Source: Bacilli bacterium (GTDB lineage: Bacteria; Bacillota_I; Bacilli_A; RF39; UBA660). From it: a stretch of 64,000 nt of DNA. The stretch spans positions 430 through 64,429 of the forward strand of contig JAFUTX010000017.1 of the NCBI GenBank assembly GCA_017484065.1, given 5' to 3'. Under the pieces are notes generated by a model. That model was given only the letters and a program-made list of their open reading frames with translations. It made no database searches and was not told where the DNA came from. Both the position numbers and the translations under genes were made by a program. Positions within the stretch are counted from its first letter, which is position 1. Every line of letters starts with the position of its first letter. Of the stretch, positions 1 through 64,000 are shown piece by piece.

Positions 1-108
1 ATAAAGGACTGGGCGAAGACCGAAAGCATTGTACGGGTCGCCGTAGCCGTTGACAAGGCCACTGGGATACACGGAAGCCACGTAGCCGGAGGCATCAGCA
101 CGCGGAGT
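1..108 (-). other. A-depleted, GC-rich last ~36 visible codons of the CDS; candidate DGR variable region
   Basis: By my count this stretch is ~59% G+C with only ~13% A on the coding strand. Codons are CTT/CGC/GTC/CCG/GGC/GCC/TCC rather than the TTA/AGA/GTA/GGT-type codons used in the rest of the gene. There is a run of NNC codons (GCC TCC GGC TAC .. GTC AAC GGC TAC GGC GAC). The peptide is WLMTPRADASGYVASVYPSGLVNGYGDPYNAFGLRPVLY. Confidence 0.4.
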
Positions 109-1527
109 CATTAACCATTGATACCAACCATCATATAAATAATTATTACCTCTACAGAACGTTCTATCACCTTGGCTCCAAGTATATAATGCATAACTAT
201 CACATAAAGCTTTATTACTAGTTGATCCACCACTTGTTGCATAACCATAATCACTTGGATACATCATACCAAATGGCCCCGTCCAAGTAAGTGGATTATA
301 ATTATTTATTGCTTGGTTAGTTCTTTCTGCTTCATACCATTTTGAAGATATCATTGTTTGATAAAAATATTGGTCACCACTTGTTGCATTATATCCACCT
401 AAATAATATGTTGCATCATCTACCAGATTTTTACTATTAACATTCATTCCACTTCCGACAAAATTCACATCTAATCTTTCCATATACCAATTTGTACTAC
501 CATTGAAATTTTCATATACTAAATTATTATATGAACTATCATAAGTACTATTATAGTAAGCACCTAATACTTTCTTTGCATCTGATGTTTCCCAGTTATT
601 GTTATAAATATAGGAACTACAAGCTTTTGTTTCCCAATTTATATTGCTATCTCTACAAGCTTCACTATATGAGTATCTACCTATATTTTCATTTCTTATT
701 ATTTTTACTCTAGACTCACCAGTCCCATCATCAGTTGATGAACCCGTAACATTGTTCATAACACCTATTATTCGCCATAGTTCATTATTAAACTTAACAT
801 AGTTTTTAGGGTTACTACCCATATATCTTAAGTTATTATCACTTGTTCCATCATAATACATTTCATCAGTATTATTTGAAACTATACTAGTAAGATAAGT
901 TACTGCATTTACTGGATTAAAGTTCTTAAGTTCTCCATATACGGTTACTTTACCTTCCCAAGCCTTATCCATCTCTGTTTTCGGAGCATCTTCATCTATC
1001 CATACTCTTAATGTAAAAGTTCTTCTTTCATTACCTGTTAAGAAACCACTATCTAAGATTCTTGTATCATAAGCTTCATTATTTAATAAAGTAGATGTAG
1101 ATTCATAACTATTTATTGGGTTTATCCCATTATCGTCAATTACTGCATCTAAATATGTTAAATCAAATCTATCAGAACTAGCTACACTAGTTAAACTTTC
1201 TAGATTAATATTATAAGCTATATAGCTATCACAACCATTTACTAATGTAAAAGTATAACCATCTAATTCCATTCCTTCTCTATCAAGAATTGGAAAAGCA
1301 TCTTCTAAAACTATAGCATCTCCTTCAGTATTTCTATCTATTTCTAATGATATACATGTACTTGCTACTTCATTTTTACCATTTTGTGTTCTTACTCTAA
1401 TCCATAAAGCTAAAGTTGTACCTATCATTAATAAAAGTATAAAAATAATTATTAAGCCTCTTTTTACGTTTTGGGTTATCTTTCTATGAAAAATACCCCC
1501 CCCCCGAATGTTTGTTTGATAATCCAT
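1..1527 (-). CDS. Membrane-anchored surface protein with its C-terminus cut by the window edge (509 codons visible). It carries an in-frame G10 tract and is a paralog of 53516..54772.
   Basis: Absent from the supplied ORF track because there is no stop inside the window. My own minus-strand translation finds GAAAGGTG, 11 nt, then ATG at 1527..1525. The product begins MDYQTNIRGGGIFHRKITQNVKRGLIIIFILLLMIGTTLALW. The frame stays open for exactly 509 codons down to position 1. Residues ~60-190 align by eye with the 53516..54772 product (C-x-L, YTF, N-x-C, WIDEDxP). Confidence 0.8.
   Translation of the reverse strand, partial: MDYQTNIRGGGIFHRKITQNVKRGLIIIFILLLMIGTTLALWIRVRTQNGKNEVASTCISLEIDRNTEGDAIVLEDAFPILDREGMELDGYTFTLVNGCDSYIAYNINLESLTSVASSDRFDLTYLDAVIDDNGINPINSYESTSTLLNNEAYDTRILDSGFLTGNERRTFTLRVWIDEDAPKTEMDKAWEGKVTVYGELKNFNPVNAVTYLTSIVSNNTDEMYYDGTSDNNLRYMGSNPKNYVKFNNELWRIIGVMNNVTGSSTDDGTGESRVKIIRNENIGRYSYSEACRDSNINWETKACSSYIYNNNWETSDAKKVLGAYYNSTYDSSYNNLVYENFNGSTNWYMERLDVNFVGSGMNVNSKNLVDDATYYLGGYNATSGDQYFYQTMISSKWYEAERTNQAINNYNPLTWTGPFGMMYPSDYGYATSGGSTSNKALCDSYALYTWSQGDRTFCRGNNYLYDGWYQWLMTPRADASGYVASVYPSGLVNGYGDPYNAFGLRPVLY
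1496..1505 (-). repeat. Homopolymeric G10 tract (C10 on the + strand) in codons 8-11 of the CDS; candidate slipped-strand phase-variation switch
   Basis: Read directly: ATT CGG GGG GGG GGT ATT. G10 keeps the frame open. G9 gives a stop at TAA after 6 more codons. G11 gives a stop at TAG after 4 more codons. Confidence 0.9.
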
Positions 1528-1994
1528 TTTTTTAACAACACCTTTCGTATTTCTATTCTATCTAAACTAATTTTATCACAATTAATTATACTATTTCAAG
1601 TTATTTATAACCAAGTTTGTTTATAATAACACTAGATGACATTATAAGTTATATTTGTTAACAAAAAAGTTTGACATTTACATTTACTACCCTAGGAACA
1701 ATATAATAAATATCTGTAATTAAATCCTTGTATGACTTTCCTTTATCCAATAATCGTTCAAATAATTTATCATAACAAAAAATTTGAATATTATGTTCAT
1801 TTATATATCCATGATTAAATAGTTCTAATGTAAGTATATTATGTTATTCAGGAAAAAAGATGTATGGGTTATACATCTTTATAGGTTAAGCATCAATTAT
1901 TTACTAGCTCCCACATATTTTGGAAAAAAATATAGTTGCAATCCCATTAACTTTAGATGATGTGTTAAGACTATAAAAAAAATAAAAAATAGCA

Positions 1995-2023
1995 TTGACA
2001 AACAAATGTATGTATAGTAATAT
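1995..2023 (+). promoter_or_regulatory. Sigma-70-like promoter for tnpB
   Basis: TTGACA (1995..2000), a 17-nt spacer, then TAATAT (2018..2023). Confidence 0.45.
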
Positions 2024-2100
2024 TTACTTATGAGCAATAGTATTTTAACTCATAGATATAAAATCTTTATTAATATTATAGAAAATCAGGGGTGATTTTT

Positions 2101-3201
2101 GTGTTAAAAACATATAAATATAGAATATATCCTAATAGTGTTCAAAAAGAACAAATAGTTAAAACATTTGGATGTTGTAGATTTGTTTATAATGTATTAC
2201 TATCATACCGTATAGAAAAATATAAGAATAATAATGTCAATATGAGTAAAATTGATTGTAATAATTATTGCAATAGAGTTTTAAAAGAAGAATATCAATG
2301 GTTAAAAGAAGTAGATAAATTTGCTCTTACTAATTCTATATATAATATGGATAACGCTTTTATTAACTTTTTTAAAGGTAATTGTAAATATCCTAAATTT
2401 AAAAAGAAACATAGTGATCATAAATCATATACAACTAATTATACTAATAATAATATAGTTGTAGATTTTGATAAAAATATAATAAAACTACCTAAATTAA
2501 AAAGTGTTAAAGCAGTTGTTCACAGAAAATTTAATGGTAACATTAAAAATGCTACTATAACACAAACTCCAACTGGTAAATATTTTGCATCAATATTAGT
2601 TGATACCAATATTGATACATTACCTAGGATAACTAAGACTATAGGAATAGATCTAGGAATAAAAGATTTAGTTATAACATCAAATGGAGATACTTATGAA
2701 AATATAAAACCATTAAACAAATTAAAAGAAAAATTAATTATGCATCAAAGAAGACTTTCAAAAAAAGTTAAAGGAAGTAGTAATTATAAAAAAGAAAAAT
2801 TAAAGATAGCATTACTCCACGAAAAGATACATAATACAAGATGTGATTACTTACATAAGATAAGTAGCAGAATAGTAAACGAAAACCAAGTTATTATTAC
2901 TGAAGACTTACAAATTAAAAATATGATAAAGAATCACAATTTATCATCAAGTATTATAGATGCATCATGGAGTATATTGTCAAACCAATTAGAGTATAAA
3001 TCAAGATGGTATGGAAGACAATATGTAAAAGTAGATAAATTCTACGCTAGTAGTCAAATATGTAGCAGCTGTGGTTATAAGAACAGTGATATAAAAGATT
3101 TATCTATAAGAGAATGGATCTGTCCAAATTGTGGCAAAGAACATAACCGTGATATAAATGCTGCTATAAACATACTACATCAAGGATTACAACTAGTATA
3201 A
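2101..3201 (+). CDS. tnpB: TnpB (OrfB_IS605) RNA-guided nuclease
   Basis: N-terminus is [18 protein letters not shown]. RuvC motifs are [14 protein letters not shown] and [11 protein letters not shown] zinc ribbon is present ([16 protein letters not shown]). The start is probably GTG at 2101, after AGGGGTG; the track starts at 2092. Confidence 0.9.
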
Positions 3202-3304
3202 TAAAAAATATATAGGGATGGAACAGCCCGAATTCAAGCCTGTGGAGAAAGTAGGTTACGAAGTCTATGAAGCAGGAAGCCCATAAACTTTAAGCTATGG
3301 GTAG
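3202..3304 (+). ncRNA. Non-coding part of the TnpB omega-RNA scaffold / IS right end
   Basis: A locally GC-rich tail lies directly 3' of tnpB and ends in the hairpin at 3280..3301. In characterised TnpB elements the guide RNA derives from the tnpB 3' end plus the right end. Confidence 0.5.
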
Positions 3305-3305
3305 T

Positions 3306-3728
3306 TCACCTTCCAAATCCTAATATTAATTGGAAAATATTAGGGAATAATACTAAACCAGCAATGAATCCAGTACTTTTTCCAAATGATTTACCAAGTT
3401 TAACAGCCATCATAATTGCTAATACTAAACCATAAATACCACTTACAGCATTAGTAACGTTTTCTTTGTTTATGAAGCCAGCTATAAATCCTAATACTAG
3501 AGGTAAAATAATAACAAACTTCCAAAAAGATAAACCAATTATTTTACATAAAATGTAAACATTATAAATTGGAATTAATGCTTTCCATCCAGCTTCTCCA
3601 GCTTTAGTAAATATTTTCCATTCAGCAATAACAGTTAAAACATAAAATATAATAACTCCTACCACAACTGCTACTAAAGCTCCACCTACTATACCGCCAG
3701 CAAGTGATAATGCTTCTGTATCACTCAT
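3306..3728 (-). CDS. Small multi-pass membrane protein (DUF5684-like, family name from memory); paralog of 30664..31161
   Basis: Motifs shared with the paralog are GWKALIPIYN / GWAAIIPIYN and GKSFGKSTGFIAGLVLFP / ARSFGKSDGYAAGLILLP. The likely start is ATG at 3728, after AAAGGAG. Confidence 0.6.
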   Translation of the reverse strand: MSDTEALSLAGGIVGGALVAVVVGVIIFYVLTVIAEWKIFTKAGEAGWKALIPIYNVYILCKIIGLSFWKFVIILPLVLGFIAGFINKENVTNAVSGIYGLVLAIMMAVKLGKSFGKSTGFIAGLVLFPNIFQLILGFGR

Positions 3729-3817
3729 AAAGCACACTCCTTTCACCAATTTGACATGATTATAATACTTAATAAAAAATGCAAGAATTAATATTAATAT
3801 TTCTAGTTAAAATTCGT

Positions 3818-3849
3818 CAAAAAAAGATATTGCAATGAGTGAATATCTT
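3818..3849 (-). terminator. Intrinsic terminator for the toxin-like mRNA
   Basis: The minus strand reads AAGATAT-N12-ATATCTT followed by a U-run (the + strand A-run from 3818). Confidence 0.5.
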
Positions 3850-3858
3850 TTATATAAT
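3830..3858 (+). promoter_or_regulatory. Promoter of the antisense small RNA
   Basis: TTGCAA (3830..3835), a 17-nt spacer, then TATAAT (3853..3858). Confidence 0.6.
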
Positions 3859-3864
3859 TAAATT

Positions 3865-3928
3865 AGTAGAACGTTTAGGTTTCAACTAGACGGCTACTCT
3901 GGTTGACCATCTAATCTAGATGGTTTTT
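3865..3928 (+). ncRNA. Candidate antitoxin sRNA, antisense to the 3' end and 3' UTR of the toxin-like mRNA
   Basis: It starts just after the promoter above. It ends in the hairpin ACCATCTA-atc-TAGATGGT (3906..3924) followed by T4-5. It contains no ORF with an SD. Confidence 0.5.
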
Positions 3929-3996
3929 GCAATTAATAGGATAATTATAGCTAGTAGTGCAATCTCTAGCAACTTATGATAGATTTTATCGCTCAT
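3916..3996 (-). CDS. 26-aa hydrophobic peptide MSDKIYHKLLEIALLAIIILLIAKTI; candidate type I toxin
   Basis: Strong SD, GAGAGGAGGG, then 5 nt, then ATG (3996..3994). The peptide is a single predicted TM helix with flanking Lys residues. The stop lies inside the sRNA terminator hairpin. It is too short for the ORF track. Confidence 0.5.
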   Translation of the reverse strand: MSDKIYHKLLEIALLAIIILLIAKTI

Positions 3997-4084
3997 AAGT
4001 ATCCCTCCTCTCATCAAGTAAAGTTAAGTATTACCAAAACTGCCCTGAATAAGAGTAACCATCAACTAAACGTTCTGATGCTTT

Positions 4085-4112
4085 ATTATAAGTATAAAAA
4101 TCTAAATTTCAA
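4085..4112 (-). promoter_or_regulatory. Promoter of the toxin-like mRNA
   Basis: The minus strand reads TTGAAA (4112..4107), a 16-nt spacer, then TATAAT (4090..4085). Confidence 0.5.
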
Positions 4113-4160
4113 GCGATTTGACAAATGATGCCAAAACTTGTCAAAACCCCATTCTAAAAC

Positions 4161-4186
4161 AAAAAATGAGCAAAATTACTTGCTCG
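4161..4186 (-). terminator. Intrinsic terminator overlapping the stop of 4176..4445
   Basis: The minus strand reads GAGCAA-gtaatt-TTGCTC followed by ATTTTTTG. Confidence 0.65.
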
Positions 4187-4445
4187 TTTTTTCGATATAT
4201 TCTTTTAATTCTCTATAATAAATATAGCTGCCTATTACAAATGATATTAGTGTTGCCATATTAAAATAGAATAATACAATTTTAAAATGCCAATCTAAAA
4301 ATGCTAATGTTAATACTGATACATCAATTAAGAAAAAACAAAAGAATACTATATAGCATAATACAAACATTATCTTACCATAAGTAGTACTAGAAAATTC
4401 TCTTATTTTTTTACCTAATTTTTTACTATTTAGTTTATATATCAT
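4176..4445 (-). CDS. Hypothetical small membrane protein (2 TM)
   Basis: ORF with two hydrophobic segments. I recognise no family. Confidence 0.5.
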   Translation of the reverse strand: MIYKLNSKKLGKKIREFSSTTYGKIMFVLCYIVFFCFFLIDVSVLTLAFLDWHFKIVLFYFNMATLISFVIGSYIYYRELKEYIEKTSK

Positions 4446-4455
4446 AAAATCATCC

Positions 4456-5148
4456 CTACTTCTTAGATTGAACTAATGTTATAGCTATTAATATAAACAC
4501 AATAATTCCTAAAATTATTATTATATAATTAATACTTTTTGGATTGTTAACCGCTTCATTAACTACTGATGCTGTCAAAAAGTAATCACTACAATGTTCA
4601 ATATCAAATTCAACATAGCCATTATTTACTTTAATATCTTTATCAATAAATTCAATTTGATTTAATTCAGGATTATAATAATATAAATATAATTCGTCTC
4701 CATCTTTAAACCTATTGTTAACATTAATCTTTATTTTAGCACTAGTTGGTAAATCACCATGATAATCAAATGATACAATTAACTTATTTTCATTAACCAT
4801 ATGATTAATATTATTAGTCACATTAGTGATTGCATCAATATTTAATCTTAAATTAATATCCATTTCAATAGTTTGATTTAATGGTACATTGCTTTTATTC
4901 TCATCTTTATTGAACGTCCAACTATAAGCTAGGTTTCTTTCGTAATCAACTACATTATAGGTAATATCATTTTTACCTTCTGTTTTAAATATTTTATAAT
5001 CGCCATTATTAGCTTCTACTTCTTCACTTACTTTACCTAATAAACTAATAGATGAGTCTTGTTTATCAATGTACTTATATAAAAGTATACTAATTGATAA
5101 AGAAAAAGTAATAAACAACAATAAACCACCAATAATACCCTTTTTCAT
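4456..5148 (-). CDS. Hypothetical exported protein with an N-terminal signal/anchor and a C-terminal TM anchor
   Basis: The N-terminus is MKKGIIGGLLLFITFSLSISILL. The C-terminus is IIIILGIIVFILIAITLVQSKK. Confidence 0.55.
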   Translation of the reverse strand: MKKGIIGGLLLFITFSLSISILLYKYIDKQDSSISLLGKVSEEVEANNGDYKIFKTEGKNDITYNVVDYERNLAYSWTFNKDENKSNVPLNQTIEMDINLRLNIDAITNVTNNINHMVNENKLIVSFDYHGDLPTSAKIKINVNNRFKDGDELYLYYYNPELNQIEFIDKDIKVNNGYVEFDIEHCSDYFLTASVVNEAVNNPKSINYIIIILGIIVFILIAITLVQSKK

Positions 5149-5180
5149 AAAGACTCCTTTCTATTATTTTATTTTAACCA

Positions 5181-5840
5181 TTATATGAATAATAATACTG
5201 GTATTAGATTATAAGCAAATTTAATAAGCATTAATAATACAATATTTCTGTTGCCGCGTACGTATGCTGTTGAGAAAAACAATGCTGGTATAAAATAAAC
5301 TAATAAATCTATAAAAATATATTCACTGTTATCCATAAACACAAAATGCATAGCAGTATAAATTAAAGAACTAATAATAATGTATAAAATATTATTATCC
5401 ACTACATCACTAATTGATTCTCTAAATAATATTTCTTCTGCAACTACACCAAATATTAAAGTTTTAAAAATCATATATCCCTTTGATAAATTCCATAAAG
5501 CTTCAGTATTACTATCAGTACCATCTGGCACCTTTAAAACATATTCAGTAAATGCCCCCATAACAATGTTCAAAACAAATATAAGAGCAACCCAAAACAA
5601 AATTCTTTTAATTACTTTACTTACTTTTACTTTCTTTAAATTCTTTATATCATTTTTAACATTCTTATAATACATAAGTACAATAAATATTAAAAACAAT
5701 AAATCAGAAACAAACATAGTAATAACATCATTTTTTATTCCTAAAGACTTTCCAATATTTAGTGAGTACATTGAATATACAAAGTACACAAAGAAACAAA
5801 TAACTGCTTTCAATAAATTTTGCGTTTTATCTTTTTTCAT
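5181..5840 (-). CDS. CPBP-family intramembrane glutamic protease (CAAX/Abi-like)
   Basis: Multi-pass membrane protein with an EEILFRE motif and a later TAMHF motif. The likely start is ATG at 5840, after ATAGGTG. Confidence 0.7.
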   Translation of the reverse strand: MKKDKTQNLLKAVICFFVYFVYSMYSLNIGKSLGIKNDVITMFVSDLLFLIFIVLMYYKNVKNDIKNLKKVKVSKVIKRILFWVALIFVLNIVMGAFTEYVLKVPDGTDSNTEALWNLSKGYMIFKTLIFGVVAEEILFRESISDVVDNNILYIIISSLIYTAMHFVFMDNSEYIFIDLLVYFIPALFFSTAYVRGNRNIVLLMLIKFAYNLIPVLLFI

Positions 5841-6113
5841 AAACAACACCTATCTTTCACTTAAATTATAACATAGTGTTATTTTTTGTATACAAAAAAT
5901 TTAAGTGATTGACTGATGGTTGACAATAGTAAAGACCTTTTATACAAAAGGTCTCGCTTTACTAGTGTGAAATCTTCTTAATTAGAAGAATCTTTTTAAC
6001 CATCTTAACATGTGAACATATCTCCTTTCCATTATTATTGTACTATAATTATAACACAATTTTTGTCGAATGGATGCATAACCATATTTCGCGTGTCAAT
6101 TGACAGTAAAATT

Positions 6114-6365
6114 TTACTTTATTTTTAAACGAACTACAGTCATTCCGGTGTTCCACGGATGAATATAGTATTCTATAACATTCTTATTACTTTTTAATAC
6201 TTCATGAGTCTTTCTGGTCATTAATCCCGTACTTTTGCCATGTACTATAGCTATATATTCATTTTTCATTTTAATATTATCATTAATAAAATCATTGATT
6301 AAAGTAGCAGCTAAACTACAATACTCTCCGTGTAAATCTAAAGTTGGAGATTTACTAGTAAACAT
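6114..6365 (-). CDS. Smr-domain protein
   Basis: LDLHG and VHGKSTG motifs. The start overlaps the stop of the upstream kinase gene. Confidence 0.7.
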   Translation of the reverse strand: MFTSKSPTLDLHGEYCSLAATLINDFINDNIKMKNEYIAIVHGKSTGLMTRKTHEVLKSNKNVIEYYIHPWNTGMTVVRLKIK

Positions 6366-7438
6366 TATAACATCTCTTCACTTTGATTAGGATTAGGATA
6401 AGTTCCATTATTAGCCATTGGTTGATTCATTTGATTTTGATTAAATTGTTGATTGTTTTGTGGTGAGGACTGACTTTGCATCATTCCTCCAGGCGTTGGT
6501 TGATTAGCTGGAGCTTGATTGTTAAAATTATTCATTGGATTTAGTTTTTGGTTATAAGTAGATATAACATCATTTAAACTTGGAATTGAAGCACTACCAC
6601 CTATTTTTGTAACCGATAAACCTGCAGCGATATTAGCATAAGTTACACTTTTTTCAAAATCAAAACCATTAGCAATACCATATACAAATGCTCCATGGAA
6701 AATATCACTTGCACCAGTAGTATCAACCGCTTCCATTTTTAATCCTGGCATCACTTTTATTTGTTTGTTATTACAATAAAGTGCTCCACCGCCACCTAAA
6801 GTAACAATTACTTCAGAATTAGTAAATCTATTCTTTAAACTATTATATACTGCTACCAAAGTTTGAGTATTATTATAATCAATCTTAGTTTTAGAGACTT
6901 CTTCTGCAAATTCACGAGATGCAATAACATAATTACTATATTTACATAATTCAATAATATCTTTTGTAGCGCGATTAGCATCACAAATCTTAATCGCATT
7001 ACCGTACTTATTCATTGCAAAACGACTAGCACTATAATCATGACCATCCATAAATATAATATCTGGTGTTATTAAGTATTCATACTTTTTAATAAAATTA
7101 GTTTCATTACCAACATTTAATGTTGTCCTTTTACCATTTGGCGTAACAATAATCATAGATAATGATGTAAGCAATTCATAGTTAGTCTCTAAATATTTAG
7201 TGCTTACATTAGCTTCTTCTAATACTTTTTTTATTGTATTACCAAAATTATCAGATCCGATTACGCCTGAAAAATAAGTTTCAAGACCCCATCTACCTAA
7301 TAAAATAGATACAATACAAGCAGGACCTCCTACTCCTTCAACTTTTTCAGTAAAACGGTTTTTACTATTTTCTCTTGGATATTCATTAGTTGGACAGCTA
7401 ATATCATAAGTACAATGTCCAATACTTAATATAGTCAT
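6365..7438 (-). CDS. PfkB-family carbohydrate/nucleoside kinase with a ~60-aa Q/N/P-rich C-terminal tail
   Basis: The ribokinase-like signature VDTTGASDIFHGAF and a GGGGA loop are present. The tail reads NQKLNPMNNFNNQAPANQPTPGGMMQSQSSPQNNQQFNQNQMNQPMANNGTYPNPNQ. The likely start is ATG at 7438. Confidence 0.75.
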   Translation of the reverse strand: MTILSIGHCTYDISCPTNEYPRENSKNRFTEKVEGVGGPACIVSILLGRWGLETYFSGVIGSDNFGNTIKKVLEEANVSTKYLETNYELLTSLSMIIVTPNGKRTTLNVGNETNFIKKYEYLITPDIIFMDGHDYSASRFAMNKYGNAIKICDANRATKDIIELCKYSNYVIASREFAEEVSKTKIDYNNTQTLVAVYNSLKNRFTNSEVIVTLGGGGALYCNNKQIKVMPGLKMEAVDTTGASDIFHGAFVYGIANGFDFEKSVTYANIAAGLSVTKIGGSASIPSLNDVISTYNQKLNPMNNFNNQAPANQPTPGGMMQSQSSPQNNQQFNQNQMNQPMANNGTYPNPNQSEEML

Positions 7439-7508
7439 TTCCTTCACCTTTTCTTATTCTAAAAATATTATACACTATAATTTTAATAAAATAAAATATA
7501 TTTTTTAT

Positions 7509-8144
7509 TTATTTTAATAAATCTATTTGGTTTTGATAATTATCACTCTTACAAATAAATGAACCACTAACAACATAATCTAGATTATAATCTCTTACTA
7601 TTTTAATAGTTTTATCATTTATTCCACCATCTATATTAATCTTAATATTATATGAATCTTTTACTTTATTTAAATAAGATACCTTTTCTAATACACTAGG
7701 TATAAATACTTGCCCACCTTGACCTGGATATACACTCATTATTAAAACTTGATTAATAAAAGGTAAATAAGGATTAATTTTATTAATATCAGTATCTGGA
7801 TTAATAGCTAACCCAACATTACAATCAAGTTTCTTTATTAAATTAATATACTTCATTAAATTAACGTTACTCTCTAATTCAATATGAAATGTAATATTAT
7901 TTGGTTTTAAAATACTTAGTTCATTTACATATTTTTCTACGTCTTCAACCATTAAATGAATATCTAATTTTTTATTAGTATTTTTTAATAAATTAACCAA
8001 CTCATTAGTAGGCATAGTTTTATTATTAACAAATATGCCATCCATGACATCAATATGAATAAACTCTACATCAGTATTATTTATTCTATCAATAGTTTCA
8101 ACACTACTATAATTACTACTTAAAAAAGATACTTCTATTTCCAT
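7509..8144 (-). CDS. rpe: Ribulose-phosphate 3-epimerase
   Basis: Motifs HIDVMDG, MSVYPGQGGQ and DGGIN. It sits in the conserved position after rsgA. Confidence 0.85.
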   Translation of the reverse strand: MEIEVSFLSSNYSSVETIDRINNTDVEFIHIDVMDGIFVNNKTMPTNELVNLLKNTNKKLDIHLMVEDVEKYVNELSILKPNNITFHIELESNVNLMKYINLIKKLDCNVGLAINPDTDINKINPYLPFINQVLIMSVYPGQGGQVFIPSVLEKVSYLNKVKDSYNIKINIDGGINDKTIKIVRDYNLDYVVSGSFICKSDNYQNQIDLLK

Positions 8145-8989
8145 AAAGACTCCTTTGCTTCATTATAAAAATCTATATAACTTTCATATCTTGAAGATAG
8201 TATGTAACCATTATTAACTGCGTCTTTAACTCCACAGTTTATTTCTTTATAATGGTTACAATCATTAAACTTACACTCATATTTTTTAAATTCAATAAAT
8301 CCATTTTTTACATCAGCTTTTAATATTTCTTCAAAATCTATACTAGAAAAACCTGGGGTATCTACTACAAAAAAATCAGCTATTTTGTATAGTTCTACAT
8401 GTCTAGTTGTGTGTTTACCTCGACCTAAAGCTTTGCTTATTTCATTAGTTTCTAAATTTAAATTAGTATCCAATTTATTAATCAATGTGGATTTGCCTGC
8501 TCCGCTTTGACCAGTAAATACTACAGTTTTATTTTTTAAAATATCCTTTATTTCATCTATATTTTGATTATTAACTACTTTGATACCAATACTTTTATAG
8601 TATTCAATTATTTCGTTTATTTTATTAATTTCATCTATATTTAATAAATCTAATTTTGTTAAACAAATAATTGGTTCAATTTTTTTTATAGTTATAATCA
8701 TTATTAATTTATCTAATAAGTTCATACTTAAATCTGGTTCTTTTAAACTTGTTACAATAACAGCAGCATCGACATTAGCAACTACTGGTCTTGTTAAATT
8801 ATTAATACGTGGCAATATTTCCATTATATAATTGTTATCAGTATCAACTACACAATAATCTCCTACGGTCGGGGTTATCTTATCATATCTAAACTTACCA
8901 CGTGGTTTACATTCATATAGTTTATTAGCAACTTGCACAGTATACAAGTTGCTAATATTTTTAATTATTTTGCCTTTATTGTAAACCAT
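8135..8989 (-). CDS. rsgA: Ribosome small-subunit biogenesis GTPase RsgA
   Basis: G-motifs in circularly permuted order (LTKLDL then GQSGAGKST). A C-terminal Cys/His zinc motif is present (CKFNDCNH..C). Confidence 0.9.
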   Translation of the reverse strand: MVYNKGKIIKNISNLYTVQVANKLYECKPRGKFRYDKITPTVGDYCVVDTDNNYIMEILPRINNLTRPVVANVDAAVIVTSLKEPDLSMNLLDKLIMIITIKKIEPIICLTKLDLLNIDEINKINEIIEYYKSIGIKVVNNQNIDEIKDILKNKTVVFTGQSGAGKSTLINKLDTNLNLETNEISKALGRGKHTTRHVELYKIADFFVVDTPGFSSIDFEEILKADVKNGFIEFKKYECKFNDCNHYKEINCGVKDAVNNGYILSSRYESYIDFYNEAKESLWK

Positions 8990-10742
8990 CGGTAACGCCT
9001 ATATTATCTGCATCAACATCATCACTTTCACTTGATGTTGGAGCAATTGCTACTTTAATTTTGAATGATGAACCACTTAATACAGTATAACCAGCTGGTT
9101 TACTTTGATAGAATATTGTACCAACTTGATATTCGCTAGTTTCAATTTCTTCAATTTCTACTGTTAAACCATTAGTTTCAGCAAAGTTTTGAACATTAGT
9201 TATATTAAACGAACCATCAGTAAAATCTGGATATTTAATAACAATATTAGGAATATAAATAGTTATTGTGTCGCCACTTTCAAGTTCTTCGCCACTCTTC
9301 TTGGATTGATCAATTATCTCTCCTTCACCATATTTATTTTCATCATCAATATCTTTTTTCTCAACTAAAACTTTAACTCCTTGTGCTTCTAAGGCACCTT
9401 TTATTTCTAAATAATTTTTACCAGTATAATCTTCTACAGCTATTTTGCTACTTCCTGTAGAAACATATAAAACTATTTCTGTGCCTTTTTTCTTCTTAGT
9501 GCCTACATTTGGATTAGTTTTAACTACACAACCTTCGGCAACGTCACTACTACTAATTTCTTGTTCATCATCACTGATAACAAACCCTTTATCTTGCAGC
9601 TTTTCAATAGCTTCTTCAACCGGCATGCCAACTACATCTGGTATTTCAATCTTTGCTTGATTCGTAATTGCTGGTAAAAGCAAGAATATTGATGTAACAA
9701 TAACAATCAAACCAGTAAAGATTGATAATAGAATAATTAATAATTTATTTTGTTTTTTCTCTTCATCAGGATTTATTTTAATAGCTATTTCTTCATCTGT
9801 CATAGGCTTATTGACTTTTTTACTTTCCTGAACCATTTTAGCCATTCTAGCATCATCATAATCAAACTCAGGGAATTTGTATCTAACTCTAGGTTCATTT
9901 CTTCTAGACTCTTCTAAACAAGTTTTTAAATCTTCATGCATTTCCCTAGCATCTAAATATCTATTTTTTGGATTCTTAGCTGTAGAACGTAAAATAATAT
10001 TTTCAATACTTTGTGGTAAATTAGGCAAATCTACCATTATACTTGGCAATGGTTCTTTTAAATGTTTCAAAGCTATTTCAACTGCATTATCGCCTTTATA
10101 TGGTAGTTTTCCGGTTAATAATTCATACATTAAAATACCCATTGAATAAATATCGCTTTGAAGTGTTGCACCCTTACCATTAGCTTGCTCCGGAGGTAGA
10201 TAATGTACACTCCCCATAACCGAATTAGTTTGGGTAAGTTGGGTTGCGTTCATGGCCATAGCAATACCAAAATCGGTTATTTTAACCATACCATTTTCTA
10301 AAATCATTATATTTTGTGGTTTTATATCACGGTGAATTATATAACTATCATGAGCAACACTCATGCCATCAGTTATTTGAAGCATTATATCTACTACTTC
10401 ACTTACAGTTAATTTACCACGTTTTTTAAGTAAATTTTTAAGATGTTTACCATCAATGTACTCCATAACTATATAGTATTGACCATTATCTTCTCCAACA
10501 TCATATACTTCAACTATATTTGGATGATTTAAACTCGATGCTGATAACGCTTCTCTTTGAAAACGACGAACAAATTTTTCATCAGTAGCTAAATCTCCGC
10601 GTAAAACTTTAACTGCTACATTTCTGTCTAATATGGTGTCATATGCCAAATAAACATTAGCCATACCACCTTCACCAATACTCTTAATTATTTGGTATCT
10701 TTCACTAATCTTTTGCCCTTTCATTATCATTTTATTCTTCAC
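8976..10742 (-). CDS. pknB: PASTA-domain Ser/Thr protein kinase
   Basis: Kinase motifs HRDIKPQN and DFG, followed by a TM segment and C-terminal PASTA-like repeats. Confidence 0.9.
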   Translation of the reverse strand: MKNKMIMKGQKISERYQIIKSIGEGGMANVYLAYDTILDRNVAVKVLRGDLATDEKFVRRFQREALSASSLNHPNIVEVYDVGEDNGQYYIVMEYIDGKHLKNLLKKRGKLTVSEVVDIMLQITDGMSVAHDSYIIHRDIKPQNIMILENGMVKITDFGIAMAMNATQLTQTNSVMGSVHYLPPEQANGKGATLQSDIYSMGILMYELLTGKLPYKGDNAVEIALKHLKEPLPSIMVDLPNLPQSIENIILRSTAKNPKNRYLDAREMHEDLKTCLEESRRNEPRVRYKFPEFDYDDARMAKMVQESKKVNKPMTDEEIAIKINPDEEKKQNKLLIILLSIFTGLIVIVTSIFLLLPAITNQAKIEIPDVVGMPVEEAIEKLQDKGFVISDDEQEISSSDVAEGCVVKTNPNVGTKKKKGTEIVLYVSTGSSKIAVEDYTGKNYLEIKGALEAQGVKVLVEKKDIDDENKYGEGEIIDQSKKSGEELESGDTITIYIPNIVIKYPDFTDGSFNITNVQNFAETNGLTVEIEEIETSEYQVGTIFYQSKPAGYTVLSGSSFKIKVAIAPTSSESDDVDADNIGVTDGLQ

Positions 10743-11475
10743 CGCTTTCCATTATTAAATACGCAATTGATATATTATCAGTTCCACCCCTTGAATTACA
10801 TTTTTTAACTAATTTTATTAATTTACTTTCAATATCTAATTCTTCATCATTTAATACTTTTTCAATCTGTTCTACGCTCATTAAGTTTGTTAAACCATCG
10901 CTACATAAAAGTATTGCTTCACTACGCATATCAACATCATATAAATCAAGTTCTGCCTTTTCTGTAGCTCCTAAAGCTTTCATTAAAACATTTTTCTTAG
11001 GATGATATTTTGCTTCTTCTTCTGTTAAATCTCCTGCTTCCACAAGCAAATTAACTAATGTATGATCATGAGTCACTTTCTTTAAATGTTTATCTATCAT
11101 TACAAAACCAGACGAATCTCCAATATTTCCGAAAAGAAGGTAATCATGAGTTAAAAGAGCTATAACAATAGTAGTACCCATCCCAACTGAATCTGGATGA
11201 ACACTCGCATAATCTAATATATTTTTATTTATTTCGTTAACATTATCATTAAGCCAATTAGCTGCATCTATTTTTGAACCCATTGAATTAACTTGTGAAA
11301 AACGTTTACCCAAATGAGTTACTGCAATAGAGCTTGCAACTTCCCCCTTCCGATGTCCACCCATACCATCAGCAATTACCATTAAATACTCATCACTAGC
11401 ATTTTTTAAAATGGTAACACTATCTTCATTATGACTGCGAACACGGCCTACATCTGTTAAATAGTAAGCTTTCAA
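10732..11475 (-). CDS. stp: PP2C-family Ser/Thr phosphatase
   Basis: Motifs RSHNEDS, ADGMGGH and CSDGL. It overlaps the pknB start. Confidence 0.9.
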   Translation of the reverse strand: MKAYYLTDVGRVRSHNEDSVTILKNASDEYLMVIADGMGGHRKGEVASSIAVTHLGKRFSQVNSMGSKIDAANWLNDNVNEINKNILDYASVHPDSVGMGTTIVIALLTHDYLLFGNIGDSSGFVMIDKHLKKVTHDHTLVNLLVEAGDLTEEEAKYHPKKNVLMKALGATEKAELDLYDVDMRSEAILLCSDGLTNLMSVEQIEKVLNDEELDIESKLIKLVKKCNSRGGTDNISIAYLIMESGEE

Positions 11476-11476
11476 A

Positions 11477-12499
11477 TTACCTCACCTCTTTACTCCTTAA
11501 TTGACCACAAGCAGCAGAAATATTACTGCCAAATTCTTTTCTTATCGTCACATTAATATTATTCTTCTTTAGTGTATCATAAAACTGCATTATACGATTT
11601 TTGCTGCTTTTTTTAAATTCAATATGATTAGTTTCGTTATAAGGTATTAAATTAACATAAACATTTAACCCTTTTAGTAAATTAGATAACTCTATAGCAT
11701 TTTCTATATTATCATTTACTAAATTAAGCATAACATATTCTATAGTAACTCGTCTATTAGTTTGCGCAATATAATCCTTTATAGCTGTTAATAATTTGTC
11801 TAAACTGTAAACTTTGTTTACATTCATTAATTTATTTCTTAGCTCGTTATTTGATGCATGCAAACTTATTGCCAGATTAACTTGCAATGGAAATTTAGCA
11901 AATTCATATATTTTAGGAACAAGACCACAAGTAGATACGGTAATATGACGTGCTCCAATAGCAAGACCTTTACTATTATTAATAATAGTAATAAAATTCA
12001 TTACATTATCATAATTATCAAAAGGTTCGCCAATTCCCATGACAACTACACTAGATATTCTTTTATTTATATCTTGTTCAATAAGGAGAATTTGTTCAAC
12101 CATTTCATATGTCTCAAGATTTCTTATTTTTTTAAGACGGCCACTCTCACAAAAAGCACAACCCATATTACAACCTACTTGACTAGAAACACAAATACTT
12201 AGTCCATAATCATGCTCCATTAATACTGCTTCTACAAATTCACTATCACTAAGTTCAAATAAATATTTTTTAGTTAGATTATCTTCTTCTTTTTTTACTA
12301 TTTTAATAAAATCTAAAGAATAGTCTTCCTTAATTTTTTCTCTAATATCCTTCTTAATATTAGACCAATCATCTACATTAAATTCTTTCTTTTGATATAG
12401 CCATTCATATACTTGTAAAGCTTTAAATTTCTTTTCATTAATACTTAAAAAATACAATTCTAATTGTTCTCTAGATTTACTCATTATATTATTTTTCAA
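11477..12499 (-). CDS. rlmN: 23S rRNA/tRNA A2503/A37 methyltransferase RlmN (radical SAM)
   Basis: Motif GCNMGCAFCESG plus a C-terminal conserved Cys (SAACGQL). Confidence 0.9.
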   Translation of the reverse strand: MKNNIMSKSREQLELYFLSINEKKFKALQVYEWLYQKKEFNVDDWSNIKKDIREKIKEDYSLDFIKIVKKEEDNLTKKYLFELSDSEFVEAVLMEHDYGLSICVSSQVGCNMGCAFCESGRLKKIRNLETYEMVEQILLIEQDINKRISSVVVMGIGEPFDNYDNVMNFITIINNSKGLAIGARHITVSTCGLVPKIYEFAKFPLQVNLAISLHASNNELRNKLMNVNKVYSLDKLLTAIKDYIAQTNRRVTIEYVMLNLVNDNIENAIELSNLLKGLNVYVNLIPYNETNHIEFKKSSKNRIMQFYDTLKKNNINVTIRKEFGSNISAACGQLRSKEVR

Positions 12500-12555
12500 A
12501 GTTAATCACCTATGTAATTATATCAAACAAAGAAAAAAGTAACAATATGTAGTTG

Positions 12556-14283
12556 TTACTTCTTTAAAGATAAAGCTTTTTGATATATTATCTCATTAGT
12601 TGGAATCAATTTATCTTTAACTGTTAAAGGTATAATAACTATATAATCTATATTACCTGCACTATTTAAATATATTTTTAAATGAGTTGCTCCATTATGA
12701 ACACGGTCAAAAGTTAAAGAAGGTATTAATAAACTATTATTAATAGTATCAAATAAACTCTTATGAATATGTCCAAATACATCTAAATAGACATCATCTC
12801 TACTTTTCTTTTGAATATCATAGTAATCAGATAAATGTTTTTTTATTAATAAATTTGAACTATTAATAATATCCAATCTTAAATTAAGATTTGGATGATG
12901 TAACTTGATTATATCATTATTAATTTTAATATTAGCATAATTATACCCTAACGAATGTAAATCTATTCTTCTTTCGTTTATTTTCTTTAAACAATCTATT
13001 CCATAAGCTAAAATAAAATTATCATGGTTTCCACCTAAAATATAATGTTCAACATTCTTAGGAATTATCTTCAATAATTCTTCCATTTCTTTTTCAAAAT
13101 TAAGCATTATTTCATAAGGTGTCTTATCAGTATTACAATAATAATTATTAAATAAATCTCCTAAATTAATAATTTTACTAATATTTTTTTTAGCTATATA
13201 ATCATATACATAATCGATATTTTCTTTTGTCAAATCATAATTTTTTGATTTGTAATGAATATCACTTATAAATAATAAATCTATAACTTCGCCATTAGTA
13301 TTAAGTTTTAATGTTTTTTCACCTTCAGGTTTTATTTTTCCTATACCAAATACACCGTTATAATCATCTATACCTGTTATATAGTAGTCTTTACTTAATT
13401 CTATTAACATACTATATACATCTTCTTTAGAATATTTATCACTTAAAATATCTATAATTTCTTCTATGGTCATACTATCAAGATAAATATGTTTTAGTAT
13501 TTCTTTTTTAGCTGACTGATATTCATCTTTACTATTTTTTTCTTGCTCTACTATTTTAAGTTTTTCTTGATATTCAAATAAATCATTATGCAGTTCACTA
13601 ATATTAAAGTTTAACTCATTCTTTTCTTGAGCTAATATAGAAATAGAAGTATCTTTATCTTTCATATCTTCTTCTAAACTAATAATCTTTTTTTCAGCTA
13701 GTTTTAATTGTTGTTTTAATTCTTTTAATTGTTTCAATTGTTCAGTTATAGTCAAATTCTTTTCATCAATACTATCATTTTTATCAGCTAGTTTAAGTTT
13801 TAAATCTTCAATCTCTTTAGTTTTATCTTCATTACTCTTTGTTAGGCGGTTAATATCTCCTAATAAAGATGGATCAGCAACTTCTTCATTATCTTTTTTT
13901 AAATACTCATTATAACCATTAAGATATTCATTTATTTCAATATCTATTCCTATATCATATTCTTTAATATATGAATAATAATTATTCTTTACCCTTCTTA
14001 TTTCTTTTTCTAATTCATCAGTGGTATTAATTATATGACTATTTAAATAACCTAATAATTTAAAAATAGCAAAATAATACTTTTTTAAAGCTAAATGATC
14101 AAAATTATTAGTCAATGTATAATCAATACGATTAATCATAAATTCTATTAATTCAGAGCCAGTATATTTAACATTTCTTTTAGGGAAAAACATATAATAA
14201 CTAAAATTTTCTATACTAGTACTATTAATTCTTCCTAATAAATTCATTTTATCCATTTGAGTTAAAGCCATAGAATCACTCAT
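12556..14283 (-). CDS. Hypothetical protein: unknown N-domain, long coiled coil, and a C-terminal calcineurin-like metallophosphoesterase
   Basis: Metallophosphoesterase motifs appear in order: SDIH, LGDLFN, GGNHDN, LHHP, FGHIH. Residues ~150-260 are heptad-like and K/E/L-rich. Confidence 0.6.
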   Translation of the reverse strand: MSDSMALTQMDKMNLLGRINSTSIENFSYYMFFPKRNVKYTGSELIEFMINRIDYTLTNNFDHLALKKYYFAIFKLLGYLNSHIINTTDELEKEIRRVKNNYYSYIKEYDIGIDIEINEYLNGYNEYLKKDNEEVADPSLLGDINRLTKSNEDKTKEIEDLKLKLADKNDSIDEKNLTITEQLKQLKELKQQLKLAEKKIISLEEDMKDKDTSISILAQEKNELNFNISELHNDLFEYQEKLKIVEQEKNSKDEYQSAKKEILKHIYLDSMTIEEIIDILSDKYSKEDVYSMLIELSKDYYITGIDDYNGVFGIGKIKPEGEKTLKLNTNGEVIDLLFISDIHYKSKNYDLTKENIDYVYDYIAKKNISKIINLGDLFNNYYCNTDKTPYEIMLNFEKEMEELLKIIPKNVEHYILGGNHDNFILAYGIDCLKKINERRIDLHSLGYNYANIKINNDIIKLHHPNLNLRLDIINSSNLLIKKHLSDYYDIQKKSRDDVYLDVFGHIHKSLFDTINNSLLIPSLTFDRVHNGATHLKIYLNSAGNIDYIVIIPLTVKDKLIPTNEIIYQKALSLKK

Positions 14284-14346
14284 TTCTTAAGAATTTATTT
14301 TATATTAATACACTAGTTGCTGTCAATTAAAAATAAGCCCTAAGGC

Positions 14347-14646
14347 TTACTTAATACTATTTAAACTCGTTATTATTTCGTCTTTTGTTCTAAAGCCAAT
14401 TTCTTTAAGTTTGACCTCTCCATTTTTAATATAAACCAAAGTAGGTATACTCATAACTCCATATTCTCTTGCAATTAATGGAAATTCATCAGTATTTACT
14501 TTAATTATATCTATATCTTCTAATGTTTCTAATACTGGAGCTAACATTTTACAAGGGCCACACCACTCAGCATAAAAATCAACTAAATGAATTCCTTTAC
14601 TTATTAAATCTGTGAAATTATCTTCTTCTTTTAAATGTTTAACCAT
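14347..14646 (-). CDS. trxA: Thioredoxin
   Basis: WCGPC active site in a ~100-aa protein. Confidence 0.9.
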   Translation of the reverse strand: MVKHLKEEDNFTDLISKGIHLVDFYAEWCGPCKMLAPVLETLEDIDIIKVNTDEFPLIAREYGVMSIPTLVYIKNGEVKLKEIGFRTKDEIITSLNSIK

Positions 14647-14655
14647 CTTAACCTC

Positions 14656-15354
14656 CTAATATTTTTTTAATACTTCTTTAGCATCTTTTACTTTTAATTT
14701 ACCACTATCAATTAAAGAATTAACTTGATCTTTATTAATAACTTTATATTTAAGTAAAACATCTAATGCTGCTTTATTATACTCTTTACTATCACTGTGA
14801 TATTTAGAATGTAAGTCATATATTTCATTAAAAGCGTCATAAGTATCTCCGACTAAGTTAGATAATACTGGGCTAGAATCCATTATCTTAACCGCTATTT
14901 TACTTTGCCTAATATAAGCTCCACCAACATTTATTTGATTTAATATAAATAATGAAATAAAGATTACTACATACATTTCAAGCACACCAAGTATAGCTCC
15001 TAATATTTTAAAAGGTAAACCTAAAACAATAGTAGCATTTAATAATTTTTCAAATAAGCCACTTACCTTTATAATTATTTTTAATATTATTGATAATAAA
15101 GAGAAAATTATAAAAAAAGCAATTAATTCATAAATAATTATATTTAATACACTTACTCCTACAAATATTGTATCTTTAAATTGAAAGAACGGACAAAATT
15201 TAAGTAATGCAGTTGCTAAAGGATTTTTTAATTTCCAAGCAATTATAATAAAAAGTACTGTTGCTACAAATGACACGCCACTTTTAATAATTCCTCTTTT
15301 AAAGCCTAAGAAAGCTCCTGCTACTAATAATAATAAAATAATTACTTCTACCAT
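14656..15354 (-). CDS. CvpA-family membrane protein
   Basis: The N-terminus is VIILLLLVAGAFLGFKRGIIKSG, followed by four TM segments, which is typical of the CvpA family. Confidence 0.65.
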   Translation of the reverse strand: MVEVIILLLLVAGAFLGFKRGIIKSGVSFVATVLFIIIAWKLKNPLATALLKFCPFFQFKDTIFVGVSVLNIIIYELIAFFIIFSLLSIILKIIIKVSGLFEKLLNATIVLGLPFKILGAILGVLEMYVVIFISLFILNQINVGGAYIRQSKIAVKIMDSSPVLSNLVGDTYDAFNEIYDLHSKYHSDSKEYNKAALDVLLKYKVINKDQVNSLIDSGKLKVKDAKEVLKKY

Positions 15355-15425
15355 TTAATACACCTCTATATTAATTATATAACAAAGTTTAAAAAAAACA
15401 ACAAAAGATAGTTATTGGTTGACAA

Positions 15426-17099
15426 CTATCTTTTTAATCTTTTATTCTTTTTACCTACATTTACAAAATAATTATTCTTATTTAACTCTTTTAAAATACT
15501 AGTCATATTATCATTAGGAGTTATTCTATTATTGTATTTATTCATGATAATCTTTTGTAAATTAAGTCCTAAATAATTATATGGGTCTATTACTATCATA
15601 CTATCTTCATTACAAGTATCAGTATAGATTTTATAATCATCTTTTTCTAAAATATCAAATATTTTATGAGCATCTGGTTTAGCTATTTTATATAACTTAT
15701 CACATATGGCATTGTGATTTTTATTTATTAAATCTTTTAAATCTAATTCACTTCTATAAATCATACTACTATTTTCTAGCATTGGTTTTAATAAATCGCT
15801 TATTATTTGATCAACAGATGTTGTTACATAATCTAAATCATAAGTATTTACATCTTCTAATATTCTACTTAAAATATTATTCATAATATTTAAATTAAGT
15901 TGATTATGAGTTACTAAATAATGATAATCATATTCATTAACAATTTTAGTAATAGTAGGTTCTACTGTTAAATATACTTTATTATCATTTAATAAATGAA
16001 TATGATATGTAATAGTTGGATACGTTTTACCTTCTTTAAATTTAGGTAAATTTAAATTATTATTCGAAATATAATTAATATCTTGTTTCATTTTATCAAT
16101 TAACAAACTATTATTGCTAATTAATAATCCTAGGTTCAACATATGCACATCTAATATTAATGAACCATCACTGCTATACTTAATATTATAAGCGTATTTA
16201 TCATTATTACTAATTTTAAATACTTCACTACTAGATATTATATTCTCTTTATCTTTTGTAACTTCATTATCTTCTATTATTTGATTTAAACGCATTTTTA
16301 AATCTCTAATTTCTAAATTAATTTCATTTTCAACATCATCTATATTTTCTACTTGAATATTTTTAATGGATTTCTTTAAGTAGTCAATATCTCTTAAGAT
16401 AGAATCTTTATCACTATAATTCTTTTCTAATACATATTTTTCTAATTCTTCTAAATAAGTATTATAGCTTTCTATATCTTCATCTTCATAATCTGGTTGT
16501 AATCTATTAAATTCATCTATTAAATCACGATAAAATTCAGGATTAATATAAGACAAACCTTGATCAACTAACTTTAATTTATAATTTTTGCCAAATGAAT
16601 CCAAGAATTTTAATACTATATGTTCATCATTTCTTCTAGCATCTTTAAACTCTGGTATTGTATTAATGATATTTTTAATATATTGAAAATTTTGAGGATT
16701 TTCACTTAATATATCTATAATGTCATAATGATAACGATAATCAGATTCGATAAGTTCTTGATTTAATAATAAGTTTAAACTATATTTAAACATTTTTAGA
16801 ATATCTCTATTTTTCTTTAATGTTTTTGCATCTAAACTTTTATCAGCAAACAAATGAATCTTTTTATTAATTATATCATTAATAAGACATATAAAATGAG
16901 TTCTATCTTCTTCGTTTAAATTAACTAATTGATTAATTATATCACCTAAAATCTTTTGGTAATTTTCATAACTATAATTATTATTAATCAGTTCATCATT
17001 TCTTAAAGAAAATAAAAAATTATTAAGATTAATCATTAATTCACTTGAATATGTTCCTTTAATCACTTTATTAATTGGTGTTTCTTCCATAAATTTCAT
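15426..17099 (-). CDS. Hypothetical 557-aa protein; weak resemblance to a catalytically degenerate RNB (RNase II/R) core
   Basis: No clear family. The segment ISNNDKYAYNIKYSSDGSLILDVHMLNLGLLISNNSLLID follows the spacing of the RNB pattern D-x-DDA..G..L.VHIADV..S.LD, but lacks the acidic residues. Confidence 0.4.
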   Translation of the reverse strand: MKFMEETPINKVIKGTYSSELMINLNNFLFSLRNDELINNNYSYENYQKILGDIINQLVNLNEEDRTHFICLINDIINKKIHLFADKSLDAKTLKKNRDILKMFKYSLNLLLNQELIESDYRYHYDIIDILSENPQNFQYIKNIINTIPEFKDARRNDEHIVLKFLDSFGKNYKLKLVDQGLSYINPEFYRDLIDEFNRLQPDYEDEDIESYNTYLEELEKYVLEKNYSDKDSILRDIDYLKKSIKNIQVENIDDVENEINLEIRDLKMRLNQIIEDNEVTKDKENIISSSEVFKISNNDKYAYNIKYSSDGSLILDVHMLNLGLLISNNSLLIDKMKQDINYISNNNLNLPKFKEGKTYPTITYHIHLLNDNKVYLTVEPTITKIVNEYDYHYLVTHNQLNLNIMNNILSRILEDVNTYDLDYVTTSVDQIISDLLKPMLENSSMIYRSELDLKDLINKNHNAICDKLYKIAKPDAHKIFDILEKDDYKIYTDTCNEDSMIVIDPYNYLGLNLQKIIMNKYNNRITPNDNMTSILKELNKNNYFVNVGKKNKRLKR

Positions 17100-17236
17100 T
17101 TTATTCCCCTCTTTCAGTAGTGCAAGAACTATTTTATCACAAAATATAGAAAATACAACTAGAAATTACTCGTTCTATTAATTGACTTTTAACTATATTT
17201 TATATATTATTAAGTAAGTAAACGGAGGAAAGAAAT

Positions 17237-18772
17237 ATGTATGTAAATAATAAGTTATTAGTTGGAAAAAATGATGACTTTGAAGCTTACTTACTACCTA
17301 AAATGGCCAACCGTCATGGAATAATTACAGGAGCTAGTGGTAGTGGTAAAACAGTAACTTTAAAAGTATTAGCAGAAAGTTTTTCAAATGCTGGCATTCC
17401 TGTTTTTTTAGTTGATGTTAAAGGTGACTTGGCCGGCATGAGCCTGCCTGGTGAAATGAATGAAAATATAGCCAAAAGAGTTGAAAAACTAAAATTAGAA
17501 AGCTTTGAAGTTAAGAGTTTTCCTACAAACTATTTTGATGTCTATGGCAAAAATGGAATACCTATTAGAACTACAGTTAAAGATCTTGGCCCAAGACTTT
17601 TATCAAGAATGCTAGATTTGTCAGATGCTCAAGAAGGAGTTCTAACAGTTGCATTTAAAATTGCAGAAGATATAAATAAAGAATTAATCGATTTAAATGA
17701 TTTAAGAAATCATTTAGTAGAAGTTGCTGATAAAAGAAAGGAATATTCTTTAACTTATGGAAATATCACTACTCAAAGTGTCGGGTCAATTCAAAGAAAT
17801 ATATTAGCATTACAAGAAGATGGCGGTGATGACTTCTTTGGCAAACCATCATTTAATATAAAAGACTTTATTCATTTTGATGAAAATAACGGTTATGGTT
17901 TTATTAATATTTTAGATGCAGTTACCCTATTTCGTAAACCTAATCTATATGTATCATTTCTTTTATGGTTACTAAATACAATTTACGATACCATGACTGA
18001 AGTTGGAGATTTAAATAAACCAAAACTAATTTTCTTCTTTGATGAAGCCCACTTATTATTTAATGAAATGCCTGAAGGTATAATTAAATCAGTAATTCAA
18101 ATAGTTAAACTTATTCGTTCAAAAGGCGTTGGCATCTACTTTATAAGCCAAACTCCTAGTGATATTCCTGATGAGATATTAAGTCAACTAGGAAATAGAA
18201 TTCAACATGTACTACGTTCTTATACTAGGAATGATGAAAAAGCTGTTAAAGCTGCTGCCAACTCATTTAGAGCTAATCCAAACTTTAATACAGAAGAAGT
18301 AATAAAGACATTAGCTACTGGTGAAGCTTTGGTATCTTTCCAAAATGAAATTGGTGAACCAACTATTACCGAAAAAGTTACTATATTACCTCCACAATCT
18401 AAAATGGGTACAATAGATGATTTAACAAGACAAGATTTTATAAAGAAAAGTCATCTTTATAGTAATTATGAAAAAAGAGAAGAAATTGTTAAACCTGTAG
18501 AAGAAAAGAAAGAAGTTTTATTTGAACATACCAAAGAAGTACAAGAAGAAAAAACAATGCTTGATATTGATACTCAACCACGTATTAAATTACAAACGCA
18601 AAAAGAAGAAGTTGAAGTAAAACAACAACCTGCATCCGAAACAAAAGTAAAAAAGCAAGTTGGTCGTCCAAAGAAAAGTGCTACAGAAAAATTTACTGAT
18701 AGAGTTATTTCAACTACTGGTAATGGCGTTGGCAAATTGATTGTCAAAGGATTAAAAAATTTATTTAAATAA
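17237..18772 (+). CDS. DUF853-family HerA-like P-loop NTPase
   Basis: Motifs ANRHGIITGASGSGKT and LIFFFDEAH, with a K/E-rich C-terminal tail. Confidence 0.75.
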   Translation: MYVNNKLLVGKNDDFEAYLLPKMANRHGIITGASGSGKTVTLKVLAESFSNAGIPVFLVDVKGDLAGMSLPGEMNENIAKRVEKLKLESFEVKSFPTNYFDVYGKNGIPIRTTVKDLGPRLLSRMLDLSDAQEGVLTVAFKIAEDINKELIDLNDLRNHLVEVADKRKEYSLTYGNITTQSVGSIQRNILALQEDGGDDFFGKPSFNIKDFIHFDENNGYGFINILDAVTLFRKPNLYVSFLLWLLNTIYDTMTEVGDLNKPKLIFFFDEAHLLFNEMPEGIIKSVIQIVKLIRSKGVGIYFISQTPSDIPDEILSQLGNRIQHVLRSYTRNDEKAVKAAANSFRANPNFNTEEVIKTLATGEALVSFQNEIGEPTITEKVTILPPQSKMGTIDDLTRQDFIKKSHLYSNYEKREEIVKPVEEKKEVLFEHTKEVQEEKTMLDIDTQPRIKLQTQKEEVEVKQQPASETKVKKQVGRPKKSATEKFTDRVISTTGNGVGKLIVKGLKNLFK

Positions 18773-18792
18773 TAAAAAAAATAATTAGCTTG

Positions 18793-21700
18793 CTAATTAT
18801 TTTTTAATGCAATGATTTTGCCATCCATAATAGAATAAAGATAAGCATTAATCTTTTTATTAGAAATACTTTCTATATATTCTTTATATCCATTAATCTG
18901 TTTTAAATAATTATCATCAACAATATTTTTTAATTTATAATCAATAATATCAATATGATCATCATATTCTAACATTAAATCGATTATACCATGGTGTTCT
19001 TCATTAATGCCCTCATAAACAAACTCATATTCTTGATAAACATTAGCATCTTTAATATTTTTAAATAATTCATTATTAAATAAATCATTTATCTTTTCTT
19101 TAATAAATTTATCCTCTATTAAATCTGGATTATAATTTTTAAAATCAAGCATTTCTAAAGTTTTATGAATTTTTAAACCAAGTTCAATGTTCTTACTAGT
19201 ACTTATATCAATTAATTCATTAATACTTTTAGAATAATGATTACTTTCTTTAGTTATGAATTCAATATTGAGTTCATTTACTTCCAAATTAGTATTAGTA
19301 CTACCTTTATACTCTTCTATCTTTTTTAAATATTTATAATCTTCTGTTATATTTAATTCATTCATATCAATTATACTAGTATAATCTTTTAAAGTATTTT
19401 TAATTGAATAAATAATATCTGCAAAAGAGCGATATTTTAGTCTTATATTATCATTAACTACAGTACTATTACTTAAATACTCTTTATCAGTATTAGGAAG
19501 AATTAGTATCATTTTTTCTTTAGCACGTGTAAGAGCTACATAGAATAATCTTATTTTTTCAGATATTTCTTCTAGAATATAGTTTTGTTTTAATAGTACT
19601 TTAAGAACGTTTTCTCTTTGTCCATCTTTATAGTAAGGTATAATAAAGCCATACTTATTATTAAATATAAACTTATCCTTAATATCGCTTATATTAAATG
19701 ATTTATATAGACCAGTATAGTAACAGATATGATATTCAAGTCCCTTACTTTTATGAATAGTCATTATTTTAACGCTATCACTACTATCAGATTTAACACT
19801 ATATTTCATATCGATATCTTTATCTACAATATGTTTAAAATATTCACATACTTCATTATATGAATACCCTAGTTCATCTAGATTACTAGCTATTTCTAAC
19901 ACTTTAGATAAGCGAACACTTCTAGCTTCAATATCTCCGATGAAAATCATTTTTTCATATATATTAGTACTTTCATAAATTAAATTAAATAACTCATAAT
20001 TAGTTAAACTATCTATTCTTTTAGCTATTTCATAAAAACATTTATATACTTCATTATCATAATAATTATGAGTATTAAACCAAGTAAATATGCAATTATC
20101 TTTAATATTAAATAGATAACTACGAGCTAAACTAGTTAAAGCATATTTAAATTCTGTATCTATAACTTTATTTTTTATCTTGCAAATAAGTACTAGTATA
20201 TTTTTTAATAAACTTAAATCTTCGCTATCTTTAAAAGATTCGTCTTTATATAAAGTTAAAGGAATACCAAAATATTCAAATACTTTTTTATAAGTATTAA
20301 AATCTTTAGTACGATCCATTAATATTACAAAATCATTATAAGTGATATCTCTCAAGTTACCAGCATCTTTATCAAATACCGGATAATGGTTACTTATTTT
20401 TTCTTTTATATCTTTAGCTACTGCAAATATTTCTATTTCTTCCTTATTAAATAGTATTTCTTTATCATAATTATAATATCTTATTTCAAAGTGATTATTC
20501 TCATTAGTACTTCCCTTTTCAATATATGATGAATTACCAAACACCATTTGATGAGTAGCTAAGTAGTCTGCTCCACCAATAAAATCATCCATTACTTTTG
20601 TAAATAAAAGATTAATATCTTCTAAGACTTCTTTTCTTGAACGAAAATTCTTTACTAAATCAATTTTATATCCGCCATTATTATTACTGTAATTGTCATA
20701 TTTAGATTTAAAAAGATAAGGATTTGCATTACGAAATCGATAAATAGATTGTTTTATATCCCCGACCATGTAAACGTTATTATTACTTATTAGATTAATA
20801 AATGTTTCTTGGATATCATTAGTATCTTGATATTCATCTATCATTATTTCTTTATATTTGTTTTTTAATTCGTCTTTAATAAAGGTATTATCTTTAACTA
20901 TTTTAATAGCCATTAAAGCTATATCTTGAAAATCAAATAATTCTTGTTCTAGTTTTATTTTATTATACTTTTTATTAAAACGATTAATAATATCTACTAT
21001 TACTTTTACATTATTCTTTGTAGATGCTATATTAGCAATTATTTCATCTAAAGAGCCATACTTACATACTATTTTTAATTCCTTTATCAAGTTGCTAATA
21101 ACTTCTTTAGCTTCTTTAACCTCATCAGTTGTTTTACTAAGTCTTGGTAATGTAACAATATTTACTCCCCTTATAACATCATCAGTTGATTCATAATTTA
21201 TGATGCCAGATATCGCCTCTAACATTTTATTATATTCATCATTAGTAGCTACTAAACCATAATTATTTAAAGCATCCTTAATCTCGGATATTTTTAATTC
21301 AATTATTTTAGAATATTCTTTAATAATATTTTCATAATTTTCTTTTTTATAATAACTATCTATATAATCATCTAAATATTTTTGATAATCTCCAATTCGT
21401 TCTAAATTAAATATAAAACTAGTAATAGCGTTCCTAATATCTAAGTCATCTTTATTGCAAAATTCATTAATAAACCTAATAAATTCACTATCATTTTCAT
21501 TGTAGTATTCTTCCATTACTTCATCTAAGATTTCTTCTTTTTTTATATTAATGATAGTATTATCAACTATTTTAATATTTTTACTAATCTTTAGCATATA
21601 ATGATATTTTTTTACGATACTTAAAGCAAATGAATCAAATGTAGTTATATAAGAGGTATCTATTTTATCAAGTTCATCTTTTAGTTCTGGAACTTTTTTT

Positions 21701-21912
21701 ATTGACTTTCTAATTCTTTCTTTCATTTCCCTAGCCGCAGCATTAGTAAATGTCAGAATTAATAGTTCATCAATATGTATACCTTGTTTTAATTTTTCAA
21801 TAACTCTTGTCGATAGTACAGCAGTTTTCCCAGAACCTGCTCCAGCACTTACAATTATATTGGTACCACTTTTTTCAATTGCTTCTAATTGTTCTTTAGT
21901 CCAAGTTGGCAT
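18793..21912 (-). CDS. addA: ATP-dependent helicase/nuclease AddA
   Basis: UvrD-type motifs AGAGSGKT and DEYQDTN. A C-terminal RecB-type nuclease is present (GIIDLM..IIDYKLK). The likely start is ATG at 21912. Confidence 0.85.
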   Translation of the reverse strand: MPTWTKEQLEAIEKSGTNIIVSAGAGSGKTAVLSTRVIEKLKQGIHIDELLILTFTNAAAREMKERIRKSIKKVPELKDELDKIDTSYITTFDSFALSIVKKYHYMLKISKNIKIVDNTIINIKKEEILDEVMEEYYNENDSEFIRFINEFCNKDDLDIRNAITSFIFNLERIGDYQKYLDDYIDSYYKKENYENIIKEYSKIIELKISEIKDALNNYGLVATNDEYNKMLEAISGIINYESTDDVIRGVNIVTLPRLSKTTDEVKEAKEVISNLIKELKIVCKYGSLDEIIANIASTKNNVKVIVDIINRFNKKYNKIKLEQELFDFQDIALMAIKIVKDNTFIKDELKNKYKEIMIDEYQDTNDIQETFINLISNNNVYMVGDIKQSIYRFRNANPYLFKSKYDNYSNNNGGYKIDLVKNFRSRKEVLEDINLLFTKVMDDFIGGADYLATHQMVFGNSSYIEKGSTNENNHFEIRYYNYDKEILFNKEEIEIFAVAKDIKEKISNHYPVFDKDAGNLRDITYNDFVILMDRTKDFNTYKKVFEYFGIPLTLYKDESFKDSEDLSLLKNILVLICKIKNKVIDTEFKYALTSLARSYLFNIKDNCIFTWFNTHNYYDNEVYKCFYEIAKRIDSLTNYELFNLIYESTNIYEKMIFIGDIEARSVRLSKVLEIASNLDELGYSYNEVCEYFKHIVDKDIDMKYSVKSDSSDSVKIMTIHKSKGLEYHICYYTGLYKSFNISDIKDKFIFNNKYGFIIPYYKDGQRENVLKVLLKQNYILEEISEKIRLFYVALTRAKEKMILILPNTDKEYLSNSTVVNDNIRLKYRSFADIIYSIKNTLKDYTSIIDMNELNITEDYKYLKKIEEYKGSTNTNLEVNELNIEFITKESNHYSKSINELIDISTSKNIELGLKIHKTLEMLDFKNYNPDLIEDKFIKEKINDLFNNELFKNIKDANVYQEYEFVYEGINEEHHGIIDLMLEYDDHIDIIDYKLKNIVDDNYLKQINGYKEYIESISNKKINAYLYSIMDGKIIALKNN

Positions 21913-24226
21913 ATTCATCACCACCTAAAAAATCTAAGTTCTTATATTCTTTTAATAAAACTAAATCTTTTTCTTTCATAAAACAAATATCTTTAAACTT
22001 GCAATACTTACATCCTTCATTATTAATGCCTATTTTTTTAGGATTAATATCAAACTTACCATTTAATATTTTATTAAAACTATCTATAACGTTATCTTCA
22101 ATTAATTTAGTTAATTTATTAATAGTTAAATCATCAATTACTTTACTATATTGGTAAAAACCTTTACTACTTTGTTTTAATCCTTTGATTATCTTGCTAT
22201 CATTATAGTTACTATCTAACTTTTTTAATACTTCAATATCACTATTACTGTAACCATATAGTTTTAAATTATTTTTCTTCTTAGTATCAATAACCTCGTT
22301 ACTATCAAGTAATCCATCATTATTTAATATTTTTTGTAAATAGAATCCTGCTATATGATAATCTTTAAATTTAGGATGATGTTTAACTAGATAAAGATAT
22401 ATAGGAAGTTGCATACCTATTCCATATTTAGAATTATATAGATTTATATCTGGATTACCAGTTTTATAATCAATAATAGCTAGAGAATCACCATCATATT
22501 TTATTTTATCTATAATACCAGTAAATGTATTATTACCATATAAAACATCTATTTTTTCTTCATATAAACTGCTCTTATAACTTGTATAAATATCTTGTTC
22601 TTTTATAGTTTTAATCACAAATTTTAGTTCTTCTTTTAACTTTTTTAAAAAGAAATTTTCTTTATTAGTTAGTTCTCTATTTAATATAGCATTATTCCAA
22701 CAAGTATCAAAATCAAAATCATCATTAAAAGATTTTTGTAAAATATCATGATATACATTACCAATAAATATCATAAATGTTTCTTCAAAATAATTTAAAT
22801 GTAATACATTATTTAAATAGTATCTAAAATTACATCTATTATAATTATCTAAACTAGAATACGATAAAGTTAATCTATTATTTAGGTATTCTTTTAACAT
22901 ACTATTATCAATATTAGTATAGTTATTATCATATTTAAGATACTGGTTATTCTTATAATTATTAGCTAATACACTCATGTTTGTATTAATAGTTCCATAT
23001 TTGTAATACTCATCATACATTTTAGCAAGTTCTATATTATTATAAAGATTACTATTATTATAGTTATTGTTATCTACATCTATTATTTCATAATTTAATA
23101 TATCATTTATATTACTTATATAAACTTCTCCTCTGTCATCATATTCTTTATAAGTAATATATAAGTTTTTAATTGATTTAATTAATCTACTATATTTATT
23201 TATATTATTTTTCTTTATTTCTTCACTAGTAAATAACCCTAATTTTTCTTTTTCATAATCATTAAAATAGTCTTCATCTTTTTTTATTTTAGGTAGTTCG
23301 TTTTGATTAAAACCTAATAAAAATACATATTTATTAACATCTACTATTTCAGATATATCTATTTCATTAATAGCATTAGTATATTTAATACTTTCTTTTT
23401 TAGAATTCTTTAACTCATCAATAACTAAGTCTTTAACTAATAAATAATCTTTACACCAGACATATTTATTATATATATTTACTATGTGATTATATATTTT
23501 CTCAGTATCTTTATCATTAATTATTTCTTTTATTTTATTTAATGTATTAACTATATTAGATTCATATTCTTTTATAAAGGTTTGAACAATCTTTGTGCTA
23601 TAAATACTTACATTATCATTTAAATTAATTGGTAAATTAAATATATAAGAGTATTTTTTAAAAAGATTACGATAACTACTATTTAAGTTAGATATATAAA
23701 TATCATTAATACTAATACCATCTTTTATTAATGATACTATTTTATTGATACAAAATATAACTTCTTCTTCACTCGTCTTGCATTTATATATACTATTACT
23801 ATATACATTAGTATTATTTTCATAATATTCAATATCAGTTATTTCTTTTAATTTATTAATTATATTCATTTCAAATCTACTATATTCTCTATTATCTAAA
23901 ACAATCTTATACTGTTTTAAACTATTTATAAATAATTTATTCTTTATTAATAAATTATTTTTCTCTAATTCATTTTTGATATTAAATAAAAAATCTATTT
24001 TATCATCAGTATAATATTCATTAAGATAAATTAAATTATTCAAGTATATTCTAGCTATATCAACATTCATATTATATTTATTAACTAAATAATAAATAGT
24101 TTTTTCGTCATAAGTAAAATACAATTCTTTTAATAGCTCATTAAAAGTAATATATTTAATATTTATTAATTCATTTTTCTTTAAATATTTATTTTTATTA
24201 TCTGTTATAAATAATGTTTTAATCAT
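21896..24226 (-). CDS. addB: AddB-type subunit (short, no Walker A) with an Fe-S/nuclease C-terminus
   Basis: Nuclease motif IIDYKTG. Four cysteines are present (C in YNRCNFRYY plus CKYCKFKDIC). It overlaps the addA start. No GxGKT motif was seen. Confidence 0.75.
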   Translation of the reverse strand: MIKTLFITDNKNKYLKKNELINIKYITFNELLKELYFTYDEKTIYYLVNKYNMNVDIARIYLNNLIYLNEYYTDDKIDFLFNIKNELEKNNLLIKNKLFINSLKQYKIVLDNREYSRFEMNIINKLKEITDIEYYENNTNVYSNSIYKCKTSEEEVIFCINKIVSLIKDGISINDIYISNLNSSYRNLFKKYSYIFNLPINLNDNVSIYSTKIVQTFIKEYESNIVNTLNKIKEIINDKDTEKIYNHIVNIYNKYVWCKDYLLVKDLVIDELKNSKKESIKYTNAINEIDISEIVDVNKYVFLLGFNQNELPKIKKDEDYFNDYEKEKLGLFTSEEIKKNNINKYSRLIKSIKNLYITYKEYDDRGEVYISNINDILNYEIIDVDNNNYNNSNLYNNIELAKMYDEYYKYGTINTNMSVLANNYKNNQYLKYDNNYTNIDNSMLKEYLNNRLTLSYSSLDNYNRCNFRYYLNNVLHLNYFEETFMIFIGNVYHDILQKSFNDDFDFDTCWNNAILNRELTNKENFFLKKLKEELKFVIKTIKEQDIYTSYKSSLYEEKIDVLYGNNTFTGIIDKIKYDGDSLAIIDYKTGNPDINLYNSKYGIGMQLPIYLYLVKHHPKFKDYHIAGFYLQKILNNDGLLDSNEVIDTKKKNNLKLYGYSNSDIEVLKKLDSNYNDSKIIKGLKQSSKGFYQYSKVIDDLTINKLTKLIEDNVIDSFNKILNGKFDINPKKIGINNEGCKYCKFKDICFMKEKDLVLLKEYKNLDFLGGDEYANLD

Positions 24227-24284
24227 TATTACCACCTTTATATATTGTACTAATTTTTTAGAAAGAAAAAAAGCCCTAAAGGAC

Positions 24285-27200
24285 TTATTTCCATGCTGGA
24301 CCTACTCCATCAGCAACAATACATTTCTTACTAGTACATTCATCTGATTGTAACCAAGTTTTAAATAGTTTACTAATATCTCTATTACTACTTCCTAATA
24401 AACCATCTAAATAACTACTAGTACAAACAACATTTTTATACTTGATAACTGTCTTATCATTTTTATATTGATTAGTAGTATCTATTATATATTGTACATC
24501 ATTATCAGATTGTATACCAACAATATCATAACATGATAATGTATCATTAGTATATCCATTTTTATTATTATCTTCCCTAATTTGTCTTATTATACTCGGA
24601 GTTAATTCAAACTTATATTCAGCTTCTGCTTGGTATGTAGCTTCCTCACTCTTTTTCATTGAATTATATTTATCAGTTTCATAATAAGATGAAAAACCTT
24701 GTTTTGGATTAGGATCAGGATTATCTAAAGATACTTGTTTAAAATTAACATTTAAGTTTACATCAGATGTAGAGCAATTATTACCAAAACATTCTGTAGT
24801 ACAGAATAATGAATCACATCCACCATTATCATCATCCGTTGAACCTGTTTTTCCTCCTGTGCTACCAATATCACATTTATCGTTTTTATAGTTTTGCTCA
24901 CAACAAGTATTCTTATTACTATCTATTTTTAATTTATCACTACAACACTTAGTACCTTTGCCATCAACTACATAACTTTCAGTAGGACAATTACTAAAAT
25001 CACATGCTCTCATTTCACCAGATGCCACTTTATCTTGGCAACATTCTCTATTACAACATTCACCTTCTGAAGCATCTATCGTAGTTAAACACTTATTACA
25101 TTGCCCAGAACTAGTATCAAAATCTTCTAGACTACAATTACTCTTGTATTCATCTTCTGTTGTTTCATAATAATATGATGAAATTCCCCAAGAGCGATAA
25201 TATCTGCCATTAATTAAATAATAATTATACTTTGAATATGTACTTTGATTACAACATTTTAGTTCTTCTTTGGCTACATCTTCACATTCATTTAATAAGC
25301 TATTATATTTTTCTTTACAACAATAAACGCCATATCTATCTTTAGTATTACAATCATCATCAGTAGTACCAGAATCCGTACATTTAAAGTGGTTGGCATA
25401 ATATTTTTCAATACAACATGATTTACCACTAGAATCAGTTACACTTCTACTACATGGGCCATTATCTGTTGATCCTCCACCGCTAGGATAGTTACCACCA
25501 TTACCACCACCACTATTATTACCAATATTATAAGTACAAGCATAAACATATGGAGCATTATCTAATAGTGATTTACTGTGTTCATTTTCAGTTCCTATTA
25601 ATCTACCAGTATTACCTGTATCATAGAACTCTCCTAAGTTTTCTATAAATATTTTTATATCATACGTTCCATTAGGAGTAGAAGATGATATAGGAAGTCC
25701 ATTGGTAAATATTTCATAATTTTCATCATCTAAAGTACCATTATAAGCTTTTATTTTTCCTATATTATTAATATCAGTACCTAAATATACTTGATATTGT
25801 TGTTTTGGTTTATATTGAATTTCTTTCGTTATAGTAGCTTTAATATAATTATTTGTTGGTATTCTTACTTCTTTAGCTAAATCACTAAAGAATTGATTAC
25901 AATTGCTACAACTAGAAGAATTAATACTACTTAAATCATATAAACTATAGCGAATACTATCAGCATTTTCTCTTTCTTCTGATGGATATTCGGTTGGATA
26001 ATTAGAACAATTATTAAATTTTGATTCTATTTTAGACTCTATAGTAATATTTCCAACCGGAGCACTACATTCCCATAGTTTTACTAATTTGTCTTTATTT
26101 AATGATGGTTCTAGAATACCTACACTTTCACCTGCTATTTTTTTATTTAACAAATCTATATAACTTTCATCATAAGTATAGTACGCATTTGGTTCTTTTA
26201 AATCTAAATTATCATACCATCCCGAACAATTATTTATTTGTTCAATAATCGATTTTAATTTATTTTGATAATACCAGACATTAGCTTTAGCACTATCAAC
26301 ATCGCTTTTTAATGTATTTGGATTGTAATCACCTACATAATAAGCAGGGCTGTAAGTGGTAATATATCTAGTTTCAAAAGTATTAGTAGTATTTTGACAA
26401 TTAACAGTTTTATTTATTGAATCATATGTACAATTATCATAATTTATTGTTTTAGAACATACTTCACCTTGATTTATTCCATTAACTATATCATCGTCAC
26501 ATCCACCATTATTTGTATTATATAAATTGTAGTATTTACTATAATTTGTATATGCATTAACTAAATAAGTTAAAGTCTGATTTATATCACTAATCATATT
26601 ATTACTATTAGACTTTTCATAGCAAGTTTTAGTACCGGTCAAATTTAACAAATATTTATCTTTATAAATAGATTTATATGAGCCACCCGACTCAGTTCTA
26701 TTAGTTTGAGCTGAGCTCCATGAAGACAATCCATATCTAAATGTATAATCTTCTTTACAATAAACAGTACAATAGTTATTATTTTTAAAACCATCTAGTA
26801 TATAAGAATTTCCTTTTTCATCCACTGCTTTATCCTTATCTTTTCCAAAGAAACAAGCATACGTATTAGTTGGTCCAGTAATCCCTGCATTATAAGAATA
26901 ATTATCACAATTATCTGCTAAACTGCTTTTTGTTTCACATGAGCCACAATAATTACTGTAATTTGAATATGGTGAACTATCTCGTGTTTCATCATAGTAC
27001 TTGTCTTTATATGCATTACAACAACCATTAGCAAAATAAGTAGGTTCATCTACTACATCACCATTAAATGTATATTGTTTAAATCCATTTGAATCAAGTA
27101 TTGTACAATCATTAGCTATTTTAGGTAGCGAAAATTCAAAATAAATATTATTTTTACTGTCAAAAGAATTTTCAAAAAATCCGATTAATCTTGCAGAAGA

Positions 27201-28754
27201 TGTATTTACTTTATCAGTAGCAATGCCACTTGCTTGATTTAATACTATCATTCGATCAAAATTTTTCTTAAATTTGTATGGAATAGCCAACTTCACTGAG
27301 AAATTTTGACCGGCAATATTTCTAAAGTCACCTTCCACAGTATAGGTTATTTTAAATCCATCTTTAGTTTCGTCTATTTGTTCTGTACCATCTCCATTAT
27401 ACTTAATATTACCATTTTTATCATATTTATATACTTTATCCATTTTTTCAGATTTCATTGAACAATTACCATAAGGAACGATGCACTCACTTAAATGGTC
27501 ATTATTAAAGTCATTTCTATCTAACTCAGTTGTATCCTTATCATAAATAACAATCATCGTAGTTGATAGTCTTAAATTTTTAGCTTGAGTATTTGTAATA
27601 ACATAATCACCATTTTCATCAACAGTCGGTTTATTAATCTTAGTATATTCAGTAGCAATTGGTTCTTTTTGCTCAAATGTCCAAACTCCAGCATATTGTC
27701 TAGTTGTTTTATAATTTTCGTCTATTAAATATGCTTTAATAGTATCAGTATCTTTGTAATTTTCTTCGTTATCAGCATATTTATGGGCTTTTTCAAACAT
27801 TTTAAAAGCTTCAGTTAAATAATCATATGTATCAGGAAGATAATGTTCTTCATCTACTAATGAATTGTAATTACAAAACACCCATCCATCTTTTTTACAA
27901 TCAAAATTTGGTTGTTTATGATTTTCTTGTTTATAATTTCCATAATCTTTTATAAATTTTACAAATGCATCATGTCTTTCACGATAACCTATAGCATTAG
28001 ATTGATTACATGATTGACTACCACATTCAAAATATACTTGGTCATCTTGAGCCATATCATAATAATATGCTAAAAATTTAACTACAAATTCAGCTACAAT
28101 TGGATTATTAGTTAATAATATATTATGATAATTAAATAATTCATTACGAGTTGTTCCATCTTCTAATTTATCCCTTAGATTTAATTCATTCCATTTATTA
28201 TTTAGATAATATAATGCCATGTCAAATCGATTAGTATTTTTTGAAAACTCTAAATTAGTTGGATCTATTTCTCTTGTACACCACCAAGTATCAATATCTA
28301 ACATATCCTTAGCTGGATCTATATTATACCCATAAACTTTTGGTTCATTAATAGTGCCTATTCTATCAGTATATTTCAATATATAATAAGAATCAGCATA
28401 TAGCGGATGATTTATTTCATAATTAGTCTGAACACCATTTACAACTTTGCCGTAATTACCAGATATTTTTTTAGCATTATATTGTAAAATATTAGAGTGA
28501 TAGTATTTTACAATCGTATTTAACTTTTGTTGTTTTTCACTGCTAAGTTCTGCTTTAAGTGAAGCATCAGTAGCATTTTTAATTTGATTATCGTAATCTT
28601 TTTCATAATACTCATCAAAACTGTGCAAATCTCCTAAAAGATCATTCGTCATACGAAATTCACTTGGGAAATCAGGGCATACACTTTCAGCATGAGTTAT
28701 ACTAGGAAACAATAGCAACAATAAAAAACATATAATTCTATTTCTTTTTAACAT
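24285..28754 (-). CDS. Giant secreted, extremely cysteine-rich protein (1489 aa), unknown family
   Basis: The signal peptide is MLKRNRIICFLLLLLFPSITHA. There are dozens of cysteines, including at least 8 CC doublets (CCNAY, CCIEK, CCKEK, CCNQS, CCNRECCQD, CCSDK, CCEQN). No sorting signal or TM is visible at the C-terminus. Confidence 0.7.
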   Translation of the reverse strand: MLKRNRIICFLLLLLFPSITHAESVCPDFPSEFRMTNDLLGDLHSFDEYYEKDYDNQIKNATDASLKAELSSEKQQKLNTIVKYYHSNILQYNAKKISGNYGKVVNGVQTNYEINHPLYADSYYILKYTDRIGTINEPKVYGYNIDPAKDMLDIDTWWCTREIDPTNLEFSKNTNRFDMALYYLNNKWNELNLRDKLEDGTTRNELFNYHNILLTNNPIVAEFVVKFLAYYYDMAQDDQVYFECGSQSCNQSNAIGYRERHDAFVKFIKDYGNYKQENHKQPNFDCKKDGWVFCNYNSLVDEEHYLPDTYDYLTEAFKMFEKAHKYADNEENYKDTDTIKAYLIDENYKTTRQYAGVWTFEQKEPIATEYTKINKPTVDENGDYVITNTQAKNLRLSTTMIVIYDKDTTELDRNDFNNDHLSECIVPYGNCSMKSEKMDKVYKYDKNGNIKYNGDGTEQIDETKDGFKITYTVEGDFRNIAGQNFSVKLAIPYKFKKNFDRMIVLNQASGIATDKVNTSSARLIGFFENSFDSKNNIYFEFSLPKIANDCTILDSNGFKQYTFNGDVVDEPTYFANGCCNAYKDKYYDETRDSSPYSNYSNYCGSCETKSSLADNCDNYSYNAGITGPTNTYACFFGKDKDKAVDEKGNSYILDGFKNNNYCTVYCKEDYTFRYGLSSWSSAQTNRTESGGSYKSIYKDKYLLNLTGTKTCYEKSNSNNMISDINQTLTYLVNAYTNYSKYYNLYNTNNGGCDDDIVNGINQGEVCSKTINYDNCTYDSINKTVNCQNTTNTFETRYITTYSPAYYVGDYNPNTLKSDVDSAKANVWYYQNKLKSIIEQINNCSGWYDNLDLKEPNAYYTYDESYIDLLNKKIAGESVGILEPSLNKDKLVKLWECSAPVGNITIESKIESKFNNCSNYPTEYPSEERENADSIRYSLYDLSSINSSSCSNCNQFFSDLAKEVRIPTNNYIKATITKEIQYKPKQQYQVYLGTDINNIGKIKAYNGTLDDENYEIFTNGLPISSSTPNGTYDIKIFIENLGEFYDTGNTGRLIGTENEHSKSLLDNAPYVYACTYNIGNNSGGGNGGNYPSGGGSTDNGPCSRSVTDSSGKSCCIEKYYANHFKCTDSGTTDDDCNTKDRYGVYCCKEKYNSLLNECEDVAKEELKCCNQSTYSKYNYYLINGRYYRSWGISSYYYETTEDEYKSNCSLEDFDTSSGQCNKCLTTIDASEGECCNRECCQDKVASGEMRACDFSNCPTESYVVDGKGTKCCSDKLKIDSNKNTCCEQNYKNDKCDIGSTGGKTGSTDDDNGGCDSLFCTTECFGNNCSTSDVNLNVNFKQVSLDNPDPNPKQGFSSYYETDKYNSMKKSEEATYQAEAEYKFELTPSIIRQIREDNNKNGYTNDTLSCYDIVGIQSDNDVQYIIDTTNQYKNDKTVIKYKNVVCTSSYLDGLLGSSNRDISKLFKTWLQSDECTSKKCIVADGVGPAWK

Positions 28755-29439
28755 TTTTTATCACCTTTTTTCTAAATATAACAACTATAACAACTAAAAT
28801 AAATAATCCTAGAATATATAATCCATATTTTTTATTAATACTTACTTTTTCACCTGATTCGTTATTCTTTTTGGTATCTGTATTTTTTTCTAAATACTTA
28901 TTCACTTCTGTAAAAAACTTATCTTCTGAAAAATCATTAGAAACAAAGGTGTTACAATAAACAATTTTATCTCTAATACCATCACAAATAGTATAATTAG
29001 AATAAGGATTAAACTTAGGAGTACTCATGTACATTGTTCTAATTTTATTAGTATTACATTCACTTTGTTCATTATTTACAAAGACATCCGCTTGATATGT
29101 ATTAATAACGTCTATATCATAGTTTTTTATTAGTATTTTGCCTTCTTCAGTATCGTTATAATTATAAAAACCAATTAGCTTATTATCATCATTAATTCTA
29201 ATAGATAATTCTGGGCTTAATCCAGCTACGTTTATATTTAGCACACGATATTTAGCATAAGAATCGGGAGATCCTAAAACTTTAATATTTTTATTTTCTT
29301 CTATAGTATCTTCATAAGATAATTTAATTTGACCTGCTAAAGAGCTATATTTAGCCAATTCTTCATTACTACACTCAGCTTTAATAAATGTTGGAATAAA
29401 TAAAACCATAAGTAAAACAATTTGTACAATTTTCTTCAT
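28738..29439 (-). CDS. Exported protein with a C-terminal TM anchor, translationally coupled to the giant Cys-rich protein
   Basis: The signal peptide is MKKIVQIVLLMVLFIPTFIKA. The C-terminal anchor is LYILGLFILVVIVVIFRKK. It overlaps the downstream start by 17 nt. Confidence 0.6.
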   Translation of the reverse strand: MKKIVQIVLLMVLFIPTFIKAECSNEELAKYSSLAGQIKLSYEDTIEENKNIKVLGSPDSYAKYRVLNINVAGLSPELSIRINDDNKLIGFYNYNDTEEGKILIKNYDIDVINTYQADVFVNNEQSECNTNKIRTMYMSTPKFNPYSNYTICDGIRDKIVYCNTFVSNDFSEDKFFTEVNKYLEKNTDTKKNNESGEKVSINKKYGLYILGLFILVVIVVIFRKKVIKNVKKK

Positions 29440-29544
29440 TTTATTCCTCCATCTACTATTTTTCTACATAATAATTATACAATAATAATTAGATAAAGTA
29501 TAGACTTTTTTAGAGAATATGCTATTATATCTTTGGTGAAGAAA

Positions 29545-30651
29545 ATGCAAGTAATTGGTGTAATTGTTGAATACAATCCATTTCATAATGGCCATGTATA
29601 TCACATTAATAAAATCAAAGAAAAATACCCTGATAGCATTATTATAGCAGTAATAAGTAATTATTTTTTAGAACGCGGAGAAATATCTATTCTTTCTAAA
29701 GATGCTAAAACTAATATCGCTTTAAAGCATGGTATAGATATAGTTATAGAGTTACCAACCATCTGTGCTGTTGAAAGCGCTGATATATTTGCAAATAATG
29801 CCATTAAATTGTTAAACTACTTAAAAGTAAATAAAATAATATTTGGCAGTGAATCTAATAATATAGAGCAATTAGAACAAATAGTAAATATTGAACTAAA
29901 TGATAAGGAATATGATAAAAGAATTAAAGAATATTTAGACTTAGGATATAACTACCCTACTAGTATGAATAAAGCTTTAAATATTGAAGGAATTAACTCA
30001 CCTAATGATTTATTAGGGATATCTTATATAAAAGCTATAAAAGAAAATAATTATGACATAGAATATGAATCTATCAAAAGGACAAATGATTATCACGATA
30101 CTGCTAGTAACTCTACTATTATAAGTGCTAGTAACATACGTAATAAAATAAGAAATAATGAAGATATTAATAGTTATTTACCAGAAGATTCTTATAAATC
30201 AATAATAAAAATAAATGATAATAAATTATTTGAATTATTAAAATACAAAATTATCTCTTCTACTAATTTAGATATAATTAAAGGTGTTGATGAAGGTATA
30301 CATAATAAATTAAAAAAAGAAATCATTAATGCAAAAAATATTAATGAGTTAACAGAAAGAATTAAAAGTAAAAGATACACTTATAATAGAATTAATAGAA
30401 TGTATATTAATATATTATTAGATATTCAAAAAAATGTAAAATACGAAATAGACTACATAAAAGTATTAGGGTTTAATGATAAAGGCCGCAAATATTTAAA
30501 TAGCATAAAAAAAGAAATAGATAAATCTCTAATTCCTAATAACAATTCCTATATTTACCAATGTGAACTAAAAGCATCTTTAATCTATGATTTAATTACT
30601 AAGCAAAATACATATATATTTGAAATTAAAAACAAGCCAATTATTAATTAG
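29545..30651 (+). CDS. tmcAL: tRNA(Met) cytidine acetate ligase (YlbM family)
   Basis: VIGVIVEYNPFHNGHVYH and the rest align by eye with B. subtilis YlbM. The likely start is ATG at 29545. Confidence 0.85.
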   Translation: MQVIGVIVEYNPFHNGHVYHINKIKEKYPDSIIIAVISNYFLERGEISILSKDAKTNIALKHGIDIVIELPTICAVESADIFANNAIKLLNYLKVNKIIFGSESNNIEQLEQIVNIELNDKEYDKRIKEYLDLGYNYPTSMNKALNIEGINSPNDLLGISYIKAIKENNYDIEYESIKRTNDYHDTASNSTIISASNIRNKIRNNEDINSYLPEDSYKSIIKINDNKLFELLKYKIISSTNLDIIKGVDEGIHNKLKKEIINAKNINELTERIKSKRYTYNRINRMYINILLDIQKNVKYEIDYIKVLGFNDKGRKYLNSIKKEIDKSLIPNNNSYIYQCELKASLIYDLITKQNTYIFEIKNKPIIN

Positions 30652-30663
30652 CTTGTTTTATTA

Positions 30664-31161
30664 TTAGTTTTTCTTAGTAATTTCTTTGAATTTGTTATAT
30701 GCAACGTCATCCATTGGTTTAGCACCAACAAATTCATCTTTACCAAATCCTAACATTGGCCAGAAAATTACTGGTAATAGAATTAAACCTGCTGCATATC
30801 CATCGCTTTTACCAAAGCTACGAGCTACACTTACATTTAATAAAATAGTAAAATATAATGCTACTACAAATTGAATTAAACTACCTACTACAGGTATTAA
30901 GGCTAATATTGGACTTAATAGTACAACTATAACCCAATAAGGATTAACTCCTACCATTTCACACATTACCCAATTATTATAAATTGGAATAATAGCCGCC
31001 CATCCAGGTTTACCACCCTTTTTTAAAGCTTTCCATTGACCAATTATTACAACAATTGAAATAACCAATGCAATAAGAACAATAACTAAAAGAAATGCTC
31101 CTAATGCCGCTAAGATACCAGCTCCTACGCCTTCAGTATCAAAATTAATAGTATAATTCAC
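30664..31161 (-). CDS. Small multi-pass membrane protein (DUF5684-like); paralog of 3306..3728
   Basis: See the shared motifs listed for 3306..3728. Confidence 0.6.
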   Translation of the reverse strand: MNYTINFDTEGVGAGILAALGAFLLVIVLIALVISIVVIIGQWKALKKGGKPGWAAIIPIYNNWVMCEMVGVNPYWVIVVLLSPILALIPVVGSLIQFVVALYFTILLNVSVARSFGKSDGYAAGLILLPVIFWPMLGFGKDEFVGAKPMDDVAYNKFKEITKKN

Positions 31162-31237
31162 AAATACTCCTCCTTTTCTTGCCTAGATAATAACATAAAA
31201 CTTAAAAAAAAGCTACAAAAATGTCTAAATTTGTAGC

Positions 31238-34200
31238 TTAATCTTGTTCAAACGATAATAATGTTCTAATATCTTCTTCGCTTAAAGTATCTAACATTGT
31301 ACTTTCATCCGCATCAATAATTTTATCACTAAGCATTTTCTTTTTAGCTTGTAGATCAGCTATTTTTTCTTCTATAGTTCCCTTACTAATAATTTTAATA
31401 ACCTCTACAGTATTCTTTTGTCCAATACGATGAGTTCGATCGGTAGCTTGGTTTTCTGCTTGAGGATTCCACCACAAATCTAAGTGAATTACCACATCAG
31501 CACTTGTTAAGTTAAGACCGGTACCTCCACTTTTTAACATTATTAAGAAAACGTTAGTATCATCTTTATTAAATTGCTCAACAAGTTGTTGCCTCTTACT
31601 AGCCGCTACATCTCCCGCTATCGTATAGCTTGTAATCCCTTCTTTATCAAATTCAGCCTTTACTATGTTTAATGCAGTTTTAAAACTAGTAAATAATAGA
31701 ATTTTATGACCATTGTCAATTACTTCATGAACCACTTTGATTAAATTATCAATCTTACTGCTTCTACCATTATAGTTTTCATAAACTATTTTAGGGTCTA
31801 TACATATTTGTCTTAATCTAGTGAGTAATTGTAGTATCATAAATTTAGCTTTCAAAAATCCCGATTCTTTAATTAAAGCATTCATTTTTTCATTAGTCTC
31901 TTTTACAACTTTTGTATATATCTTCTTTTGATCTTCGTTTAGTTCAACATATATATTATTCTCGATTTTAGGAGGTAAATCTTTTAATACATCGCTTTTC
32001 TTTCTTCTTAAAATAAATGGATGTACTTGTTTATTTAAATCATCTATTGTTTTTAAACTTTCTTCATCAAAATCTTTAATAACATATTTGCTGTTAAATT
32101 TTGACTTATTATTTAAGATACCTGGCATAATAAAGTCAAATATACTCCATAATTCAATAACTGAGTTTTCAATTGGTGTACCTGTTAAAGCTAGTTTAGT
32201 TAAAGCTGGTATTTCTTTTACGGCTTTAGTAATTCCTGCAGTAGGATTTTTAATATTTTGAGCTTCATCAATAATACACACTCTAAATTGTTTTTCTTTA
32301 TATAAATCAATATCTATTCTAGCTAAACCATAAGTAGTAACATAAACTGTATGTTTAAATTCATTTAATATTTCCGTTCTTTTTTCTTTTTCACCATTAA
32401 CTAATACTACATTAATTTCTGGAGCAAACTTTTGAAATTCATTTTGCCAGTTATATAAAAGTGATGTAGGTACCACTATTAAGAATTTGTTAAATTTATC
32501 TTCTTGTAATAATTTACGAATATATATAATAGTTTGTAAACTTTTTCCAAGTCCCATTTCATCAGCAAGTATACCCCCTAAATCACATTTAGTTATATTA
32601 TATAACCATTTAACACCAGTCACTTGATAATCTCTAAGTAGTTTTAATTCGTCTTTAGTAAATTCTACCTCACTATCTTGATATTTTTTAAAATTATCTA
32701 TAAAGTTATCAAATAAGTTATTAGTTTTTATAATACTATATTTTTCTTTCTTTAAACTATCTAAGTAAATAGCACGATATTTAGGTATTACACCACTATC
32801 TCCATCAATATCCAAATCTTCCATTAGATTACTTAATTGGTTTAGAGAATCATCTTGCAAATCAACTATGTTACCATTTTTTAAACGATAGTATTTTTTC
32901 TTAAGTCTTAAAGATTCTATTACTTTATCTAATTCAGATTTATCAATATCATTTAATTCAAAGTTATAACTTAGTATATTATCTGTACCAATACTAAATG
33001 TTGTGCTACCAACAGCTTTTTTAACTAACTTAGTATTCTTTATTTTTTTAGTAGTAAATATTTGATATTTATTACTTAGTTCTTTTAATCCTTTTTCTAA
33101 AAAGGAAACCATTCTTTCTAAATCTTCAATGACAAATTCATGAGTGGTATCAATAAAGCCTTGTATTAATAAATCGTTAACTACACTATTTTCAAAATCG
33201 TAATCTCTTATTAATTGAGTATTATTATTTATGTGATAATCTACTTCTTCTTCATTATACTTAAATTTTAAATTAGCAGTAATAAATTCATCAGTCATAT
33301 CAAAATATATTTGTGGTTCTGCTTTAATGTCTAAATTTAAATCTTCTACTCCAGCACCTAAAGCTAGATTATCTTTAAATATAGGTAATAAATTCTCTGT
33401 AAAAGAATTAAAATCCTTTTCATCAAAAACTAATTTATCTAATCCAAGTTCATTCATACTATGTAAAAATTCTCTGTTTTTCTTATTTAAATGGTATAAA
33501 GATCCTTGATAATAAATATATTCTAAATCATCAAATAATTCATAGTAATCGCCGCTTTCAAGAGCTAGACGATAATTATTATCTTCTTTTTCTAAAACAC
33601 TTTTAAAAGGAAACTTAGTTTTAATATGTTCAATAAATCCTAAGTTGTCTATATAAAAAGGCGTATCTTTTAACATATTAAGTAACTTTTTTAAATCCTT
33701 TTCATTTATATATAAAGTATTATAATGATAATTGCAATTTGAATCAATAAAATCTATAATTTTAGAGTTAATATCATTAAAGAACATTTCATCACTTTTA
33801 TATACAAAGCTTTTGCCAAATGCTACTTCACTCACTCCATCTTTAAACGCACTCATAAAAGCATTATATTTAGAAGTTAATGAATATAATTTATCTGTTC
33901 CTATTTTTATTTTTAAATAATAGTTTTTACGATAATAATAGTAGTAATGATCATCTATGCCAACAGTTAATTCTAAAAAGCACTCCTTCTTAATCTTTTT
34001 ACTATTGTCATTATTGAATATTTTAAACAATTCTTTTGTTTTATTAATGATATCTATTTCACTTTTAAAATTAAATAGTTTATTACTATAAGTTATTAGG
34101 CATGCTGCTACATGTTTACATGTTTTTTCTTTTTGATGGTCAATACAAGTACATTCAGTGTATTTAACATCATTTTTTTGTGTAACAATTCTTACTATGT

Positions 34201-34348
34201 AAGGTTTTCTATCTTCTTTAACAATGAAATTATAATTATTATCATAAGTATTCATTAATATGATATCATCTTCATCAATTAATAAACCATTATTATAATC
34301 TTCTTCTGATACTACATTTTTAATTATATTATCTATTTCTTGTAGCAT
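31238..34348 (-). CDS. SNF2-family helicase with an N-terminal SWIM zinc finger
   Basis: SWIM motif CTCIDHQKEKTCKHVAAC. Helicase motifs ILADEMGLGKS, DEAQNIKN, LTGTPIEN and QATDRTHRIGQ. Confidence 0.85.
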   Translation of the reverse strand: MLQEIDNIIKNVVSEEDYNNGLLIDEDDIILMNTYDNNYNFIVKEDRKPYIVRIVTQKNDVKYTECTCIDHQKEKTCKHVAACLITYSNKLFNFKSEIDIINKTKELFKIFNNDNSKKIKKECFLELTVGIDDHYYYYYRKNYYLKIKIGTDKLYSLTSKYNAFMSAFKDGVSEVAFGKSFVYKSDEMFFNDINSKIIDFIDSNCNYHYNTLYINEKDLKKLLNMLKDTPFYIDNLGFIEHIKTKFPFKSVLEKEDNNYRLALESGDYYELFDDLEYIYYQGSLYHLNKKNREFLHSMNELGLDKLVFDEKDFNSFTENLLPIFKDNLALGAGVEDLNLDIKAEPQIYFDMTDEFITANLKFKYNEEEVDYHINNNTQLIRDYDFENSVVNDLLIQGFIDTTHEFVIEDLERMVSFLEKGLKELSNKYQIFTTKKIKNTKLVKKAVGSTTFSIGTDNILSYNFELNDIDKSELDKVIESLRLKKKYYRLKNGNIVDLQDDSLNQLSNLMEDLDIDGDSGVIPKYRAIYLDSLKKEKYSIIKTNNLFDNFIDNFKKYQDSEVEFTKDELKLLRDYQVTGVKWLYNITKCDLGGILADEMGLGKSLQTIIYIRKLLQEDKFNKFLIVVPTSLLYNWQNEFQKFAPEINVVLVNGEKEKRTEILNEFKHTVYVTTYGLARIDIDLYKEKQFRVCIIDEAQNIKNPTAGITKAVKEIPALTKLALTGTPIENSVIELWSIFDFIMPGILNNKSKFNSKYVIKDFDEESLKTIDDLNKQVHPFILRRKKSDVLKDLPPKIENNIYVELNEDQKKIYTKVVKETNEKMNALIKESGFLKAKFMILQLLTRLRQICIDPKIVYENYNGRSSKIDNLIKVVHEVIDNGHKILLFTSFKTALNIVKAEFDKEGITSYTIAGDVAASKRQQLVEQFNKDDTNVFLIMLKSGGTGLNLTSADVVIHLDLWWNPQAENQATDRTHRIGQKNTVEVIKIISKGTIEEKIADLQAKKKMLSDKIIDADESTMLDTLSEEDIRTLLSFEQD

Positions 34349-34429
34349 ATAAACACCTCCAAGTAGCCATCTATTATTATAGCAAAAATATGTTCGTATA
34401 GCAAATTAAATTTCAAAAAAAAGAAACTT

Positions 34430-35260
34430 CTATTTTCTAGTAAGTTTCTTTACTTTACTGTTACTATTTATTTCTTCTTTAAAACTATTATTTAAGAAAT
34501 AATCTATTCCATTATCTTCTAAACCTTGTTCATATGATAATGGTTCATGATATCCCCTAGCAGAAAATAATACATTTTCACTTAATAATGTTTTATGTCT
34601 TTCATTAACATACCATTTAATCTTTTCTATATTAATCCATGCATAGCTATCAACCGGATAAAAATTACCATCACTTAATATTACACCATCTTTACCATAG
34701 ATTAAATCTTTATTAATATGGCATCTAATATACTTTTTACCATCCAGTTCATAAACGATTTTATAACCTGGAATAAAATCATCATAATTTAAGCTTACAT
34801 TTTGACTAATTACATCCTTAGATATTGTTAACTCTTCATTTTGAAATAAACTCTCTAATATATTTTGTTGTTTAGAATTTACAACATTCATCGGATATTG
34901 TCCATAATTAATATATTTTATGTCATTTTCAATTATTAATTCGTTAGTTAATTCTTCTAAAGTATCATAATGAATTATTGGTCTAACACCTGCAAAACGA
35001 TAATCATGAGTATGAGCAAGTCCACTACCATCTATTATAACCACATGGTTATGCTCATCATTTTCTTCAAATTTAGTTATATAGTAACCTGTTCTATTAG
35101 CCAAATTTGAACGGATTATATCGGTATAATAATCTCCTACAAAAATACCATTAATAATAGCATAATCAGTTACATTAGCTGGCAAACCAATTTTATTTAT
35201 TATATCTAATTTGTTTTTGCCAAATAAATCTTCATTAGTTGGTACAGTAATATAAATCAT
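34430..35260 (-). CDS. Hypothetical cytoplasmic protein
   Basis: ORF only, with no signal peptide. It contains YRFAGVRPII, reminiscent of the ..GLRPVL ending of the 1..1527 product. This is a weak motif-level resemblance only. Confidence 0.45.
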   Translation of the reverse strand: MIYITVPTNEDLFGKNKLDIINKIGLPANVTDYAIINGIFVGDYYTDIIRSNLANRTGYYITKFEENDEHNHVVIIDGSGLAHTHDYRFAGVRPIIHYDTLEELTNELIIENDIKYINYGQYPMNVVNSKQQNILESLFQNEELTISKDVISQNVSLNYDDFIPGYKIVYELDGKKYIRCHINKDLIYGKDGVILSDGNFYPVDSYAWINIEKIKWYVNERHKTLLSENVLFSARGYHEPLSYEQGLEDNGIDYFLNNSFKEEINSNSKVKKLTRK

Positions 35261-35310
35261 AGTCCATCACCTTGGTGGTTATGATAGCATAAGTATCCTT
35301 TTAAAGCAAT

Positions 35311-35345
35311 AAAAATAAAAAATCAATTCCATTTCTAGAATTGAT
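35311..35345 (-). terminator. Intrinsic terminator after tRNA-Thr
   Basis: The minus strand reads ATCAATTC-N8-GAATTGAT followed by TTTTTATTTTT. Confidence 0.7.
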
Positions 35346-35387
35346 ATTTATTAGTAAATTGAACCAAAGTTCAACCAGATTCTTTAA

Positions 35388-35463
35388 TGGTGCTGACTGA
35401 GAGATTTGAACTCCCGACCTACGCGTTACGAGGGCGTTGCACTACCAACTGTGCTAAGTCAGC
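35388..35463 (-). tRNA. tRNA-Thr (anticodon CGU), CCA encoded
   Basis: Manual fold: acceptor GCTGACT/AGTCAGC; D stem GCAC/GTGC; anticodon loop CTCGTAA; T arm GGGAG-TTCAAAT-CTCTC; 3' ACCA. Length is 76 nt. There is one C-C mismatch at positions 31-39. Confidence 0.85.
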
Positions 35464-35510
35464 TTTTTGTACCTTGAGTACATAATAAATATATCAAATA
35501 ATTATTCTTT

Positions 35511-37046
35511 TTACAAATACTTTTCTTCAACTAAATTATTTTTTATTTTTTCATTTATTACTAAATACTTAGTTGTAAGTAACATAGCTGCTACAGAACT
35601 AGCATTTTTTAGTGCTGTAATTATTACTTCAACAGGGTCAATTATATCAATATTGTCTTCCAAAGAATTATTCTTTAAATTGATTATTTTTTGATAATTA
35701 CTTTTTCTTATTAATTCCTCCATAGTTTTATTATCTACGCCACTATTTATCATTATCTTATTAAATGGTTCGCTTAGTACCTCTTTTAAAATGGCATCTC
35801 CAGCATTATTTACATTTAATTCATTGCTTATTTTTAACAAAGTAATACCTTCTCCTGTAACAACTCCCATGCTTGCTATATGTATAGCATTTAAAGCATC
35901 CTCTAAGCGCATTATTTTTTCTCTTATTTCTACCTTAGTTGATCCTCCTACAAATAAAGTTGCTATTCCTGTATTTAATTTAGCTAATCTATTTGCTATA
36001 AATTCTTTATCATAATCACTATTACAATTATCAAACTCATTCTTTAGTTCTTTTATATATTTTTTATCTATATCATTATATATTACTAATTCATCTTTAT
36101 TAATTGTTATGTATTTACATAAGCCTAAGTCTGCACAATCCACACTTTCATAATCAATATTCTTAATATTTGCTGTAGTAATTGTTGAAATATCTTTAAT
36201 AATACTTTCTTTTCTTGTAGCATATTCTGGTAAATTAAATAAGTAGATATTCTTATCATTGTGTAAATTATATACTAATAATTCTTGAGTTAATACATTA
36301 TCATAATCTTCTGCTAATATTACTATTTTTTTATTATTCACTATGCCTTCATTAATAATATCACTTATTTGTTCTAAACTATTTAAATAACCTTTGATAA
36401 GTAAAATATAAACATCTTCTAATCTTATTTCTAAATCATTAGAAAAATATAGATTAGATACATTATTAAGTTCAATACTGTAACCATTTTTGATTTCATA
36501 ATATGTTTTATCATTATTACTTTCTTTTAAGATAATTGCATATTTGCTTTTAACTATTTCAAATAATTGAACTAATATTTTAGCTAACTCTAAATCGTTA
36601 CAAGAAGTACAAGCCACATTAATTAAATCTTCTTTATTAGGTTTTCTTTTTTCATTATTAATCATTTCTACAACTTCTTTAGTAGCAGATATTAACTCTT
36701 TTTTTAAAACTATGGCATCCTTACCATTATTAATTAAATCTAAACCATGCTTAAATATACTTTGTAATAGCACTAAAGTTGTTGTAGTCCCATCTCCGAC
36801 TAATTGATTAGTTTTATTAGCAGCTTCTTTCAAAATATCTAAAATAGTATTAATTTTAATATCATCACTTTCAATTGAATTAGCAATAGTTACCCCATCA
36901 TTTGTAATATATGGACTTACCTCATCATTATTAATTATTACATTATTACCACTTGGACCTAATGTAGATGATACTGTATCACATAGTAAATTAACTGCAT
37001 CTAACATTACTTTTTTTAATTCTTCGTTATTTATTACCTTCTTCAT
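35511..37046 (-). CDS. Divergent GroEL/Cpn60-family chaperonin paralog (no groES, no GGM tail)
   Basis: Motifs TLGPSGNNVII, ITNDGVTIANSIE and LVGDGTTTT match GroEL N-terminal and equatorial motifs. VTGEG replaces the canonical VPGGG. The protein ends NNLVEEKYL. The likely start is ATG at 37046 after GGAGG, overlapping the upstream gene. Confidence 0.75.
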   Translation of the reverse strand: MKKVINNEELKKVMLDAVNLLCDTVSSTLGPSGNNVIINNDEVSPYITNDGVTIANSIESDDIKINTILDILKEAANKTNQLVGDGTTTTLVLLQSIFKHGLDLINNGKDAIVLKKELISATKEVVEMINNEKRKPNKEDLINVACTSCNDLELAKILVQLFEIVKSKYAIILKESNNDKTYYEIKNGYSIELNNVSNLYFSNDLEIRLEDVYILLIKGYLNSLEQISDIINEGIVNNKKIVILAEDYDNVLTQELLVYNLHNDKNIYLFNLPEYATRKESIIKDISTITTANIKNIDYESVDCADLGLCKYITINKDELVIYNDIDKKYIKELKNEFDNCNSDYDKEFIANRLAKLNTGIATLFVGGSTKVEIREKIMRLEDALNAIHIASMGVVTGEGITLLKISNELNVNNAGDAILKEVLSEPFNKIMINSGVDNKTMEELIRKSNYQKIINLKNNSLEDNIDIIDPVEVIITALKNASSVAAMLLTTKYLVINEKIKNNLVEEKYL

Positions 37047-37779
37047 TACTATCCTCCATCTCAATTATATAATTCCAATATTTTTTAGGCATAAAGTTCA
37101 TTTGACACTTTAAGTTTTTTCTTTCTTTTATAGCAACAGTTTTAAAAAATGTTTTCCATAAATCTTCAACTATGTCTTCTTCACTATTTTTATCTAAATT
37201 AAGTTTTATTATTTCATCTTCTGTTAAATACATTATCTTTTTTAAATCATATAAAGCATAATTATTTCTTTTAACATCTTTAATAATCCAATAATCTTTA
37301 TTAAGTCTTTTTTTAAAATGATTAGCAAGTATTTCTATAACATTATTAGTAGATTCGTATTCTGCATAATAAAAATTATTTTTCATTTGTTTAAATCTTA
37401 AAAAGCCTTTTAATTTATGGGCTTCATTACCTACATTATGAGCAATCTTCAGTATTTTATTTACGCAATTTAAATCACGATGATTAAATATTTTACTTTT
37501 ATATTTTAAAGCATTTTTAATAAAGTAATAGATAATTAATTCTTTATTGTCTACACTGGATAGATAACAATAATAAACAATATGAATGACATTATAAGAT
37601 AAATAATCAAATAGATTAATCTTCTTTTCTAAATTAAGCTGTACGGGTTCATCTAATAAATTTATTTTATATTCTTTATCACTTTTAATATCACTAGGAG
37701 TTATTTTTAAATAGATTAAATCTCCTACTAAAGATATTAATGAGTTAAAACTACCATTATATAAATAAGTTTTATTCAT
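37027..37779 (-). CDS. DUF4130-type 'probable DNA metabolism protein', partner of the radical SAM gene
   Basis: The N-terminus is YLYNGSFNSLISLVGDL, typical of this family. It overlaps both neighbours. Confidence 0.65.
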   Translation of the reverse strand: MNKTYLYNGSFNSLISLVGDLIYLKITPSDIKSDKEYKINLLDEPVQLNLEKKINLFDYLSYNVIHIVYYCYLSSVDNKELIIYYFIKNALKYKSKIFNHRDLNCVNKILKIAHNVGNEAHKLKGFLRFKQMKNNFYYAEYESTNNVIEILANHFKKRLNKDYWIIKDVKRNNYALYDLKKIMYLTEDEIIKLNLDKNSEEDIVEDLWKTFFKTVAIKERKNLKCQMNFMPKKYWNYIIEMEDSNEEGNK

Positions 37780-38986
37780 TAAATAAGCACAACTGTCTAC
37801 CCGTACTATTAATACTTGCTTTATCTTCTAAAACTAAATTCTTTTCAATAAAGTTTTTATTAAATATTGAAGATGCAGCAAAATATTTACCATTACACGT
37901 AATAAAATACTTAGCTCTTTTTAATGATATTCCCATTTTCTTTAAGTCGTTAAACTCTATTTTGAATACTCGTCTAGCTAATATAATTTTTTTGGCTGAC
38001 TTAGGACCAATACCAGGTATTTTTAATAAATCATAATAACTAGACTTATTAATTTCTTTAGGAAACTCATTTAAGTGTCTTAAAGCCCAATCAGCTTTAG
38101 GATCAATTAAAACATTAAAGTTAGGATTATTCTTATCTAATAAATTATCTACTTGGTAATTATAAAATCTTAGTAACCAGTCCGCCTGATAAAGGCGATG
38201 TTCACGAGTTAAAGGTGGAAGTGATAAAGAAGGTAATAGCTTGTCTTTATTAACCGGAATATATGCAGAATAAAATACTCTTTTTAAATCATATCTGTTA
38301 TATAAAGATTCACTTTTGCTTAATATATCTAAATCGGTTTCATGAGTTGCTCCTATTATCATTTGCGTACTTTGACCAGCCGGTGCAAAATTCCTACTCT
38401 TATTTTCTTTAACACTTTTCATAATTTTACTAATGTTATCATTATTTTTATCTGGCGCTAGTAATTTCAAAGAAGAATCAGTTGGTAATTCAATATTAGC
38501 ACTAATTCTATCTGCTAGTCTTCCTAATTTCTTTAGTAAATACTCACTTGCTCCTGGTATAGCTTTTACATGGATATAGCCGTTAAAATGATATTTACTA
38601 CGAAGTAAATACAACGTTTCAATAAGACGTTCCATAGTGTAGTCGGCACTTTTAATAATACCAGAACTTAAAAATAAACCTTCAATATAGTTTCTTTTAT
38701 AAAAATTCATAGTAATCTCGCATATTTCTTCCGGAGTAAATATAGCTCTTTTAACATTATTACTTTTACGATTAATACAGTATTTACAGTCAAATATACA
38801 AGAATTAGTCATAAGTATTTTAAGTAATGATATACACCTACCATCACTACTAAACGAATGACAGATTCCACTATAAGCTACACTACCTACTCCATCTTTG
38901 TTTGAACGTGTACTGCCACTAGATGAACAAGAGGCATCATATTTGGCACTATCACTAAGAATAATTAGTTTTTCTTTTAATGTCAT
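37772..38986 (-). CDS. Putative DNA modification/repair radical SAM protein with a C-terminal helix-hairpin-helix
   Basis: CxxxCxxC motif (CIFDCKYC) and HhH motif LLKIPGIGPKSAKKI. The likely start is ATG at 38986, after AGGTGG. Confidence 0.75.
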   Translation of the reverse strand: MTLKEKLIILSDSAKYDASCSSSGSTRSNKDGVGSVAYSGICHSFSSDGRCISLLKILMTNSCIFDCKYCINRKSNNVKRAIFTPEEICEITMNFYKRNYIEGLFLSSGIIKSADYTMERLIETLYLLRSKYHFNGYIHVKAIPGASEYLLKKLGRLADRISANIELPTDSSLKLLAPDKNNDNISKIMKSVKENKSRNFAPAGQSTQMIIGATHETDLDILSKSESLYNRYDLKRVFYSAYIPVNKDKLLPSLSLPPLTREHRLYQADWLLRFYNYQVDNLLDKNNPNFNVLIDPKADWALRHLNEFPKEINKSSYYDLLKIPGIGPKSAKKIILARRVFKIEFNDLKKMGISLKRAKYFITCNGKYFAASSIFNKNFIEKNLVLEDKASINSTGRQLCLFNE

Positions 38987-39014
38987 ATTTACCACCTATG
39001 TATAGTATACAATA

Positions 39015-39036
39015 GTTCGTGTTATTTGTCACGAAC
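39015..39036. promoter_or_regulatory. Perfect 7-bp inverted repeat GTTCGTG-N8-CACGAAC upstream of the radical SAM operon; candidate operator or a weak terminator
   Basis: Read directly. It lies between the DUF421 stop (39056) and the radical SAM start. No convincing U-run follows it on the minus strand. Confidence 0.35.
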
Positions 39037-39055
39037 AAATGATTGGTAATTTATG

Positions 39056-39703
39056 CTATTTTATATCACTCTTCTTTATTAAAAAGATTTTATTATATTT
39101 GTAAAATGCATAAAAGATATCTTTACTAGTTAAGTTTCTTTTATTTAATTCTTCATCTAGCCAAGCTTTATTCTTTTTGATTTGACCTAGTGATTTATAT
39201 TGAATTACCCCATCGATTATTATTGGCATTGGGTAGTAACCTTTAAGTTTCATAAAATTATATTTAAATATTGATAATTTACCATTGGGTTCTAAAAAAG
39301 CATATTCAACATCTTCTAAATTTCTTATTTCTTTTTGCCTTAAACTTAAAAGCAAATCATCCATCGTATATCTTTGTTTAATCATTTCATGATAATTTAT
39401 TTTACCATTACTAATAATTAAAGAAGGCTTACCATCTAATATAGTTCTAATCTTTTGATTTTTTAAAGAGATAAACCCTAATACTAATTCAATACCTACT
39501 AAAAGAATAATTGGTACAATAGTCATAAATATAGATTGTTTAATATTCTCAATACTTATAGCAACCATTTCAGCTATTAATATCGATATTATTAAATCAA
39601 TTATTCCTAGTTGGCCAACTTCTCTTTTACCCATAATACGATAACAAATAGTAATAAAAAAATAAAAGAATATAGTTCGATATATAATTGAAAATAATTC
39701 CAT
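39056..39703 (-). CDS. DUF421 (YetF-like) membrane protein
   Basis: IYRTIFFYFFITICYRIMGKREVGQLGIIDLI is typical of the family. The likely start is ATG at 39703, after TAGGTGA. Confidence 0.7.
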   Translation of the reverse strand: MELFSIIYRTIFFYFFITICYRIMGKREVGQLGIIDLIISILIAEMVAISIENIKQSIFMTIVPIILLVGIELVLGFISLKNQKIRTILDGKPSLIISNGKINYHEMIKQRYTMDDLLLSLRQKEIRNLEDVEYAFLEPNGKLSIFKYNFMKLKGYYPMPIIIDGVIQYKSLGQIKKNKAWLDEELNKRNLTSKDIFYAFYKYNKIFLIKKSDIK

Positions 39704-39778
39704 AATAAAATCACCTATTATAATTATGGTATATTTCATAATTTTTTAATCATATCATACGATTAATTAGGTGATTAT

Positions 39779-40138
39779 ATGAAAAAGTTATTAAATTATT
39801 TAAAAAATATTGGCTACTACATTGCTATTATCTTTATCATTACTTTAGTTTTATCTCTGTTGAATCTCTTTGGTTTAAACAAAAATGTAACAACAGTTAT
39901 TTCATTAATAAGTATGGTAATCTTATTCTTAGTATTAGGATATATTCATGGTAAAAAAGCTAGTAGTAAAGGGTTTATAACTGGATTAAAGCTAGGTATA
40001 GTTATGCTTATTATTTTACTAATATTAAATCTAATATTCTTTAGAACCAAGTTTAGTATTAATACTATAATCTATTATTTAATACTACTTACTTCATCTT
40101 CTTTTGGAGGTACGATTGGTATAAATAAAAAGAAATAA
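39779..40138 (+). CDS. Small 4-TM membrane protein (YrzE-like)
   Basis: About 120 aa with four hydrophobic segments, ending GGTIGINKKK. Confidence 0.45.
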   Translation: MKKLLNYLKNIGYYIAIIFIITLVLSLLNLFGLNKNVTTVISLISMVILFLVLGYIHGKKASSKGFITGLKLGIVMLIILLILNLIFFRTKFSINTIIYYLILLTSSSFGGTIGINKKK

Positions 40139-40155
40139 TACTAATGTACTATTTC

Positions 40156-40521
40156 CTAAATCCATCTAGATATATTAATTTTCCTTGTTGCAAACATAAT
40201 ATAGTTTTCAAAAATATCAATTATACTATCAACTATATTTCTTAAAACATCTCCTGTTTTCTTAACTCTAAGAGTTAAGATTTTTTCTTTCATTTCTTTA
40301 CGAAACATATTATCTTCTATATATTTATTAATTGCGGTGTCAAAAACTTTTAATTTATTTAATTCATCTAAATTATTACTATTTATTTTGCAAACATAAT
40401 TTTCATATATTTTTATTATTTTTTCCGTAATAATATCATCTTCTGTATAATCAGTATTAACTATCTTATAATAATTAGGACAATACTTTAAGATTTCTTT
40501 ATTATTATTCACTACTATCAC
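40156..40521 (-). CDS. Hypothetical protein
   Basis: ORF only. Confidence 0.4.
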   Translation of the reverse strand: MIVVNNNKEILKYCPNYYKIVNTDYTEDDIITEKIIKIYENYVCKINSNNLDELNKLKVFDTAINKYIEDNMFRKEMKEKILTLRVKKTGDVLRNIVDSIIDIFENYIMFATRKINISRWI

Positions 40522-40596
40522 CTTACTATCAAGTTTACTACATCCTTATATTATTGTCAAAAACTTTTTTTACTGATATAATTATTTAGAAAGTAG

Positions 40597-41562
40597 ATGG
40601 TTGTTTTGACAAAGAAAAAGAGAAAATTAAAAAAAGGTGTTTATAAATTTTTAGTACTTCTTATTATAGTAGGATTACTTGGTTACAGTGGAATAAAATT
40701 ATATAAAGATTATAAATATAAACAAACATATGAATATAAATTATTGCAACATGGTTATAAATTAGAAGAAGTTAAAATTTTAGAAAAAAACTTTGATAAT
40801 AAAAGATTAGATTGGTTACTTTCTGTACCTAAGAATAAAACTGTCCTAAATCTATTAAAAGAAAAGTATTATATAGCTAATAAATTAGATGATTATTTAG
40901 CTTATGAAAAAGAAAATGCTAACTTATCTTTAACTGAAATAGTTTTAAAAGTAAATACATTAACTAATTATGATTTTTATGAACATACAATAGAATCAGA
41001 TATATCAAAAGGTATTTTATTAAATTGTAATAAGTATTATCGCTTACCGGAAGATTATGTACCTGAGGACTTAGTCACTATTAACACTAACTATGCTTTT
41101 GGAACAAGACAAGCTACTAAAGAAACAGTAGATGCATATATAAATATGTGGAATGCTGCAAAAGAAAATGGTATTCATTTAATGGTTAATTCAGCTTACA
41201 GATCATACTCTGATCAAGAAGCTGTTTATAATAGTTATAAAGCAAAAAATGGTGAAGCATATGCTGATAAATATGCTGCTAGACCTGGGCATAGTGAGCA
41301 TCAAACTGGTTTATCATTAGATATTTTTAGTATAGATAATACTTCTACAAAAACTTTTGAGAACTCTGCAGCTTATGCATGGTTAAAAGATAATGCTCAT
41401 AAGTATGGATTTATCTTACGTTATTCTAAAGATAAAGAAAATATAACTGGCTATAGCTTTGAAGCTTGGCACTATCGTTATGTAGGTGTTGAAGCTGCAA
41501 CTAAAGTTTATGAAGATGACATAACTTATGATGAGTACTACGCTTACTATATAGAAAAATAG
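40597..41562 (+). CDS. Membrane-anchored D-alanyl-D-alanine carboxypeptidase (VanY / peptidase M15B)
   Basis: Motifs SAYRSY, ARPGHSEHQTGLSLDI and EAWHYRYVG. Confidence 0.8.
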   Translation: MVVLTKKKRKLKKGVYKFLVLLIIVGLLGYSGIKLYKDYKYKQTYEYKLLQHGYKLEEVKILEKNFDNKRLDWLLSVPKNKTVLNLLKEKYYIANKLDDYLAYEKENANLSLTEIVLKVNTLTNYDFYEHTIESDISKGILLNCNKYYRLPEDYVPEDLVTINTNYAFGTRQATKETVDAYINMWNAAKENGIHLMVNSAYRSYSDQEAVYNSYKAKNGEAYADKYAARPGHSEHQTGLSLDIFSIDNTSTKTFENSAAYAWLKDNAHKYGFILRYSKDKENITGYSFEAWHYRYVGVEAATKVYEDDITYDEYYAYYIEK

Positions 41563-41585
41563 CAACATGATTGCTATTTTTTTAT
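41559..41585 (+). terminator. Intrinsic terminator of the vanY-like gene
   Basis: ATAGCAA-catga-TTGCTAT followed by T7. Confidence 0.75.
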
Positions 41586-41621
41586 AAAAAAGATTCCCGT
41601 CAACCACAATTTTTCAAGCAA

Positions 41622-41646
41622 ATAAAAAAAGCAAATCACTTTGCTT
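41622..41646 (-). terminator. Intrinsic terminator ending the large non-coding transcript
   Basis: The minus strand reads AAGCAAA-gtga-TTTGCTT followed by T7. On the + strand no T-run follows the hairpin. Confidence 0.7.
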
Positions 41647-42243
41647 AAATAATAAATTTACAATGGCTATCATTTGGTAAACTTTGGGTCTTAGGTCAAG
41701 CAGGATTTCCCTAGTTTCTACAAGACCGTTACCAGTCTAGCGGTTCCCCATTTCTAGAAACTAATACAAAAATTCTGTATGGCTTGATCACCACTTAGTA
41801 CCCACTGCAATCCCAAACGACATCACTCTAGGAGATTTCCTCACCAAGCTTTATTATTAATTCTTTTTTGCAAAATAGATTTCATTATGCAGTTTACTAA
41901 TTAGTTTGGCCAAATTAATTAGTCAGCTCATAAATCCCAACTATTTCACTCAAGACAAGCTACGCTACTCATAACTTTCGCCACATAGTAGGTTTCAATC
42001 CTAAGTCGTAGATGATCCATCAGCTTATCACGTATAGGTCTTCCACAAGTTTAGGTCTCCAAAATAATGGGCTTAATTTATATGCCATTATAAACCTCCC
42101 ATTATTCTATCCTTCCAGCATCCACCCCAAACTGGGCGTAAGAAGCAAACACCAGAAGTTTCACAGGTATGCTCTTTAACGGTGGTTTATTCCCGTCTTC
42201 ATAATAAAGGATTTGACTAGAATAGTGTGCCATCTCCATTACG
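41622..42243 (-). ncRNA. Candidate large (~620 nt) structured non-coding RNA of unassigned class
   Basis: There is no ORF of 60 aa or more in any frame. G+C is 45-47% in two lines I counted and 30% in a third, against ~25% in the flanks. It has a dedicated promoter and terminator. Several 8-9 bp local helices are present (see finding). Confidence 0.6.
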
Positions 42244-42249
42244 TGAACA

Positions 42250-42278
42250 ATTGTATCACATTTTTATAATTTTGTCAA
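42250..42278 (-). promoter_or_regulatory. Strong extended -10 promoter driving the large ncRNA
   Basis: The minus strand reads TTGACA (42278..42273), a 17-nt spacer ending TGa, then TACAAT (42255..42250). It lies directly after the gltX stop. Confidence 0.65.
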
Positions 42279-42292
42279 GTTCATGTAAATTT

Positions 42293-43942
42293 TTATATAT
42301 TTTTGATTCTATTTAATACTCTTTCTTTACCAAGAAGTTTTAGTATCTCATATAAATCTGGGCTTTGGTCTTTACTAGTTACTGCAATTCTAATAACGTT
42401 AGATACCTCAGCTATACTACCTTTGTAATTATCCGGATTTTCTTTATACTCTTTCATATTAGTACAATAGCCTAATTTTTCAGCCATTTCTTTCATTTTA
42501 TTGAACCAAGTATCTTTATCGTCTGATTCATTATAATAATCATTAAAATAAGTATTTAATATTTCTTTTATATCTTCATTACTAAATTTTGTATCAAAAT
42601 TATACTCTACATTAGTAAATAATTCATTATACATATACCAAATACCATTTTTAATTTCACTTAGTGATGCATAATCTTTACGAGGCTTCTTTTGCTCTCT
42701 TTCAATATTTAGTACATTAATAGTATATTCTTTGTATTTATTAATTATTTCATTAAAATCTTTATCATATTCCTTAGTATAAGTATCTAGTAAATCAAAT
42801 ACTTCTCCAGCTTTTAATCTGCTTAAATAGTTTTTAGAAATATTATCTAATTTATCTAAATCAAATAACGCCCCACTCTTACTCATCTTTTTAGGTGAGA
42901 ATTCAAATTCTGTAAAATCAGCATCAGGATGTCCTTCTCTCCATGCTTCATAATTAGAATTAGCAATAGTCATTATAGCTTCAATAACAGCATAAATAGG
43001 ATAACCTTTTTCTTCATAATAAGTCATACGTGCCTCTGGATCTAATCTCTTAGATATTTTTCTAACTTTGTCTCCATCTTTTTTCAAGATTAAAGGTATA
43101 TGAACATACTTAGGCATTTTAAACCCAAAAGTTTTAAATAATTCATAATGAATTGGTACTGAACTCATCCATTCTTGCCCTCTTACTACGTGAGTAGTAC
43201 GCATTAAGTGATCATCTACTAAATGAGCAAAATGATATGTCGGAAGTAAATTAGATGATTTCATAATTGGAATATCAATATCATTTTCTGGAAATTCCAT
43301 TTCCCCATTAGCTAAATCGTTAAATTTAAACTTACGATTAAAATCTCCTTCACTTCTTAAACGAATAGTATATTTTTCTCCATTATTAATACGTTCTGCA
43401 GCTTCTTCATTAGATATATAACGATATTTAGCATATTTGCCATAAATACCTATTCTTCTTTTATCTTTAGTTTGAGCTTCTCTAGCAGCATCCATTTCTT
43501 CTTGAGTCATAAAGCAAGGATAAGCTTTACCTTCAATTATTAAATGCTTAATAAAAGCATGATATATTTCTTTACGTTTAGATTGAATATAAGGTCCATA
43601 ACTTCCTTTTTGTTCTAATGTATCTTTATATTCATATTCATCAGGATTTAACTTATAATGTTCTAATACGTGTCTAATGTATTCTACTGCTCCTTCCACT
43701 TCTCTGGCTTGGTCAGTATCTTCATTTCTTAAAAAGAAAACTCCTCCACTATTTTTAGCAATAACATAATCTATTATAGCTGCTAAAAAATTACCAATAT
43801 GCATGAATCCAGTAGGACTTGGAGCATATCTCGTTACTTTCGCATTTTCTGATAAATCTCTTTCTGGATATAAAGCTTCATAATCTGCTACTGTTTTAGT
43901 AATATCGGGAAATATTAAATCTGCTAATTCTTTATTTGTCAT
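42293..43942 (-). CDS. gltX: Glutamate--tRNA ligase (long form)
   Basis: Class I motifs PSPTGFMHIGN and KMSKSG. Confidence 0.8.
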   Translation of the reverse strand: MTNKELADLIFPDITKTVADYEALYPERDLSENAKVTRYAPSPTGFMHIGNFLAAIIDYVIAKNSGGVFFLRNEDTDQAREVEGAVEYIRHVLEHYKLNPDEYEYKDTLEQKGSYGPYIQSKRKEIYHAFIKHLIIEGKAYPCFMTQEEMDAAREAQTKDKRRIGIYGKYAKYRYISNEEAAERINNGEKYTIRLRSEGDFNRKFKFNDLANGEMEFPENDIDIPIMKSSNLLPTYHFAHLVDDHLMRTTHVVRGQEWMSSVPIHYELFKTFGFKMPKYVHIPLILKKDGDKVRKISKRLDPEARMTYYEEKGYPIYAVIEAIMTIANSNYEAWREGHPDADFTEFEFSPKKMSKSGALFDLDKLDNISKNYLSRLKAGEVFDLLDTYTKEYDKDFNEIINKYKEYTINVLNIEREQKKPRKDYASLSEIKNGIWYMYNELFTNVEYNFDTKFSNEDIKEILNTYFNDYYNESDDKDTWFNKMKEMAEKLGYCTNMKEYKENPDNYKGSIAEVSNVIRIAVTSKDQSPDLYEILKLLGKERVLNRIKNI

Positions 43943-43993
43943 AATACACCTTCTCTTATTAATATAACATAAACTATTACTTTTTTAAAATAA

Positions 43994-45079
43994 TTATTTT
44001 ATTCTTTTTAAACTATTACATTCAAGTAAATCAAGTTCATCGATACTATAATTATTAATCATATAATTAATATCATCTTTATTAGTAGACTTTATAAACA
44101 TATTTAAACTTAATAAAGCATTTGCTTCATCTTTTAAATACTTATCATAATATACAAGTGATGTTAATCTACTATAGAAATTATTAGTTTCTTTTTGTAA
44201 TTTAACATAGTTATTTAAAATGTTAGCACTTTTACTTTCACCTTGTAAATCATACATTAAATCATTTAATCTTAAAGAATAATCACATAATTCATCTAAA
44301 TATTTATTTATCATTTGTTTTTTGATATCAATTATCTTTAACTTAGCTAAATAATCAACTGCTGCTAAAGAATTAAAATCTCCTAAAGTATTATTGAAGC
44401 TGATTTTTAAATCGTTAAATGGATTATTTTTATTAACTATCTGGTCAATCATAGTAGATATATATTTAATTATTACTAAAGCATCTTCTATTGTATAATT
44501 ATCTTTTTTAATTATTAAATTGGCTTCATTTAAAGAATATGAATATAGATAAGTATTATAATCTTCACCTACTATAATATTACTTAATATATTATCTACT
44601 AATTCAAAGTATTCTGGATACTTGTTACTAAAAAACACTTTAATAATATCTAATAAGTCATTTAATTCAATTTGAGGATTGTTATCATTTTTATTTTGAT
44701 ATGTAAAATATGATAATAATTCTCTTTGAATACTATTAGTTAATTTTATTGTATATTTTGCATTAGTTAAAAAATTCTTATAAAAACATTTTAAATTATA
44801 TAATTTCATCTTATTAATAACATTTTTAATATTTTCATCATCAATTAACGAAATTAAACTTATATCATCATTTAATTCTAATATTTTAGATGAATATAAA
44901 TAAATATCACTTATTATTATATTTTTCTTGTTTTTATCAGTTGTATTTTCTAATAATTTAATCATGTCATCTAAATCATTATATAGTTTTTGATAGTCCA
45001 TTTTTATCCCAATCTTTCTATTGATTTTTTTAACAACAAGAAAAATTATACCAATAATATACAACTTTTGCAATAGCAA
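43994..45079 (-). CDS. Hypothetical protein
   Basis: ORF only. The start is ambiguous; ATG at 45001 is an alternative. Confidence 0.4.
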   Translation of the reverse strand: MLLQKLYIIGIIFLVVKKINRKIGIKMDYQKLYNDLDDMIKLLENTTDKNKKNIIISDIYLYSSKILELNDDISLISLIDDENIKNVINKMKLYNLKCFYKNFLTNAKYTIKLTNSIQRELLSYFTYQNKNDNNPQIELNDLLDIIKVFFSNKYPEYFELVDNILSNIIVGEDYNTYLYSYSLNEANLIIKKDNYTIEDALVIIKYISTMIDQIVNKNNPFNDLKISFNNTLGDFNSLAAVDYLAKLKIIDIKKQMINKYLDELCDYSLRLNDLMYDLQGESKSANILNNYVKLQKETNNFYSRLTSLVYYDKYLKDEANALLSLNMFIKSTNKDDINYMINNYSIDELDLLECNSLKRIK

Positions 45080-45115
45080 ATATTGTCTAAATTTATCAAA
45101 AAAGAATTGTAAATA

Positions 45116-47419
45116 TTACAATTCAAATTGAGAGTTATAAAGGTCGGCATAGAACCCTTTTTGTTTCATTAATTCATTGTGGTTACCTTGTTCAATTATA
45201 TTTCCGTCTTTCATAACAAGTATTAAATCAGCATTTTTAATAGTAGATAATCTATGAGCAATAATGAATGATGTTCTACCTTCTGTTAATTTATCCATTG
45301 CTTTTTGAACTAATTCCTCAGTTCTAGTATCAACATTACTAGTTGCTTCATCAAGAATCAAGAATGGTGCATCTTCAATCATACCACGAGCTATAGTAAG
45401 AAGTTGTCTTTGACCACTAGAAACACTATCATTATCACTAATAATAGAATCAAATCCTTTTGGTAAAGTTTTAATAAAATGATCTATTCCGACAGTCTTA
45501 CATACTTCTTTTAATTTTTCATCACTTACATTTTCACGATTATAAATAATGTTTTCCTTTATCGTTCCTTCAAATAACCATGTATCTTGTAATACCATGG
45601 TAAATAACTCATGAATGTTTTCTCTACTTAAATCATTAATTGATACCCCATCAATTAATATATCTCCATCATTAATATTATAGAATTTCATAAGTAAATT
45701 AACCATTGTAGTTTTACCTGCTCCAGTTGGCCCTACTATAGCAATCTTCTCTCCATTTTTAACTTTGGCACTGAAGTTTTTAATAGTTGGTTTATCATTT
45801 CCATCATATGTAAATACTACATTTTTAAATTCGATGTTACCTTTAACTTTATTCTTATCTAATTTTTTAGATAAGCTAGATTCATCAATCATTTCTTCTT
45901 CATCAATAAATTCAAATACTCTTTCACTAGCTGCTGCTGCTGATTGTAGACTAGTAGCTGCTTGGGCAATTTGTGATAGAGGGGAAGTAAATAATCGAAC
46001 GTAAAGAATAAATGCTACAATTACTCCAAATGTAATTTTATCATTAGATACTAGTAATGCTCCTACTATGCATACTGCAACATAGCCAAAGTTTCCAATA
46101 AATTGCATCATTGGCATCATTAACCCAGATAAGAATTGACTTTTACGATTACATTCATAAACACTTTTATTTAACTTATCAAACTTTTTATTAGCTTCTT
46201 TTTCACCATTATACGCTTTAACTATGGTAATACCCGAATATATTTCTTCTATGTGACTATTTAACTTACCTAACTCTATTTGACGAGCATTAAAGTATTT
46301 TTGACTTCTACCTAATACTAAAGCCATAAAAATAAAACCAAATACACTTGCGAATATTGCCGTTAAAGCCATAATCCAGTTAGTATAAAACATCATAATA
46401 ATTGAGCCAATAAATAATGCAATAGCACTAACTAAAGTACCTAGTGATGTATTTAAAGTTTGAGCTATGGTATCAACATCATTAGTTACTCTGGATAATA
46501 TATCACCTGTTTGATGTTTATCAAAAAACTTTAATGGTAATTTATTAATCTTATCAGATATATCACTCCTTAATTCTTTTGCAAAATTATTTGATACTAA
46601 AGTCATACATATAGATTCAATAAAATTAAATAATGCACTAATTAAGTATATAATAGCTAATACGATAACTATTATATAAATATTTTTCATGTTCATACTA
46701 GGAGCTACTATCTTTCTAATACTTTTAGGCATAGTATCTAATTTTTTATATATTTCACTTTGATTATCACTATCAATTTTAGACATTTCTGTAATAAATG
46801 TAGCTTGTTCACTACTCGTAATAATTGTTCCATCTATTTGTTTCTCACTAAATAAAACTTTGCCAATACTTTCTGGTAATGTAATGTTATTCTTTTTTCC
46901 TTCATTACTCATATTACTACTTATTTTTAATAATGCAATTTTATCATTTGTAGTAATTACTACATTATTATAAATAGTTGTAGGTAAAATACTTTCTAGT
47001 ATGCTATTTGGTAATGTACTTAATTTTTGTAACATACTATTATCACTACTAGCTAATATATCAAACAATTTCTTTTTATCTTCATTACTAATATTTTTAT
47101 CGCTATTAATTTTATTGATAGTAGATTCACTTAAATCCATTTGTAAAATATTAGGAATAATTCTAGGTAAATCATTTTTTAATTCATTTGTGATACTAGT
47201 AGTTAATTGCTCCATATTCTTAGTATTAATAATTAAGCCTTTAGTTATTTCATCAGTTAAATCTGATAATTTATTTGGAGCTATAATAGATAATACAGAA
47301 GCTAGAGCTGCTACTAGTAAAGAGATTACAATAAGTTTTTTATATGATTTTAATTCACGAAATAATCTTTTAAATGCTAGCTTACTGTCCTTTGCTTTTT
47401 CTTCTTGTTGATTATGCAT
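45116..47419 (-). CDS. ABC exporter permease/ATPase subunit (consensus site) with a ~200-aa insertion between TM1 and TM2
   Basis: Motifs GPTGAGKT, VSSGQRQL and LILDEATSNVD. A long hydrophilic segment lies between the first two TM helices. Confidence 0.85.
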   Translation of the reverse strand: MHNQQEEKAKDSKLAFKRLFRELKSYKKLIVISLLVAALASVLSIIAPNKLSDLTDEITKGLIINTKNMEQLTTSITNELKNDLPRIIPNILQMDLSESTINKINSDKNISNEDKKKLFDILASSDNSMLQKLSTLPNSILESILPTTIYNNVVITTNDKIALLKISSNMSNEGKKNNITLPESIGKVLFSEKQIDGTIITSSEQATFITEMSKIDSDNQSEIYKKLDTMPKSIRKIVAPSMNMKNIYIIVIVLAIIYLISALFNFIESICMTLVSNNFAKELRSDISDKINKLPLKFFDKHQTGDILSRVTNDVDTIAQTLNTSLGTLVSAIALFIGSIIMMFYTNWIMALTAIFASVFGFIFMALVLGRSQKYFNARQIELGKLNSHIEEIYSGITIVKAYNGEKEANKKFDKLNKSVYECNRKSQFLSGLMMPMMQFIGNFGYVAVCIVGALLVSNDKITFGVIVAFILYVRLFTSPLSQIAQAATSLQSAAAASERVFEFIDEEEMIDESSLSKKLDKNKVKGNIEFKNVVFTYDGNDKPTIKNFSAKVKNGEKIAIVGPTGAGKTTMVNLLMKFYNINDGDILIDGVSINDLSRENIHELFTMVLQDTWLFEGTIKENIIYNRENVSDEKLKEVCKTVGIDHFIKTLPKGFDSIISDNDSVSSGQRQLLTIARGMIEDAPFLILDEATSNVDTRTEELVQKAMDKLTEGRTSFIIAHRLSTIKNADLILVMKDGNIIEQGNHNELMKQKGFYADLYNSQFEL

Positions 47420-49175
47420 TTTCTAACTCCTCCTCTGTTATTTGTGACAAAGCAATTTGCTTATATACTTCACATTTTTTTAACAATTCTTTATGAGTGC
47501 CGATACCAACACACTCGCCATTATCTAAAACTACTATTCTATCAGCATGCATAATCGTACCTATTCTTTGAGCAACTATTAAACATGTAGCATCTTTAGT
47601 ATATTTCTTTAATTCTTTTCTTAAATTAAAGTCAGTTTTATAGTCTAAGGCTGAGAAAGAATCATCAAATATATAAATTTCGGGATGCTTAGCTATAGCC
47701 CTGGCAATAGATAATCTTTGTTTTTGGCCACCACTTAAATTGGTACCAGATTGAGCTACATGATTATCATACTTTTTATCTAGTTTAAGAACAAAATCAT
47801 TAGCTTGAGCCACTTTAATTGCTTCTTCTATTTTCTCATTAGTTACTTTTTCTATTCCTTCACCATAAGCTACATTAGATTTAATAGTACCATTAAAAAT
47901 TACTGCTTTTTGGGATACATAACCTATTTTTTTATTTAAACAACTTAGTTTATAATCTTTAACATTAATTCCATCAACTAATACTTCACCATCAGTAACT
48001 TCATAAAAACGTGGAACCAAATTAATTAAAGTTGATTTACCACTACCAGTTGATCCAATAAATGCAATTGTTTCCCCTTTACTAGCTTTAAACGAAATAT
48101 TTTTAAGTAAATATTCATCAGCATCTGGATACTTAAATGAAACATTTTTAAACTCTACTTCACCTTTAATATCAGTATCACTATTATAAGTACCATCTTT
48201 AATAGTTATTTTAGCTTCAATTACTTCATTAATACGACTAGCACTTACACTAGCTCTAGGTAACATCATAAAGATCATTGCAAGCATTAAAAATGACATA
48301 ATTACTTGCATTGCATATGATGAGAATACAACCATATCACCAAATAGACTAATTTTATCAGCAAGCATAGCATCTTTAATTAAATAAACTCCAATTAAAT
48401 AGATAGATAATGTTAAGAAATACATTGTTAAATACATTACTGGAGAAAGTATAGCAAATATTTTTTGGTTAAAAATATGTTGATATGTTAAAGAACTATT
48501 AGCATCTTCAAACTTATCGGTTTGATATTTTTCAGCATTAAAAGCTCTAATAACTCTAATACCTGTTAAGTTTTCACGAGTAACTCCATTTAATTTATCA
48601 TTTAGTTTTTGAATTAATTTAAAGCGAGGTATTACTACTTTTATAACAATGGCAATTAAAACTAATAAAATTAAGACCGCAATAGAAGTTGCTACACTCC
48701 ATTGCCAACTTTTGCCTAATATTTTAGTAATTGCCCAAATAGCTGTAATTGGAGCTTTAATAAGCAATTGCATTCCCATTGAAATAAACATTTGAACTTG
48801 AGTTATATCATTAGTAGTACGTGTTATTAAACTACTAGTTGAGAATTGTTTAACCTCTGATAATGCTAACTTTTCTACTTTATCAAATAATTTTTTTCTA
48901 ACTTTCATTGAAAAAGTCGCAGATATATTACTAGAAATATACCCTACTAGAAAAGCTAAGGCAAGGGAGGTAAAAGCACATAACATCATATATCCACCAT
49001 TGGTTAGTATATCTTTCATCTTGCTACCTTTAGTTTGAACTAAAACTGTAATTTCTGACATATAATCTGGTATTTTTAAATCTAACCATACTTGTCCAAA
49101 AATTAAAGTAAAACATATTAGAATTAAAAACCAATCTTTTTTAGTAAAATTTTTTATTAATTTAATCATCAACAT
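47412..49175 (-). CDS. ABC exporter permease/ATPase subunit (degenerate site)
   Basis: Motifs GSTGSGKS and LSGGQKQR. Walker B is IYIFDDSFSALD, with Asp replacing the catalytic Glu, as in heterodimeric exporters. It overlaps the partner gene by 8 nt. Confidence 0.85.
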   Translation of the reverse strand: MLMIKLIKNFTKKDWFLILICFTLIFGQVWLDLKIPDYMSEITVLVQTKGSKMKDILTNGGYMMLCAFTSLALAFLVGYISSNISATFSMKVRKKLFDKVEKLALSEVKQFSTSSLITRTTNDITQVQMFISMGMQLLIKAPITAIWAITKILGKSWQWSVATSIAVLILLVLIAIVIKVVIPRFKLIQKLNDKLNGVTRENLTGIRVIRAFNAEKYQTDKFEDANSSLTYQHIFNQKIFAILSPVMYLTMYFLTLSIYLIGVYLIKDAMLADKISLFGDMVVFSSYAMQVIMSFLMLAMIFMMLPRASVSASRINEVIEAKITIKDGTYNSDTDIKGEVEFKNVSFKYPDADEYLLKNISFKASKGETIAFIGSTGSGKSTLINLVPRFYEVTDGEVLVDGINVKDYKLSCLNKKIGYVSQKAVIFNGTIKSNVAYGEGIEKVTNEKIEEAIKVAQANDFVLKLDKKYDNHVAQSGTNLSGGQKQRLSIARAIAKHPEIYIFDDSFSALDYKTDFNLRKELKKYTKDATCLIVAQRIGTIMHADRIVVLDNGECVGIGTHKELLKKCEVYKQIALSQITEEELENA

Positions 49176-49267
49176 AATTCCTTTCTTAATATTCTATTTA
49201 TATATGAATAGAACATTATTAATTATAAATGGATATTTATAAAATGACAATCATTTTAATTAGAAAA

Positions 49268-49294
49268 TAAAAAAAGAATACTTGTAAAGTATTC
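49268..49294 (-). terminator. Intrinsic terminator after 49305..49730
   Basis: The minus strand reads GAATACTT-tac-AAGTATTC followed by T7. Confidence 0.7.
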
Positions 49295-49304
49295 AAATTA
49301 ATAA

Positions 49305-49730
49305 TTATAAATATTTTTTTAAAGCTTCTACACTTTCTTCTTGCATAGTTACATATTTTGAAACAATATCTTCAACTTCTTTATTAATTTCTTTTTTATT
49401 CAAAATTCTTCTACCCTCAATAACCCCCATATTAACTCCTTGTAATAACAATTCTGCTAATTTAGAATCTGATTCATCAGTTAATGTTTTCATTTCAATA
49501 TGCATACTAGTCATAGCTTTGGTCATTACTCCAGTTTCATGAGGATTACCATCATTATACTTAGGATATATTTCTTCAATTATCTTTTCGATATCTTGAT
49601 AATTATCATATTCCCTTTCAACTTCCGCTTTAAAGTTTTTATCATTAATTTTGTCTAAGATACAATCAATTGCATCTGTACCCATGCAAGCTCCTTTATG
49701 TATTTCATCTAATGCATTAATATTTTCCAT
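49305..49730 (-). CDS. Small helical protein, possibly a DUF2383/ferritin-like four-helix bundle
   Basis: Pattern-level resemblance only. Confidence 0.35.
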   Translation of the reverse strand: MENINALDEIHKGACMGTDAIDCILDKINDKNFKAEVEREYDNYQDIEKIIEEIYPKYNDGNPHETGVMTKAMTSMHIEMKTLTDESDSKLAELLLQGVNMGVIEGRRILNKKEINKEVEDIVSKYVTMQEESVEALKKYL

Positions 49731-49781
49731 ATTCGTTCCTCCTAATAATTAGGATAGGCCAAAAATATTATTTTATACTAA

Positions 49782-51230
49782 CTATTTATGAAAACCTATT
49801 TGCTTAGTAGCAGGTTTATGAAATAAGCTACTGGTTAAACTATTATTTATATCTTCACTGTGGATTGTTGTTAAATACTCAGTATCAGTTATTTGCTCAG
49901 TATTAAATGCATGTTCTAATATAATATTATCAATTAAATTATCAATAAATCTACCATTCCCAAAGTGTTCTTCTTTCATAGCATCTTCTAATATACTAAT
50001 CACTTTATCTTTGACATCATTTTCTATTTTTAATTTCATATTCTTTACTTTACTTTCAAATATACTATATAATTCATCTAAAGAATAATCTTTATAATTC
50101 AATTTTACCCCTATTCGAGATTCAAGCCCTGGATTCATCTCTATAAATTGTTCCATTTCATTTTTATATCCTGCAAAAATAAATACTGTCTCATTTTTTT
50201 CTAATTCTTTTAATATTTCCACAATAGCCTCATCACCAAATTTTTGGGCTTTTCCAGACAATATATAAGCTTCATCAATAAATATTACTCCACCCTTATT
50301 AGCATCAATAAAATCTTTAGTTTTTACAGCAGTTTGACCAACATATTCTGCTATTAATTCACGAGGTGTTGCTTCAGCAAAAGTATTATTCTTAACATAA
50401 CCCATTTTATATAATAACTTACCTATTATTCTAGCTACTGTAGTTTTACCAGTTCCAGGGTTACCATTAAATACCATATGTAAGTTAGGTGCCTTTAAGT
50501 TTAATAAATCTTTAGTTTTATTTCTAAATATCAAATTTTTTCTTAATTTCTCAACACGATTTTTAATATTATCTAAGCCAATTAAACTATTTAATTCGCC
50601 CAATATTTCTTCAACAGTCTTTGTATCGTTCATTATTTTAACAGCATGTTTAAATCTTTCTCTTTGATATTGATTTGCACTACTTGTTTCAAGTATTCTT
50701 TCTTTTAAAAAGGATGTTTGGTTATCTTCAATTAATTTAACTATATCTTTTAAATCTTTTACACTTAAAGATAATCTTTCTTCTTCATCACTATCATAAG
50801 ATAAATAACATGAACGTAAAAATTCTTCTTTATCAAAATATTCATGTAATGCTACTTCGTTTGTAGTAAATACTTTAATACCATCTTCTTCTTTATCATA
50901 ATATGTAAATACTAGACTATTTTTAATTGAAGAAAAATAGATATCAGCTAGCTCATCATCATCTAAATCATATCCATATTCTTCTAATAAAGATTCTTTA
51001 TCGGTAGAATAAAAATAGCAAATATCTTCATCACTAAGTATATAGTATGGATTTTCTAAATATTTAACTCTTTTTTCTTCGTTATTATCATCTGTATATT
51101 GAATCTCATAAAAATAATCTTCATAATCCATAATAGCGTTTTTCGCCATACCGATACATTTAAAGGCATAAGAATTATCAGTTATTTTTATTTTCTTATA
51201 AATTAGAGCATAATATAATTCTTCACTCAT
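49782..51230 (-). CDS. AAA+ ATPase of the CbbX/SpoVK type with an unknown ~200-aa N-terminal domain
   Basis: Motifs LIGLDNIKNRVEKL, NGNPGTGKTTVARIIG and GGVIFIDEAY. Confidence 0.75.
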   Translation of the reverse strand: MSEELYYALIYKKIKITDNSYAFKCIGMAKNAIMDYEDYFYEIQYTDDNNEEKRVKYLENPYYILSDEDICYFYSTDKESLLEEYGYDLDDDELADIYFSSIKNSLVFTYYDKEEDGIKVFTTNEVALHEYFDKEEFLRSCYLSYDSDEEERLSLSVKDLKDIVKLIEDNQTSFLKERILETSSANQYQRERFKHAVKIMNDTKTVEEILGELNSLIGLDNIKNRVEKLRKNLIFRNKTKDLLNLKAPNLHMVFNGNPGTGKTTVARIIGKLLYKMGYVKNNTFAEATPRELIAEYVGQTAVKTKDFIDANKGGVIFIDEAYILSGKAQKFGDEAIVEILKELEKNETVFIFAGYKNEMEQFIEMNPGLESRIGVKLNYKDYSLDELYSIFESKVKNMKLKIENDVKDKVISILEDAMKEEHFGNGRFIDNLIDNIILEHAFNTEQITDTEYLTTIHSEDINNSLTSSLFHKPATKQIGFHK

Positions 51231-51305
51231 AGATACCCTCCTTAAATATAAAATTTATACTATCATAAATAAAAATTTAAAACAAGAAAAAAGCAGTAAT
51301 AATTA

Positions 51306-53411
51306 TTACCACTTTATAATAAATTCACCATTCTCTACATCAATTACTATTTTAGAATTATATTTAATCTTGTCTTCTATAATATAATTAGCAAGCAATG
51401 TTTCTATATTTCGAGTTATATATCTTTTAATTGGTCTAGCACCGTAATTAGAGTCATATGCTTCTTCTAAGATAAAATCTTTGCAACCTTTAGTAAGTTT
51501 AATACTAATTTGTAAATCACTTAAACGAGATTCAGTTTCATGAATTATCTTATCAATAATATCATATACAACTGATTTATCTAATTTATTAAAGACAATA
51601 ACCTCATCAATACGATTAATAAACTCTGGTCTAAAATGGTGTTTTAATTCATTTAATACTAATTCAGTAGAATTATTTTCATTATCTAAAATATATTCAC
51701 TACCTAAATTACTTGTCATAATAATAATAGTATTTTTAAAATCAACTGTTCTACCTTGTGAATCAGTTATTCGACCATCATCTAATATTTGTAATAAAAT
51801 ATTAAATACATCAGGATGAGCTTTCTCTATTTCATCAAACAAAACAATACTATAAGGATTACGTCTTACTGCTTCAGTAAGTTGTCCACCTTCATCATAT
51901 CCTACATATCCTGGAGGAGCTCCGACTAAACGAGAGACATTAAACGCTTCCATATATTCACTACAATCAATTCTTACCATATGTCTTTCATCATCAAATA
52001 ATTCATAAGCTAAACTTTTAGCTATTTCTGTTTTACCTACACCAGTTGGTCCTAAGAATATAAATGAACCAATAGGACGATTAGGATCTTTAATACCACT
52101 ACGAGCTCTAATTATTGCTTCACTTACTAACTTAATTGCATTATCTTGCCCTTTAACACGTTTCTTTAAGTTATTTTCTAGGTTAAGTAGTTTTTCTTTT
52201 TCGCCACTTACTAGTTTTTTAATTGGAATATTAGTCCATTTAGCAATAATACCAGCTATAGATTCTTCATCTACTACATCACTTAATATTTTAGAATCAA
52301 CTTTATTATTTAATTCATTTAATTCTTTTTCTAATTTTGGAATAGTACCATGACGTAACACTGCTGCTTTTTCTAAATCATAGTTGTTTTCAGCTTTATC
52401 TAAATCAAAGCGTGCCTTTTCAATTTCTTCTTTCTTATTATTGATTTTTTCATTAAGATTTTTCTCATCTTCCCAAGTATCGCGCATAGCTTTTTCTTTT
52501 TGTTTTAAATCTTCTATTTCACTTTCAATCTTTTCACGACGTTTAATACTTAATTCATCTTTTTCTTTTTTTAGTGCTTGGCGTTCTATTTCTAAACGCA
52601 TAATATCACGAGTTAAAGTATCAAGTTCAACTGGAACACTATCAAGTTGCATCTTAATGGTAGCACAAGCTTCATCAACTAAATCTATAGCTTTATCTGG
52701 TAAGTATCGATCAGTAATGTATCTATCAGCTAGGGTTGCTGCTGCTACTAAGGCATTATCTTTAATATTAACTTTATGGAATACCTCAAATCTTTGTTTT
52801 AATCCACGTAAAATAGTTATTGTATCAATAACACTTGGTTCACTAACCTTAACTTTTTGCAACCTTCGCTCTAACGCACCATCTTTTTCAATGAATTTTC
52901 GATATTCATTTAATGTAGTAGCACCAATCAAACGGATTTCACCACGTGCAAGCATCGGTTTTAACATATTACCAACATCCATAGTACCTTCTGCTCCGCT
53001 ACCGACAATCATATGGATTTCATCAATAAACATAATAATGTCACCATTACTATTTTCTATTTCTTTTAAGACTGCTTTTAATCTTTCCTCAAATTCACCA
53101 CGATATTTAGCACCTGCTACTAACGCACCTAAATCTAATTCCCAGACAGTTTTGTTTTTAAGGCTATTAGGAACATCACCTTTAATGATACGCCACGCAA
53201 GTCCTTCAACTATAGCTGTTTTACCTACACAAGGTTCACCAATTAATACCGGATTATTCTTTGTCTTACGTGATAATATTCTAATTACATTACGGATTTC
53301 TTCATCTCTACCAATAACTGGATCAACTTTGTTATCTGTAACATTTTTTGTAATATCACGTCCATATTTTTCTAAAACATTTTCTTCCTCTTGATTATTT
53401 GGATACATCAT
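51306..53411 (-). CDS. clpB: ClpB disaggregase lacking the N-terminal domain
   Basis: Two AAA+ modules are present ([14 protein letters not shown] and [18 protein letters not shown]) with a long coiled-coil middle domain. The protein starts near the position of NBD1. Cys replaces the usual Gly in GEPGVGKT. Confidence 0.85.
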
Positions 53412-53432
53412 AATCCCCTCACTTTCATGACG

Positions 53433-53474
53433 ATTATAACTCTATAATTAGCAATTGTCAATACCGAGTGCTAA
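53433..53474 (-). promoter_or_regulatory. clpB promoter overlapping a CIRCE-like HrcA operator
   Basis: The minus strand reads TTAGCACTC-GGTATTGAC-AATTGCTAA (53474..53448). The left arm matches CIRCE TTAGCACTC-N9-GAGTGCTAA at 9/9 and the right arm at 7/9. TTGACA (53461..53456), a 17-nt spacer and TATAAT (53438..53433) are embedded in it. Confidence 0.65.
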
Positions 53475-53515
53475 TATTATATCAAAAAAGATAACACTAT
53501 ATATTTGTAGTGTTA

Positions 53516-54772
53516 TTAGTTTGCTATCCAGTTGGCTGTATAAGTTCTATTACCTGTGCTACCTTTTGGTATTGTTACTGTAGTTTGATTATTAATGTAT
53601 GGTTCATAATCTGTTACTTCAGTACCTTCTTCTATTTGTAAATATTTCAAATAAACTTTTGAATTGACGTAAGTCCCTCTGCCATAAGAAAAATAAATTT
53701 TAATTATGTCTTTATTTATATCTGAAATATCAATTTGTTTAATATCATTACTACCACTTATACGAATAAGACTAGATGTGCCATCATAATAATATTGATT
53801 AATATCAAACTGTTGATATGTACCATATTCTTCTTGATAATCGGTATGGCCAAGCGCTGAAATGGCATATTTTGAATTCGCACGAATACTCAAATTAGGT
53901 ATTCCATTTTCAAAAGTCATAACATGTGCATAATATGGGTGAAATATGTAATAATCATTTTCTTTTTTTGCTCCATCAATAGCCATAAGTATCGTTTCTT
54001 CATCAAACAAATTCTTACCACCACTCCATCCTGCAAAGGTATATCCTTCCCTAGTTGGAGTATTCAATGTAAAATCAATATCATTTTCATCATATTCTGT
54101 TCTGTTTATTTTTGAGATTGTTCCTCCATCTAAATCATATGTTATATGCCATTTAGTTGGATTAGTATTTTCTGGTGCTTCTGTATTTACTATTTCTATC
54201 TTACTTTCAAATACTTTGTTATTAATATCTTCATATGGTGTATCTTCATCTATCCATAAATATAGGTTATATTCTTTGGTAGTGTTTCCATCTATTTTTT
54301 CTATCTCTAATTTCTTAGCAGTATTATATCTATCTATATTTATTTCACTACTATCTGATAATTCACTTATAGTAGATGGCCATACTATATAATCATTATC
54401 ACTTATCAATGATAATCTTAAATTGTTTGTAGATAGTGTATTACTACTTTTCATATCTAACTGAATACTTACATACTCATCACTATTACAATTATTAGTT
54501 ATTTTAAAGGTATATGGTACTTGTTCTAAAGCTTCACTATCACTTAATTGATATGCATTAACTAAGTTAATTGGTTTATTATCATTAACTACTAAATCTA
54601 AACAACTAATATTTACTTGATTAAAACCTTCTTGTTGTTCTGTAGCACTCCATAAAGCGTAACTATAACTACTTACTACTATTACAAGTATAGCTACTAT
54701 TATTGAGCTTATTATTATCTTTTTCTTTTTATTATTCTTCTTTAAATAAAGATTTTTACCCCTGACTATCAT
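53516..54772 (-). CDS. Membrane-anchored surface protein: paralog-shared N-domain, a Listeria-Bacteroides-type repeat, and a C-terminal beta-rich domain
   Basis: The TM anchor is IIISSIIVAILVIVVSSYSYALW. The WIDEDTP motif is shared with the 1..1527 product. HITYDLDGG..REGYTFAGW is the List-Bact repeat signature. It has its own SD (AGGTGAG). Confidence 0.75.
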   Translation of the reverse strand: MIVRGKNLYLKKNNKKKKIIISSIIVAILVIVVSSYSYALWSATEQQEGFNQVNISCLDLVVNDNKPINLVNAYQLSDSEALEQVPYTFKITNNCNSDEYVSIQLDMKSSNTLSTNNLRLSLISDNDYIVWPSTISELSDSSEINIDRYNTAKKLEIEKIDGNTTKEYNLYLWIDEDTPYEDINNKVFESKIEIVNTEAPENTNPTKWHITYDLDGGTISKINRTEYDENDIDFTLNTPTREGYTFAGWSGGKNLFDEETILMAIDGAKKENDYYIFHPYYAHVMTFENGIPNLSIRANSKYAISALGHTDYQEEYGTYQQFDINQYYYDGTSSLIRISGSNDIKQIDISDINKDIIKIYFSYGRGTYVNSKVYLKYLQIEEGTEVTDYEPYINNQTTVTIPKGSTGNRTYTANWIAN

Positions 54773-54817
54773 AGGTTCTCACCTACTAAAGTTTTAGAAA
54801 GGCTTGTTAATTTTTTA

Positions 54818-54853
54818 TTACAAAGCCCCCCCCCGATTTTGATTTTTAGCCAT
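54818..54853 (-). promoter_or_regulatory. 11-codon leader uORF (MAKNQNRGGAL) containing the G9 tract
   Basis: GAAAGGTGTTGTTGAAT then ATG (54853..54851), then CGG GGG GGG GCT TTG TAA. The layout is homologous to the first codons of the 1..1527 gene. Confidence 0.45.
54826..54834 (-). repeat. Homopolymeric G9 tract (C9 on the + strand) in the leader of the surface-protein gene
   Basis: Read directly. This is one of only two G/C runs longer than 5 that I saw in the window. Confidence 0.9.
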
Positions 54854-54969
54854 ATTCAACAACACCTTTCAAAGTCGGTATAAATTTACCAGACTCTATA
54901 TTCTTATAAAACAATTCTATCATATTTAATAATATATTTCTATCACTTTTTAATCTTTTTTATTTTTTT

Positions 54970-55959
54970 CTAATTTAACTCTTTCATATCAATATTCATT
55001 ATTTCTAAATAATCTTTTTCTGCTTTTGTTAAATGGTTTTTCATATATTTATCATATTCTTCGTGTGCTTTGATTAATGCTTGTTCATGTGAAATACTAC
55101 CTTTAGACTTTAAAATATCATTGTGAGTCATAGTTAAGAAACTATCTAATTCCTTTATCCAATCTTCCATAGTCATCACCTTTCGTTTTAAGGCATTAAT
55201 TTCAGCAAGGTCAAGGTAAGCTGATACTAATCTATTTAATATTTCTAATTCCTCTAATGATAAATAATTTTTAGCGATTTCAGTCTCTGACCTAGTAGGA
55301 GTATCTCCCTTAAAATTTGTTAAACCTATATTATTCTTATTGCAATCTACTCTATTATATACAATTTCAGCAGCAGTTTTTTTTGAAACAGCGTAATGCA
55401 TTTTGTTTTGAACAGTTTTAAAGAAATCAATAGTAATTTTTTCTTTCGGGTTATAATCAATACTAGTAGCATAAATATCCAACACTTTTCTCCAAAAAAC
55501 TTTTTCACTAGATCGTATATCTCTTATTTTTTCTAGTAACTCATCAAAATAAGGATCATAACCATTATTTTTAAACCTTTCAACATTTAAATTATATCCT
55601 TTTACCAAATATTCTTTCAATATTTTATTTGCCCATATTCTAAATTGTGTACCACGATTAGATTTAACTCTAAACCCAATCGCTATAATCATATCAAGGT
55701 TGTAATAATTGACATTATAATTTTTACCGTCATTCGCAGTTGTTCGGAAATTCCGAACAACTGAATTTTCAATTAATTCCCCTTCTTCAAAGATATTCTT
55801 AATATGTTCATTAATTGTTGATTTTGCTTTATTAAATAAATTACCTATTTGAGATTGAGTTAACCAGATATTTTCATCTTGTAATAAAACCTCGACTTTT
55901 ACATTACTATTATCTTCATAAATCAAAAAATTGTTATCTTCTTTAATATTATTTTTCAT
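54970..55959 (-). CDS. RhuM-family protein
   Basis: WLTQSQIGNLFNKAKSTINEHIKNIFEEGEL and GFRVKSNRGTQFRIWA are typical of RhuM. The likely start is ATG at 55959, after AAAGGAG. Confidence 0.75.
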   Translation of the reverse strand: MKNNIKEDNNFLIYEDNSNVKVEVLLQDENIWLTQSQIGNLFNKAKSTINEHIKNIFEEGELIENSVVRNFRTTANDGKNYNVNYYNLDMIIAIGFRVKSNRGTQFRIWANKILKEYLVKGYNLNVERFKNNGYDPYFDELLEKIRDIRSSEKVFWRKVLDIYATSIDYNPKEKITIDFFKTVQNKMHYAVSKKTAAEIVYNRVDCNKNNIGLTNFKGDTPTRSETEIAKNYLSLEELEILNRLVSAYLDLAEINALKRKVMTMEDWIKELDSFLTMTHNDILKSKGSISHEQALIKAHEEYDKYMKNHLTKAEKDYLEIMNIDMKELN

Positions 55960-56062
55960 ATCGTTGCTCCTTTGTATCTCTTGTATATACAAATAATATC
56001 ATAAAGAACAAATGTACGTCAACAATAATTTATTATTATAAGCAAAAATATTCATATAATAA

Positions 56063-56536
56063 TTATAAAAATTGTTTAATAACAATGTATTCTTTTACTA
56101 AATCATCTAAAGAATACTTAGCGTTAGCACTCGAAGGACTTGGTAAACATATTGCTTCAATATTTGTTTCTTTAAATAAATACTTATTATATAATTCATA
56201 AGCTTTTTTACCAGTAACAAATATTTTAGTAATATTACTATTTTTTAAGATATAATTAACGTCATTTACTTCAACATTTTTAATACTAGCATCATTAGAA
56301 CCATCTATATCACAAGATTTTATAACATCCCATAAAGCTATATAATTATTTAATAAAAAATTAATTTTATCATTTATACTTGTATTAAATAATCTTTCTA
56401 ATACAGGCCAAAACCTATTTTGTGGATTTGCATAGTAAAAATTTAATTGTCGAGATTTAACACTAGGCATACTACCTAATATTAATATTTTGCTATTACT
56501 ATCATATATTGGATTTAATGTGTGTATTACTTTCAT
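56063..56536 (-). CDS. DNA-deoxyinosine (hypoxanthine) glycosylase, UDG superfamily
   Basis: Motif ILILGSMPSVKSRQLNFYYANPQNRFWPVL and a C-terminal PSPSSAN motif. Confidence 0.7.
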   Translation of the reverse strand: MKVIHTLNPIYDSNSKILILGSMPSVKSRQLNFYYANPQNRFWPVLERLFNTSINDKINFLLNNYIALWDVIKSCDIDGSNDASIKNVEVNDVNYILKNSNITKIFVTGKKAYELYNKYLFKETNIEAICLPSPSSANAKYSLDDLVKEYIVIKQFL

Positions 56537-56610
56537 AAATGAATCTCCTTATAATATTGTACTACAAAAAATGCCAAAGTTTATCTAAACTTTGACAACT
56601 TATTAATCTA

Positions 56611-57150
56611 TTAATAATTATTAGCTTTTCTTTCGAAATAACTTTGTGGATGATTACATACTGGACAAACTGTTGGAGCTTTTTTACCAATATGAATATG
56701 ACCACAATTACGACAAATCCAAATAGTATCACCATCATTTGAGAATACTACCTCATCATTAATATTAGCAAGTAATTTACGATATCTTTCTTCATGTTCT
56801 TTTTCTATTTTGCCTACTTCTTCAAATAGATATGCTATATGATCAAATCCTTCTTCTTTGGCAACACGTGCAAATTCAGCATACATATCTGTCCATTCAT
56901 AGTTTTCACCTTCAGCTGCTGCAAGTAAATTATCAGTGGTTGTAGGTATATTACCACCATTTAATAATTTAAACCATATTTTAGCATGTTCTTTTTCATT
57001 ATTGGCAGTTTCTTCAAATATTGCAGCTATTTGTTCATAGCCATCTTTCTTAGCTTTACTAGCAAAATAAGTATATTTATTTCTAGCTTGACTTTCACCA
57101 GCAAATGCTGCCATTAAGTTTTGTTCTGTTTTGCTTCCTTTAAGTTCCAT
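56611..57150 (-). CDS. rbr: Rubrerythrin
   Basis: A ferritin-like di-iron domain ([13 protein letters not shown] twice) plus a C-terminal rubredoxin (CRNCGH..CPVCNH). Confidence 0.9.
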
Positions 57151-57172
57151 TGTTTTTCTCCTTTATTTTTTA

Positions 57173-58072
57173 CTATTTTGTTTTCTTATCATCATCTGAT
57201 AACATTTCTTTTAGAGTTGTACCTATTGTTGCTACACCTTGTAAATCTGCAGGTATAAATATTTTAGTAGCTTGTCCATCAGCCATATTATTTAATGTTT
57301 CATAGCTCTTTAATGCAAGTACTGCCTTATCAGCTTTAGCATCTTTAAGTAATTTAATACCATCAGCTTCTGCTTGTTTAAGTTTTAATAATGCTTCTGC
57401 TTCACCTTCAGCTATTTTAATTTGACTTTGTTTTTGAGCTTCAGCTCTTAAAATAGCACTCTCTTTTTCACCTTCAGCAATAAGGATTGAAGATTTCTTT
57501 TCTCCTTCTGCTTGTAGGATTTTTTCTCTTCTTTCACGTTCAGCACGCATTTGTTTTTCCATTGCATCTTGAATATCTCTTGGAGGTAAGATATTTTTTA
57601 CTTCTACACGGTTAACTTTAATTCCCCATGGGTCAGTAGCTTCATCAAGAATTGAACGCATTTTAGAATTGATAATATCACGACTTGTTAATGTTTGGTC
57701 TAATTCAAGTTCTCCGATAATATTACGTAGAGTTGTAGCAGTTAAGTTTTCAATAGCACTTATTGGATATTCAACTCCATAAGTATATAATTTAGCATCT
57801 GTTATTTGAAAATAAACTACTGTATCAATTTGCATTGTAACATTATCACTTGTAATAACTGGTTGAGGTGCAAAATCTTTAACAATTTCTTTTAATGATA
57901 CTTTATTTGATATTCTATCAATAAAAGGTACTAAGAAATGTAAACCATTACCCCAAGTTGCATAATATGATCCTAATCTTTCTACCACATAACTTTTAGC
58001 TTGTGGAACTACTTTAATATTTGGAATTACTATAATAGCAATTATAACTAATAACGCAATTAATATTTCCAT
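57173..58072 (-). CDS. SPFH/band-7 (stomatin-like) protein
   Basis: An N-terminal TM, an SPFH core and an A/E/K-rich coiled tail. It is paired with NfeD. Confidence 0.85.
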   Translation of the reverse strand: MEILIALLVIIAIIVIPNIKVVPQAKSYVVERLGSYYATWGNGLHFLVPFIDRISNKVSLKEIVKDFAPQPVITSDNVTMQIDTVVYFQITDAKLYTYGVEYPISAIENLTATTLRNIIGELELDQTLTSRDIINSKMRSILDEATDPWGIKVNRVEVKNILPPRDIQDAMEKQMRAERERREKILQAEGEKKSSILIAEGEKESAILRAEAQKQSQIKIAEGEAEALLKLKQAEADGIKLLKDAKADKAVLALKSYETLNNMADGQATKIFIPADLQGVATIGTTLKEMLSDDDKKTK

Positions 58073-58497
58073 TATTCATCTTCCTTTCTTACTCTTAATT
58101 TAACACCTACTATTTCTTCAATAATAACAGTGTCATCTTTTTTTATTGGAGTATCACTAATAGCACTCCATTTTTTGCCATCAACTTTTACCTCACCAAC
58201 ATGATTCTTTTTGATATCTTCAGTAACTATACCTATCATACCAATTATCCTATCAGTATTAGTTTTAGTATTTCTTTTACCAAAAGTCTTTAATAACATA
58301 GGACGAGTTATTACCATAATAATTAAACCTCCTACTACAAAGACTAGCGATTGTACAAAGAAACTATCTACAAAGAATGATAAGATAAGAGCTATGATAG
58401 CTGATGCTACAAACCATACTGATACTAAATTAATAGTAGCTACTTCTATTACAGTTAAAAGAATAATAATAATTAGCCAAAATAACCAGTTTTCCAA
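58072..58497 (-). CDS. NfeD-family membrane protein
   Basis: Three TM segments plus a C-terminal OB-like soluble domain. Its stop abuts the start of the SPFH gene. Confidence 0.8.
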   Translation of the reverse strand: MENWLFWLIIIILLTVIEVATINLVSVWFVASAIIALILSFFVDSFFVQSLVFVVGGLIIMVITRPMLLKTFGKRNTKTNTDRIIGMIGIVTEDIKKNHVGEVKVDGKKWSAISDTPIKKDDTVIIEEIVGVKLRVRKEDE

Positions 58498-58564
58498 AAT
58501 ACTTCACCTACCTCAAATATATTATATTAAAAGCATTACAAAAAAACAACAAAAAAAGGAGTGA

Positions 58565-59812
58565 TTATTCACCCTTTACAATTTCGATAGCTTTATGCAT
58601 TCTCATATCATATTTAACGATATCCATGCTTCCATAAGCCTTAATTAATTCATCAACACTAATACCATAGTTATCAGCCATTTCTTTAGCTTTAGCTTCT
58701 ACTTCTTCTTTAGTAAATTCTATTTTTTCCTTATCAGCTATAGCATCTAGTAAATAACGATATTCTACTCTCTTACGAGCTTCTGGTTCCATTTGTTCAT
58801 GCATCTTTTCATGAGTAATACCAGTAAATTGTTGATATGTTTCCATATTTAAACCTTGCATTTTTAATTGGTCTTCTAATTGATGAATCATTCTATGTAC
58901 TTCTTCGTCAATTATTTCTTCATTAATATCAACTTTCATGTTTTTACTAGCTTTACTTAAACATTCTTCAATGTATTCATCTTCAGCATGAGCTTTCTTT
59001 TCTTCTCTGATATTTTTTTCAATTTCTTTTCTTAAATCTTCTTCAGTTTTAACATCATCCATGCCTAAATCAAGATAGAATTCTGTACCAAGTTCAGGTA
59101 ATACGCGAGTTTTAATTTCGTTAACTTTAACATCAAATTTAACTTTCTTTCCTTTTAAATCTTCAACATAATCTTCTGGAAATTTTAAATTTAATGTTTT
59201 AGTATCTCCAACCTTTAATCCTAGTAAACCATCTTCAAATCCTGGAATAAATGTATTTGATCCAATTTCTAATGGATAGTTTTCACCATGTCCACCATCT
59301 AGAGCTTTACCATCTACAAATCCATCAAAATCAATTACAGCAGTATCACCTTTTTCAACTACTCCATCTTCTTTAGTAGTTACTTCAGCATATTCATTTT
59401 TTAATTTTTCAATTTCTTCATCAATTTCTTTTTTAGTTACTTTAACTTCTTTTTTCTTAATACCTAAGTTTTTATAATCACCTAAAGTAACTTCTGGTTT
59501 AGTGATAAAAGTAAATTTAAATGTAACACTTTTTTCATCAATAGATTTAATATCTAAAGTTGGTTCTACTACTGGAATAGCTTTAGTTTCTTCTAATGCT
59601 TTTTTATATGCTTCATCTACTACTTTGTCCATAGCTTCTTGATATAATGATTCTACTCCATAATGTTTTAAATATACTTTCTTAGGTGCAGAACCTGGTC
59701 TAAAGCCATCAATTTTAGCTTTTTTATTTAATTTAGTAAATGCTTTATCTAAAGCTTCTTCCCAAGCCTTACCTTCTATAGTTATTTCCTTTTCTATAAC
59801 GTTTTTCTTCAT
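58565..59812 (-). CDS. tig: Trigger factor
   Basis: The ribosome-binding signature GFRPGSAPKKV and a central FKBP-like domain are present. The likely start is ATG at 59812, after GAGGAGG. Confidence 0.9.
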   Translation of the reverse strand: MKKNVIEKEITIEGKAWEEALDKAFTKLNKKAKIDGFRPGSAPKKVYLKHYGVESLYQEAMDKVVDEAYKKALEETKAIPVVEPTLDIKSIDEKSVTFKFTFITKPEVTLGDYKNLGIKKKEVKVTKKEIDEEIEKLKNEYAEVTTKEDGVVEKGDTAVIDFDGFVDGKALDGGHGENYPLEIGSNTFIPGFEDGLLGLKVGDTKTLNLKFPEDYVEDLKGKKVKFDVKVNEIKTRVLPELGTEFYLDLGMDDVKTEEDLRKEIEKNIREEKKAHAEDEYIEECLSKASKNMKVDINEEIIDEEVHRMIHQLEDQLKMQGLNMETYQQFTGITHEKMHEQMEPEARKRVEYRYLLDAIADKEKIEFTKEEVEAKAKEMADNYGISVDELIKAYGSMDIVKYDMRMHKAIEIVKGE

Positions 59813-59838
59813 TATAATCCTCCTCAAAAACTTCTTAT

Positions 59839-59867
59839 ATTATATAAAATAGTGTTATAAAAGTCAA
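59839..59867 (-). promoter_or_regulatory. tig promoter
   Basis: The minus strand reads TTGACT (59867..59862), a 17-nt spacer, then TATAAT (59844..59839). Confidence 0.5.
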
Positions 59868-59881
59868 CGTGAGTTGACTTT
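59860..59881 (-). terminator. Hairpin terminator downstream of the pyrophosphatase-like ORF
   Basis: AAAGTCAAC-N4-GTTGACTTT. The U-run on the minus strand is short. Confidence 0.4.
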
Positions 59882-59921
59882 ATTTTTAAATTATTCTAAT
59901 TTATCTAAACTTGTAGTGTAA

Positions 59922-60269
59922 TTAATCCCTTATAATAATAGATTCAAAGAATCTTTCTTGGAATTCAGTTAATGCTTTTATTGCATCATCTGAGTAATTA
60001 ATACCATCAGGTACTACAATTAGTTTATCATCATTATCATTAGTTCGATGAATAATAGCTATTACTATTCCAACAAACTCATCAACAGGTTCAAACACGC
60101 CTAATAAATAAGCATCTAATTCTTCTCCATCTCCACTAATAGTATTAGGTACATAACCATAATTTACTGGATATATAAATCCATGTTTAGGATGAGCACT
60201 ACCTAGCTTCCTATCAATTTTAATTAATATTTCTTTTCCTAAAAAATCTTTAGCATCTACTTGATTTAT
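59922..60269 (-). CDS. Small family-I inorganic-pyrophosphatase-like protein with no canonical start codon (ATA at the expected start)
   Basis: My translation is (I)NQVDAKDFLGKEILIKIDRKLGSAHPKHGFIYPVNYGYVPNTISGDGEELDAYLLGVFEPV...ERFFESIIIRD. The frame is open from 60272. There is no ATG/GTG/TTG until codon ~50. AGAAAGAAGGT, then 6 nt, then ATA sits at 60269..60267. Confidence 0.5.
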   Translation of the reverse strand: MNQVDAKDFLGKEILIKIDRKLGSAHPKHGFIYPVNYGYVPNTISGDGEELDAYLLGVFEPVDEFVGIVIAIIHRTNDNDDKLIVVPDGINYSDDAIKALTEFQERFFESIIIRD

Positions 60270-60678
60270 TACTTAACCTTCTTTCTTTTACAACTTCAAA
60301 ATATAATTTATATGTATCTGGATAAGTTAAATTATTAGGTAAATCATCAGATAACATTACTTTCTCCATTTCATATTCCTTTGGTAATTCTTCCATTTCT
60401 AATATTTCACAATAACATAGTAATCCATAAGTACTTATTTTATAAACACATATTGGTTCAACTTTTATTTTAGTAGCACCTGTTTCTTCATACATTTCTC
60501 GTTTAGCTGCTTCTTCCCATGTTTCTCCTTCTTCAATATGACCACCAGGTATTTCCCAACCATTTCTCTTTTTATTATAAGAGAAAACATATTTATCTTT
60601 ATACCTACATACACACACTACTCTAGTATACTCCGTTTCAGAACAGTAACCTAAATCAAATATCTTAACTTCTAACAT
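60250..60678 (-). CDS. NUDIX hydrolase
   Basis: Nudix box GGHIEEGETWEEAAKREMYEETG. Confidence 0.85.
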   Translation of the reverse strand: MLEVKIFDLGYCSETEYTRVVCVCRYKDKYVFSYNKKRNGWEIPGGHIEEGETWEEAAKREMYEETGATKIKVEPICVYKISTYGLLCYCEILEMEELPKEYEMEKVMLSDDLPNNLTYPDTYKLYFEVVKERRLSNKSSRC

Positions 60679-60762
60679 TTAAATCACACTTTCTTAAAAT
60701 AAGTATACTACATCACATACTTAATTTGCAAAAAAAGTCGATAAATTTTACCGACTTAACAA

Positions 60763-62955
60763 TTATTTAATTCTTTTTAATATAGGACCATTTTCTTTTT
60801 CTAATGAATCATGTAAAGGTTTAGTTAAAGTGCCGGAATAAACTATATCTAGTTCATGTAAAGCTCTAGTAATAGCAACATATAACAATTTCATATCTAA
60901 TTTATTTTCTGATGAATATATTTGTTCATTAGCATTATTGATAATAACTGCATCAAATTCTAAACCCTTTGCTAATTGATTAGATATAGTACAAATCCTA
61001 AATCTTTCTTCTAATAAATCATCATTAACAGAAACATTAGGAATATAGATTTCTCTATCCATTAGATCATCGTTGATATAATTTGATAATAAATTAGTCT
61101 TACTAATAACAGCTATAGTTTTATATCCCTTTTGTTTATATTCTTCAATTTTTTCTGCAATATAATCTGGTATGTTATCACTATCTTCTATTTCAGTTAT
61201 TACAACATTATTACCATGTCTAACAACCATATCTGAACGTCCTAAACCTATACTATCAGCCACATCGTCAGCTACATTCATAATTTCAGCAGTTGTACGA
61301 TAACTTTTTGCAAATTCAACAATTTCTCCTTTGTTGTCAAACATTGTTTCATTAACACTTTCCCAATTATCAACACCGCGATAGTCATAAATGGATTGTG
61401 CTAAATCCCCAAAAATACTAAATGTCGCAGATGGAAGTATTTCTTTTAGTACCAAGAAATTAAATTCACCTAAATCTTGAGCTTCATCAACAACTACATG
61501 TCTAATTCGTTCATTTTCTTTATTTTGAACTAACCTTTTCTTTATATACATTAAAGCAGGTAAATCTTCAAAATCAAAAGTTTTATTTTTTATGTTATCT
61601 AAAGTTAGTTTTTTTAATAAGTCTAAATGATCATAATTATATAAATCATAATCTTTAATAGTAGTTAAAAACAATTTATATAATTTAGTAACATCGACTT
61701 TTGACTTTGAAAAATATTTTCTAATACTTGGTCTAAAATTTTTATCTAATTCTGCTCTAATTTTCTCAATGTTTTTTTTTCTTCTTTCTTTATCTTCTGC
61801 AGCAATGTCGCTATTAGTGGTATCATATGAATAATTAATAAATTCTCTATATATTCGATTATAATCATTTTCAATAATTTTGCATAGCCTATTAATAGCA
61901 CTTTCAACTCTGTTACTTAAACTAGAATTTGTATATAAAGTAATACTTTCAAACGTTTCTTTTATAATAGATTTATCTAAAATTTTAAAGTCTCCAATCA
62001 TGAGATCATTTGCTGTTAAACTCATAAAATAAACATTCAAGAATTGATCTAGCATTTCCTTATATTTAGCCGAACTCTTAAACTTGTCAATGTCATTATC
62101 TATTTTACCTAAAATATTATCATTGGCTTTTTTTTCTGAAGACTTAATATCAATTTCTTCACCAATATAGTTTTTAGCGTATTCTTCAAAAGTTGATTGT
62201 TCAACTCCTGAAACATCTAAATCAGGTAATACAGACTTTATATATTTTATAAATACTGGGTTAGGTCCTATTACTAAATATTGATCTTGTCTAATATTAT
62301 TTATATAATTATAAACTAAATAAGCAATTCTATGTAATGCTACTGTTGTTTTACCACTACCAGCTACACCTTGAACAATCAAATTATCAGATATTTTTCT
62401 TCTAATAACAGCGTTTTGTTCTTTTTGAATTGTAGAAACAATACTTTTTAATCTAGCATCATTATTGCTATTTAAATATTTTTGAAGTAAGGCATCATTT
62501 GATACTAATTCAACATCAAAATAATCCAGTAATTCTTCATTCTCTATTTCATATTGTCTTTTTAAAGACATAGTTCCACTAATTGTTTCTTCAGGTCCTT
62601 CAAAACTACATTCTCCTATTTCGCCATCATAATACAAACTGCTAATAGGAGCTCTCCAATCTGTAACTATTATATCAGTGTTTTTCATAACTCCATTTTT
62701 ACCTATATATACAGTACTTTGTTTTCCACTATCTTTATAAGTAAAATCAATTCTAGCAAAATATGGTTTTTCTAAAGATTCTTCTAAATTATGAATATGA
62801 ATTTTTTTTCGGTCAGTTATTTTCCATAAATCTTCTCTACTACCGATAAATTCAGTATATAATTTATCTAAATCCATTCTTTCATCGGAAAGTATTGCTT
62901 CTATAATATCTTTGGTCTGAGTAAATTTTTTTCTTTCAATTTCTAATTCATTCAT
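60763..62955 (-). CDS. helD: HelD-type UvrD-like helicase (RNA polymerase recycling factor)
   Basis: Motifs YFARIDF, VTDWRAPISSLYY, VQGVAGSGKTTVALHR and VVDEAQD. Confidence 0.8.
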   Translation of the reverse strand: MNELEIERKKFTQTKDIIEAILSDERMDLDKLYTEFIGSREDLWKITDRKKIHIHNLEESLEKPYFARIDFTYKDSGKQSTVYIGKNGVMKNTDIIVTDWRAPISSLYYDGEIGECSFEGPEETISGTMSLKRQYEIENEELLDYFDVELVSNDALLQKYLNSNNDARLKSIVSTIQKEQNAVIRRKISDNLIVQGVAGSGKTTVALHRIAYLVYNYINNIRQDQYLVIGPNPVFIKYIKSVLPDLDVSGVEQSTFEEYAKNYIGEEIDIKSSEKKANDNILGKIDNDIDKFKSSAKYKEMLDQFLNVYFMSLTANDLMIGDFKILDKSIIKETFESITLYTNSSLSNRVESAINRLCKIIENDYNRIYREFINYSYDTTNSDIAAEDKERRKKNIEKIRAELDKNFRPSIRKYFSKSKVDVTKLYKLFLTTIKDYDLYNYDHLDLLKKLTLDNIKNKTFDFEDLPALMYIKKRLVQNKENERIRHVVVDEAQDLGEFNFLVLKEILPSATFSIFGDLAQSIYDYRGVDNWESVNETMFDNKGEIVEFAKSYRTTAEIMNVADDVADSIGLGRSDMVVRHGNNVVITEIEDSDNIPDYIAEKIEEYKQKGYKTIAVISKTNLLSNYINDDLMDREIYIPNVSVNDDLLEERFRICTISNQLAKGLEFDAVIINNANEQIYSSENKLDMKLLYVAITRALHELDIVYSGTLTKPLHDSLEKENGPILKRIK

Positions 62956-63181
62956 GCTATATTATCTCCTTCACAAGTTTATAATTAATTATATATTAAT
63001 TTAAACAAATATTTTTGTCAAATGATTCAACAAAGAAAGTATAATTAGAAATGTTGGTGGTGATTTTACGCTTAAATTTATGAATCTTTCTTAAATTATT
63101 TAGATTACCAATTTAAGAAATTTAAAGAAAAAGTCAGAATACAATAAACAATTTTACATTTTCGACTTTATTTTTTTAGAA

Positions 63182-64000
63182 TTATATATTAAAAATATTA
63201 TTCTCTAATAATTCATCATTTAAAAGTAAATACCACCATCTCCAATAATCTTTTTTTTGTTCAGGGCTTTCAAGATCCAGCGAATGAATTCTATTGTAAT
63301 ATAATTTTTCTAATAACACTTTCACAATATATAAGTAATAATTATTCTTTACATATTCTATTGAGTATCCTCTTTTCTTATAAAAACGTACAATTTTTCT
63401 TGCTTTATTAACATTAAACTTACCATTTTCAAAGCAATTTTTTATTAAAAAACAAGACAATTCATACTCTTGAGGTGCAATTATGCATTCGTCAAAATCA
63501 ATAAAATTCACATGTTGATTCCATATAATATTTGTATATACTAGATCGCCATGAATAATTGTCATCGTGGAATTTGATAAGGTTGATAATTGAGCATATT
63601 TTTTTACTATATTTTTTATTACTGGATCATCAATATTTTTTAATGCTTCATAATATAGATTAATCTTATCAAAGATATTTTTATAGATATTATTCTTTAT
63701 ATCTATTTTATGTATTTTGTCACATTCATTAAATATTTCTTCTAATTCTCTTATAGAAAAATTCTTTTTTATTCTTCCATCAATATAATTATATATACCT
63801 ACAGAAAAAATATCAAATTTATATAAATTTATAAGTTTATTACAATGAATATTTTTACTTAATATTTCTTTTATTAAATCATAGTTATACATTTTTAATT
63901 TATGATAATATTTAATAATTACTTTTTTATTATTATATTGACCTTTTACAACACGGTTTGCTTGTCCATTATTTACTTTTATTATTTTTTTTAATCCTAG
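63182..64000 (-). CDS. Aminoglycoside/choline-kinase-fold phosphotransferase, N-terminus outside the window
   Basis: Motifs IHGDLVYTNIIW and FIDFDE. The frame stays open upstream of the track start all the way to position 64000 (LGLKKIIKVNNGQANRVVKGQYNNKKVIIKYYHKLK...). Confidence 0.65.
   Translation of the reverse strand, partial: LGLKKIIKVNNGQANRVVKGQYNNKKVIIKYYHKLKMYNYDLIKEILSKNIHCNKLINLYKFDIFSVGIYNYIDGRIKKNFSIRELEEIFNECDKIHKIDIKNNIYKNIFDKINLYYEALKNIDDPVIKNIVKKYAQLSTLSNSTMTIIHGDLVYTNIIWNQHVNFIDFDECIIAPQEYELSCFLIKNCFENGKFNVNKARKIVRFYKKRGYSIEYVKNNYYLYIVKVLLEKLYYNRIHSLDLESPEQKKDYWRWWYLLLNDELLENNIFNI

Follow-up and report, generated by a model that had tools for sequence, protein, structure and literature searches.

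In Mtd of Bordetella phage BPP-1 and in TvpA of Treponema, a C-terminal variable region (VR) has a binding-site role and varies specifically at adenines, and the diversity-generating retroelement (DGR, a known type of hypermutation system) of Treponema denticola has seven extra, remote targets. Among surface protein families, Vlp of Mycoplasma and Opa/Opc of Neisseria are phase-switched by homopolymer tracts. DUF6273 is a published DGR target domain that carries the VR at its C-terminus and has been called C-type-lectin-like (PMC11792537, PMC10743442); the targets of Faecalibacterium prophages have their VR at the C-terminal end of this domain (PMC11792537). DGR cassettes of the MSL type combine a MutS-like accessory gene with Avd and correspond to architecture D of Wu et al. 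2018 (PMC5758913). In that study, 73 non-adjacent targets were assigned to 45 of 372 DGRs, and assignment of a remote target requires a template repeat (TR) with A-to-N differences only (PMC5758913).

The window (the whole stretch of DNA analysed here, 64,000 nt) begins within the 3' part of a gene that can be compared with each of these systems. The gene resembles the DUF6273 DGR targets of gut phages (tentaclins of crAss-like phages and the Faecalibacterium prophage targets) in the predicted fold of its product and in the combination of NNC/NNT codons with an adenine-free scaffold, and the position of its VR-type block at the C-terminus of DUF6273 is that of the Faecalibacterium targets. It differs from the phage targets in being chromosomal, in encoding a membrane anchor and a beta-sandwich, in having at least 13 paralogs, and in that neither a TR nor a reverse transcriptase (RT) was found for it. 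A C-terminal VR is also shared with Mtd and TvpA, which are absent from the fold-search matches. Relatives of the gene (loci L031, L060 and L064) belong to MSL-type cassettes with target, TR, MutS_I-like and bAvd-like genes and an RVT_1 RT (GLPIGNMTSQ), whereas no such component lies in the window or the adjoining 428 nt. As in remote DGR targets, for example those of Treponema denticola, a VR-type block is located in a surface-protein gene without a nearby cassette; the A-to-N-only TR through which remote targets are assigned was, however, not found for the window's block. The variable poly-G tract (G10/G9) in the 5' part of the gene is like those of Vlp and Opa/Opc, and concerns candidate on/off expression, not the block. 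The features of the gene are the following.

1..1527, minus strand: gene for a secreted/anchored surface protein of 531 aa (from translation; identical full-length proteins P0121/P0001)
1399..1473, minus strand: N-terminal hydrophobic helix, putative signal anchor, residues 19-43 (predicted helix)
925..1365, minus strand: predicted N-terminal beta-sandwich (Ig-like) domain, residues ~55-201 (model all-beta over 59-201)
1..915, minus strand: predicted DUF6273-like C-terminal domain, residues ~205-531 (AlphaFold and Foldseek)
1..108 and ~3 nt past the window edge, minus strand: VR-type block encoding TPRADASGYVASVYPSGLVNGYGDPYNAFGLRPV (composition, codon statistics and positional homology)
1496..1505, minus strand: poly-G tract of 10 (C10 on the plus strand), codons 8-11 (length differs between assemblies)
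1570..1599, minus strand: promoter-like site TTGAAA, 18 nt, TG-TAAAAT, 43 nt upstream of the ATG (consensus scan alone; such sites are no more numerous than the shuffled expectation)

The window holds 509 codons of this gene and no stop; the remaining 22 codons, with the stop after them, fall outside it, past position 1. The identical 531-aa protein (P0001/P0121) is encoded on the 64.7-kb contig L001. The signal anchor ends in the motif G-x-S/T-Y/L-A-x-W, which is conserved in the family alignment. AlphaFold models of the protein had a pLDDT of 85-87. Fold searches with the whole protein were dominated by Ig-like folds, with pilin and chaperone folds also returned. The C-terminal domain matched the IgA peptidase of Thomasclavelia ramosa, 9qa6 (Foldseek E = 1e-5, probability 1.0), the N-terminal domain of which is DUF6273 (PMC12402451); phage DUF6273 proteins were likewise matched by fold (Foldseek E from 1e-4 to 1e-2), and matches to C-type lectin domains were very weak, local and non-significant (E > 1). 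PF19789 (DUF6273) is among the precomputed annotations of the homologs P0003, P0018, P0021 and others; on the window's protein itself it remained below threshold, with Pfam giving just a sub-threshold Ig_7, and a profile search with this protein matched no chain among the PDB sequences. The structural models assign the window's protein to the DUF6273-type fold and predict that the VR-type block supplies the last strands of the DUF6273-like domain.

The G+C content of the block is 0.59-0.60 over 108-110 nt (0.58 for positions 1-100), compared to 0.32 for the whole gene and 0.256 for the whole window. Over every 108-nt segment of the 64 kb, G+C averages 0.256 (sd 0.058), and the peak of 0.602, in the segment that starts at position 2, belongs to the sole region that reaches 0.50 or more. 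On the coding (minus) strand, A makes up 11.8% over 110 nt and 14% over 108 nt, against 36.5% gene-wide. C occupies the third position in 17 of 34 codons of the block vs. 28 of 497 in the rest of the gene (Fisher p = 2 × 10−11), and A does so in 1 of 34 vs. 188 of 497 (p = 7 × 10−6). Arginine is encoded by CGT/CGC inside the block and by AGA in the remaining gene, glycine by GGC vs. GGT/GGA, and valine by GTG/GTC vs. GTA/GTT; the scaffold of the block is adenine-free, with NNC/NNT codons at the variable positions. Thus, the GC-rich, A-poor 3' block that the initial annotation had described in a surface-protein gene at positions 1..108 is confirmed by both composition and codon statistics, far beyond chance, and the codon string quoted there is correct. 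A search for direct and inverted repeats yielded no copy of positions 1..108 in the window.

On the parent contig L001, the block stops 3 nt outside the window and is followed by ~20 AT-rich codons (KSSVKIVGGIGTSLDPYILSA) and the stop codon. With its clean end and the return to AT-rich coding sequence, the block is an internal module of ~110 nt, rather than the start of a foreign gene or a chimera; it does not continue as a foreign high-GC gene fragment, an outcome that the initial annotation had named as counting against a VR. The same block sequence is present in six independent assemblies, which argues against an assembly artefact. The protein alignment runs unbroken through the block, and the effect recurs at this very place in family members from many low-GC genomes.

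The window's protein has more than 5000 homologs, and its family has undergone a great expansion in RF39-like Bacilli of the gut. We fetched 79 family loci from gut MAGs labelled Bacilli, 'Tenericutes' or Mycoplasma sp. CAG:956. In the family alignment, the N-terminal anchor, the beta-sandwich domain and a conserved C-terminal domain follow one another, and inside the last of these a hypervariable stretch lies between QWTxTP and RPVxYL, with nearly invariant flanks. Complete DGR cassettes of relatives adjoin genes of this same family, in the order target, TR, MutS-like gene, Avd and RT. A motif scan of the loci detected RTs with GLPIGNMTSQ...YMDD in L060 and L064, and Pfam confirmed RVT_1, bAvd-like and small MutS_I-like proteins at the cassettes of the relatives; a protein search with the L064 RT matched 2043 homologs. 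In the TR scan, a candidate base had to be identical to that of the VR, or A, with the following results.

L064: VR/TR core of 94 nt, 20 mismatches at TR adenines and 0 elsewhere; target, TR, MutS_I-like, bAvd and RVT_1 RT
L031: VR/TR core of 107 nt, 17 mismatches at TR adenines and 1 elsewhere
L042: VR/TR core of 103 nt, 18 mismatches at TR adenines and 0 elsewhere
L060: complete cassette, with the TR located after the RT

The VR cores of the relatives (94-107 nt) compare with ~108-110 nt for the window's block and occupy exactly the same alignment position, between the QWTxTP strand and RPVxYL; in L064, L031 and L042, the TR starts 82-146 nt past the stop codon of the target. The target in L031 is the closest homolog of the window's gene in the genome collection (41% identity). 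Opposite AAC/AAT in the L031 template, the window has GCC TCC GGC TAC, CTT, AAC GGC TAC GGC GAC, and TAC AAT, so that 10 of these 12 codons end in C and 2 in T. The 3' 26 nt of the block are identical at 25 of 26 positions to the 3' end of the L031 VR, where the homology between TR and VR stops. Inspection by eye revealed no hairpin after the VR, as conserved in the Bordetella phage, that was consistent across L031, L064 and the window. Taken together, homology, length, position and composition indicate that the window's block is a DGR-type VR, and this part of the interpretation offered by the initial annotation is borne out by the positional homology to TR-paired VRs with RT, Avd and MutS-like genes alongside and by the NNC/NNT codons.

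The loci of relatives also bear on the reach and the persistence of the cassettes. In two cassette-bearing genomes, the adjacent target alone fits the TR (103/108), and the paralogs show 22-45 non-adenine mismatches. Locus L042 (4171-5020) is syntenic with L064 (1085-3634) and has lost the MutS-like, Avd and RT genes, with TR and VR kept; comparison of L042 with L064 catches DGR decay in progress, and shows that cassette loss occurs in this family. In L059, two family genes 9.6 kb apart (1077-1184 and 10659-10766) carry VRs on one scaffold that differ at 13, 10 and 3 sites in codon positions 1, 2 and 3, respectively, and each of the two fits the L042 TR at 94-95 of 108 positions. No TR is present in the L059 locus, and two VRs of the same scaffold without a local TR point to multi-target, non-adjacent DGR action in this family.

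The initial annotation placed the RT and the TR presumably just outside the window. This expectation fails: contig L001 continues for 428 nt past position 1, which comprise 69 nt of the gene and 359 nt that are non-coding in all six frames, with neither a TR nor an ORF. An arrangement of the L031/L064 type is excluded here, because there is no TR in the 428 nt although that of the relatives starts 82-146 nt after the stop codon, and an arrangement of the L060 type is not present, because it needs an ORF that starts inside the 359 nt, and there is no such ORF. The 359-nt flank holds a GC-rich 40-mer and a terminator-like hairpin. The 40-mer, CGAACAAGTGCCGATGGACGGCGAGGTCGTTCCGGACAG, lies at L001 11597-11636, just after the stop codon in the AT-rich intergenic region, and has no homolog among the fetched loci and no Rfam match; for the gene end and the downstream region together, Rfam returned chance-level matches only. 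Further out, at L001 11815-11945 (300-430 nt past position 1), there are four copies of a ~15-nt unit, TTTAGTGGGGAG/GATTTAGTGGGGAGT, spaced by 34-37 nt. Each of the six assemblies of the locus breaks off among these TTTAGTGGGGAG repeats (at L001 coordinates 11869-11955), suggesting that a multi-copy or variable element lies further out.

Under the rule given above, the scan for a cognate TR came back empty for the window and the adjoining 428 nt of L001, for four further loci of this organism (77 kb) and for the 79 loci of relatives. RT motifs are absent from the 64-kb window, and none of four paralog loci inspected in this organism has an RVT_1 gene as a neighbour; the sequence of this organism inspected for TR and RT amounts to ~140 kb of an incomplete genome. 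The scaffold pattern common to the window and L002 gave 0 matches in genome, metagenome and viral contig collections. The repeat, TR-rule and RT-motif searches thus agree with the initial annotation, which had found no template repeat or RT inside the window; a lack of RT and TR over several kb, which it regarded as evidence against a VR, does apply to the available flank, although this flank is limited to 428 nt.

Over 82 family members, block G+C forms a continuum from 0.21 to 0.60, with the window's block the most G+C-enriched and the most A-depleted of all; it is at least as extreme as the VRs with a cognate TR (0.54-0.56). The locus tags of thirteen paralogs belong to one MAG, IJ574, of a 'Bacilli bacterium' from the ruminant gut; this is probably the same organism, since one IJ574 contig comes from the same sample as the window's contig. 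Eight paralog blocks in the window's organism range in G+C from 0.39 to 0.61, and the three richest blocks of the organism (0.59, 0.59 and 0.61) differ by indels and at third codon positions, implying that no single template is shared among them. We specifically ruled out one template for the window's block and that of either L082 or L002, given a codon indel and many third-position differences. Strain variants of one paralog, P0124 and P0125, have ~12 residue differences from P0004, nearly all in residues 316-377, a 60-residue stretch of the DUF6273-like domain, and the three are near-identical outside it. From its sequence, this stretch looks like a recombination patch between paralogs rather than the product of point mutation. 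An additional ORF of the window, 53516..54772 (minus strand, 418 aa), has the anchor and beta-sandwich module of the family with another C-terminus that lacks the DUF6273 part.

Comparison of the consensus sequences of six assemblies from at least three BioSamples shows 0 differences in the block, and three SNPs plus a change in poly-G length in the rest of the same gene. The block of the paralog P0004 is likewise identical between strains that are 98% identical. Invariance of the block across strains, which the initial annotation had listed as evidence against a VR, was therefore observed; however, only ~4 SNPs per 11.5 kb separate these assemblies, and among strains so nearly identical, invariance is weak evidence of inactivity. 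Separately, a metagenome contig (L088; ERZ28019087 k141_732326) that appeared to be a second paralog with the same C-terminus was ruled out: its first 66 nt (1-66) are Illumina adapter and index-primer sequence fused to a gene fragment.

The poly-G tract at 1496-1505 is G10 in the window and in L001 and G9 in L085, L086 and L087. In the G9 form, the ORF is called from Met34 onward and lacks the N-terminal anchor (P0122, 498 aa). From these sequences, the tract is a candidate translational phase-variation switch, with homopolymer assembly error as an alternative. Poly-G tracts of 8-10 occur family-wide, with ~40 in 1.27 Mb of loci from many MAGs; those of a promoter-spacer type sit between a TTGACA -35 and a TATAAT -10, and those of a coding type in codons 7-10 after ATG..AAT C. 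Their positions include the following.

L005 7278 and 9802; L007 9811; L012 9890; L025 9733; L053 9016; L079 9856: family poly-G tracts
L066 8538; L018 8688 and 10463; L024 9222; L031 7302; L002 9923; L084 9936: further family poly-G tracts

A second G9 tract of the window (54826-54834, minus strand) lies in a short leader (MAKNQNRGG...) just upstream of the ORF 53516..54772, and this leader runs into a stop in each tract-length frame tried. Directly upstream of the surface-protein gene is a gene for an IS605-family OrfB/TnpB (Cas12f1-like TNB) at 2092..3201 on the plus strand; of the four SNPs between the window and L001, two (positions 2569 and 2571) are in this TnpB gene.

What process could have produced the block, and in what state it is now, can be weighed from these data. 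The explanation that we place first, with our confidence evenly balanced, is that the block is an orphan, frozen VR of a DGR-target-type gene, the retroelement not being adjacent. An RT would have copied an A-rich template repeat, misincorporating at template adenines, and the mutagenic cDNA would have replaced the 3' end of the target gene (mutagenic retrohoming). Scaffold positions would consist of adenine-free G/C-rich codons, and about a dozen ligand-contact codons would be NNC/NNT derived from AAC/AAT, the block being carried by a DUF6273-like binding domain at the tip of the secreted surface protein. The gene would later have been duplicated away from the cassette, or the cassette lost, and the block would no longer be diversified. 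That retrohoming wrote this copy, and that the copy is now inactive, is what we infer on both counts. The continuum of block G+C across the 82 members is as expected if former VRs decay to genome composition under AT pressure. Orphan status is also favoured by the lack of a TR or RT in the available sequence, by the fit of the TR to the adjacent target alone in two cassette-bearing genomes, by the three richest blocks of the organism, which cannot share one template, by the cassette loss seen in L042 and, weakly, by the invariance of the block. In the window's block itself, which is at least as extreme as the TR-paired VRs, no decay is visible, and this counts against orphan status; the intact 3' end of the block, the non-adjacent targeting in L059 and the incompleteness of the genome also weigh against it. 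The same points favour a VR that is still active as a remote target, diversified in trans from a DGR cassette (TR, Avd and RT) at another site of the genome; we regard this as quite possible, though with less than even confidence. Under this explanation, the compositional signature would be maximal and free of decay, as it is, the 3' boundary would be intact (25/26 identical to the TR-paired L031 VR), and the two same-scaffold VRs of L059, with no TR in the locus, would be a parallel within the family; such targets are documented in the literature (PMC5758913), and the inspected part of the genome is just ~140 kb. It is countered by the lack of either a TR or an RT in the available sequence of this organism, by the identity of the block in six assemblies, and by the two cassette-bearing genomes tested, where the TR is not the template of the paralogs; moreover, one TR cannot serve all three of the equally GC-rich paralog blocks, and most of them must therefore be orphans in any case.

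Explanations that dispense with a DGR fare worse than either an orphan or a remotely served VR. Horizontal transfer or recombination could have brought in GC-rich DNA, or selection could have acted on the amino acids or on a nucleic-acid structure within the block. Either would fit with the failure to find a cognate TR or RT for this copy and with the invariance of the block among assemblies, but such an origin is improbable: the alignment is continuous, and the family shows the same effect at the same place in many low-GC genomes; the bias is seen at synonymous sites and is directed specifically against adenine; the homologous blocks of relatives have TRs with adenine-only mismatches; no Rfam family was matched; and the block has a clean end with AT-rich coding sequence afterwards. 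It is hardly conceivable that the block is an assembly chimera or a contaminant fragment at a contig end. Its location near the contig end and the public fragment L088 with an Illumina adapter at the 5' end could be taken to suggest this, yet six assemblies, made from different samples and with different assemblers, agree on every base of the block. It is also in frame with the gene, and after it come 66 nt of coding sequence conserved in the family, then a stop and a terminator-like hairpin.

Building on the orphan, frozen VR, a two-tier scheme of surface variation can be put forward as a tentative and somewhat doubtful proposal. In this scheme, a DGR would write the tips of DUF6273 adhesins one gene at a time, duplication or cassette loss would leave a genomic library of at least a dozen frozen, pre-diversified tips, and a poly-G tract in its promoter spacer or its 5' codons would turn each gene on or off; the window's gene would be a recently frozen member.

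DUF6273-type DGR targets and MSL-type cassettes are already known; the window's gene adds a further such target, and is notable mainly for the abundance of orphan VRs and the candidate poly-G switches in its family. In a very AT-rich genome, a DGR VR is recognisable from composition alone, and this compositional signature does not imply an adjacent or active retroelement. Because most of the GC-rich blocks of the family are without a cassette, RT-first surveys of DGRs miss them, and composition-first scans would overcall activity. For uncultured RF39-like gut Bacilli, these findings point to a large DUF6273 surface family with tips shaped by hypermutation and expression that is apparently poly-G-switched, the members of which are candidates for host or phage interaction.

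Follow-up and report, generated by a model that had tools for sequence, protein, structure and literature searches.

A poly-G tract with natural G9 and G10 alleles is a probable translational ON/OFF switch of a putative surface-protein gene in an uncultured gut Bacilli bacterium

Within 64,000 nucleotides of contig JAFUTX010000017.1 (assembly GCA_017484065.1; hereafter the window), which derive from a Bacilli metagenome-assembled genome (MAG), we identified a gene, locus 1, whose first codons contain a run of ten G. We conclude that locus 1 is probably a translational phase-variation (contingency) locus, in which a poly-G tract serves as a slipped-strand switch. An earlier note, made from the letters of the window, had proposed such an ON/OFF switch, and the proposal is supported by natural G10 and G9 alleles residing on otherwise identical haplotypes. 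Two related loci carry comparable tracts, one in the same window (locus 2) and one on another contig (locus 3). The features of the three loci are listed in Table 1.

On the minus strand, locus 1 reads ...AAAAAAATGGATTATCAAACAAACATTC-GGGGGGGGGG-TATTTTTCATAG. Its frame is open to the edge of the window (509 codons) when the tract has 7, 10 or 13 G, and the full protein (P0121/P0001) has 531 aa. The sequence and its frame translation bear out what had been claimed for this site, namely a G10 tract on the minus strand at codons 8-11 with the gene in the ON frame. With nine G the tract is followed by V F F I E R and then TAA, the same six codons that had been counted before, and 16 codons are translated in all. 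With eleven G it is followed by Y F S and then TAG; the stop had been placed after four codons, yet only three precede it, and 14 codons are translated in all. Frame translation thus makes the gain or loss of one G a toggle between the full-length 531-aa protein and a severely truncated product. Inspection of the window sequence revealed no alternative start preceded by a Shine-Dalgarno (SD) sequence 5' of the signal/anchor helix of locus 1. Because the sole downstream in-frame ATG lies within this hydrophobic helix and has no SD, OFF alleles are expected to yield no exportable product.

Table 1. Positions of the tracts, leaders and genes at the three loci (window coordinates unless stated otherwise).
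Feature	Position	Strand	Basis or remark
Locus 1, G10 homopolymeric tract, putative switch element, ON at G10	1496..1505	-	Codons 8-11 (CGG GGG GGG GGT)
Locus 1, start codon (1527-1525), seven-codon leader MDYQTNI and the C before the tract	1506..1527	-	Homologous to leaders of loci 2 and 3
Locus 1, SD block GAAAGGTGTTGTT	1534..1546	-	Same block at all three tract-bearing loci
Locus 1, upstream promoter-like site TTGAAA-18 nt-TG-n-TAAAAT	1570..1599	-	Consensus match only
Locus 1, gated gene, first 509 of 531 codons within the window	1..1527	-	ORF and predicted structure
Locus 2, G9 tract within leader homologous to locus 3 leader	54826..54834	-	Invariant, 4/4 assemblies
Locus 2, upstream ORF at G9, MAKNQNRGGAL*, ATG 54853	54818..54853	-	ORF translation
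Locus 2, SD block GAAAGGTGTTGTT of the leader	54858..54870	-	Exact copy
Locus 2, own SD (AGGTGAG) of main ORF, 6 nt 5' of its ATG	54778..54784	-	Sequence
Locus 2, main ORF, 418 aa, ATG 54772	53516..54772	-	Family N-terminal domain and Listeria-Bacteroides repeat
Locus 3, G9 tract (IJ574_04660, other contig)	L001 2923-2931		SD-ATG-leader-tract as at loci 1 and 2

Tracts of this length are not expected from the composition of the DNA. The window has a G+C content of 25.6%, the relevant base accounts for 15.8% of the tract-bearing strand, and a first-order Markov model predicts about 0.003 runs of at least 9 and 0.0005 runs of at least 10 per window. Two runs of at least 9 are observed, in line with the earlier statements that such runs should occur far less than once per window and that only two are present in 64 kb, the second being the G9 of locus 2. 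Counted on the plus strand across the 64-kb window, C-runs number 120 at length 3, 25 at length 4 and 4 at length 5; lengths 6-8 are missing altogether, and a single C9 and a single C10 complete the list. This bimodal run-length distribution is far beyond chance. Locus 1 accordingly has the signature of a homopolymeric contingency locus, that is a homopolymer in the 5' coding region that is much longer than composition predicts. Across the ~115 kb of genome inspected, three G/C runs of at least 6 were found, all of them 19-22 nt after an ATG, and at each the ATG is preceded by an identical 13-nt SD block. The only exact copies of GAAAGGTGTTGTT within the window are those at loci 1 and 2, and the block is also present in L001.

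Locus 1 was compared between the window and five other metagenome assemblies (L002 to L006), with tract flanks identical in all. The tract is G10 (ON) in the window, L005 and L006, and G9 (OFF) in L002, L003 and L004. Gene calls, made independently, give 531 aa for the ON alleles and, from an internal Met, 498 aa for the OFF alleles. Besides the tract, five columns vary among these sequences of up to 4.8 kb, and between window/L005 and L002/L004 the tract is the sole difference across 2-4.8 kb. Such a tract-length difference among close relatives with conserved flanks (G9 in three assemblies, G10 in three) is characteristic of contingency loci. The switch reading had been made to depend on a length that is neither fixed across strains nor an artefact; it survived, as public assemblies give both G10 and G9 between identical flanks. 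One change from G10 to G9, in an ancestor shared by L002, L003 and L004, would suffice for the six observations. These represent about five independent populations, since the window and L005 are identical; some of the assemblies may share animals or samples.

The two lengths might instead result from sequencing or assembly, if short-read assemblies had miscalled the homopolymer. Runs of 9-10 identical bases are prone to error, and in three assemblies locus 1 is found on very short contigs (1970-2593 bp); these are short because of the adjacent multicopy IS605 element and not because of the tract. Random miscalling is disfavoured, however, because the other two G9 tracts are constant in the same assemblies (7/7 cases called alike, with G9 in 4/4 assemblies at locus 2 and 3/3 at locus 3), despite SNPs between assemblies. 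Each length is found in both MEGAHIT-style and scaffold-style assemblies, the tract accounts exactly for the length difference between contigs of 64,696 and 64,697 bp, and consensus calls in metagenomes normally reflect the majority length. We therefore regard an artefact as very unlikely. The contrast in variability between locus 1 and loci 2 and 3 (0/7 variants; Fisher p ~0.07) is only suggestive. Highly mutable G9 tracts might have shown some consensus variation, and none was seen in the seven observations at loci 2 and 3.

From these data we propose a mechanism for locus 1. During replication, slipped-strand mispairing would add or remove one G at codons 8-11. At lengths of 3n+1, such as G10, ribosomes starting at ATG 1527 would enter the signal/anchor helix and produce the full-length exported protein, and at G9 or G11 translation would end early, at the stops described above. 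Populations would then contain heritable and reversible ON and OFF subclones, and selection, plausibly by host antibody, phage or niche, could shift which subclone dominates.

The predicted product of locus 1 fits with this mechanism. Structure modelling suggests a signal/anchor helix (residues 21-40), a pilin/TasA-like beta-sandwich (~55-200) and a C-type-lectin-like/DUF6273-like domain (~205-531). In fold searches, the alignment of residues ~205-531 of the AF2 model to 9qa6 spans 323 columns (E = 1e-7), and further matches to the lectin-like domain come from phage DUF6273 and tail-fibre proteins. More specifically, the product resembles the Thomasclavelia ramosa IgAse N-terminal domain, DUF6273 and the Legionella Lcl C-terminal C-type-lectin-like domains. 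The IgAse region matched (9qa6) is an enlarged C-type-lectin-like domain (PMC12237041); unlike IgAse, the locus 1 product lacks both a metallopeptidase domain and a sortase motif. Searches of Pfam, NCBIfam and PDB sequences with P0121 returned no family and no significant match, and for PF19789 (DUF6273) P0121 has no match and 1 of 37 relatives reaches 1.6e-4. The likeness to DUF6273 is, on the predicted model, structural only.

The description of locus 1 as a surface-protein gene is made plausible by the signal/anchor helix and the pilin-like and lectin-like domains; it carries no anchoring motif, LPXTG included (the C-terminus reads ...GTSLDPYILSA). No sortase was found near locus 1, whose neighbours are IS605 TnpB, DUF5684 and a CAAX protease. 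We consider surface exposure plausible, and a protein with this modelled combination of signal helix, pilin-like and lectin-like domains belongs to the class of gene usually under phase variation.

The module of SD, ATG, six- or seven-codon leader and G-tract is homologous at three family members in one genome. At locus 3, frame translation reads the leader through to a TM helix only at G8 or G11, and the G9 found in 3/3 assemblies is OFF. Locus 3 may therefore work as locus 1 does, with G8 and G11 as its ON states. Several genes with comparable tracts, the first mark of a multi-locus phasome such as that of Campylobacter or Neisseria, are present (three loci with G9-10 in the ~115 kb inspected); variation at every tract, the second, is not, as it was seen at locus 1 only, with few observations at loci 2 and 3. 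No tract or leader was found at other paralogs (P0022, P0002, P0008 and neighbours, ~66 kb). Absent or weak mismatch repair raises slippage rates, as in the Campylobacter/Helicobacter type, and C. jejuni is not known to possess mismatch repair. The window contains AddAB and UvrD-like helicases and neither MutS nor MutL.

Both tracts of the window had been placed at the 5' ends of paralogous genes. The paralogy holds (28% identity over 164 aa, E = 8e-15); the placement holds for locus 1 and fails for the second tract, which lies in a short upstream ORF, outside the annotated gene. At G8 or G11 this upstream ORF would extend to a TGA that overlaps the main ATG (ctATGA), and translation of the frames revealed no tract length that joins the leader to the main ORF. 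Because the main ORF starts from an SD and ATG of its own and cannot be joined at any length, locus 2 is not frame-gated by its tract. Locus 2 is either uncoupled from the tract or coupled to it translationally only, and such coupling is speculation; the hairpin predicted over its own SD is weak and not significant (z = -1.3). The main ORF is 57% identical to paralog P0022 from residue 1, and P0022 has no leader or tract. Locus 2 may thus be a recombinant, with a locus-3-like leader and tract placed before a P0022-like gene that retained its own SD and ATG.

With three loci in hand, ordinary gene decay can be weighed as an explanation of the OFF alleles. Here, the G-run would be a mutational weak point and the G9 alleles one-off frameshift pseudogenes, with no selected reversible switching. 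A single mutational event does account for the G9 clade at locus 1, and locus 3, OFF everywhere, together with the uncoupled leader of locus 2 could form a family of decaying 5' ends. Drift, however, would not create or preserve G9-10 at three paralogous 5' ends at 25.6% G+C with no runs of 6-8 elsewhere. Furthermore, the 1.5 kb of coding sequence in the OFF alleles is free of other disabling mutations, and the locus 3 coding region contains a recombination patch without stops, which implies that the ORF is still maintained. Between loci 2 and 3, conservation is also higher in the leader (86%) than in the coding sequence (58%). On this evidence we judge decay to be unlikely, and phase variation remains our preferred reading of locus 1.

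Another explanation is that the run is a recoding or RNA element, acting through transcriptional slippage, ribosomal frameshifting or a hairpin/attenuator formed with a downstream AAGCCUUUCU. At both loci 2 and 3, a conserved AAGCCUUUCU ~20 nt downstream is the predicted pairing partner of the G-run, and their G9 state, which is invariant, encodes a near-identical short peptide (M..NQNRGGAL). The stem at locus 2 has a predicted energy of -21.2 kcal/mol (z = -2.9) and the same stem is predicted in L001, a comparison of two or three sequences with no covariation power. Locus 1, in contrast, has no downstream complement and its leader folds no better than shuffled sequence (z = -0.3). Known efficient -1 frameshift heptamers require A/U at the YYY positions. 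Transcriptional slippage is known from A/T runs (PMC3711429), whereas the run here consists of G, and locus 1 has in-frame ON alleles, hence recoding is unneeded there. We find such an element highly improbable. The more specific candidate of a programmed recoding site, out of frame in all alleles and with an A/T-rich run, was rejected, as in-frame alleles exist and the run is G.

Phase variation of locus 1 by poly-G slippage would be an already known mechanism; the organism and the gene family are new. The nearest precedents are the pilus G-tracts of Bifidobacterium breve, the poly-G loci of Campylobacter and the poly-A tract of Listeria inlA. The earlier view that such tracts are not a standard feature of gut Bacillota is too strong, given the homopolymer switches of Bacillota (PMC2831843, PMC10330708) and the nearly identical G-tract design at 5' ends in the gut commensal B. 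breve (PMC9187656). In B. breve UCC2003, a G-tract switch of sortase-dependent pili (bbr_0113a/b and bbr_1889a/b) has been proven experimentally (Penno et al., 2022, PMC9187656). Both B. breve and the source organism are Gram-positive gut commensals, and in both a strong SD and ATG open a very short frame (7 codons in bbr_0113a) with an intragenic G-tract. An exported surface-structure protein body follows, with an annotated downstream start that has neither an SD nor a signal peptide, and each genome has several loci of one design; in B. breve, the frame is restored by replication slippage. This layout of an SD-ATG short ORF, a G-tract and a main ORF without SD is found at loci 1 and 3 and not at locus 2. 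The two organisms differ in that B. breve is a high-G+C actinobacterium, whereas the source here is a spore-forming Bacilli MAG of 25.6% G+C. Furthermore, the genes gated in B. breve encode LPXTG pilins with a dedicated sortase, whereas the locus 1 product has a predicted pilin-like beta-sandwich and lectin-like domain and no LPXTG. ON variants are rare in B. breve, whose reference state is OFF; at locus 1, by contrast, natural populations differ in whether ON or OFF is the consensus.

The poly-G loci of Campylobacter jejuni (PMC8437040, PMC539331) are likewise found in a low-G+C genome in which G runs of at least 8 are strongly over-represented and intermediate lengths are almost missing. There too, tracts lie in coding regions for surface structures at several loci per genome, and the frame sets ON or OFF. 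C. jejuni, however, is a Gram-negative epsilonproteobacterial pathogen with ~20-30 loci spread over unrelated genes (glycosyltransferases, flagellar modification, restriction) and no common leader, whereas the source genome has three paralogs sharing one homologous SD-leader-tract module. Within Bacillota, Listeria monocytogenes inlA (Orsi et al., 2010, PMC2831843), likewise proven by experiment, also has a homopolymer in the first few codons of an adhesin gene. Its frameshift product of 8 aa is comparable to the 14-16 aa at locus 1, both states occur in natural strains, and slippage has been measured at ~1000 times the point-mutation rate (PMC2831843). The inlA tract is a poly-A of 7, favoured by composition in an AT-rich genome; the poly-G of 9-10 runs against composition and argues more strongly for selection. 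A poly-C/G tract with experimentally reversible C8/C7/C6 switching is known in Bacillota from group A Streptococcus mga (Lei et al., 2023, PMC10330708), but it occupies the 3' end of a regulator gene, and its effect on M protein is indirect.

GTDB species representatives, JGI metagenomes and IMG/VR were scanned for the pattern of leader and G-run, AAAGGTGTTGTT-N18-34-G7, which gave either nothing or chance hits in unrelated, mostly high-G+C organisms; the source MAG was absent from the genome collection scanned. Because these scans found leader plus tract in no other species, they give no evidence that the switch is conserved beyond the source lineage. Protein searches with the ON-state leader peptides, queries too short to inform, returned nothing at E <=10, and among the best 120 homologues GGG encoded by the G-tract occurs at the N-terminus of the window's own protein only.

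Multi-locus repeat-driven phase variation has been documented mostly in pathogens. Natural ON/OFF poly-G alleles in uncultured commensal ruminant-gut Bacilli, with the leader-tract module at three paralogs, suggest that gut Bacillota use tracts of this kind for bet-hedging over exported binding proteins. As a more tentative hypothesis, which we think possible but would not bet on, the 13-nt SD block, ATG, 6-7-codon leader and G9-10 might constitute a portable 5' cassette, spread by recombination through a very large family of exported lectin-like proteins into a multi-locus poly-G phasome, with locus 2 turned to uORF-mediated translational coupling because its G8/G11 frame ends at the TGA over the main ATG. 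If so, contingency-locus genomes would not be confined to pathogens, and tract switches in gut Bacillota could exert graded control in addition to binary control.

Finally, genes of this kind come out of gene calling split or truncated (531 aa versus 498 aa or 508 aa). As a consequence, both the N-termini of the family and its presence or absence in MAG catalogues are systematically mis-annotated.

When the locus 1 gene (minus strand, ATG at 1527) was re-translated with each tract length from G6 to G14, G7, G10 and G13 gave a frame that stays open as far as the window edge. The minus strand reads AAAAAAATGGATTATCAAACAAACATTC-G10-TATTTTTCATAG, and the full product comprises 531 aa (P0121 for the window allele; the family protein P0001 differs from it at two residues). 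An earlier note had described an open frame at G10, a TAA after six codons at G9 and a TAG after four codons at G11. The first two descriptions are borne out (VFFIER, then TAA), and the TAG is present at G11 after three codons (YFS) rather than four. Because the tract lies 3' of both a promoter-like site, identified by sequence match, and the start codon, it would act as a translational switch and not as a promoter-spacing switch.

The locus 1 tract is far beyond chance. At a window G+C of 25.6%, a first-order Markov model expects 0.003 runs of at least 9 per window. The plus strand contains 120 C-runs of length 3, 25 of length 4 and 4 of length 5, none of lengths 6 to 8, and then one C9 and one C10, confirming that only two such runs occur in 64 kb. 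This gap in the run-length distribution is the look of selected contingency tracts. The whole window is markedly asymmetric, with almost all long ORFs on the minus strand and 10,107 C versus 6,304 G on the plus strand, which places the G-tracts on the coding, presumably leading, strand.

Features of the two tract loci in the window and of the modelled locus 1 protein
Feature	Position	Strand	Remark
G10 tract, locus 1	1496-1505	-	codons 8-11; ATG at 1527
13-nt SD block GAAAGGTGTTGTT	1534-1546 and 54858-54870	-	exact copies at these two window sites only
Promoter-like TTGAAA-18-TGnTAAAAT	1599-1570	-	sequence match, locus 1
IS200/IS605-family TnpB (OrfB_IS605 + Cas12f1-like TNB domain)	2092-3201	+	directly upstream of locus 1 promoter region
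Main ORF, locus 2	53516-54772	-	418 aa; own AGGTGAG 6 nt 5' of ATG 54772
G9 tract, locus 2	54826-54834	-	sole other long run in window
Helix, locus 1 protein	residues 21-40		AlphaFold2 model
Beta-sandwich, locus 1 protein	residues ~55-200		AlphaFold2 model
Mixed alpha/beta domain, locus 1 protein	residues ~205-531		AlphaFold2 model

The second tract (locus 2) follows an SD block identical to that of locus 1, an ATG at 54853 and six codons. Locus 3 on another contig, L001 (IJ574_04660, proteins P0004/P0127/P0128), shares this arrangement (SD block, ATG, six codons, G9); there, G8 and G11 read through into a TM helix (…RGGLCHNKISLSSNFNKKRFFLIVLVLILIVVGSSLALW…) and G9 and G10 lead to a stop. The ~66 kb surrounding further paralogs from this organism (L143-L146) contain neither the SD block nor a G/C run of at least 6, so that all long G-runs seen in ~115 kb of this genome share one leader context.

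Both window tracts had been placed at the 5' ends of paralogous genes. The proteins are indeed paralogous, judging from 28% identity over their N-terminal ~160 residues (E = 8e-15), but the second tract lies in a separate upstream ORF: no tract length fuses the locus 2 leader frame with the downstream gene. The leader frame stops after 11 codons at G9 and 15 at G10, while at G8 or G11 it runs for 27-28 codons and ends in a TGA overlapping the main ATG (ctATGA), where the upstream ORF may provide a putative translational coupling; the hairpin predicted over the main SD is weak. The locus 2 coding sequence is 57% identical, starting at residue 1, to the paralog P0022, which has a usual GGAGG-ATG start without leader. 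Compared with the locus 3 leader, its upstream 100 nt are 86% identical 5' of the tract and 71% 3' of it, against 58% for the coding region. Based on these identities, we take locus 2 to have arisen when a leader-tract module was recombined to the 5' side of a self-sufficient gene, whereas loci 1 and 3 (leader 68%, coding 73%) look like ordinary diverged paralogs with a leader common by descent.

Databases list over 5,000 members of the gated-protein family, and a single NCBI 'MAG: Bacilli bacterium' (IJ574_*) encodes many paralogs. Clustering at 90% groups the locus 1 protein into versions of 531 aa and 498 aa, encoded on contigs of 64,698, 64,697 and 64,696 bp. In contigs of other assemblies, the tract is G10 in L005 (ERZ28654966) and L006 (ERZ27256833) and G9 in L002 (ERZ27256836), L003 (ERZ28653772) and L004 (ERZ28654702). 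Flanks of 45 nt 5' and 40 nt 3' are identical in all assemblies read, and alignments of 2-4.8 kb hold only five variable columns besides the tract, which is the sole difference between window/L005 and L002/L004. Gene callers annotate the G9 alleles as the 498-aa product from Met34, within the hydrophobic helix. Rather than being fixed across strains, the length thus varies between G9 and G10 among populations, as the phase-variation claim predicts.

It is very unlikely that this difference is an assembly artefact. The 1-nt difference between the ENA contigs (64,697 versus 64,696 bp) is exactly the tract, and k141 (MEGAHIT-style) contigs as well as scaffold-style assemblies show both lengths. 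Furthermore, the locus 2 tract is G9 in 4/4 assemblies (window, L140, L141, L142) despite five SNPs among them, and the locus 3 tract is G9, that is OFF, in 3/3; these invariant controls argue against random homopolymer miscalling. Length variation in one of the three tracts only (3/6 at locus 1 versus 0/7 at loci 2 and 3) is a suggestive, not significant, contrast. The P0121 contig (64,698 bp) exceeds the G10 ENA contig by one base, reflecting a further single-base indel or end difference. Scaffold-style assemblies end ~100 nt 5' of the locus 1 ATG, probably because the TnpB gene adjoins; a multicopy element would fit such a break.

Slipped-strand mispairing at the G-run would alter tract length, giving heritable ON (3n+1) and OFF (other lengths) states of an exported lectin-like protein. 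We consider this the best-supported reading and a probable one; in our judgement the tract noted earlier is a real feature and was correctly interpreted, G9 and G10 being natural alleles on identical flanks. Simple decay at a mutation-prone site is unlikely given three improbable and specifically placed tracts, OFF alleles intact apart from the tract, and a leader that is better conserved than the coding region. A role of the G-run in the RNA or in recoding would draw on a stem with AAGCCUUUCU predicted at loci 2 and 3 (z about -3), but appears highly improbable, since locus 1 lacks a predicted stem of this kind and has in-frame alleles. At locus 2 (54760-54836, minus strand; -21.2 kcal/mol, z = -2.9), the run is predicted to pair with the conserved AAGCCUUUCU ~20 nt 3', as at locus 3 (L001 2920-2965), and CCUUUC of the stem has an alternative pairing with SD GAAAGG. 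Either a structured leader RNA or the chance proximity of G-rich and U/C-rich stretches could account for the stem.

The locus 1 protein has no sequence match in Pfam, NCBIfam or PDB. An AlphaFold2 model built on an alignment of 37 sequences is confident (pLDDT 81.8, pTM 0.78). Its best Foldseek match in the PDB is 9qa6, the IgA peptidase of Thomasclavelia ramosa (E = 1e-7, 323 columns), whose 290-residue N-terminal domain has been described as an enlarged C-type-lectin-like domain (PMC12237041). From the match length, we infer that this domain is the part covered. Next come matches that presumably belong to the N-terminal sandwich, namely to a TasA-like archaeal bundling pilin and to chaperone-usher pilins; viral structural matches are DUF6273 and tail-fibre proteins. 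The family conserves (S/T)-x-A-L-W at the end of its hydrophobic segment, which fits a putative signal-peptidase site, and the locus 1 protein has no LPXTG motif. Taken together, the product is likely an exported binding protein; the label 'surface protein' is plausible but unproven.

In Bifidobacterium breve UCC2003 pilus loci, an SD and ATG lead into an upstream ORF of 7 codons, after which come a G-tract and a main ORF without its own SD or signal peptide; maximum-depth sequencing proved replication slippage there, and the slippage is enriched in vivo (PMC9187656). The locus 1 design is essentially the same, although the absence of LPXTG and sortase places it outside the pilus family. Parallels are also found in Campylobacter poly-G phasomes, with poly-G in a low-G+C genome (PMC8437040, PMC539331), the 5' poly-A of Listeria inlA (PMC2831843) and the C8 tract of group A Streptococcus mga (PMC10330708). 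By analogy, locus 1 would work like these systems and brings no new principle. Such tracts had been called not standard in gut Bacillota, which holds for commensal Bacillota, but the mechanism has been established for Bacillota pathogens as well as for a Gram-positive gut commensal. Locus 1 extends the range of tract-switched systems to an uncultured member of the ruminant-gut Bacilli and to a large, uncharacterised family of exported proteins; one leader-tract module is common to three paralogs.

Gene content of the window is that of an ordinary chromosome (AddAB, GluRS, ABC exporters, ClpB, trigger factor), and contigs of relatives carry the sporulation genes SpoVA and YunB. Amid this housekeeping region are two large uncharacterised proteins, encoded by minus-strand ORFs of 1489 aa (24285-28754) and 557 aa (15426-17099) with no Pfam match at 1e-5. 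RhuM adjoins locus 2 (54970-55992, minus strand), and other paralogs (L143 and L146 neighbourhoods) are flanked by KilA-N, Bro-N, ORF6N, DUF1016/YhcG and RhuM+Fic genes; such mobile-element/phage-associated genes, repeatedly beside family members, suggest variable islands. At locus 3, a T8 run (L001 2980-2987), 50 nt 3' of the G9 in the ON frame and invariant in 3/3 assemblies, is a possible second slippage-prone site. In the P0004/P0127 gene, 23 of the 24 columns that vary between samples fall within ~200 nt (L001 ~3936-4129, alignment columns 2436-2629) without stops. This patch looks like gene conversion or recombination between paralogs, which would add a second, recombination-based layer of variation to the gated-protein family.

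Follow-up and report, generated by a model that had tools for sequence, protein, structure and literature searches.

Several bacterial and viral chaperonins depart from the canonical GroEL/GroES pair of Escherichia coli (TIGR02348, PF00118/PF00166). The symbiosis-linked groESL copies of rhizobia are specialised extra chaperonins, and the GroEL-like protein gp146 of Pseudomonas phage EL works without GroES on a restricted client set. Mycobacterial Cpn60.1 and chlamydial GroEL2/GroEL3 have diverged from GroEL, with changes in the tail, a weaker oligomerisation or dependence on GroES, and a narrower range of functions. Such specialised extra copies coexist with a housekeeping GroEL, and none is known to be part of a DNA-repair operon with a radical SAM gene. 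Where a genome has several groEL genes, at least one paralogue with the Gly-Met-rich (GGM) C-terminal tail is always retained (PMC11978752). In E. coli, a chaperonin is tied to the DNA-damage-induced repair and mutagenesis proteins UmuC/Pol V and Pol IV, and the Pol V level is GroE-dependent via UmuC (PMC6590174). The second system considered here is the SOS radical SAM/DUF4130(-UDG) cassette (TIGR03916-TIGR03915-TIGR03914; COG4277-COG1573), of which the TIGR03916/TIGR03915 module is widespread and uncharacterised. COG1573-COG4277 has been reported as part of the SOS regulon in Bacteroidetes and other phyla, the radical SAM/DUF4130 cassette is under DNA-damage regulation in Acinetobacter, and in a published screen AlphaFold 3 predicts a heterodimer of the radical SAM and DUF4130 proteins that acts on nucleic acid. 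No chaperonin partner is mentioned in the papers found on this cassette.

The window analysed here (64,000 nt of one strand from a Bacilli bacterium, GCA_017484065.1 JAFUTX010000017.1:430-64429) carries an operon whose first two genes clearly belong to that cassette and whose third position is occupied by a GroEL-derived putative ATPase. We use the name GroEL* for the linked, divergent GroEL that follows the radical SAM (rSAM) and DUF4130 genes. The source genome has a size of 1.19 Mb (93% complete), and the lineage is a group of gut bacteria with tiny genomes. The rSAM gene (37772..38986, minus strand) matched TIGR03916 with 619 bits (cutoff, 343.5); the CX3CX2C cluster motif is present in its translation as CIFDCKYC, and an HhH motif was also matched. 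The start was assigned to the ATG at 38986, preceded by an AGGTGG Shine-Dalgarno sequence; the longer ORF with a GTG start at 38995 begins within this Shine-Dalgarno sequence. The TIGR03915 partner (37027..37779, minus strand; 198 bits, cutoff 112) overlaps rSAM by 8 nt and encodes a protein of 250 aa with DUF4130 as the sole domain; unlike in many members of the SOS cassette, no UDG domain (family-4, TIGR03914/COG1573) was found in this protein, and no such gene within the operon. The GroEL* gene (35511..37046, minus strand; Cpn60 family, 511 aa; PF00118, 128 bits, residues 23-498) overlaps the DUF4130 gene by 20 nt, and its Shine-Dalgarno sequence (GGAGG, 8 nt 5' of the ATG) lies inside the latter. 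Thus, the description of three overlapping minus-strand genes in the earlier note was correct as to the coordinates, both overlaps and the Shine-Dalgarno position.

The gene for tRNA-Thr(CGU) (35388..35463, minus strand) is located 47 nt past the GroEL* stop and is followed by a probable intrinsic terminator (about 35310-35345, minus strand), an AT-rich hairpin with a T-run that was detected by RNA folding and was overlooked by the consensus scanner because its stem contains few G-C pairs. A terminator had already been proposed after the tRNA in the earlier note. The further statement that the operon ends in tRNA-Thr did not hold: of 44 loci, only 2 have the tRNA immediately behind the operon, and we rejected it as a member of the unit because the position is not conserved, regarding it as an incidental neighbour. 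It could have its own promoter, independent of the operon, at 35516-35488, where a promoter-like sequence (TTGTAA-17-TATATT, with TG) is present.

Two LexA-type (Cheo-like) boxes were found over the promoter of the operon, for which the predicted hexamers are GTGACA (-35; 39032-39027) and TATACT (-10; 39009-39004). Box 1, CAATCATTTGTTCG (39032..39045, minus strand), abuts and overlaps the -35 hexamer, and box 2, CGAACTATTGTATA (39006..39019, minus strand), overlaps the -10 hexamer; the three nearest relatives have the same two-box layout. When the whole 1.19 Mb genome was scanned with a weight matrix made from the boxes 5' of rSAM in 38 other genomes, the instances of which were picked with the guidance of the Cheo consensus, recA was ranked first, lexA second, and the rSAM operon (box 1) third. 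The string CATTTGTTCGTG is common to the lexA promoter and box 1, and the LexA encoded in the genome is 53% identical to that of Bacillus subtilis. A terminator-like match at 39036-39015 was rejected as a terminator and corresponds to the inverted repeat of two LexA-type half-sites over the promoter. No CIRCE was found upstream of the rSAM operon or at the linked loci examined, whereas CIRCE is present 5' of all the canonical and unlinked groESL loci examined; in the window, a CIRCE with two mismatches (53448-53474) lies upstream of a Clp/Hsp100 ATPase gene (51306..53411). Both the absence of CIRCE at the operon and the CIRCE-like site at the Clp/Hsp100 gene agree with the earlier note, in which the regulatory side, that is, the two boxes over the promoter, was absent. 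Because of these boxes, we placed the operon in the SOS rather than the heat-shock regulon; to judge from these motifs, it is apparently controlled by DNA damage.

GroEL* shares the predicted fold, the ATP-site residues and the descent from groESL with canonical GroEL. It scored 295 bits against the TIGR02348 equivalog (cutoff, 582) and 317 bits against NF009487 (cutoff, 352), with all six GroEL models below cutoff, and 74.5 and 64.2 bits against the chlamydial GroEL2/GroEL3 models NF038370 and NF038369 (cutoffs, 600). At the ATP site (audited residues: T30-P33, D52, D87-T91, D398, G414-G416 and D495), T30, G32, P33, D52, G53, D87-T90, D398, G414, G416 and D495 show no or almost no variation across all 39 GroEL* proteins, and the ATP-contact glycine G415 is variable across the clade (Glu in the protein of the window). 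The residue audit also bore out the motifs read previously: TLGP and GDGTTT are retained, V(P/A)GGG is replaced by VTGEG, and the GGM tail is absent, as it is from all linked copies. Among the groove positions audited for contacts with GroES and substrate (Y199, Y203, F204, L234, L237, L259, V263 and V264), L234 is replaced by S/A/E/G/K, V264 by S/N, and Y199 by an aliphatic residue or Asn, while Y203, F204, L237 and V263 are still hydrophobic. The allosteric salt bridge R197-E386 is lost, F44 is altered, and at the inter-ring contacts V464 is replaced by E/K/T/D, R452 and A109 are variable, and the 428-434 loop is deleted. Of the three domains, the apical one has been remodelled most (31% identity inside the clade, 24% to canonical GroELs). 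A C-terminal acidic-aromatic motif (DYNEL, EYTEL), considered as a feature of the clade, was rejected since it occurs in 17 of 39 members and in none of 55 in the subclade of the window.

The AF2 model of GroEL* (pLDDT, 90.2) has the complete three-domain fold (equatorial, intermediate and apical) including the β strands of the ring interface, and Foldseek gave TM scores of 0.85-0.88 to GroEL and Hsp60 subunits. The conformation of the model is similar to that of GroES-bound or open subunits; we read no functional state from this resemblance. The dN/dS values of GroEL* were 0.09, 0.14 and 0.18 (unsaturated pairs), and those of rSAM were 0.03-0.04 (close pairs). Full-length GroEL* ORFs occur in about 40 genera (37-54% identity), identity is 46% within a single genus, and the divergence inside this one family outpaces that of canonical GroEL across phyla.

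GroEL* is the sole chaperonin gene of the genome, and a search for a canonical groESL elsewhere in it gave none; the protein is therefore no paralog, as which it had been introduced in the earlier note. GroES was found neither with Pfam Cpn10 nor with a family-specific GroES profile in all six frames, in line with the lack of a groES partner stated there, although the loss is not fully certain for this one genome because the assembly is 93% complete. Cpn10 was likewise absent from 25 of 25 family genomes tested, and GroES was found at three basal linked loci only.

The linkage was examined in 301 genomes of the family, of which 249 have no GroEL, 52 have a GroEL-type match and 47 have TIGR03916. 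In 46 of 47 genomes with both, GroEL and TIGR03916 shared a contig and a strand, separated by a gap of the size of DUF4130; the two apparent exceptions were breaks at contig edges. GroEL of this clade always lies behind rSAM-DUF4130, and neither was found without the other in the 301 genomes. In the neighbourhood survey, the gene order and the tight junctions (median overlaps, 8 nt and 4 nt) were the same in all of the more than 45 relatives whose genomes were examined, and separately annotated contigs read Radical_SAM-DUF4130-Cpn60_TCP1. Flanking neighbours were distinct at 35 of 39 loci upstream and 35 of 40 downstream. Such a recurring arrangement is far beyond chance: GroEL* is indeed the only groEL in its genome, as the earlier note had allowed for under a chance juxtaposition, but its suggestion that the adjacency might not be conserved is clearly false. 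Note that the pattern of presence and absence is not independent proof of coupling, because a single deletion can remove three adjacent genes. In the sampled phylum, TIGR03916 occurs in the family and in one further genome (G599) only, which has the trio too; no obvious Cheo box was seen at its rSAM promoter. A search for rSAM homologues, directed at the boundary of the association, was saturated by matches at 78-83% identity. A scan of named genomes gave one member of the clade and two canonical GroELs only; it was too insensitive for the fast-evolving GroEL*, and whole-genome searches were therefore used. In two or three genomes, an interrupted GroEL* lies beside an intact rSAM/DUF4130 pair, so that the pair may survive, at least briefly, without GroEL*; alternatively, these may be assembly errors.

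The trio recurs next to non-homologous end-joining (NHEJ) genes, namely LigD at five loci and Ku with a ligase at one. A recurrent flanking cluster considered as a mobility gene was identified as this LigD, and nothing in the flanks of the trio pointed to a transposase or an integrase. An empty-site probe in one genus gave no match; in another, a block of approximately 7.7 kb (the trio, Ku, the ligase and three other genes) was absent beside one conserved flank, and this is not a clean deletion.

In the phylogenetic analysis, the linked GroELs formed a single clade (SH-aLRT, 99); the family's unlinked groESL copies were basal, and within the linked clade the copies that retain groES took the basal position. 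The rSAM+DUF4130 and GroEL trees had 17 of 39 splits in common (shuffle mean, 0.14), and the distances were correlated (r=0.91). According to the trees, the native groESL of the lineage was captured once behind the pair, after which GroES was lost from the linked operon and evolution accelerated. groEL would thus have come together with groES to lie directly downstream of rSAM/DUF4130, and at this event the HrcA/CIRCE heat-shock control would have been exchanged for a LexA-type operator. groES would have been lost from the operon at least twice, after which GroEL* would have shed the GGM tail, the key GroES contacts (L234, V264), the R197-E386 bridge and the inter-ring contacts, with the ATP binding and hydrolysis site essentially invariant and the three-domain fold complete.

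A lidless, sole GroEL that is locked in an operon of DNA-damage type resembles a private ATP-driven helper of the enzyme pair, and we lean towards the reading that GroEL* is a private chaperonin of the radical SAM/DUF4130 enzyme, induced by the SOS response and independent of GroES. Upon DNA damage, LexA would be cleaved and the operon expressed, presumably as a single transcript, and rSAM, DUF4130 and GroEL* would be co-produced via translational coupling. GroEL* would act as a GroES-independent, ATP-cycling chaperonin in which the ring is probably retained, possibly as a single one. Its putative client, the Fe-S radical SAM/DUF4130 heterodimer, would be folded, assembled or kept active by it and would in turn repair or modify damaged nucleic acid. 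The proposal of a repurposed or dedicated GroEL for this module in the earlier note is strongly supported in this respect by the invariant linkage, co-inheritance, purifying selection and selective loss of residues, without its paralog and tRNA details. Like the earlier note, whose reader knew of no example, we found no publication describing a chaperonin coupled to rSAM/DUF4130.

The same coupling may be read otherwise, and the computed data fit both a chaperone of the enzyme and a working subunit of it. The short overlaps (4 nt) are typical of subunits of a complex, the apical domain is the part most remodelled, the generic groove for substrate and GroES is partly gone while the ATPase site is invariant, and the trio repeatedly adjoins NHEJ genes; GroEL* could then be an exapted ATP-driven ring and true third subunit of a repair machine rather than a folding helper. 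Its task might be to load, protect or rearrange the complex of enzyme and nucleic acid, or to unfold proteins trapped on damaged DNA. We consider this reading unlikely, because domain searches of GroEL* gave no DNA-binding feature, groES in the basal operons suggests that GroEL* began as a normal folding cage, and Y203, F204, L237 and V263 in the groove remain hydrophobic. The lack of any other chaperonin in the genome, together with an apparently intact ATPase site and modelled fold, also suits a general chaperonin of the cell that was moved to SOS control, its operon position being a regulatory convenience, and several SOS proteins in E. coli are supported by GroE. A general chaperonin should, however, sometimes outlast the pair, and it does so in none of the 301 family genomes, 249 of which live without any GroEL; GroEL* evolves far faster than housekeeping GroEL, and GroES, the GGM tail and the allosteric and inter-ring contacts are all gone, so that this reading appears rather improbable.

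GroEL shedding across the family, fast divergence and the few interrupted copies are what would be expected of a passive adjacency, that is, a decaying groEL remnant that follows the pair by accident in one subclade and is heading for loss. This is very improbable and was largely refuted by the selection data (dN/dS, 0.09-0.18); the full-length ORF in so many genera, the invariant ATP site, the confident AF2 model and the overlapping junctions that stay constant despite scrambled flanks argue against it as well.

The private chaperonin favoured here differs from the described systems in that it is the only copy in its genome and in that its tie to DNA repair is a one-operon link with no other apparent role; in E. 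coli, general heat-shock GroESL is encoded elsewhere. From the GroES-independent phage protein it is set apart by description, the latter being viral, independently acquired and not known to be linked to radical SAM genes. Two rules drawn from GroEL, its cooperation with GroES and the constant retention of at least one Gly-Met-tailed copy, are broken here naturally; control is apparently by DNA damage rather than heat shock, and GroEL* is inherited only alongside one enzyme pair. The family thus offers a natural experiment on how small the client range of a chaperonin can become and on lidless GroEL function, and preserves a stepwise capture series from unlinked groESL with CIRCE through linked groES-groEL to linked, GroES-less GroEL. 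For the SOS module, GroEL* gives a new experimental handle: should the enzyme depend on a chaperonin of its own, co-expression of GroEL* may render it tractable in vitro. We suggest, as a tentative reading, that GroEL* might be a single-client chaperonin, a GroES-less, probably single-ring and SOS-induced partner (or third subunit) of one radical SAM enzyme, in a lineage that would have lost the general need for GroEL during genome reduction. If this is true, an ATP-driven chaperonin ring would have been recruited to the repair of nucleic-acid damage.

The earlier note had described the minus-strand trio of the window accurately, as judged by gene calls, motifs and HMM scores. The trio consists of a radical SAM (rSAM) gene at 37772-38986, with a CX3CX2C motif and an HhH motif (TIGR03916, 619 bits; cutoff, 343.5), a DUF4130 gene at 37027-37779 (TIGR03915, 198 bits; cutoff, 112), which overlaps the rSAM gene by 8 nt, and, at 35511-37046, the gene for a 511-aa Cpn60-family protein, referred to here as GroEL*, which overlaps the DUF4130 gene by 20 nt and has its GGAGG Shine-Dalgarno sequence within it. 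Taking the window together with 43 fetched loci, the two overlaps have medians of 8 nt and 4 nt. A minus-strand tRNA-Thr(CGU) gene is located 47 nt 3' of the GroEL* gene, followed by an AT-rich hairpin and a T-run (RNA fold). This tRNA had been taken as the end of the operon; we rejected it as a member and regard it as incidental, because just 2 of the 44 loci have it immediately behind the trio and because it comes with a promoter-like site of its own. Between the tRNA gene and an ORF at 34430-35260, encoding a 276-aa protein without a family match, a perfect GAAC-N4-GTTC palindrome was found at 35361-35372 (TTGAACCAAAGTTCAA), one of just two in the genome; it folds as a hairpin behind the tRNA, roughly 100 nt upstream of the ORF, and may be the stem of a terminator, a site for LexA, or a chance occurrence.

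The linkage was surveyed in 301 genomes (214 genera) of the host's family. A GroEL-type match was detected in 52 genomes and was lacking in the other 249, and TIGR03916 was detected in 47; a sub-cutoff match in G124, from a different radical SAM paralog, was not counted. The rSAM and GroEL genes were on the same contig and strand, 740-1090 bp apart, in 46 of the 47 genomes having both, and the apparent exceptions (G050 and G113) were contig-edge breaks, with DUF4130 still adjoining GroEL in both. The gene order rSAM, DUF4130, GroEL was constant across the 43 fetched loci and the window. Thus, the adjacency that the earlier note proposed to look for in relatives is conserved although the flanking genes are scrambled (35 of 39 immediate upstream neighbours and 35 of 40 downstream neighbours were distinct). 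Two more metagenomic contigs, with gene calls and Pfam labels made independently, carried Radical_SAM-DUF4130-Cpn60_TCP1, again in other contexts. A GroEL of this clade persisting without the rSAM/DUF4130 pair was not found among the 301 genomes; the joint absence of three adjacent genes can be explained by one deletion. In class-level and phylum-level samples (400 genomes each), TIGR03916 was found outside the family only in G599, a 2.1-Mb genome of another family, which has the full trio with the linked copy as its sole GroEL.

Interrupted linked GroEL genes were observed in two or three genomes, with intact rSAM and DUF4130 genes beside each: in G091 (L059 3730-5006) the gene is split into two ORFs and approximately the apical-domain third (query residues 217-349) is missing, in G066 (L050 5265-6877) it is split near residue 70, and in G243 (L079) it has in-frame TAA codons. 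A 457-aa protein of G302 (L086 3740-5113), with 23-24% identity to GroEL*, is encoded in unrelated surroundings that include no rSAM, DUF4130, or GroES gene; this may be a distinct and very distant Cpn60-like gene. LigD (primase-polymerase and phosphoesterase) adjoins the trio in five loci (L020, L021, L063, L075, and L078; cluster c0), and Ku together with an ATP-dependent ligase adjoins it in G541 (L088:6937-8542). These NHEJ genes recur across different genera and orientations, which hints at a small DNA-repair neighbourhood.

The host assembly (1.19 Mb, 25.8% GC, 32 contigs, 93% complete) was searched as a whole and contained no second GroEL; the label of paralog given to the protein in the earlier note is thus not borne out, and no canonical groESL was found elsewhere in the genome. 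GroES was not detected in this 93% complete assembly with Pfam Cpn10, nor in any of the six frames with a profile of the family's own divergent GroES sequences. The sequencing runs containing the locus were gut metagenomes, several from ruminants.

In three relatives (G266, G090, and G066), a 260-bp gap between DUF4130 and GroEL encodes an 87-aa GroES (Pfam Cpn10, 48-52 bits), and two family members (G041 and G308) have ordinary groES-groEL pairs with no radical SAM linkage. In the maximum likelihood tree of GroEL, the canonical GroELs of the class were followed by the unlinked copies of the family and then by a single linked clade (SH-aLRT 99), in which the GroES-less members, on long branches, were sister to a basal branch made up of G599 and the GroES-retaining members. 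Of 39 splits, 17 were common to the GroEL tree and the tree of concatenated rSAM and DUF4130 (shuffle mean, 0.14; maximum, 2), and patristic distances were correlated (r = 0.91), with GroEL evolving approximately 1.7 times faster. As the simplest reading of these sequences, the lineage's own groESL would have been captured once behind the pair and co-inherited since, GroES being lost at least twice.

The alignment of GroEL* to solved GroELs runs from end to end (residues 2-497, 239 bits), and the protein scores below every NCBIfam GroEL cutoff (e.g., TIGR02348, 295 versus 582). In three unsaturated close pairs, its dN/dS was 0.09, 0.14, and 0.18; values were similar for DUF4130 (0.10-0.25), and rSAM was under stronger constraint (0.03-0.04). 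Among 39 GroES-less members, the ATP-site residues T30, G32, P33, D52, G53, D87-T90, D398, G414, G416, and D495 were invariant or nearly so; the sole variable one, G415, is replaced by Glu in the window's protein, which accounts for its 'VTGEG'. Changed or lost in these members were the GroES-contact residues L234 and V264, the R197-E386 salt bridge, F44, the inter-ring residue V464, and the 428-434 loop; the GGM tail is gone. Most canonical residues were kept in two GroES-retaining linked members. Identity among the linked GroELs of the family was 49% (equatorial), 40% (intermediate), and 31% (apical), and that among eight canonical GroELs from different phyla was 57%, 64%, and 54%, respectively. 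An AF2 model of GroEL* (pLDDT 90.2, pTM 0.80) had a complete GroEL fold, nearest to open or GroES-bound GroEL subunits (TM 0.85-0.88). Because dN/dS is low, the ATP site is kept, specific contacts are lost, and the fold model is confident, the pattern is one of selective remodelling, not decay. An acidic-aromatic C-terminal motif, [DEN][YFW]x[DEN][LIMFWY] (DYNEL, EYTEL), occupies the place of the canonical GGM repeats in 17 of the 39 GroES-less members (e.g., L066, L061, and L068) and is absent from the window's own subclade.

CIRCE (0-2 mismatches) was present upstream of the canonical groESL loci of the class, without exception, and of the unlinked copies of the family, and was not found upstream of the linked operons, GroES-retaining loci included. 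The host has CIRCE at three other sites. One of these, noticed previously at a clp gene, was recovered at 53448-53474 (TTAGCAATT-N9-GAGTGCTAA, 2 mismatches), 37 nt upstream of the gene for a 701-aa Clp/Hsp100 ATPase (51306-53411), and therefore an HrcA-type regulon persists in the host although GroEL left it. Upstream of rSAM, a palindromic CRAAC-N4-GTTYG box, corresponding to the Gram-positive LexA (Cheo) box or to an AT-shifted variant of it, was found in 38 of 41 other loci, the instances being chosen with guidance from the Cheo consensus; no obvious Cheo box was found in the trio promoter of G599. The host encodes a LexA with 53% identity to that of B. subtilis. When a weight matrix built solely from the rSAM promoters of other genomes was scanned over the whole host genome, the recA promoter ranked first, the lexA promoter second, and 39032-39045 in the window third. 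A second LexA-type box (39006-39019) overlaps the -10 hexamer of the rSAM promoter. The operon would thus be of SOS type, with candidate LexA control replacing CIRCE/heat-shock control.

The same matrix ranked eighth a box at 34383-34396 (CGAACATATTTTTG), upstream of a minus-strand SNF2 helicase gene (31238-34348, 1036 aa); because the box overlaps the best promoter-like site of this gene (TTGCTA-17-TATAAT with TG), the helicase may be the window's second SOS gene. A weaker box at 56005-56017 (AGAACAAATGTAC, rank 30) lies 13 nt before a RhuM-family gene (54970-55992), and two ORF6N/KilA-N-like genes at other places in the genome have comparable boxes in front of them; these may be mobile-element genes linked to SOS. 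Three identical boxes (CAAACAAATGTATG, ranks 4-6) were found in the host genome (G000) at C9:15965, C19:2428 (window 1999), and C15:81993, and may represent additional SOS promoters or a repeated element present in several copies.

We argue that the selective value of GroEL* is tied to the rSAM/DUF4130 enzyme rather than to general proteostasis, because the three genes share an SOS-type operon, translational coupling, and co-inheritance, and because most of the family has no GroEL and this GroEL never persists without the pair in the genomes sampled. The reading toward which we lean is that GroEL* is a private chaperonin folding, assembling, or maintaining the Fe-S rSAM/DUF4130 heterodimer, for which a structure prediction has been published; it would cycle on ATP without GroES. 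E. coli offers a documented analogy, Pol V being dependent on GroE by way of UmuC (PMC6590174). That GroEL* instead works on the enzyme-nucleic acid complex as a genuine third subunit seems unlikely. Somewhat less probable still is a general chaperonin merely moved under SOS control, against which stands the same absence of GroEL from most of the family and its failure to persist without the pair. A hitchhiking remnant is very improbable, since a dN/dS of 0.09-0.18 and a nearly invariant ATP site indicate selective remodelling.

For the COG4277-COG1573 pair, SOS control has already been documented in other phyla, and DNA-damage regulation in Acinetobacter; full-text searches found no chaperonin linked to TIGR03916, TIGR03915, or DUF4130. 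It is the attachment of a chaperonin to the pair that appears undocumented. Bacteria with several chaperonins are stated always to keep one GGM-tailed copy (PMC11978752), whereas the sole GroEL of this host is without the GGM tail. GroEL* would thus be a specialised chaperonin, but a sole-copy, GroES-less one, predicted to be under SOS control and joined in one operon to a DNA-repair radical SAM pair.

Follow-up and report, generated by a model that had tools for sequence, protein, structure and literature searches.

An OLE RNA gene without an adjacent oapA in an uncultured member of the Bacilli

Identity and expression signals of the RNA gene

We analyzed a 64-kb stretch of DNA (referred to as the window) in which the interval between the convergent genes vanY and gltX had been flagged as a large structured RNA from G+C contrast, a promoter, a terminator, and local helices alone. 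As the initial annotation had stated, no open reading frame (ORF) of at least 60 aa is present within 41622..42278, where the longest ORFs encode 55 and 45 aa. The predicted compositional contrast was also recovered, with a G+C content of 36.2% across this interval and 37.6% across the RNA itself compared with 25.5% in the rest of the window. The features of the locus are listed in Table 1.

Table 1. Features at the ole locus, with positions in the window
Feature	Position	Strand	Details
OLE RNA gene (RF01071), full-length architecture	41647..42249	-	603 nt; Rfam match, covariation
Sigma-70-type promoter with extended -10, TTGACA-17-TGaTACAAT	42250..42278	-	11/12 plus TG
Probable intrinsic terminator for ole, with an A/U-rich stem of 7 bp, a GUGA loop, and U7	41622..41646	-	Sequence; hairpins of relatives
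GGCC palindrome in the L9.3 loop, predicted kissing-loop dimer bridge B3	41908..41911	-	Sequence; PMC12286853
Truncated P13 hairpin, AUACA-GAAUUUU-UGUAU	41764..41780	-	5-bp stem, GAAUUUU loop
P14 and P14.1, GUAA (GNRA) tetraloop kept	41712..41763	-	Consensus pair list
Rearrangement junction directly 3' of ole, at the usual place of oapA	41563..41621		Synteny break relative to loci L150 and L151

The whole window was searched against all 4,227 Rfam families using cmscan. The model for OLE (Ornate Large Extremophilic) RNA matched the gene with a score of 359.2 bits (E ~1e-102; gathering score, 50), and the match ran from end to end of the model (positions 1-616 of 616). The only other structured-RNA match in the window was one tRNA. 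At the OLE locus, no other family exceeded its gathering score, permissive filters included; ROOL, GOLLD, RNase P, tmRNA, and group I/II introns, which the initial annotation had proposed to check together with OLE, all fell below threshold. The element is an OLE RNA, a known class, and an ordinary member of that family. OLE had been named first among the candidate classes, and the right family was therefore among those proposed from the sequence. The initial annotation had left a choice between a large-RNA class in an unusual context and a new class; the former holds, as the RNA is OLE and oapA is not adjacent, and the 359-bit match excludes the latter.

The OLE family was reportedly discovered in 2006, by Puerta-Fernandez. 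It has been catalogued in 2,822 Bacillota species (PMC11332333; Fernando & Breaker 2024). For comparison, we searched species-representative genomes with the conserved motif GGGAAATCCTNNNNGACCTAAG and collected at least 120 OLE loci; this set is a sample, not a census. The window RNA, at 603 nt, is close to the median length of the OLE sequences among the matches listed (610 nt). Its nearest OLE loci among the matches listed are in metagenome-assembled genomes (MAGs) labelled Bacilli or Tenericutes, and the nearest named GltX proteins (80-82% identical) belong to Candidatus Coprovivens, class Bacilli. The isolate names of relatives, which refer to mouse, rabbit, and Hadza gut catalogues, suggest a gut origin. 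OLE hosts belong to the Bacillota and are typically anaerobes or extremophiles. We are highly confident that the window carries a functional OLE RNA gene, whose host is probably an uncultured gut bacterium of low G+C content in the class Bacilli.

OLE-oapA loci were also present in MAGs labelled as non-Bacillota: L042, L037, L089 (Muribaculaceae), and L033 (Actinomycetota). The OLE RNA of L042 is among those closest to the window OLE in the matches listed. These loci are probably mis-binned contigs, as has likewise been suspected for 24 non-Bacillota OLE matches (PMC11332333).

The promoter proposed in the initial annotation is the top-scoring site in the region and begins 15 nt past the gltX stop codon. 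Among the matches listed, 16 of the 17 closest relatives have a promoter of at least 11/12 that is equally placed with respect to OLE, and in 15 of these it includes the TG; the promoter of L057 is weaker (9/12). The near-perfect TTGACA-17-TGnTATAAT at the 5' end of OLE implies that ole would be transcribed very strongly and constitutively in this clade of gut Bacilli. The proposed terminator (AAGCAAA-GUGA-UUUGCUU-U7) is present in the sequence but is weak (-8.4 kcal/mol, z = -1.6) and was not called by a consensus scanner, because its stem has only two G-C pairs. Terminator-like hairpins followed by a U-run occur at the equivalent place, between ole and oapA, in L070 and L105, which supports the assignment in the window. 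The ole transcript would therefore span roughly 620 nt, from its own strong promoter to a weak intrinsic terminator. Given the promoters and terminators of relatives, a self-contained promoter-RNA-terminator unit is normal in the clade and not specific to the window.

Structure and conservation of the OLE RNA

Helix numbers were deduced from the text of PMC9723947 and PMC12286853 rather than from their figures. The local helices that had been read by eye agree in large part with the Rfam structure: the P9.3 hairpin (41896-41903 with 41916-41923) was correct at 8 of 8 pairs, and P14 (41712-41720 with 41755-41763) at 8 of 9. P6 (42062-42070 with 42097-42105) was recognized as a helix but with one arm 2 nt out of register, and the inner helix 41725-41728/41741-41744 was given the wrong partner, since the consensus pairs 41725-41728 with 41733-41736. 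The palindrome in L9.3 belongs to a tetranucleotide that covaries among GGCC, GAUC, and AGCU and forms a dimer bridge in the cryo-EM structure (PMC12286853). In alignment A1, which contains 18 sequences (the window and 17 close relatives among the matches listed), L9.3 is AGCU in L040, L012, and L057.

The tip of P13 is truncated. In P13, a GNRA tetraloop together with a bulge of one nucleotide forms the primary OapB site (PMC7936274). Both are missing here, with gaps at the model's four loop positions; the primary OapB-binding site is thus absent from the window OLE. A P13 GNRA loop was found in ~68 of the 75 parsed OLE RNAs among the matches listed and is missing in the window, L070, L054, L056, L005, and L107. 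Since L070, L054, L056, and L005 share the loss with the window, it is a trait of the clade, and in these four relatives oapA is adjacent to ole. OapB is not universal, as ~60% of OLE hosts have it. Reduced-genome gut clades without OapB and OapC have been described (PMC11332333), and the loss in the window's clade is consistent with that description. Judging from the RNA, OapB is probably not a partner in the window's lineage; with the OapB-bound GNRA loop gone, the complex of this lineage probably has fewer protein partners.

The P14/P14.1 region, a weak secondary OapB site in H. halodurans (PMC7936274), includes CTGGTAACG, which is invariant in alignment A1. The window lacks the small hairpin of model positions 424-435, and the other clade members in A1 have no room for it. 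A K-turn around P5 binds OapC or bS21 (PMC9723947). J4a/5 and J5/6 are variable in the window's clade in A1, and J5/6 contains 42109, where the window has one of its four mismatches to conserved nucleotides.

OLE RNAs are ~600 nt long, with roughly 25% of their nucleotides nearly invariant, and we examined the window copy against this hallmark. At columns at least 95% conserved in the 107 other near-full-length OLE RNAs listed, the window kept 162 of 166 nucleotides. Elsewhere, among the matches listed, the median is 165, the 5th percentile 162, and the minimum 149, and the window's count is within the bottom 10% of the sample. Standard pairs are formed at 139 of the 154 pairs (90%) of the Rfam consensus structure. 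The 18 closest relatives among the matches listed score 360-411 bits against RF01071, and the window has the lowest score of the 19 clade members compared, at the low edge of the range rather than as an outlier. Constraint on this copy may be slightly relaxed.

Covariation had been put forward as a check on the helices, and it supports them. In alignment A1, 83 of 150 pairs change on both sides, and none of 500 shuffles reached the observed covariation values; 86.8% of cells are paired, compared with 39-48% when partners are slid by one to three columns. The nearest relative among the matches listed is L070, whose OLE is 80% identical to that of the window. The two differ by 24 fully compensated double changes; five pairs are disrupted in the window alone and eight in L070 alone. 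Identity between them is 76% in paired columns and 91% in unpaired columns, and this comparison gave no sign of rate acceleration in the window OLE. The pattern of substitutions argues that the window OLE is a structured RNA under continuing purifying selection.

Compared with other full-length OLE RNAs (RF01071), the window RNA shares the full covariance-model match, the length of ~600 nt, the helices, the conserved nucleotides, the L9.3 GGCC, and a probable Bacillota host. It differs in that oapA is neither adjacent nor within 64 kb and that the P13 GNRA tetraloop and bulge and the 424-435 hairpin are missing. Two OLE variants are described from reduced-genome gut clades: variant 1 (TANB77), in which P7, P8, and P9 are shortened and the OapB site at the P13 tip is often missing, and variant 2 (RF39-type), in which P7 and P8 are entirely absent (PMC11332333). 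Like both variants, the window OLE comes from an uncultured low-G+C lineage, probably of the gut, and neither an OapB nor an OapC gene turned up in the window; like variant 1, it has lost the OapB site at the P13 tip. However, its P7-P9 are near consensus length, so it is probably not a typical variant 1, and P7 and P8 (assigned to 198-254 and 262-290) are paired and about full length, so it is not variant 2. ROOL and GOLLD are also large structured non-coding RNAs in Bacillota, but the window RNA matches neither Rfam model.

Genomic context of ole and a stand-alone oapA

In the sampled loci, ole is followed by an ORF for a conserved membrane protein of ~200 aa with the motifs FHSMA, FCNDVIGDISG, and GGKAxGK. 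This protein, OapA, has a weak, sub-threshold CNNM match, which fits its distant kinship to MpfA (PMC12265935). We built an OapA profile from 99 OapA sequences that follow ole among the loci listed. The profile matches 113 of the OLE loci examined (among the at least 120 listed), and oapA lies directly downstream of ole on the same strand in 109 of the 111 assessable loci listed; the gap between them has a median of 41 nt. An ole separated from oapA is therefore rare (~1-2% of the sample, among the loci listed), and ole and OapA have been described as "almost completely mutually inclusive" in genomes (PMC11332333). Among the exceptions to strict adjacency, the 1.9 kb downstream of ole in Aneurinibacillus tyrosinisolvens (L120 5522-8000) contain no OapA ORF, and in L057 (2851-5112) ~1.1 kb, with one gene, separates ole from oapA.

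The initial annotation had noted that no gene for an OLE-associated membrane protein is adjacent to the RNA. We found no OapA homolog in the entire 64 kb: the best profile match in the window had E = 0.29, which is noise, and tblastn also returned nothing. A gene for a DUF3792/TIGR04086 membrane protein (119 aa; 39779..40138, +) is located 1.5 kb from ole, and we considered it as a candidate OapA. It has no homolog in the at least 120 other OLE loci, it is unrelated to the ~200-aa protein encoded after ole elsewhere, and nothing links it to OLE. Among window ORFs of at least 80 aa, those inside larger genes being skipped, none encodes MpfA/CNNM, OapB (KOW), or OapC (L7Ae).

We then compared the flanks of ole with relatives. 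A sister lineage (L150) is 92.6% identical at the nucleotide level over 40166-41566 and then diverges, 4 nt past the vanY stop codon; beyond the breakpoint, it carries an M23 peptidase gene. The alignment of a more distant relative (L151, 74%) ends at 41561. On the other side, the relatives with 82-83% identical GltX lack ole; the feature 75-100 nt past their gltX is a protein-coding gene. The neighbors of ole in the window are not syntenic with those of the at least 120 sampled OLE loci listed, except for a distant vanY after oapA in L119. From these comparisons, ole is a ~665-nt cassette set between two blocks that are not its neighbors elsewhere, with the breakpoint at the usual place of oapA. 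In H. halodurans, by contrast, ole lies inside a long operon, whereas in the window it is a stand-alone cassette. No repeats flank the cassette, the only ones reported being OLE helices and the vanY terminator, and no mobile-element remnants were found around it. The vanY terminator is a ~16-bp hairpin with a T-run (41550-41586, +; -14.8 kcal/mol, z = -6.2) that overlaps the vanY stop codon, and the breakpoint relative to L150 and L151 falls inside this hairpin.

The arrangement is real and lineage-specific. Logan contigs from three runs match the window with 100% identity and together cover both junctions (L002, 35317-41975; L157, 46442-41948; L158, 45248-41946). L157 and L158 run from gltX into OLE, L002 enters OLE from the other side, and all overlap inside OLE. 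The three contigs end within ~30 nt of each other, at 41946-41975; conserved OLE k-mers from co-resident related species, which would branch the assembly graph, are the likely cause.

We then looked for the partner gene elsewhere by searching the OapA of L070 against 5.8 billion proteins and inspecting the contexts of several matches. P0017, P0013, and P0042 belong to ordinary ole-oapA pairs of other species and were rejected as the window's OapA. In contrast to these pairs, P0056 (199 aa) has no detectable OLE upstream, where another gene ends 77 nt away. The gene for P0056 is on contig k141_2409538 of ENA assembly ERZ27256833, which also contains the window's contig (k141_1837352); in addition, P0056 is found in Logan run SRR12529357 along with the window's exact GltX. 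Its G+C content is 23-24%, compared with 25.6% for the window. Its best match among the sampled OapAs listed is that of L070, which mirrors the OLE tree. The simplest explanation for an ole without oapA and an oapA without ole in one assembly is a single genome. On the basis of co-occurrence, composition, complementary gene content, and phylogenetic congruence, P0056 is probably the cognate OapA of the window's genome, encoded at an unlinked locus. Two points temper this link: runs and assemblies whose accession numbers lie close by also contain related species in which ole and oapA are paired as usual, and ERZ27256833 may be the assembly of one of the SRR125293xx runs, in which case the two co-occurrences are not independent.

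The oapA of a sister species in another sample (P0057; 88% identical to P0056) also stands alone. The ole-less oapA (P0056, P0057) lies 77 nt downstream of a PD-(D/E)XK gene (PDDEXK_2, Rpn-type transposase family; L146 1-917, L147, L148, and L149 3-1560), and a CDP-alcohol phosphatidyltransferase gene comes after it in L146. Breaks just upstream of this oapA in three assemblies suggest a repeated element, by which ole and oapA could have become separated. The window itself contains no paralog of the Rpn/PDDEXK_2 element that might have served as a recombination substrate.

Alternative explanations, proposed function, and other genes in the window

Some of the observations above could be read differently. 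The absence of oapA from 64 kb, the lowest Rfam score in the clade, the four mismatches at near-invariant positions, and the lost P13 tip would all fit a decaying relic, that is, a non-functional ole left in an organism that lost OapA. We find this hard to credit, since the copy retains 90% of pairs and 162 of the 166 invariant positions, it differs from L070 by 24 compensated double changes with broken pairs no more frequent in it, its consensus promoter persists, the P13 tip is equally lost in four relatives with adjacent oapA, and the same assembly contains an oapA that lacks ole. It is also highly improbable that OLE is functional in a genome truly without OapA and that P0056 comes from a co-resident organism without ole. 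P0056 is tied to the window's genome circumstantially rather than by physical linkage, and several related species inhabit the same samples. However, this explanation demands two simultaneous exceptions to the mutual inclusivity of ole and OapA (PMC11332333), whereas one genome with both orphans needs none, and composition, phylogenetic congruence, and co-occurrence favor one genome.

A chimeric contig joining ole to vanY might be suspected in a MEGAHIT-style (k141) metagenome contig, the more so as the Logan contigs break inside OLE. Yet contigs from three different runs agree with the window at 100% identity and overlap inside OLE, which makes an assembly artefact vanishingly improbable. Size and G+C enrichment alone would equally suit a new class of large structured RNA, or ROOL, GOLLD, RNase P, tmRNA, or a group I/II intron. 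We give such identities practically no weight: OLE alone was found at this locus among 4,227 Rfam families (E ~1e-102), and a match to the full model with no other family above threshold excludes the new-class reading.

We therefore favor an intact OLE whose oapA is unlinked, and propose how such a system might work. The ole gene would be transcribed from its own extended -10 promoter and end at the weak intrinsic terminator. The RNA would fold into the ornate OLE structure and could dimerize, as the L9.3 GGCC kissing loop is intact, and OapA, supplied from the stand-alone P0056 locus after the rearrangement beside ole, would hold it at the membrane. The resulting membrane ribonucleoprotein may help the cell withstand short-chain alcohols, cold, excess Mg2+, and poor carbon sources. 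Folding, dimerization, membrane binding through OapA, and the stress role are proposed for the window OLE by homology with H. halodurans. Experiments in that species are the only source for a membrane-localized OLE ribonucleoprotein with stress phenotypes (PMC12265935), and the tolerance it confers extends to alcohols, cold, Mg2+, and growth on poor carbon sources (PMC12265935, PMC10898510).

The OLE class has long been known; what this locus adds is a natural case, rare among the sampled genomes, of ole uncoupled from oapA in a copy that still looks fully selected. Confirmation of the unlinked oapA would show that OLE and OapA can be partners without adjacency or co-transcription, and the uncoupled case could then help in choosing minimal or divergent systems for study of the OLE complex. 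A bolder claim, which we consider very unlikely, is that an intact OLE is maintained by purifying selection without any OapA; its weaker version has ole and oapA transcribed separately from unlinked loci. Were the former true, OLE could function without its supposedly indispensable membrane anchor; were the latter true, co-location would be dispensable and ole could relocate as a self-contained ~665-nt cassette.

Several other genes in the window drew our attention. An IS605-family OrfB/TnpB gene (2092-3201, +) encodes OrfB_IS605, Cas12f1-like TNB, and HTH domains. A 517-aa Cpn60/GroEL-like protein (35511-37064, -) does not reach the curated cut-off for any of the NCBIfam GroEL models and may be a divergent chaperonin paralog; its gene adjoins a putative DNA-repair pair (37027-38995) of a radical-SAM protein (TIGR03916) and a DUF4130 protein (TIGR03915). 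A 1,489-aa ORF (24285-28754, -) has no Pfam match at E <= 1e-4, and downstream of it lies an AddA/AddB-like helicase-nuclease pair (UvrD plus PDDEXK_1; 18793-24235).
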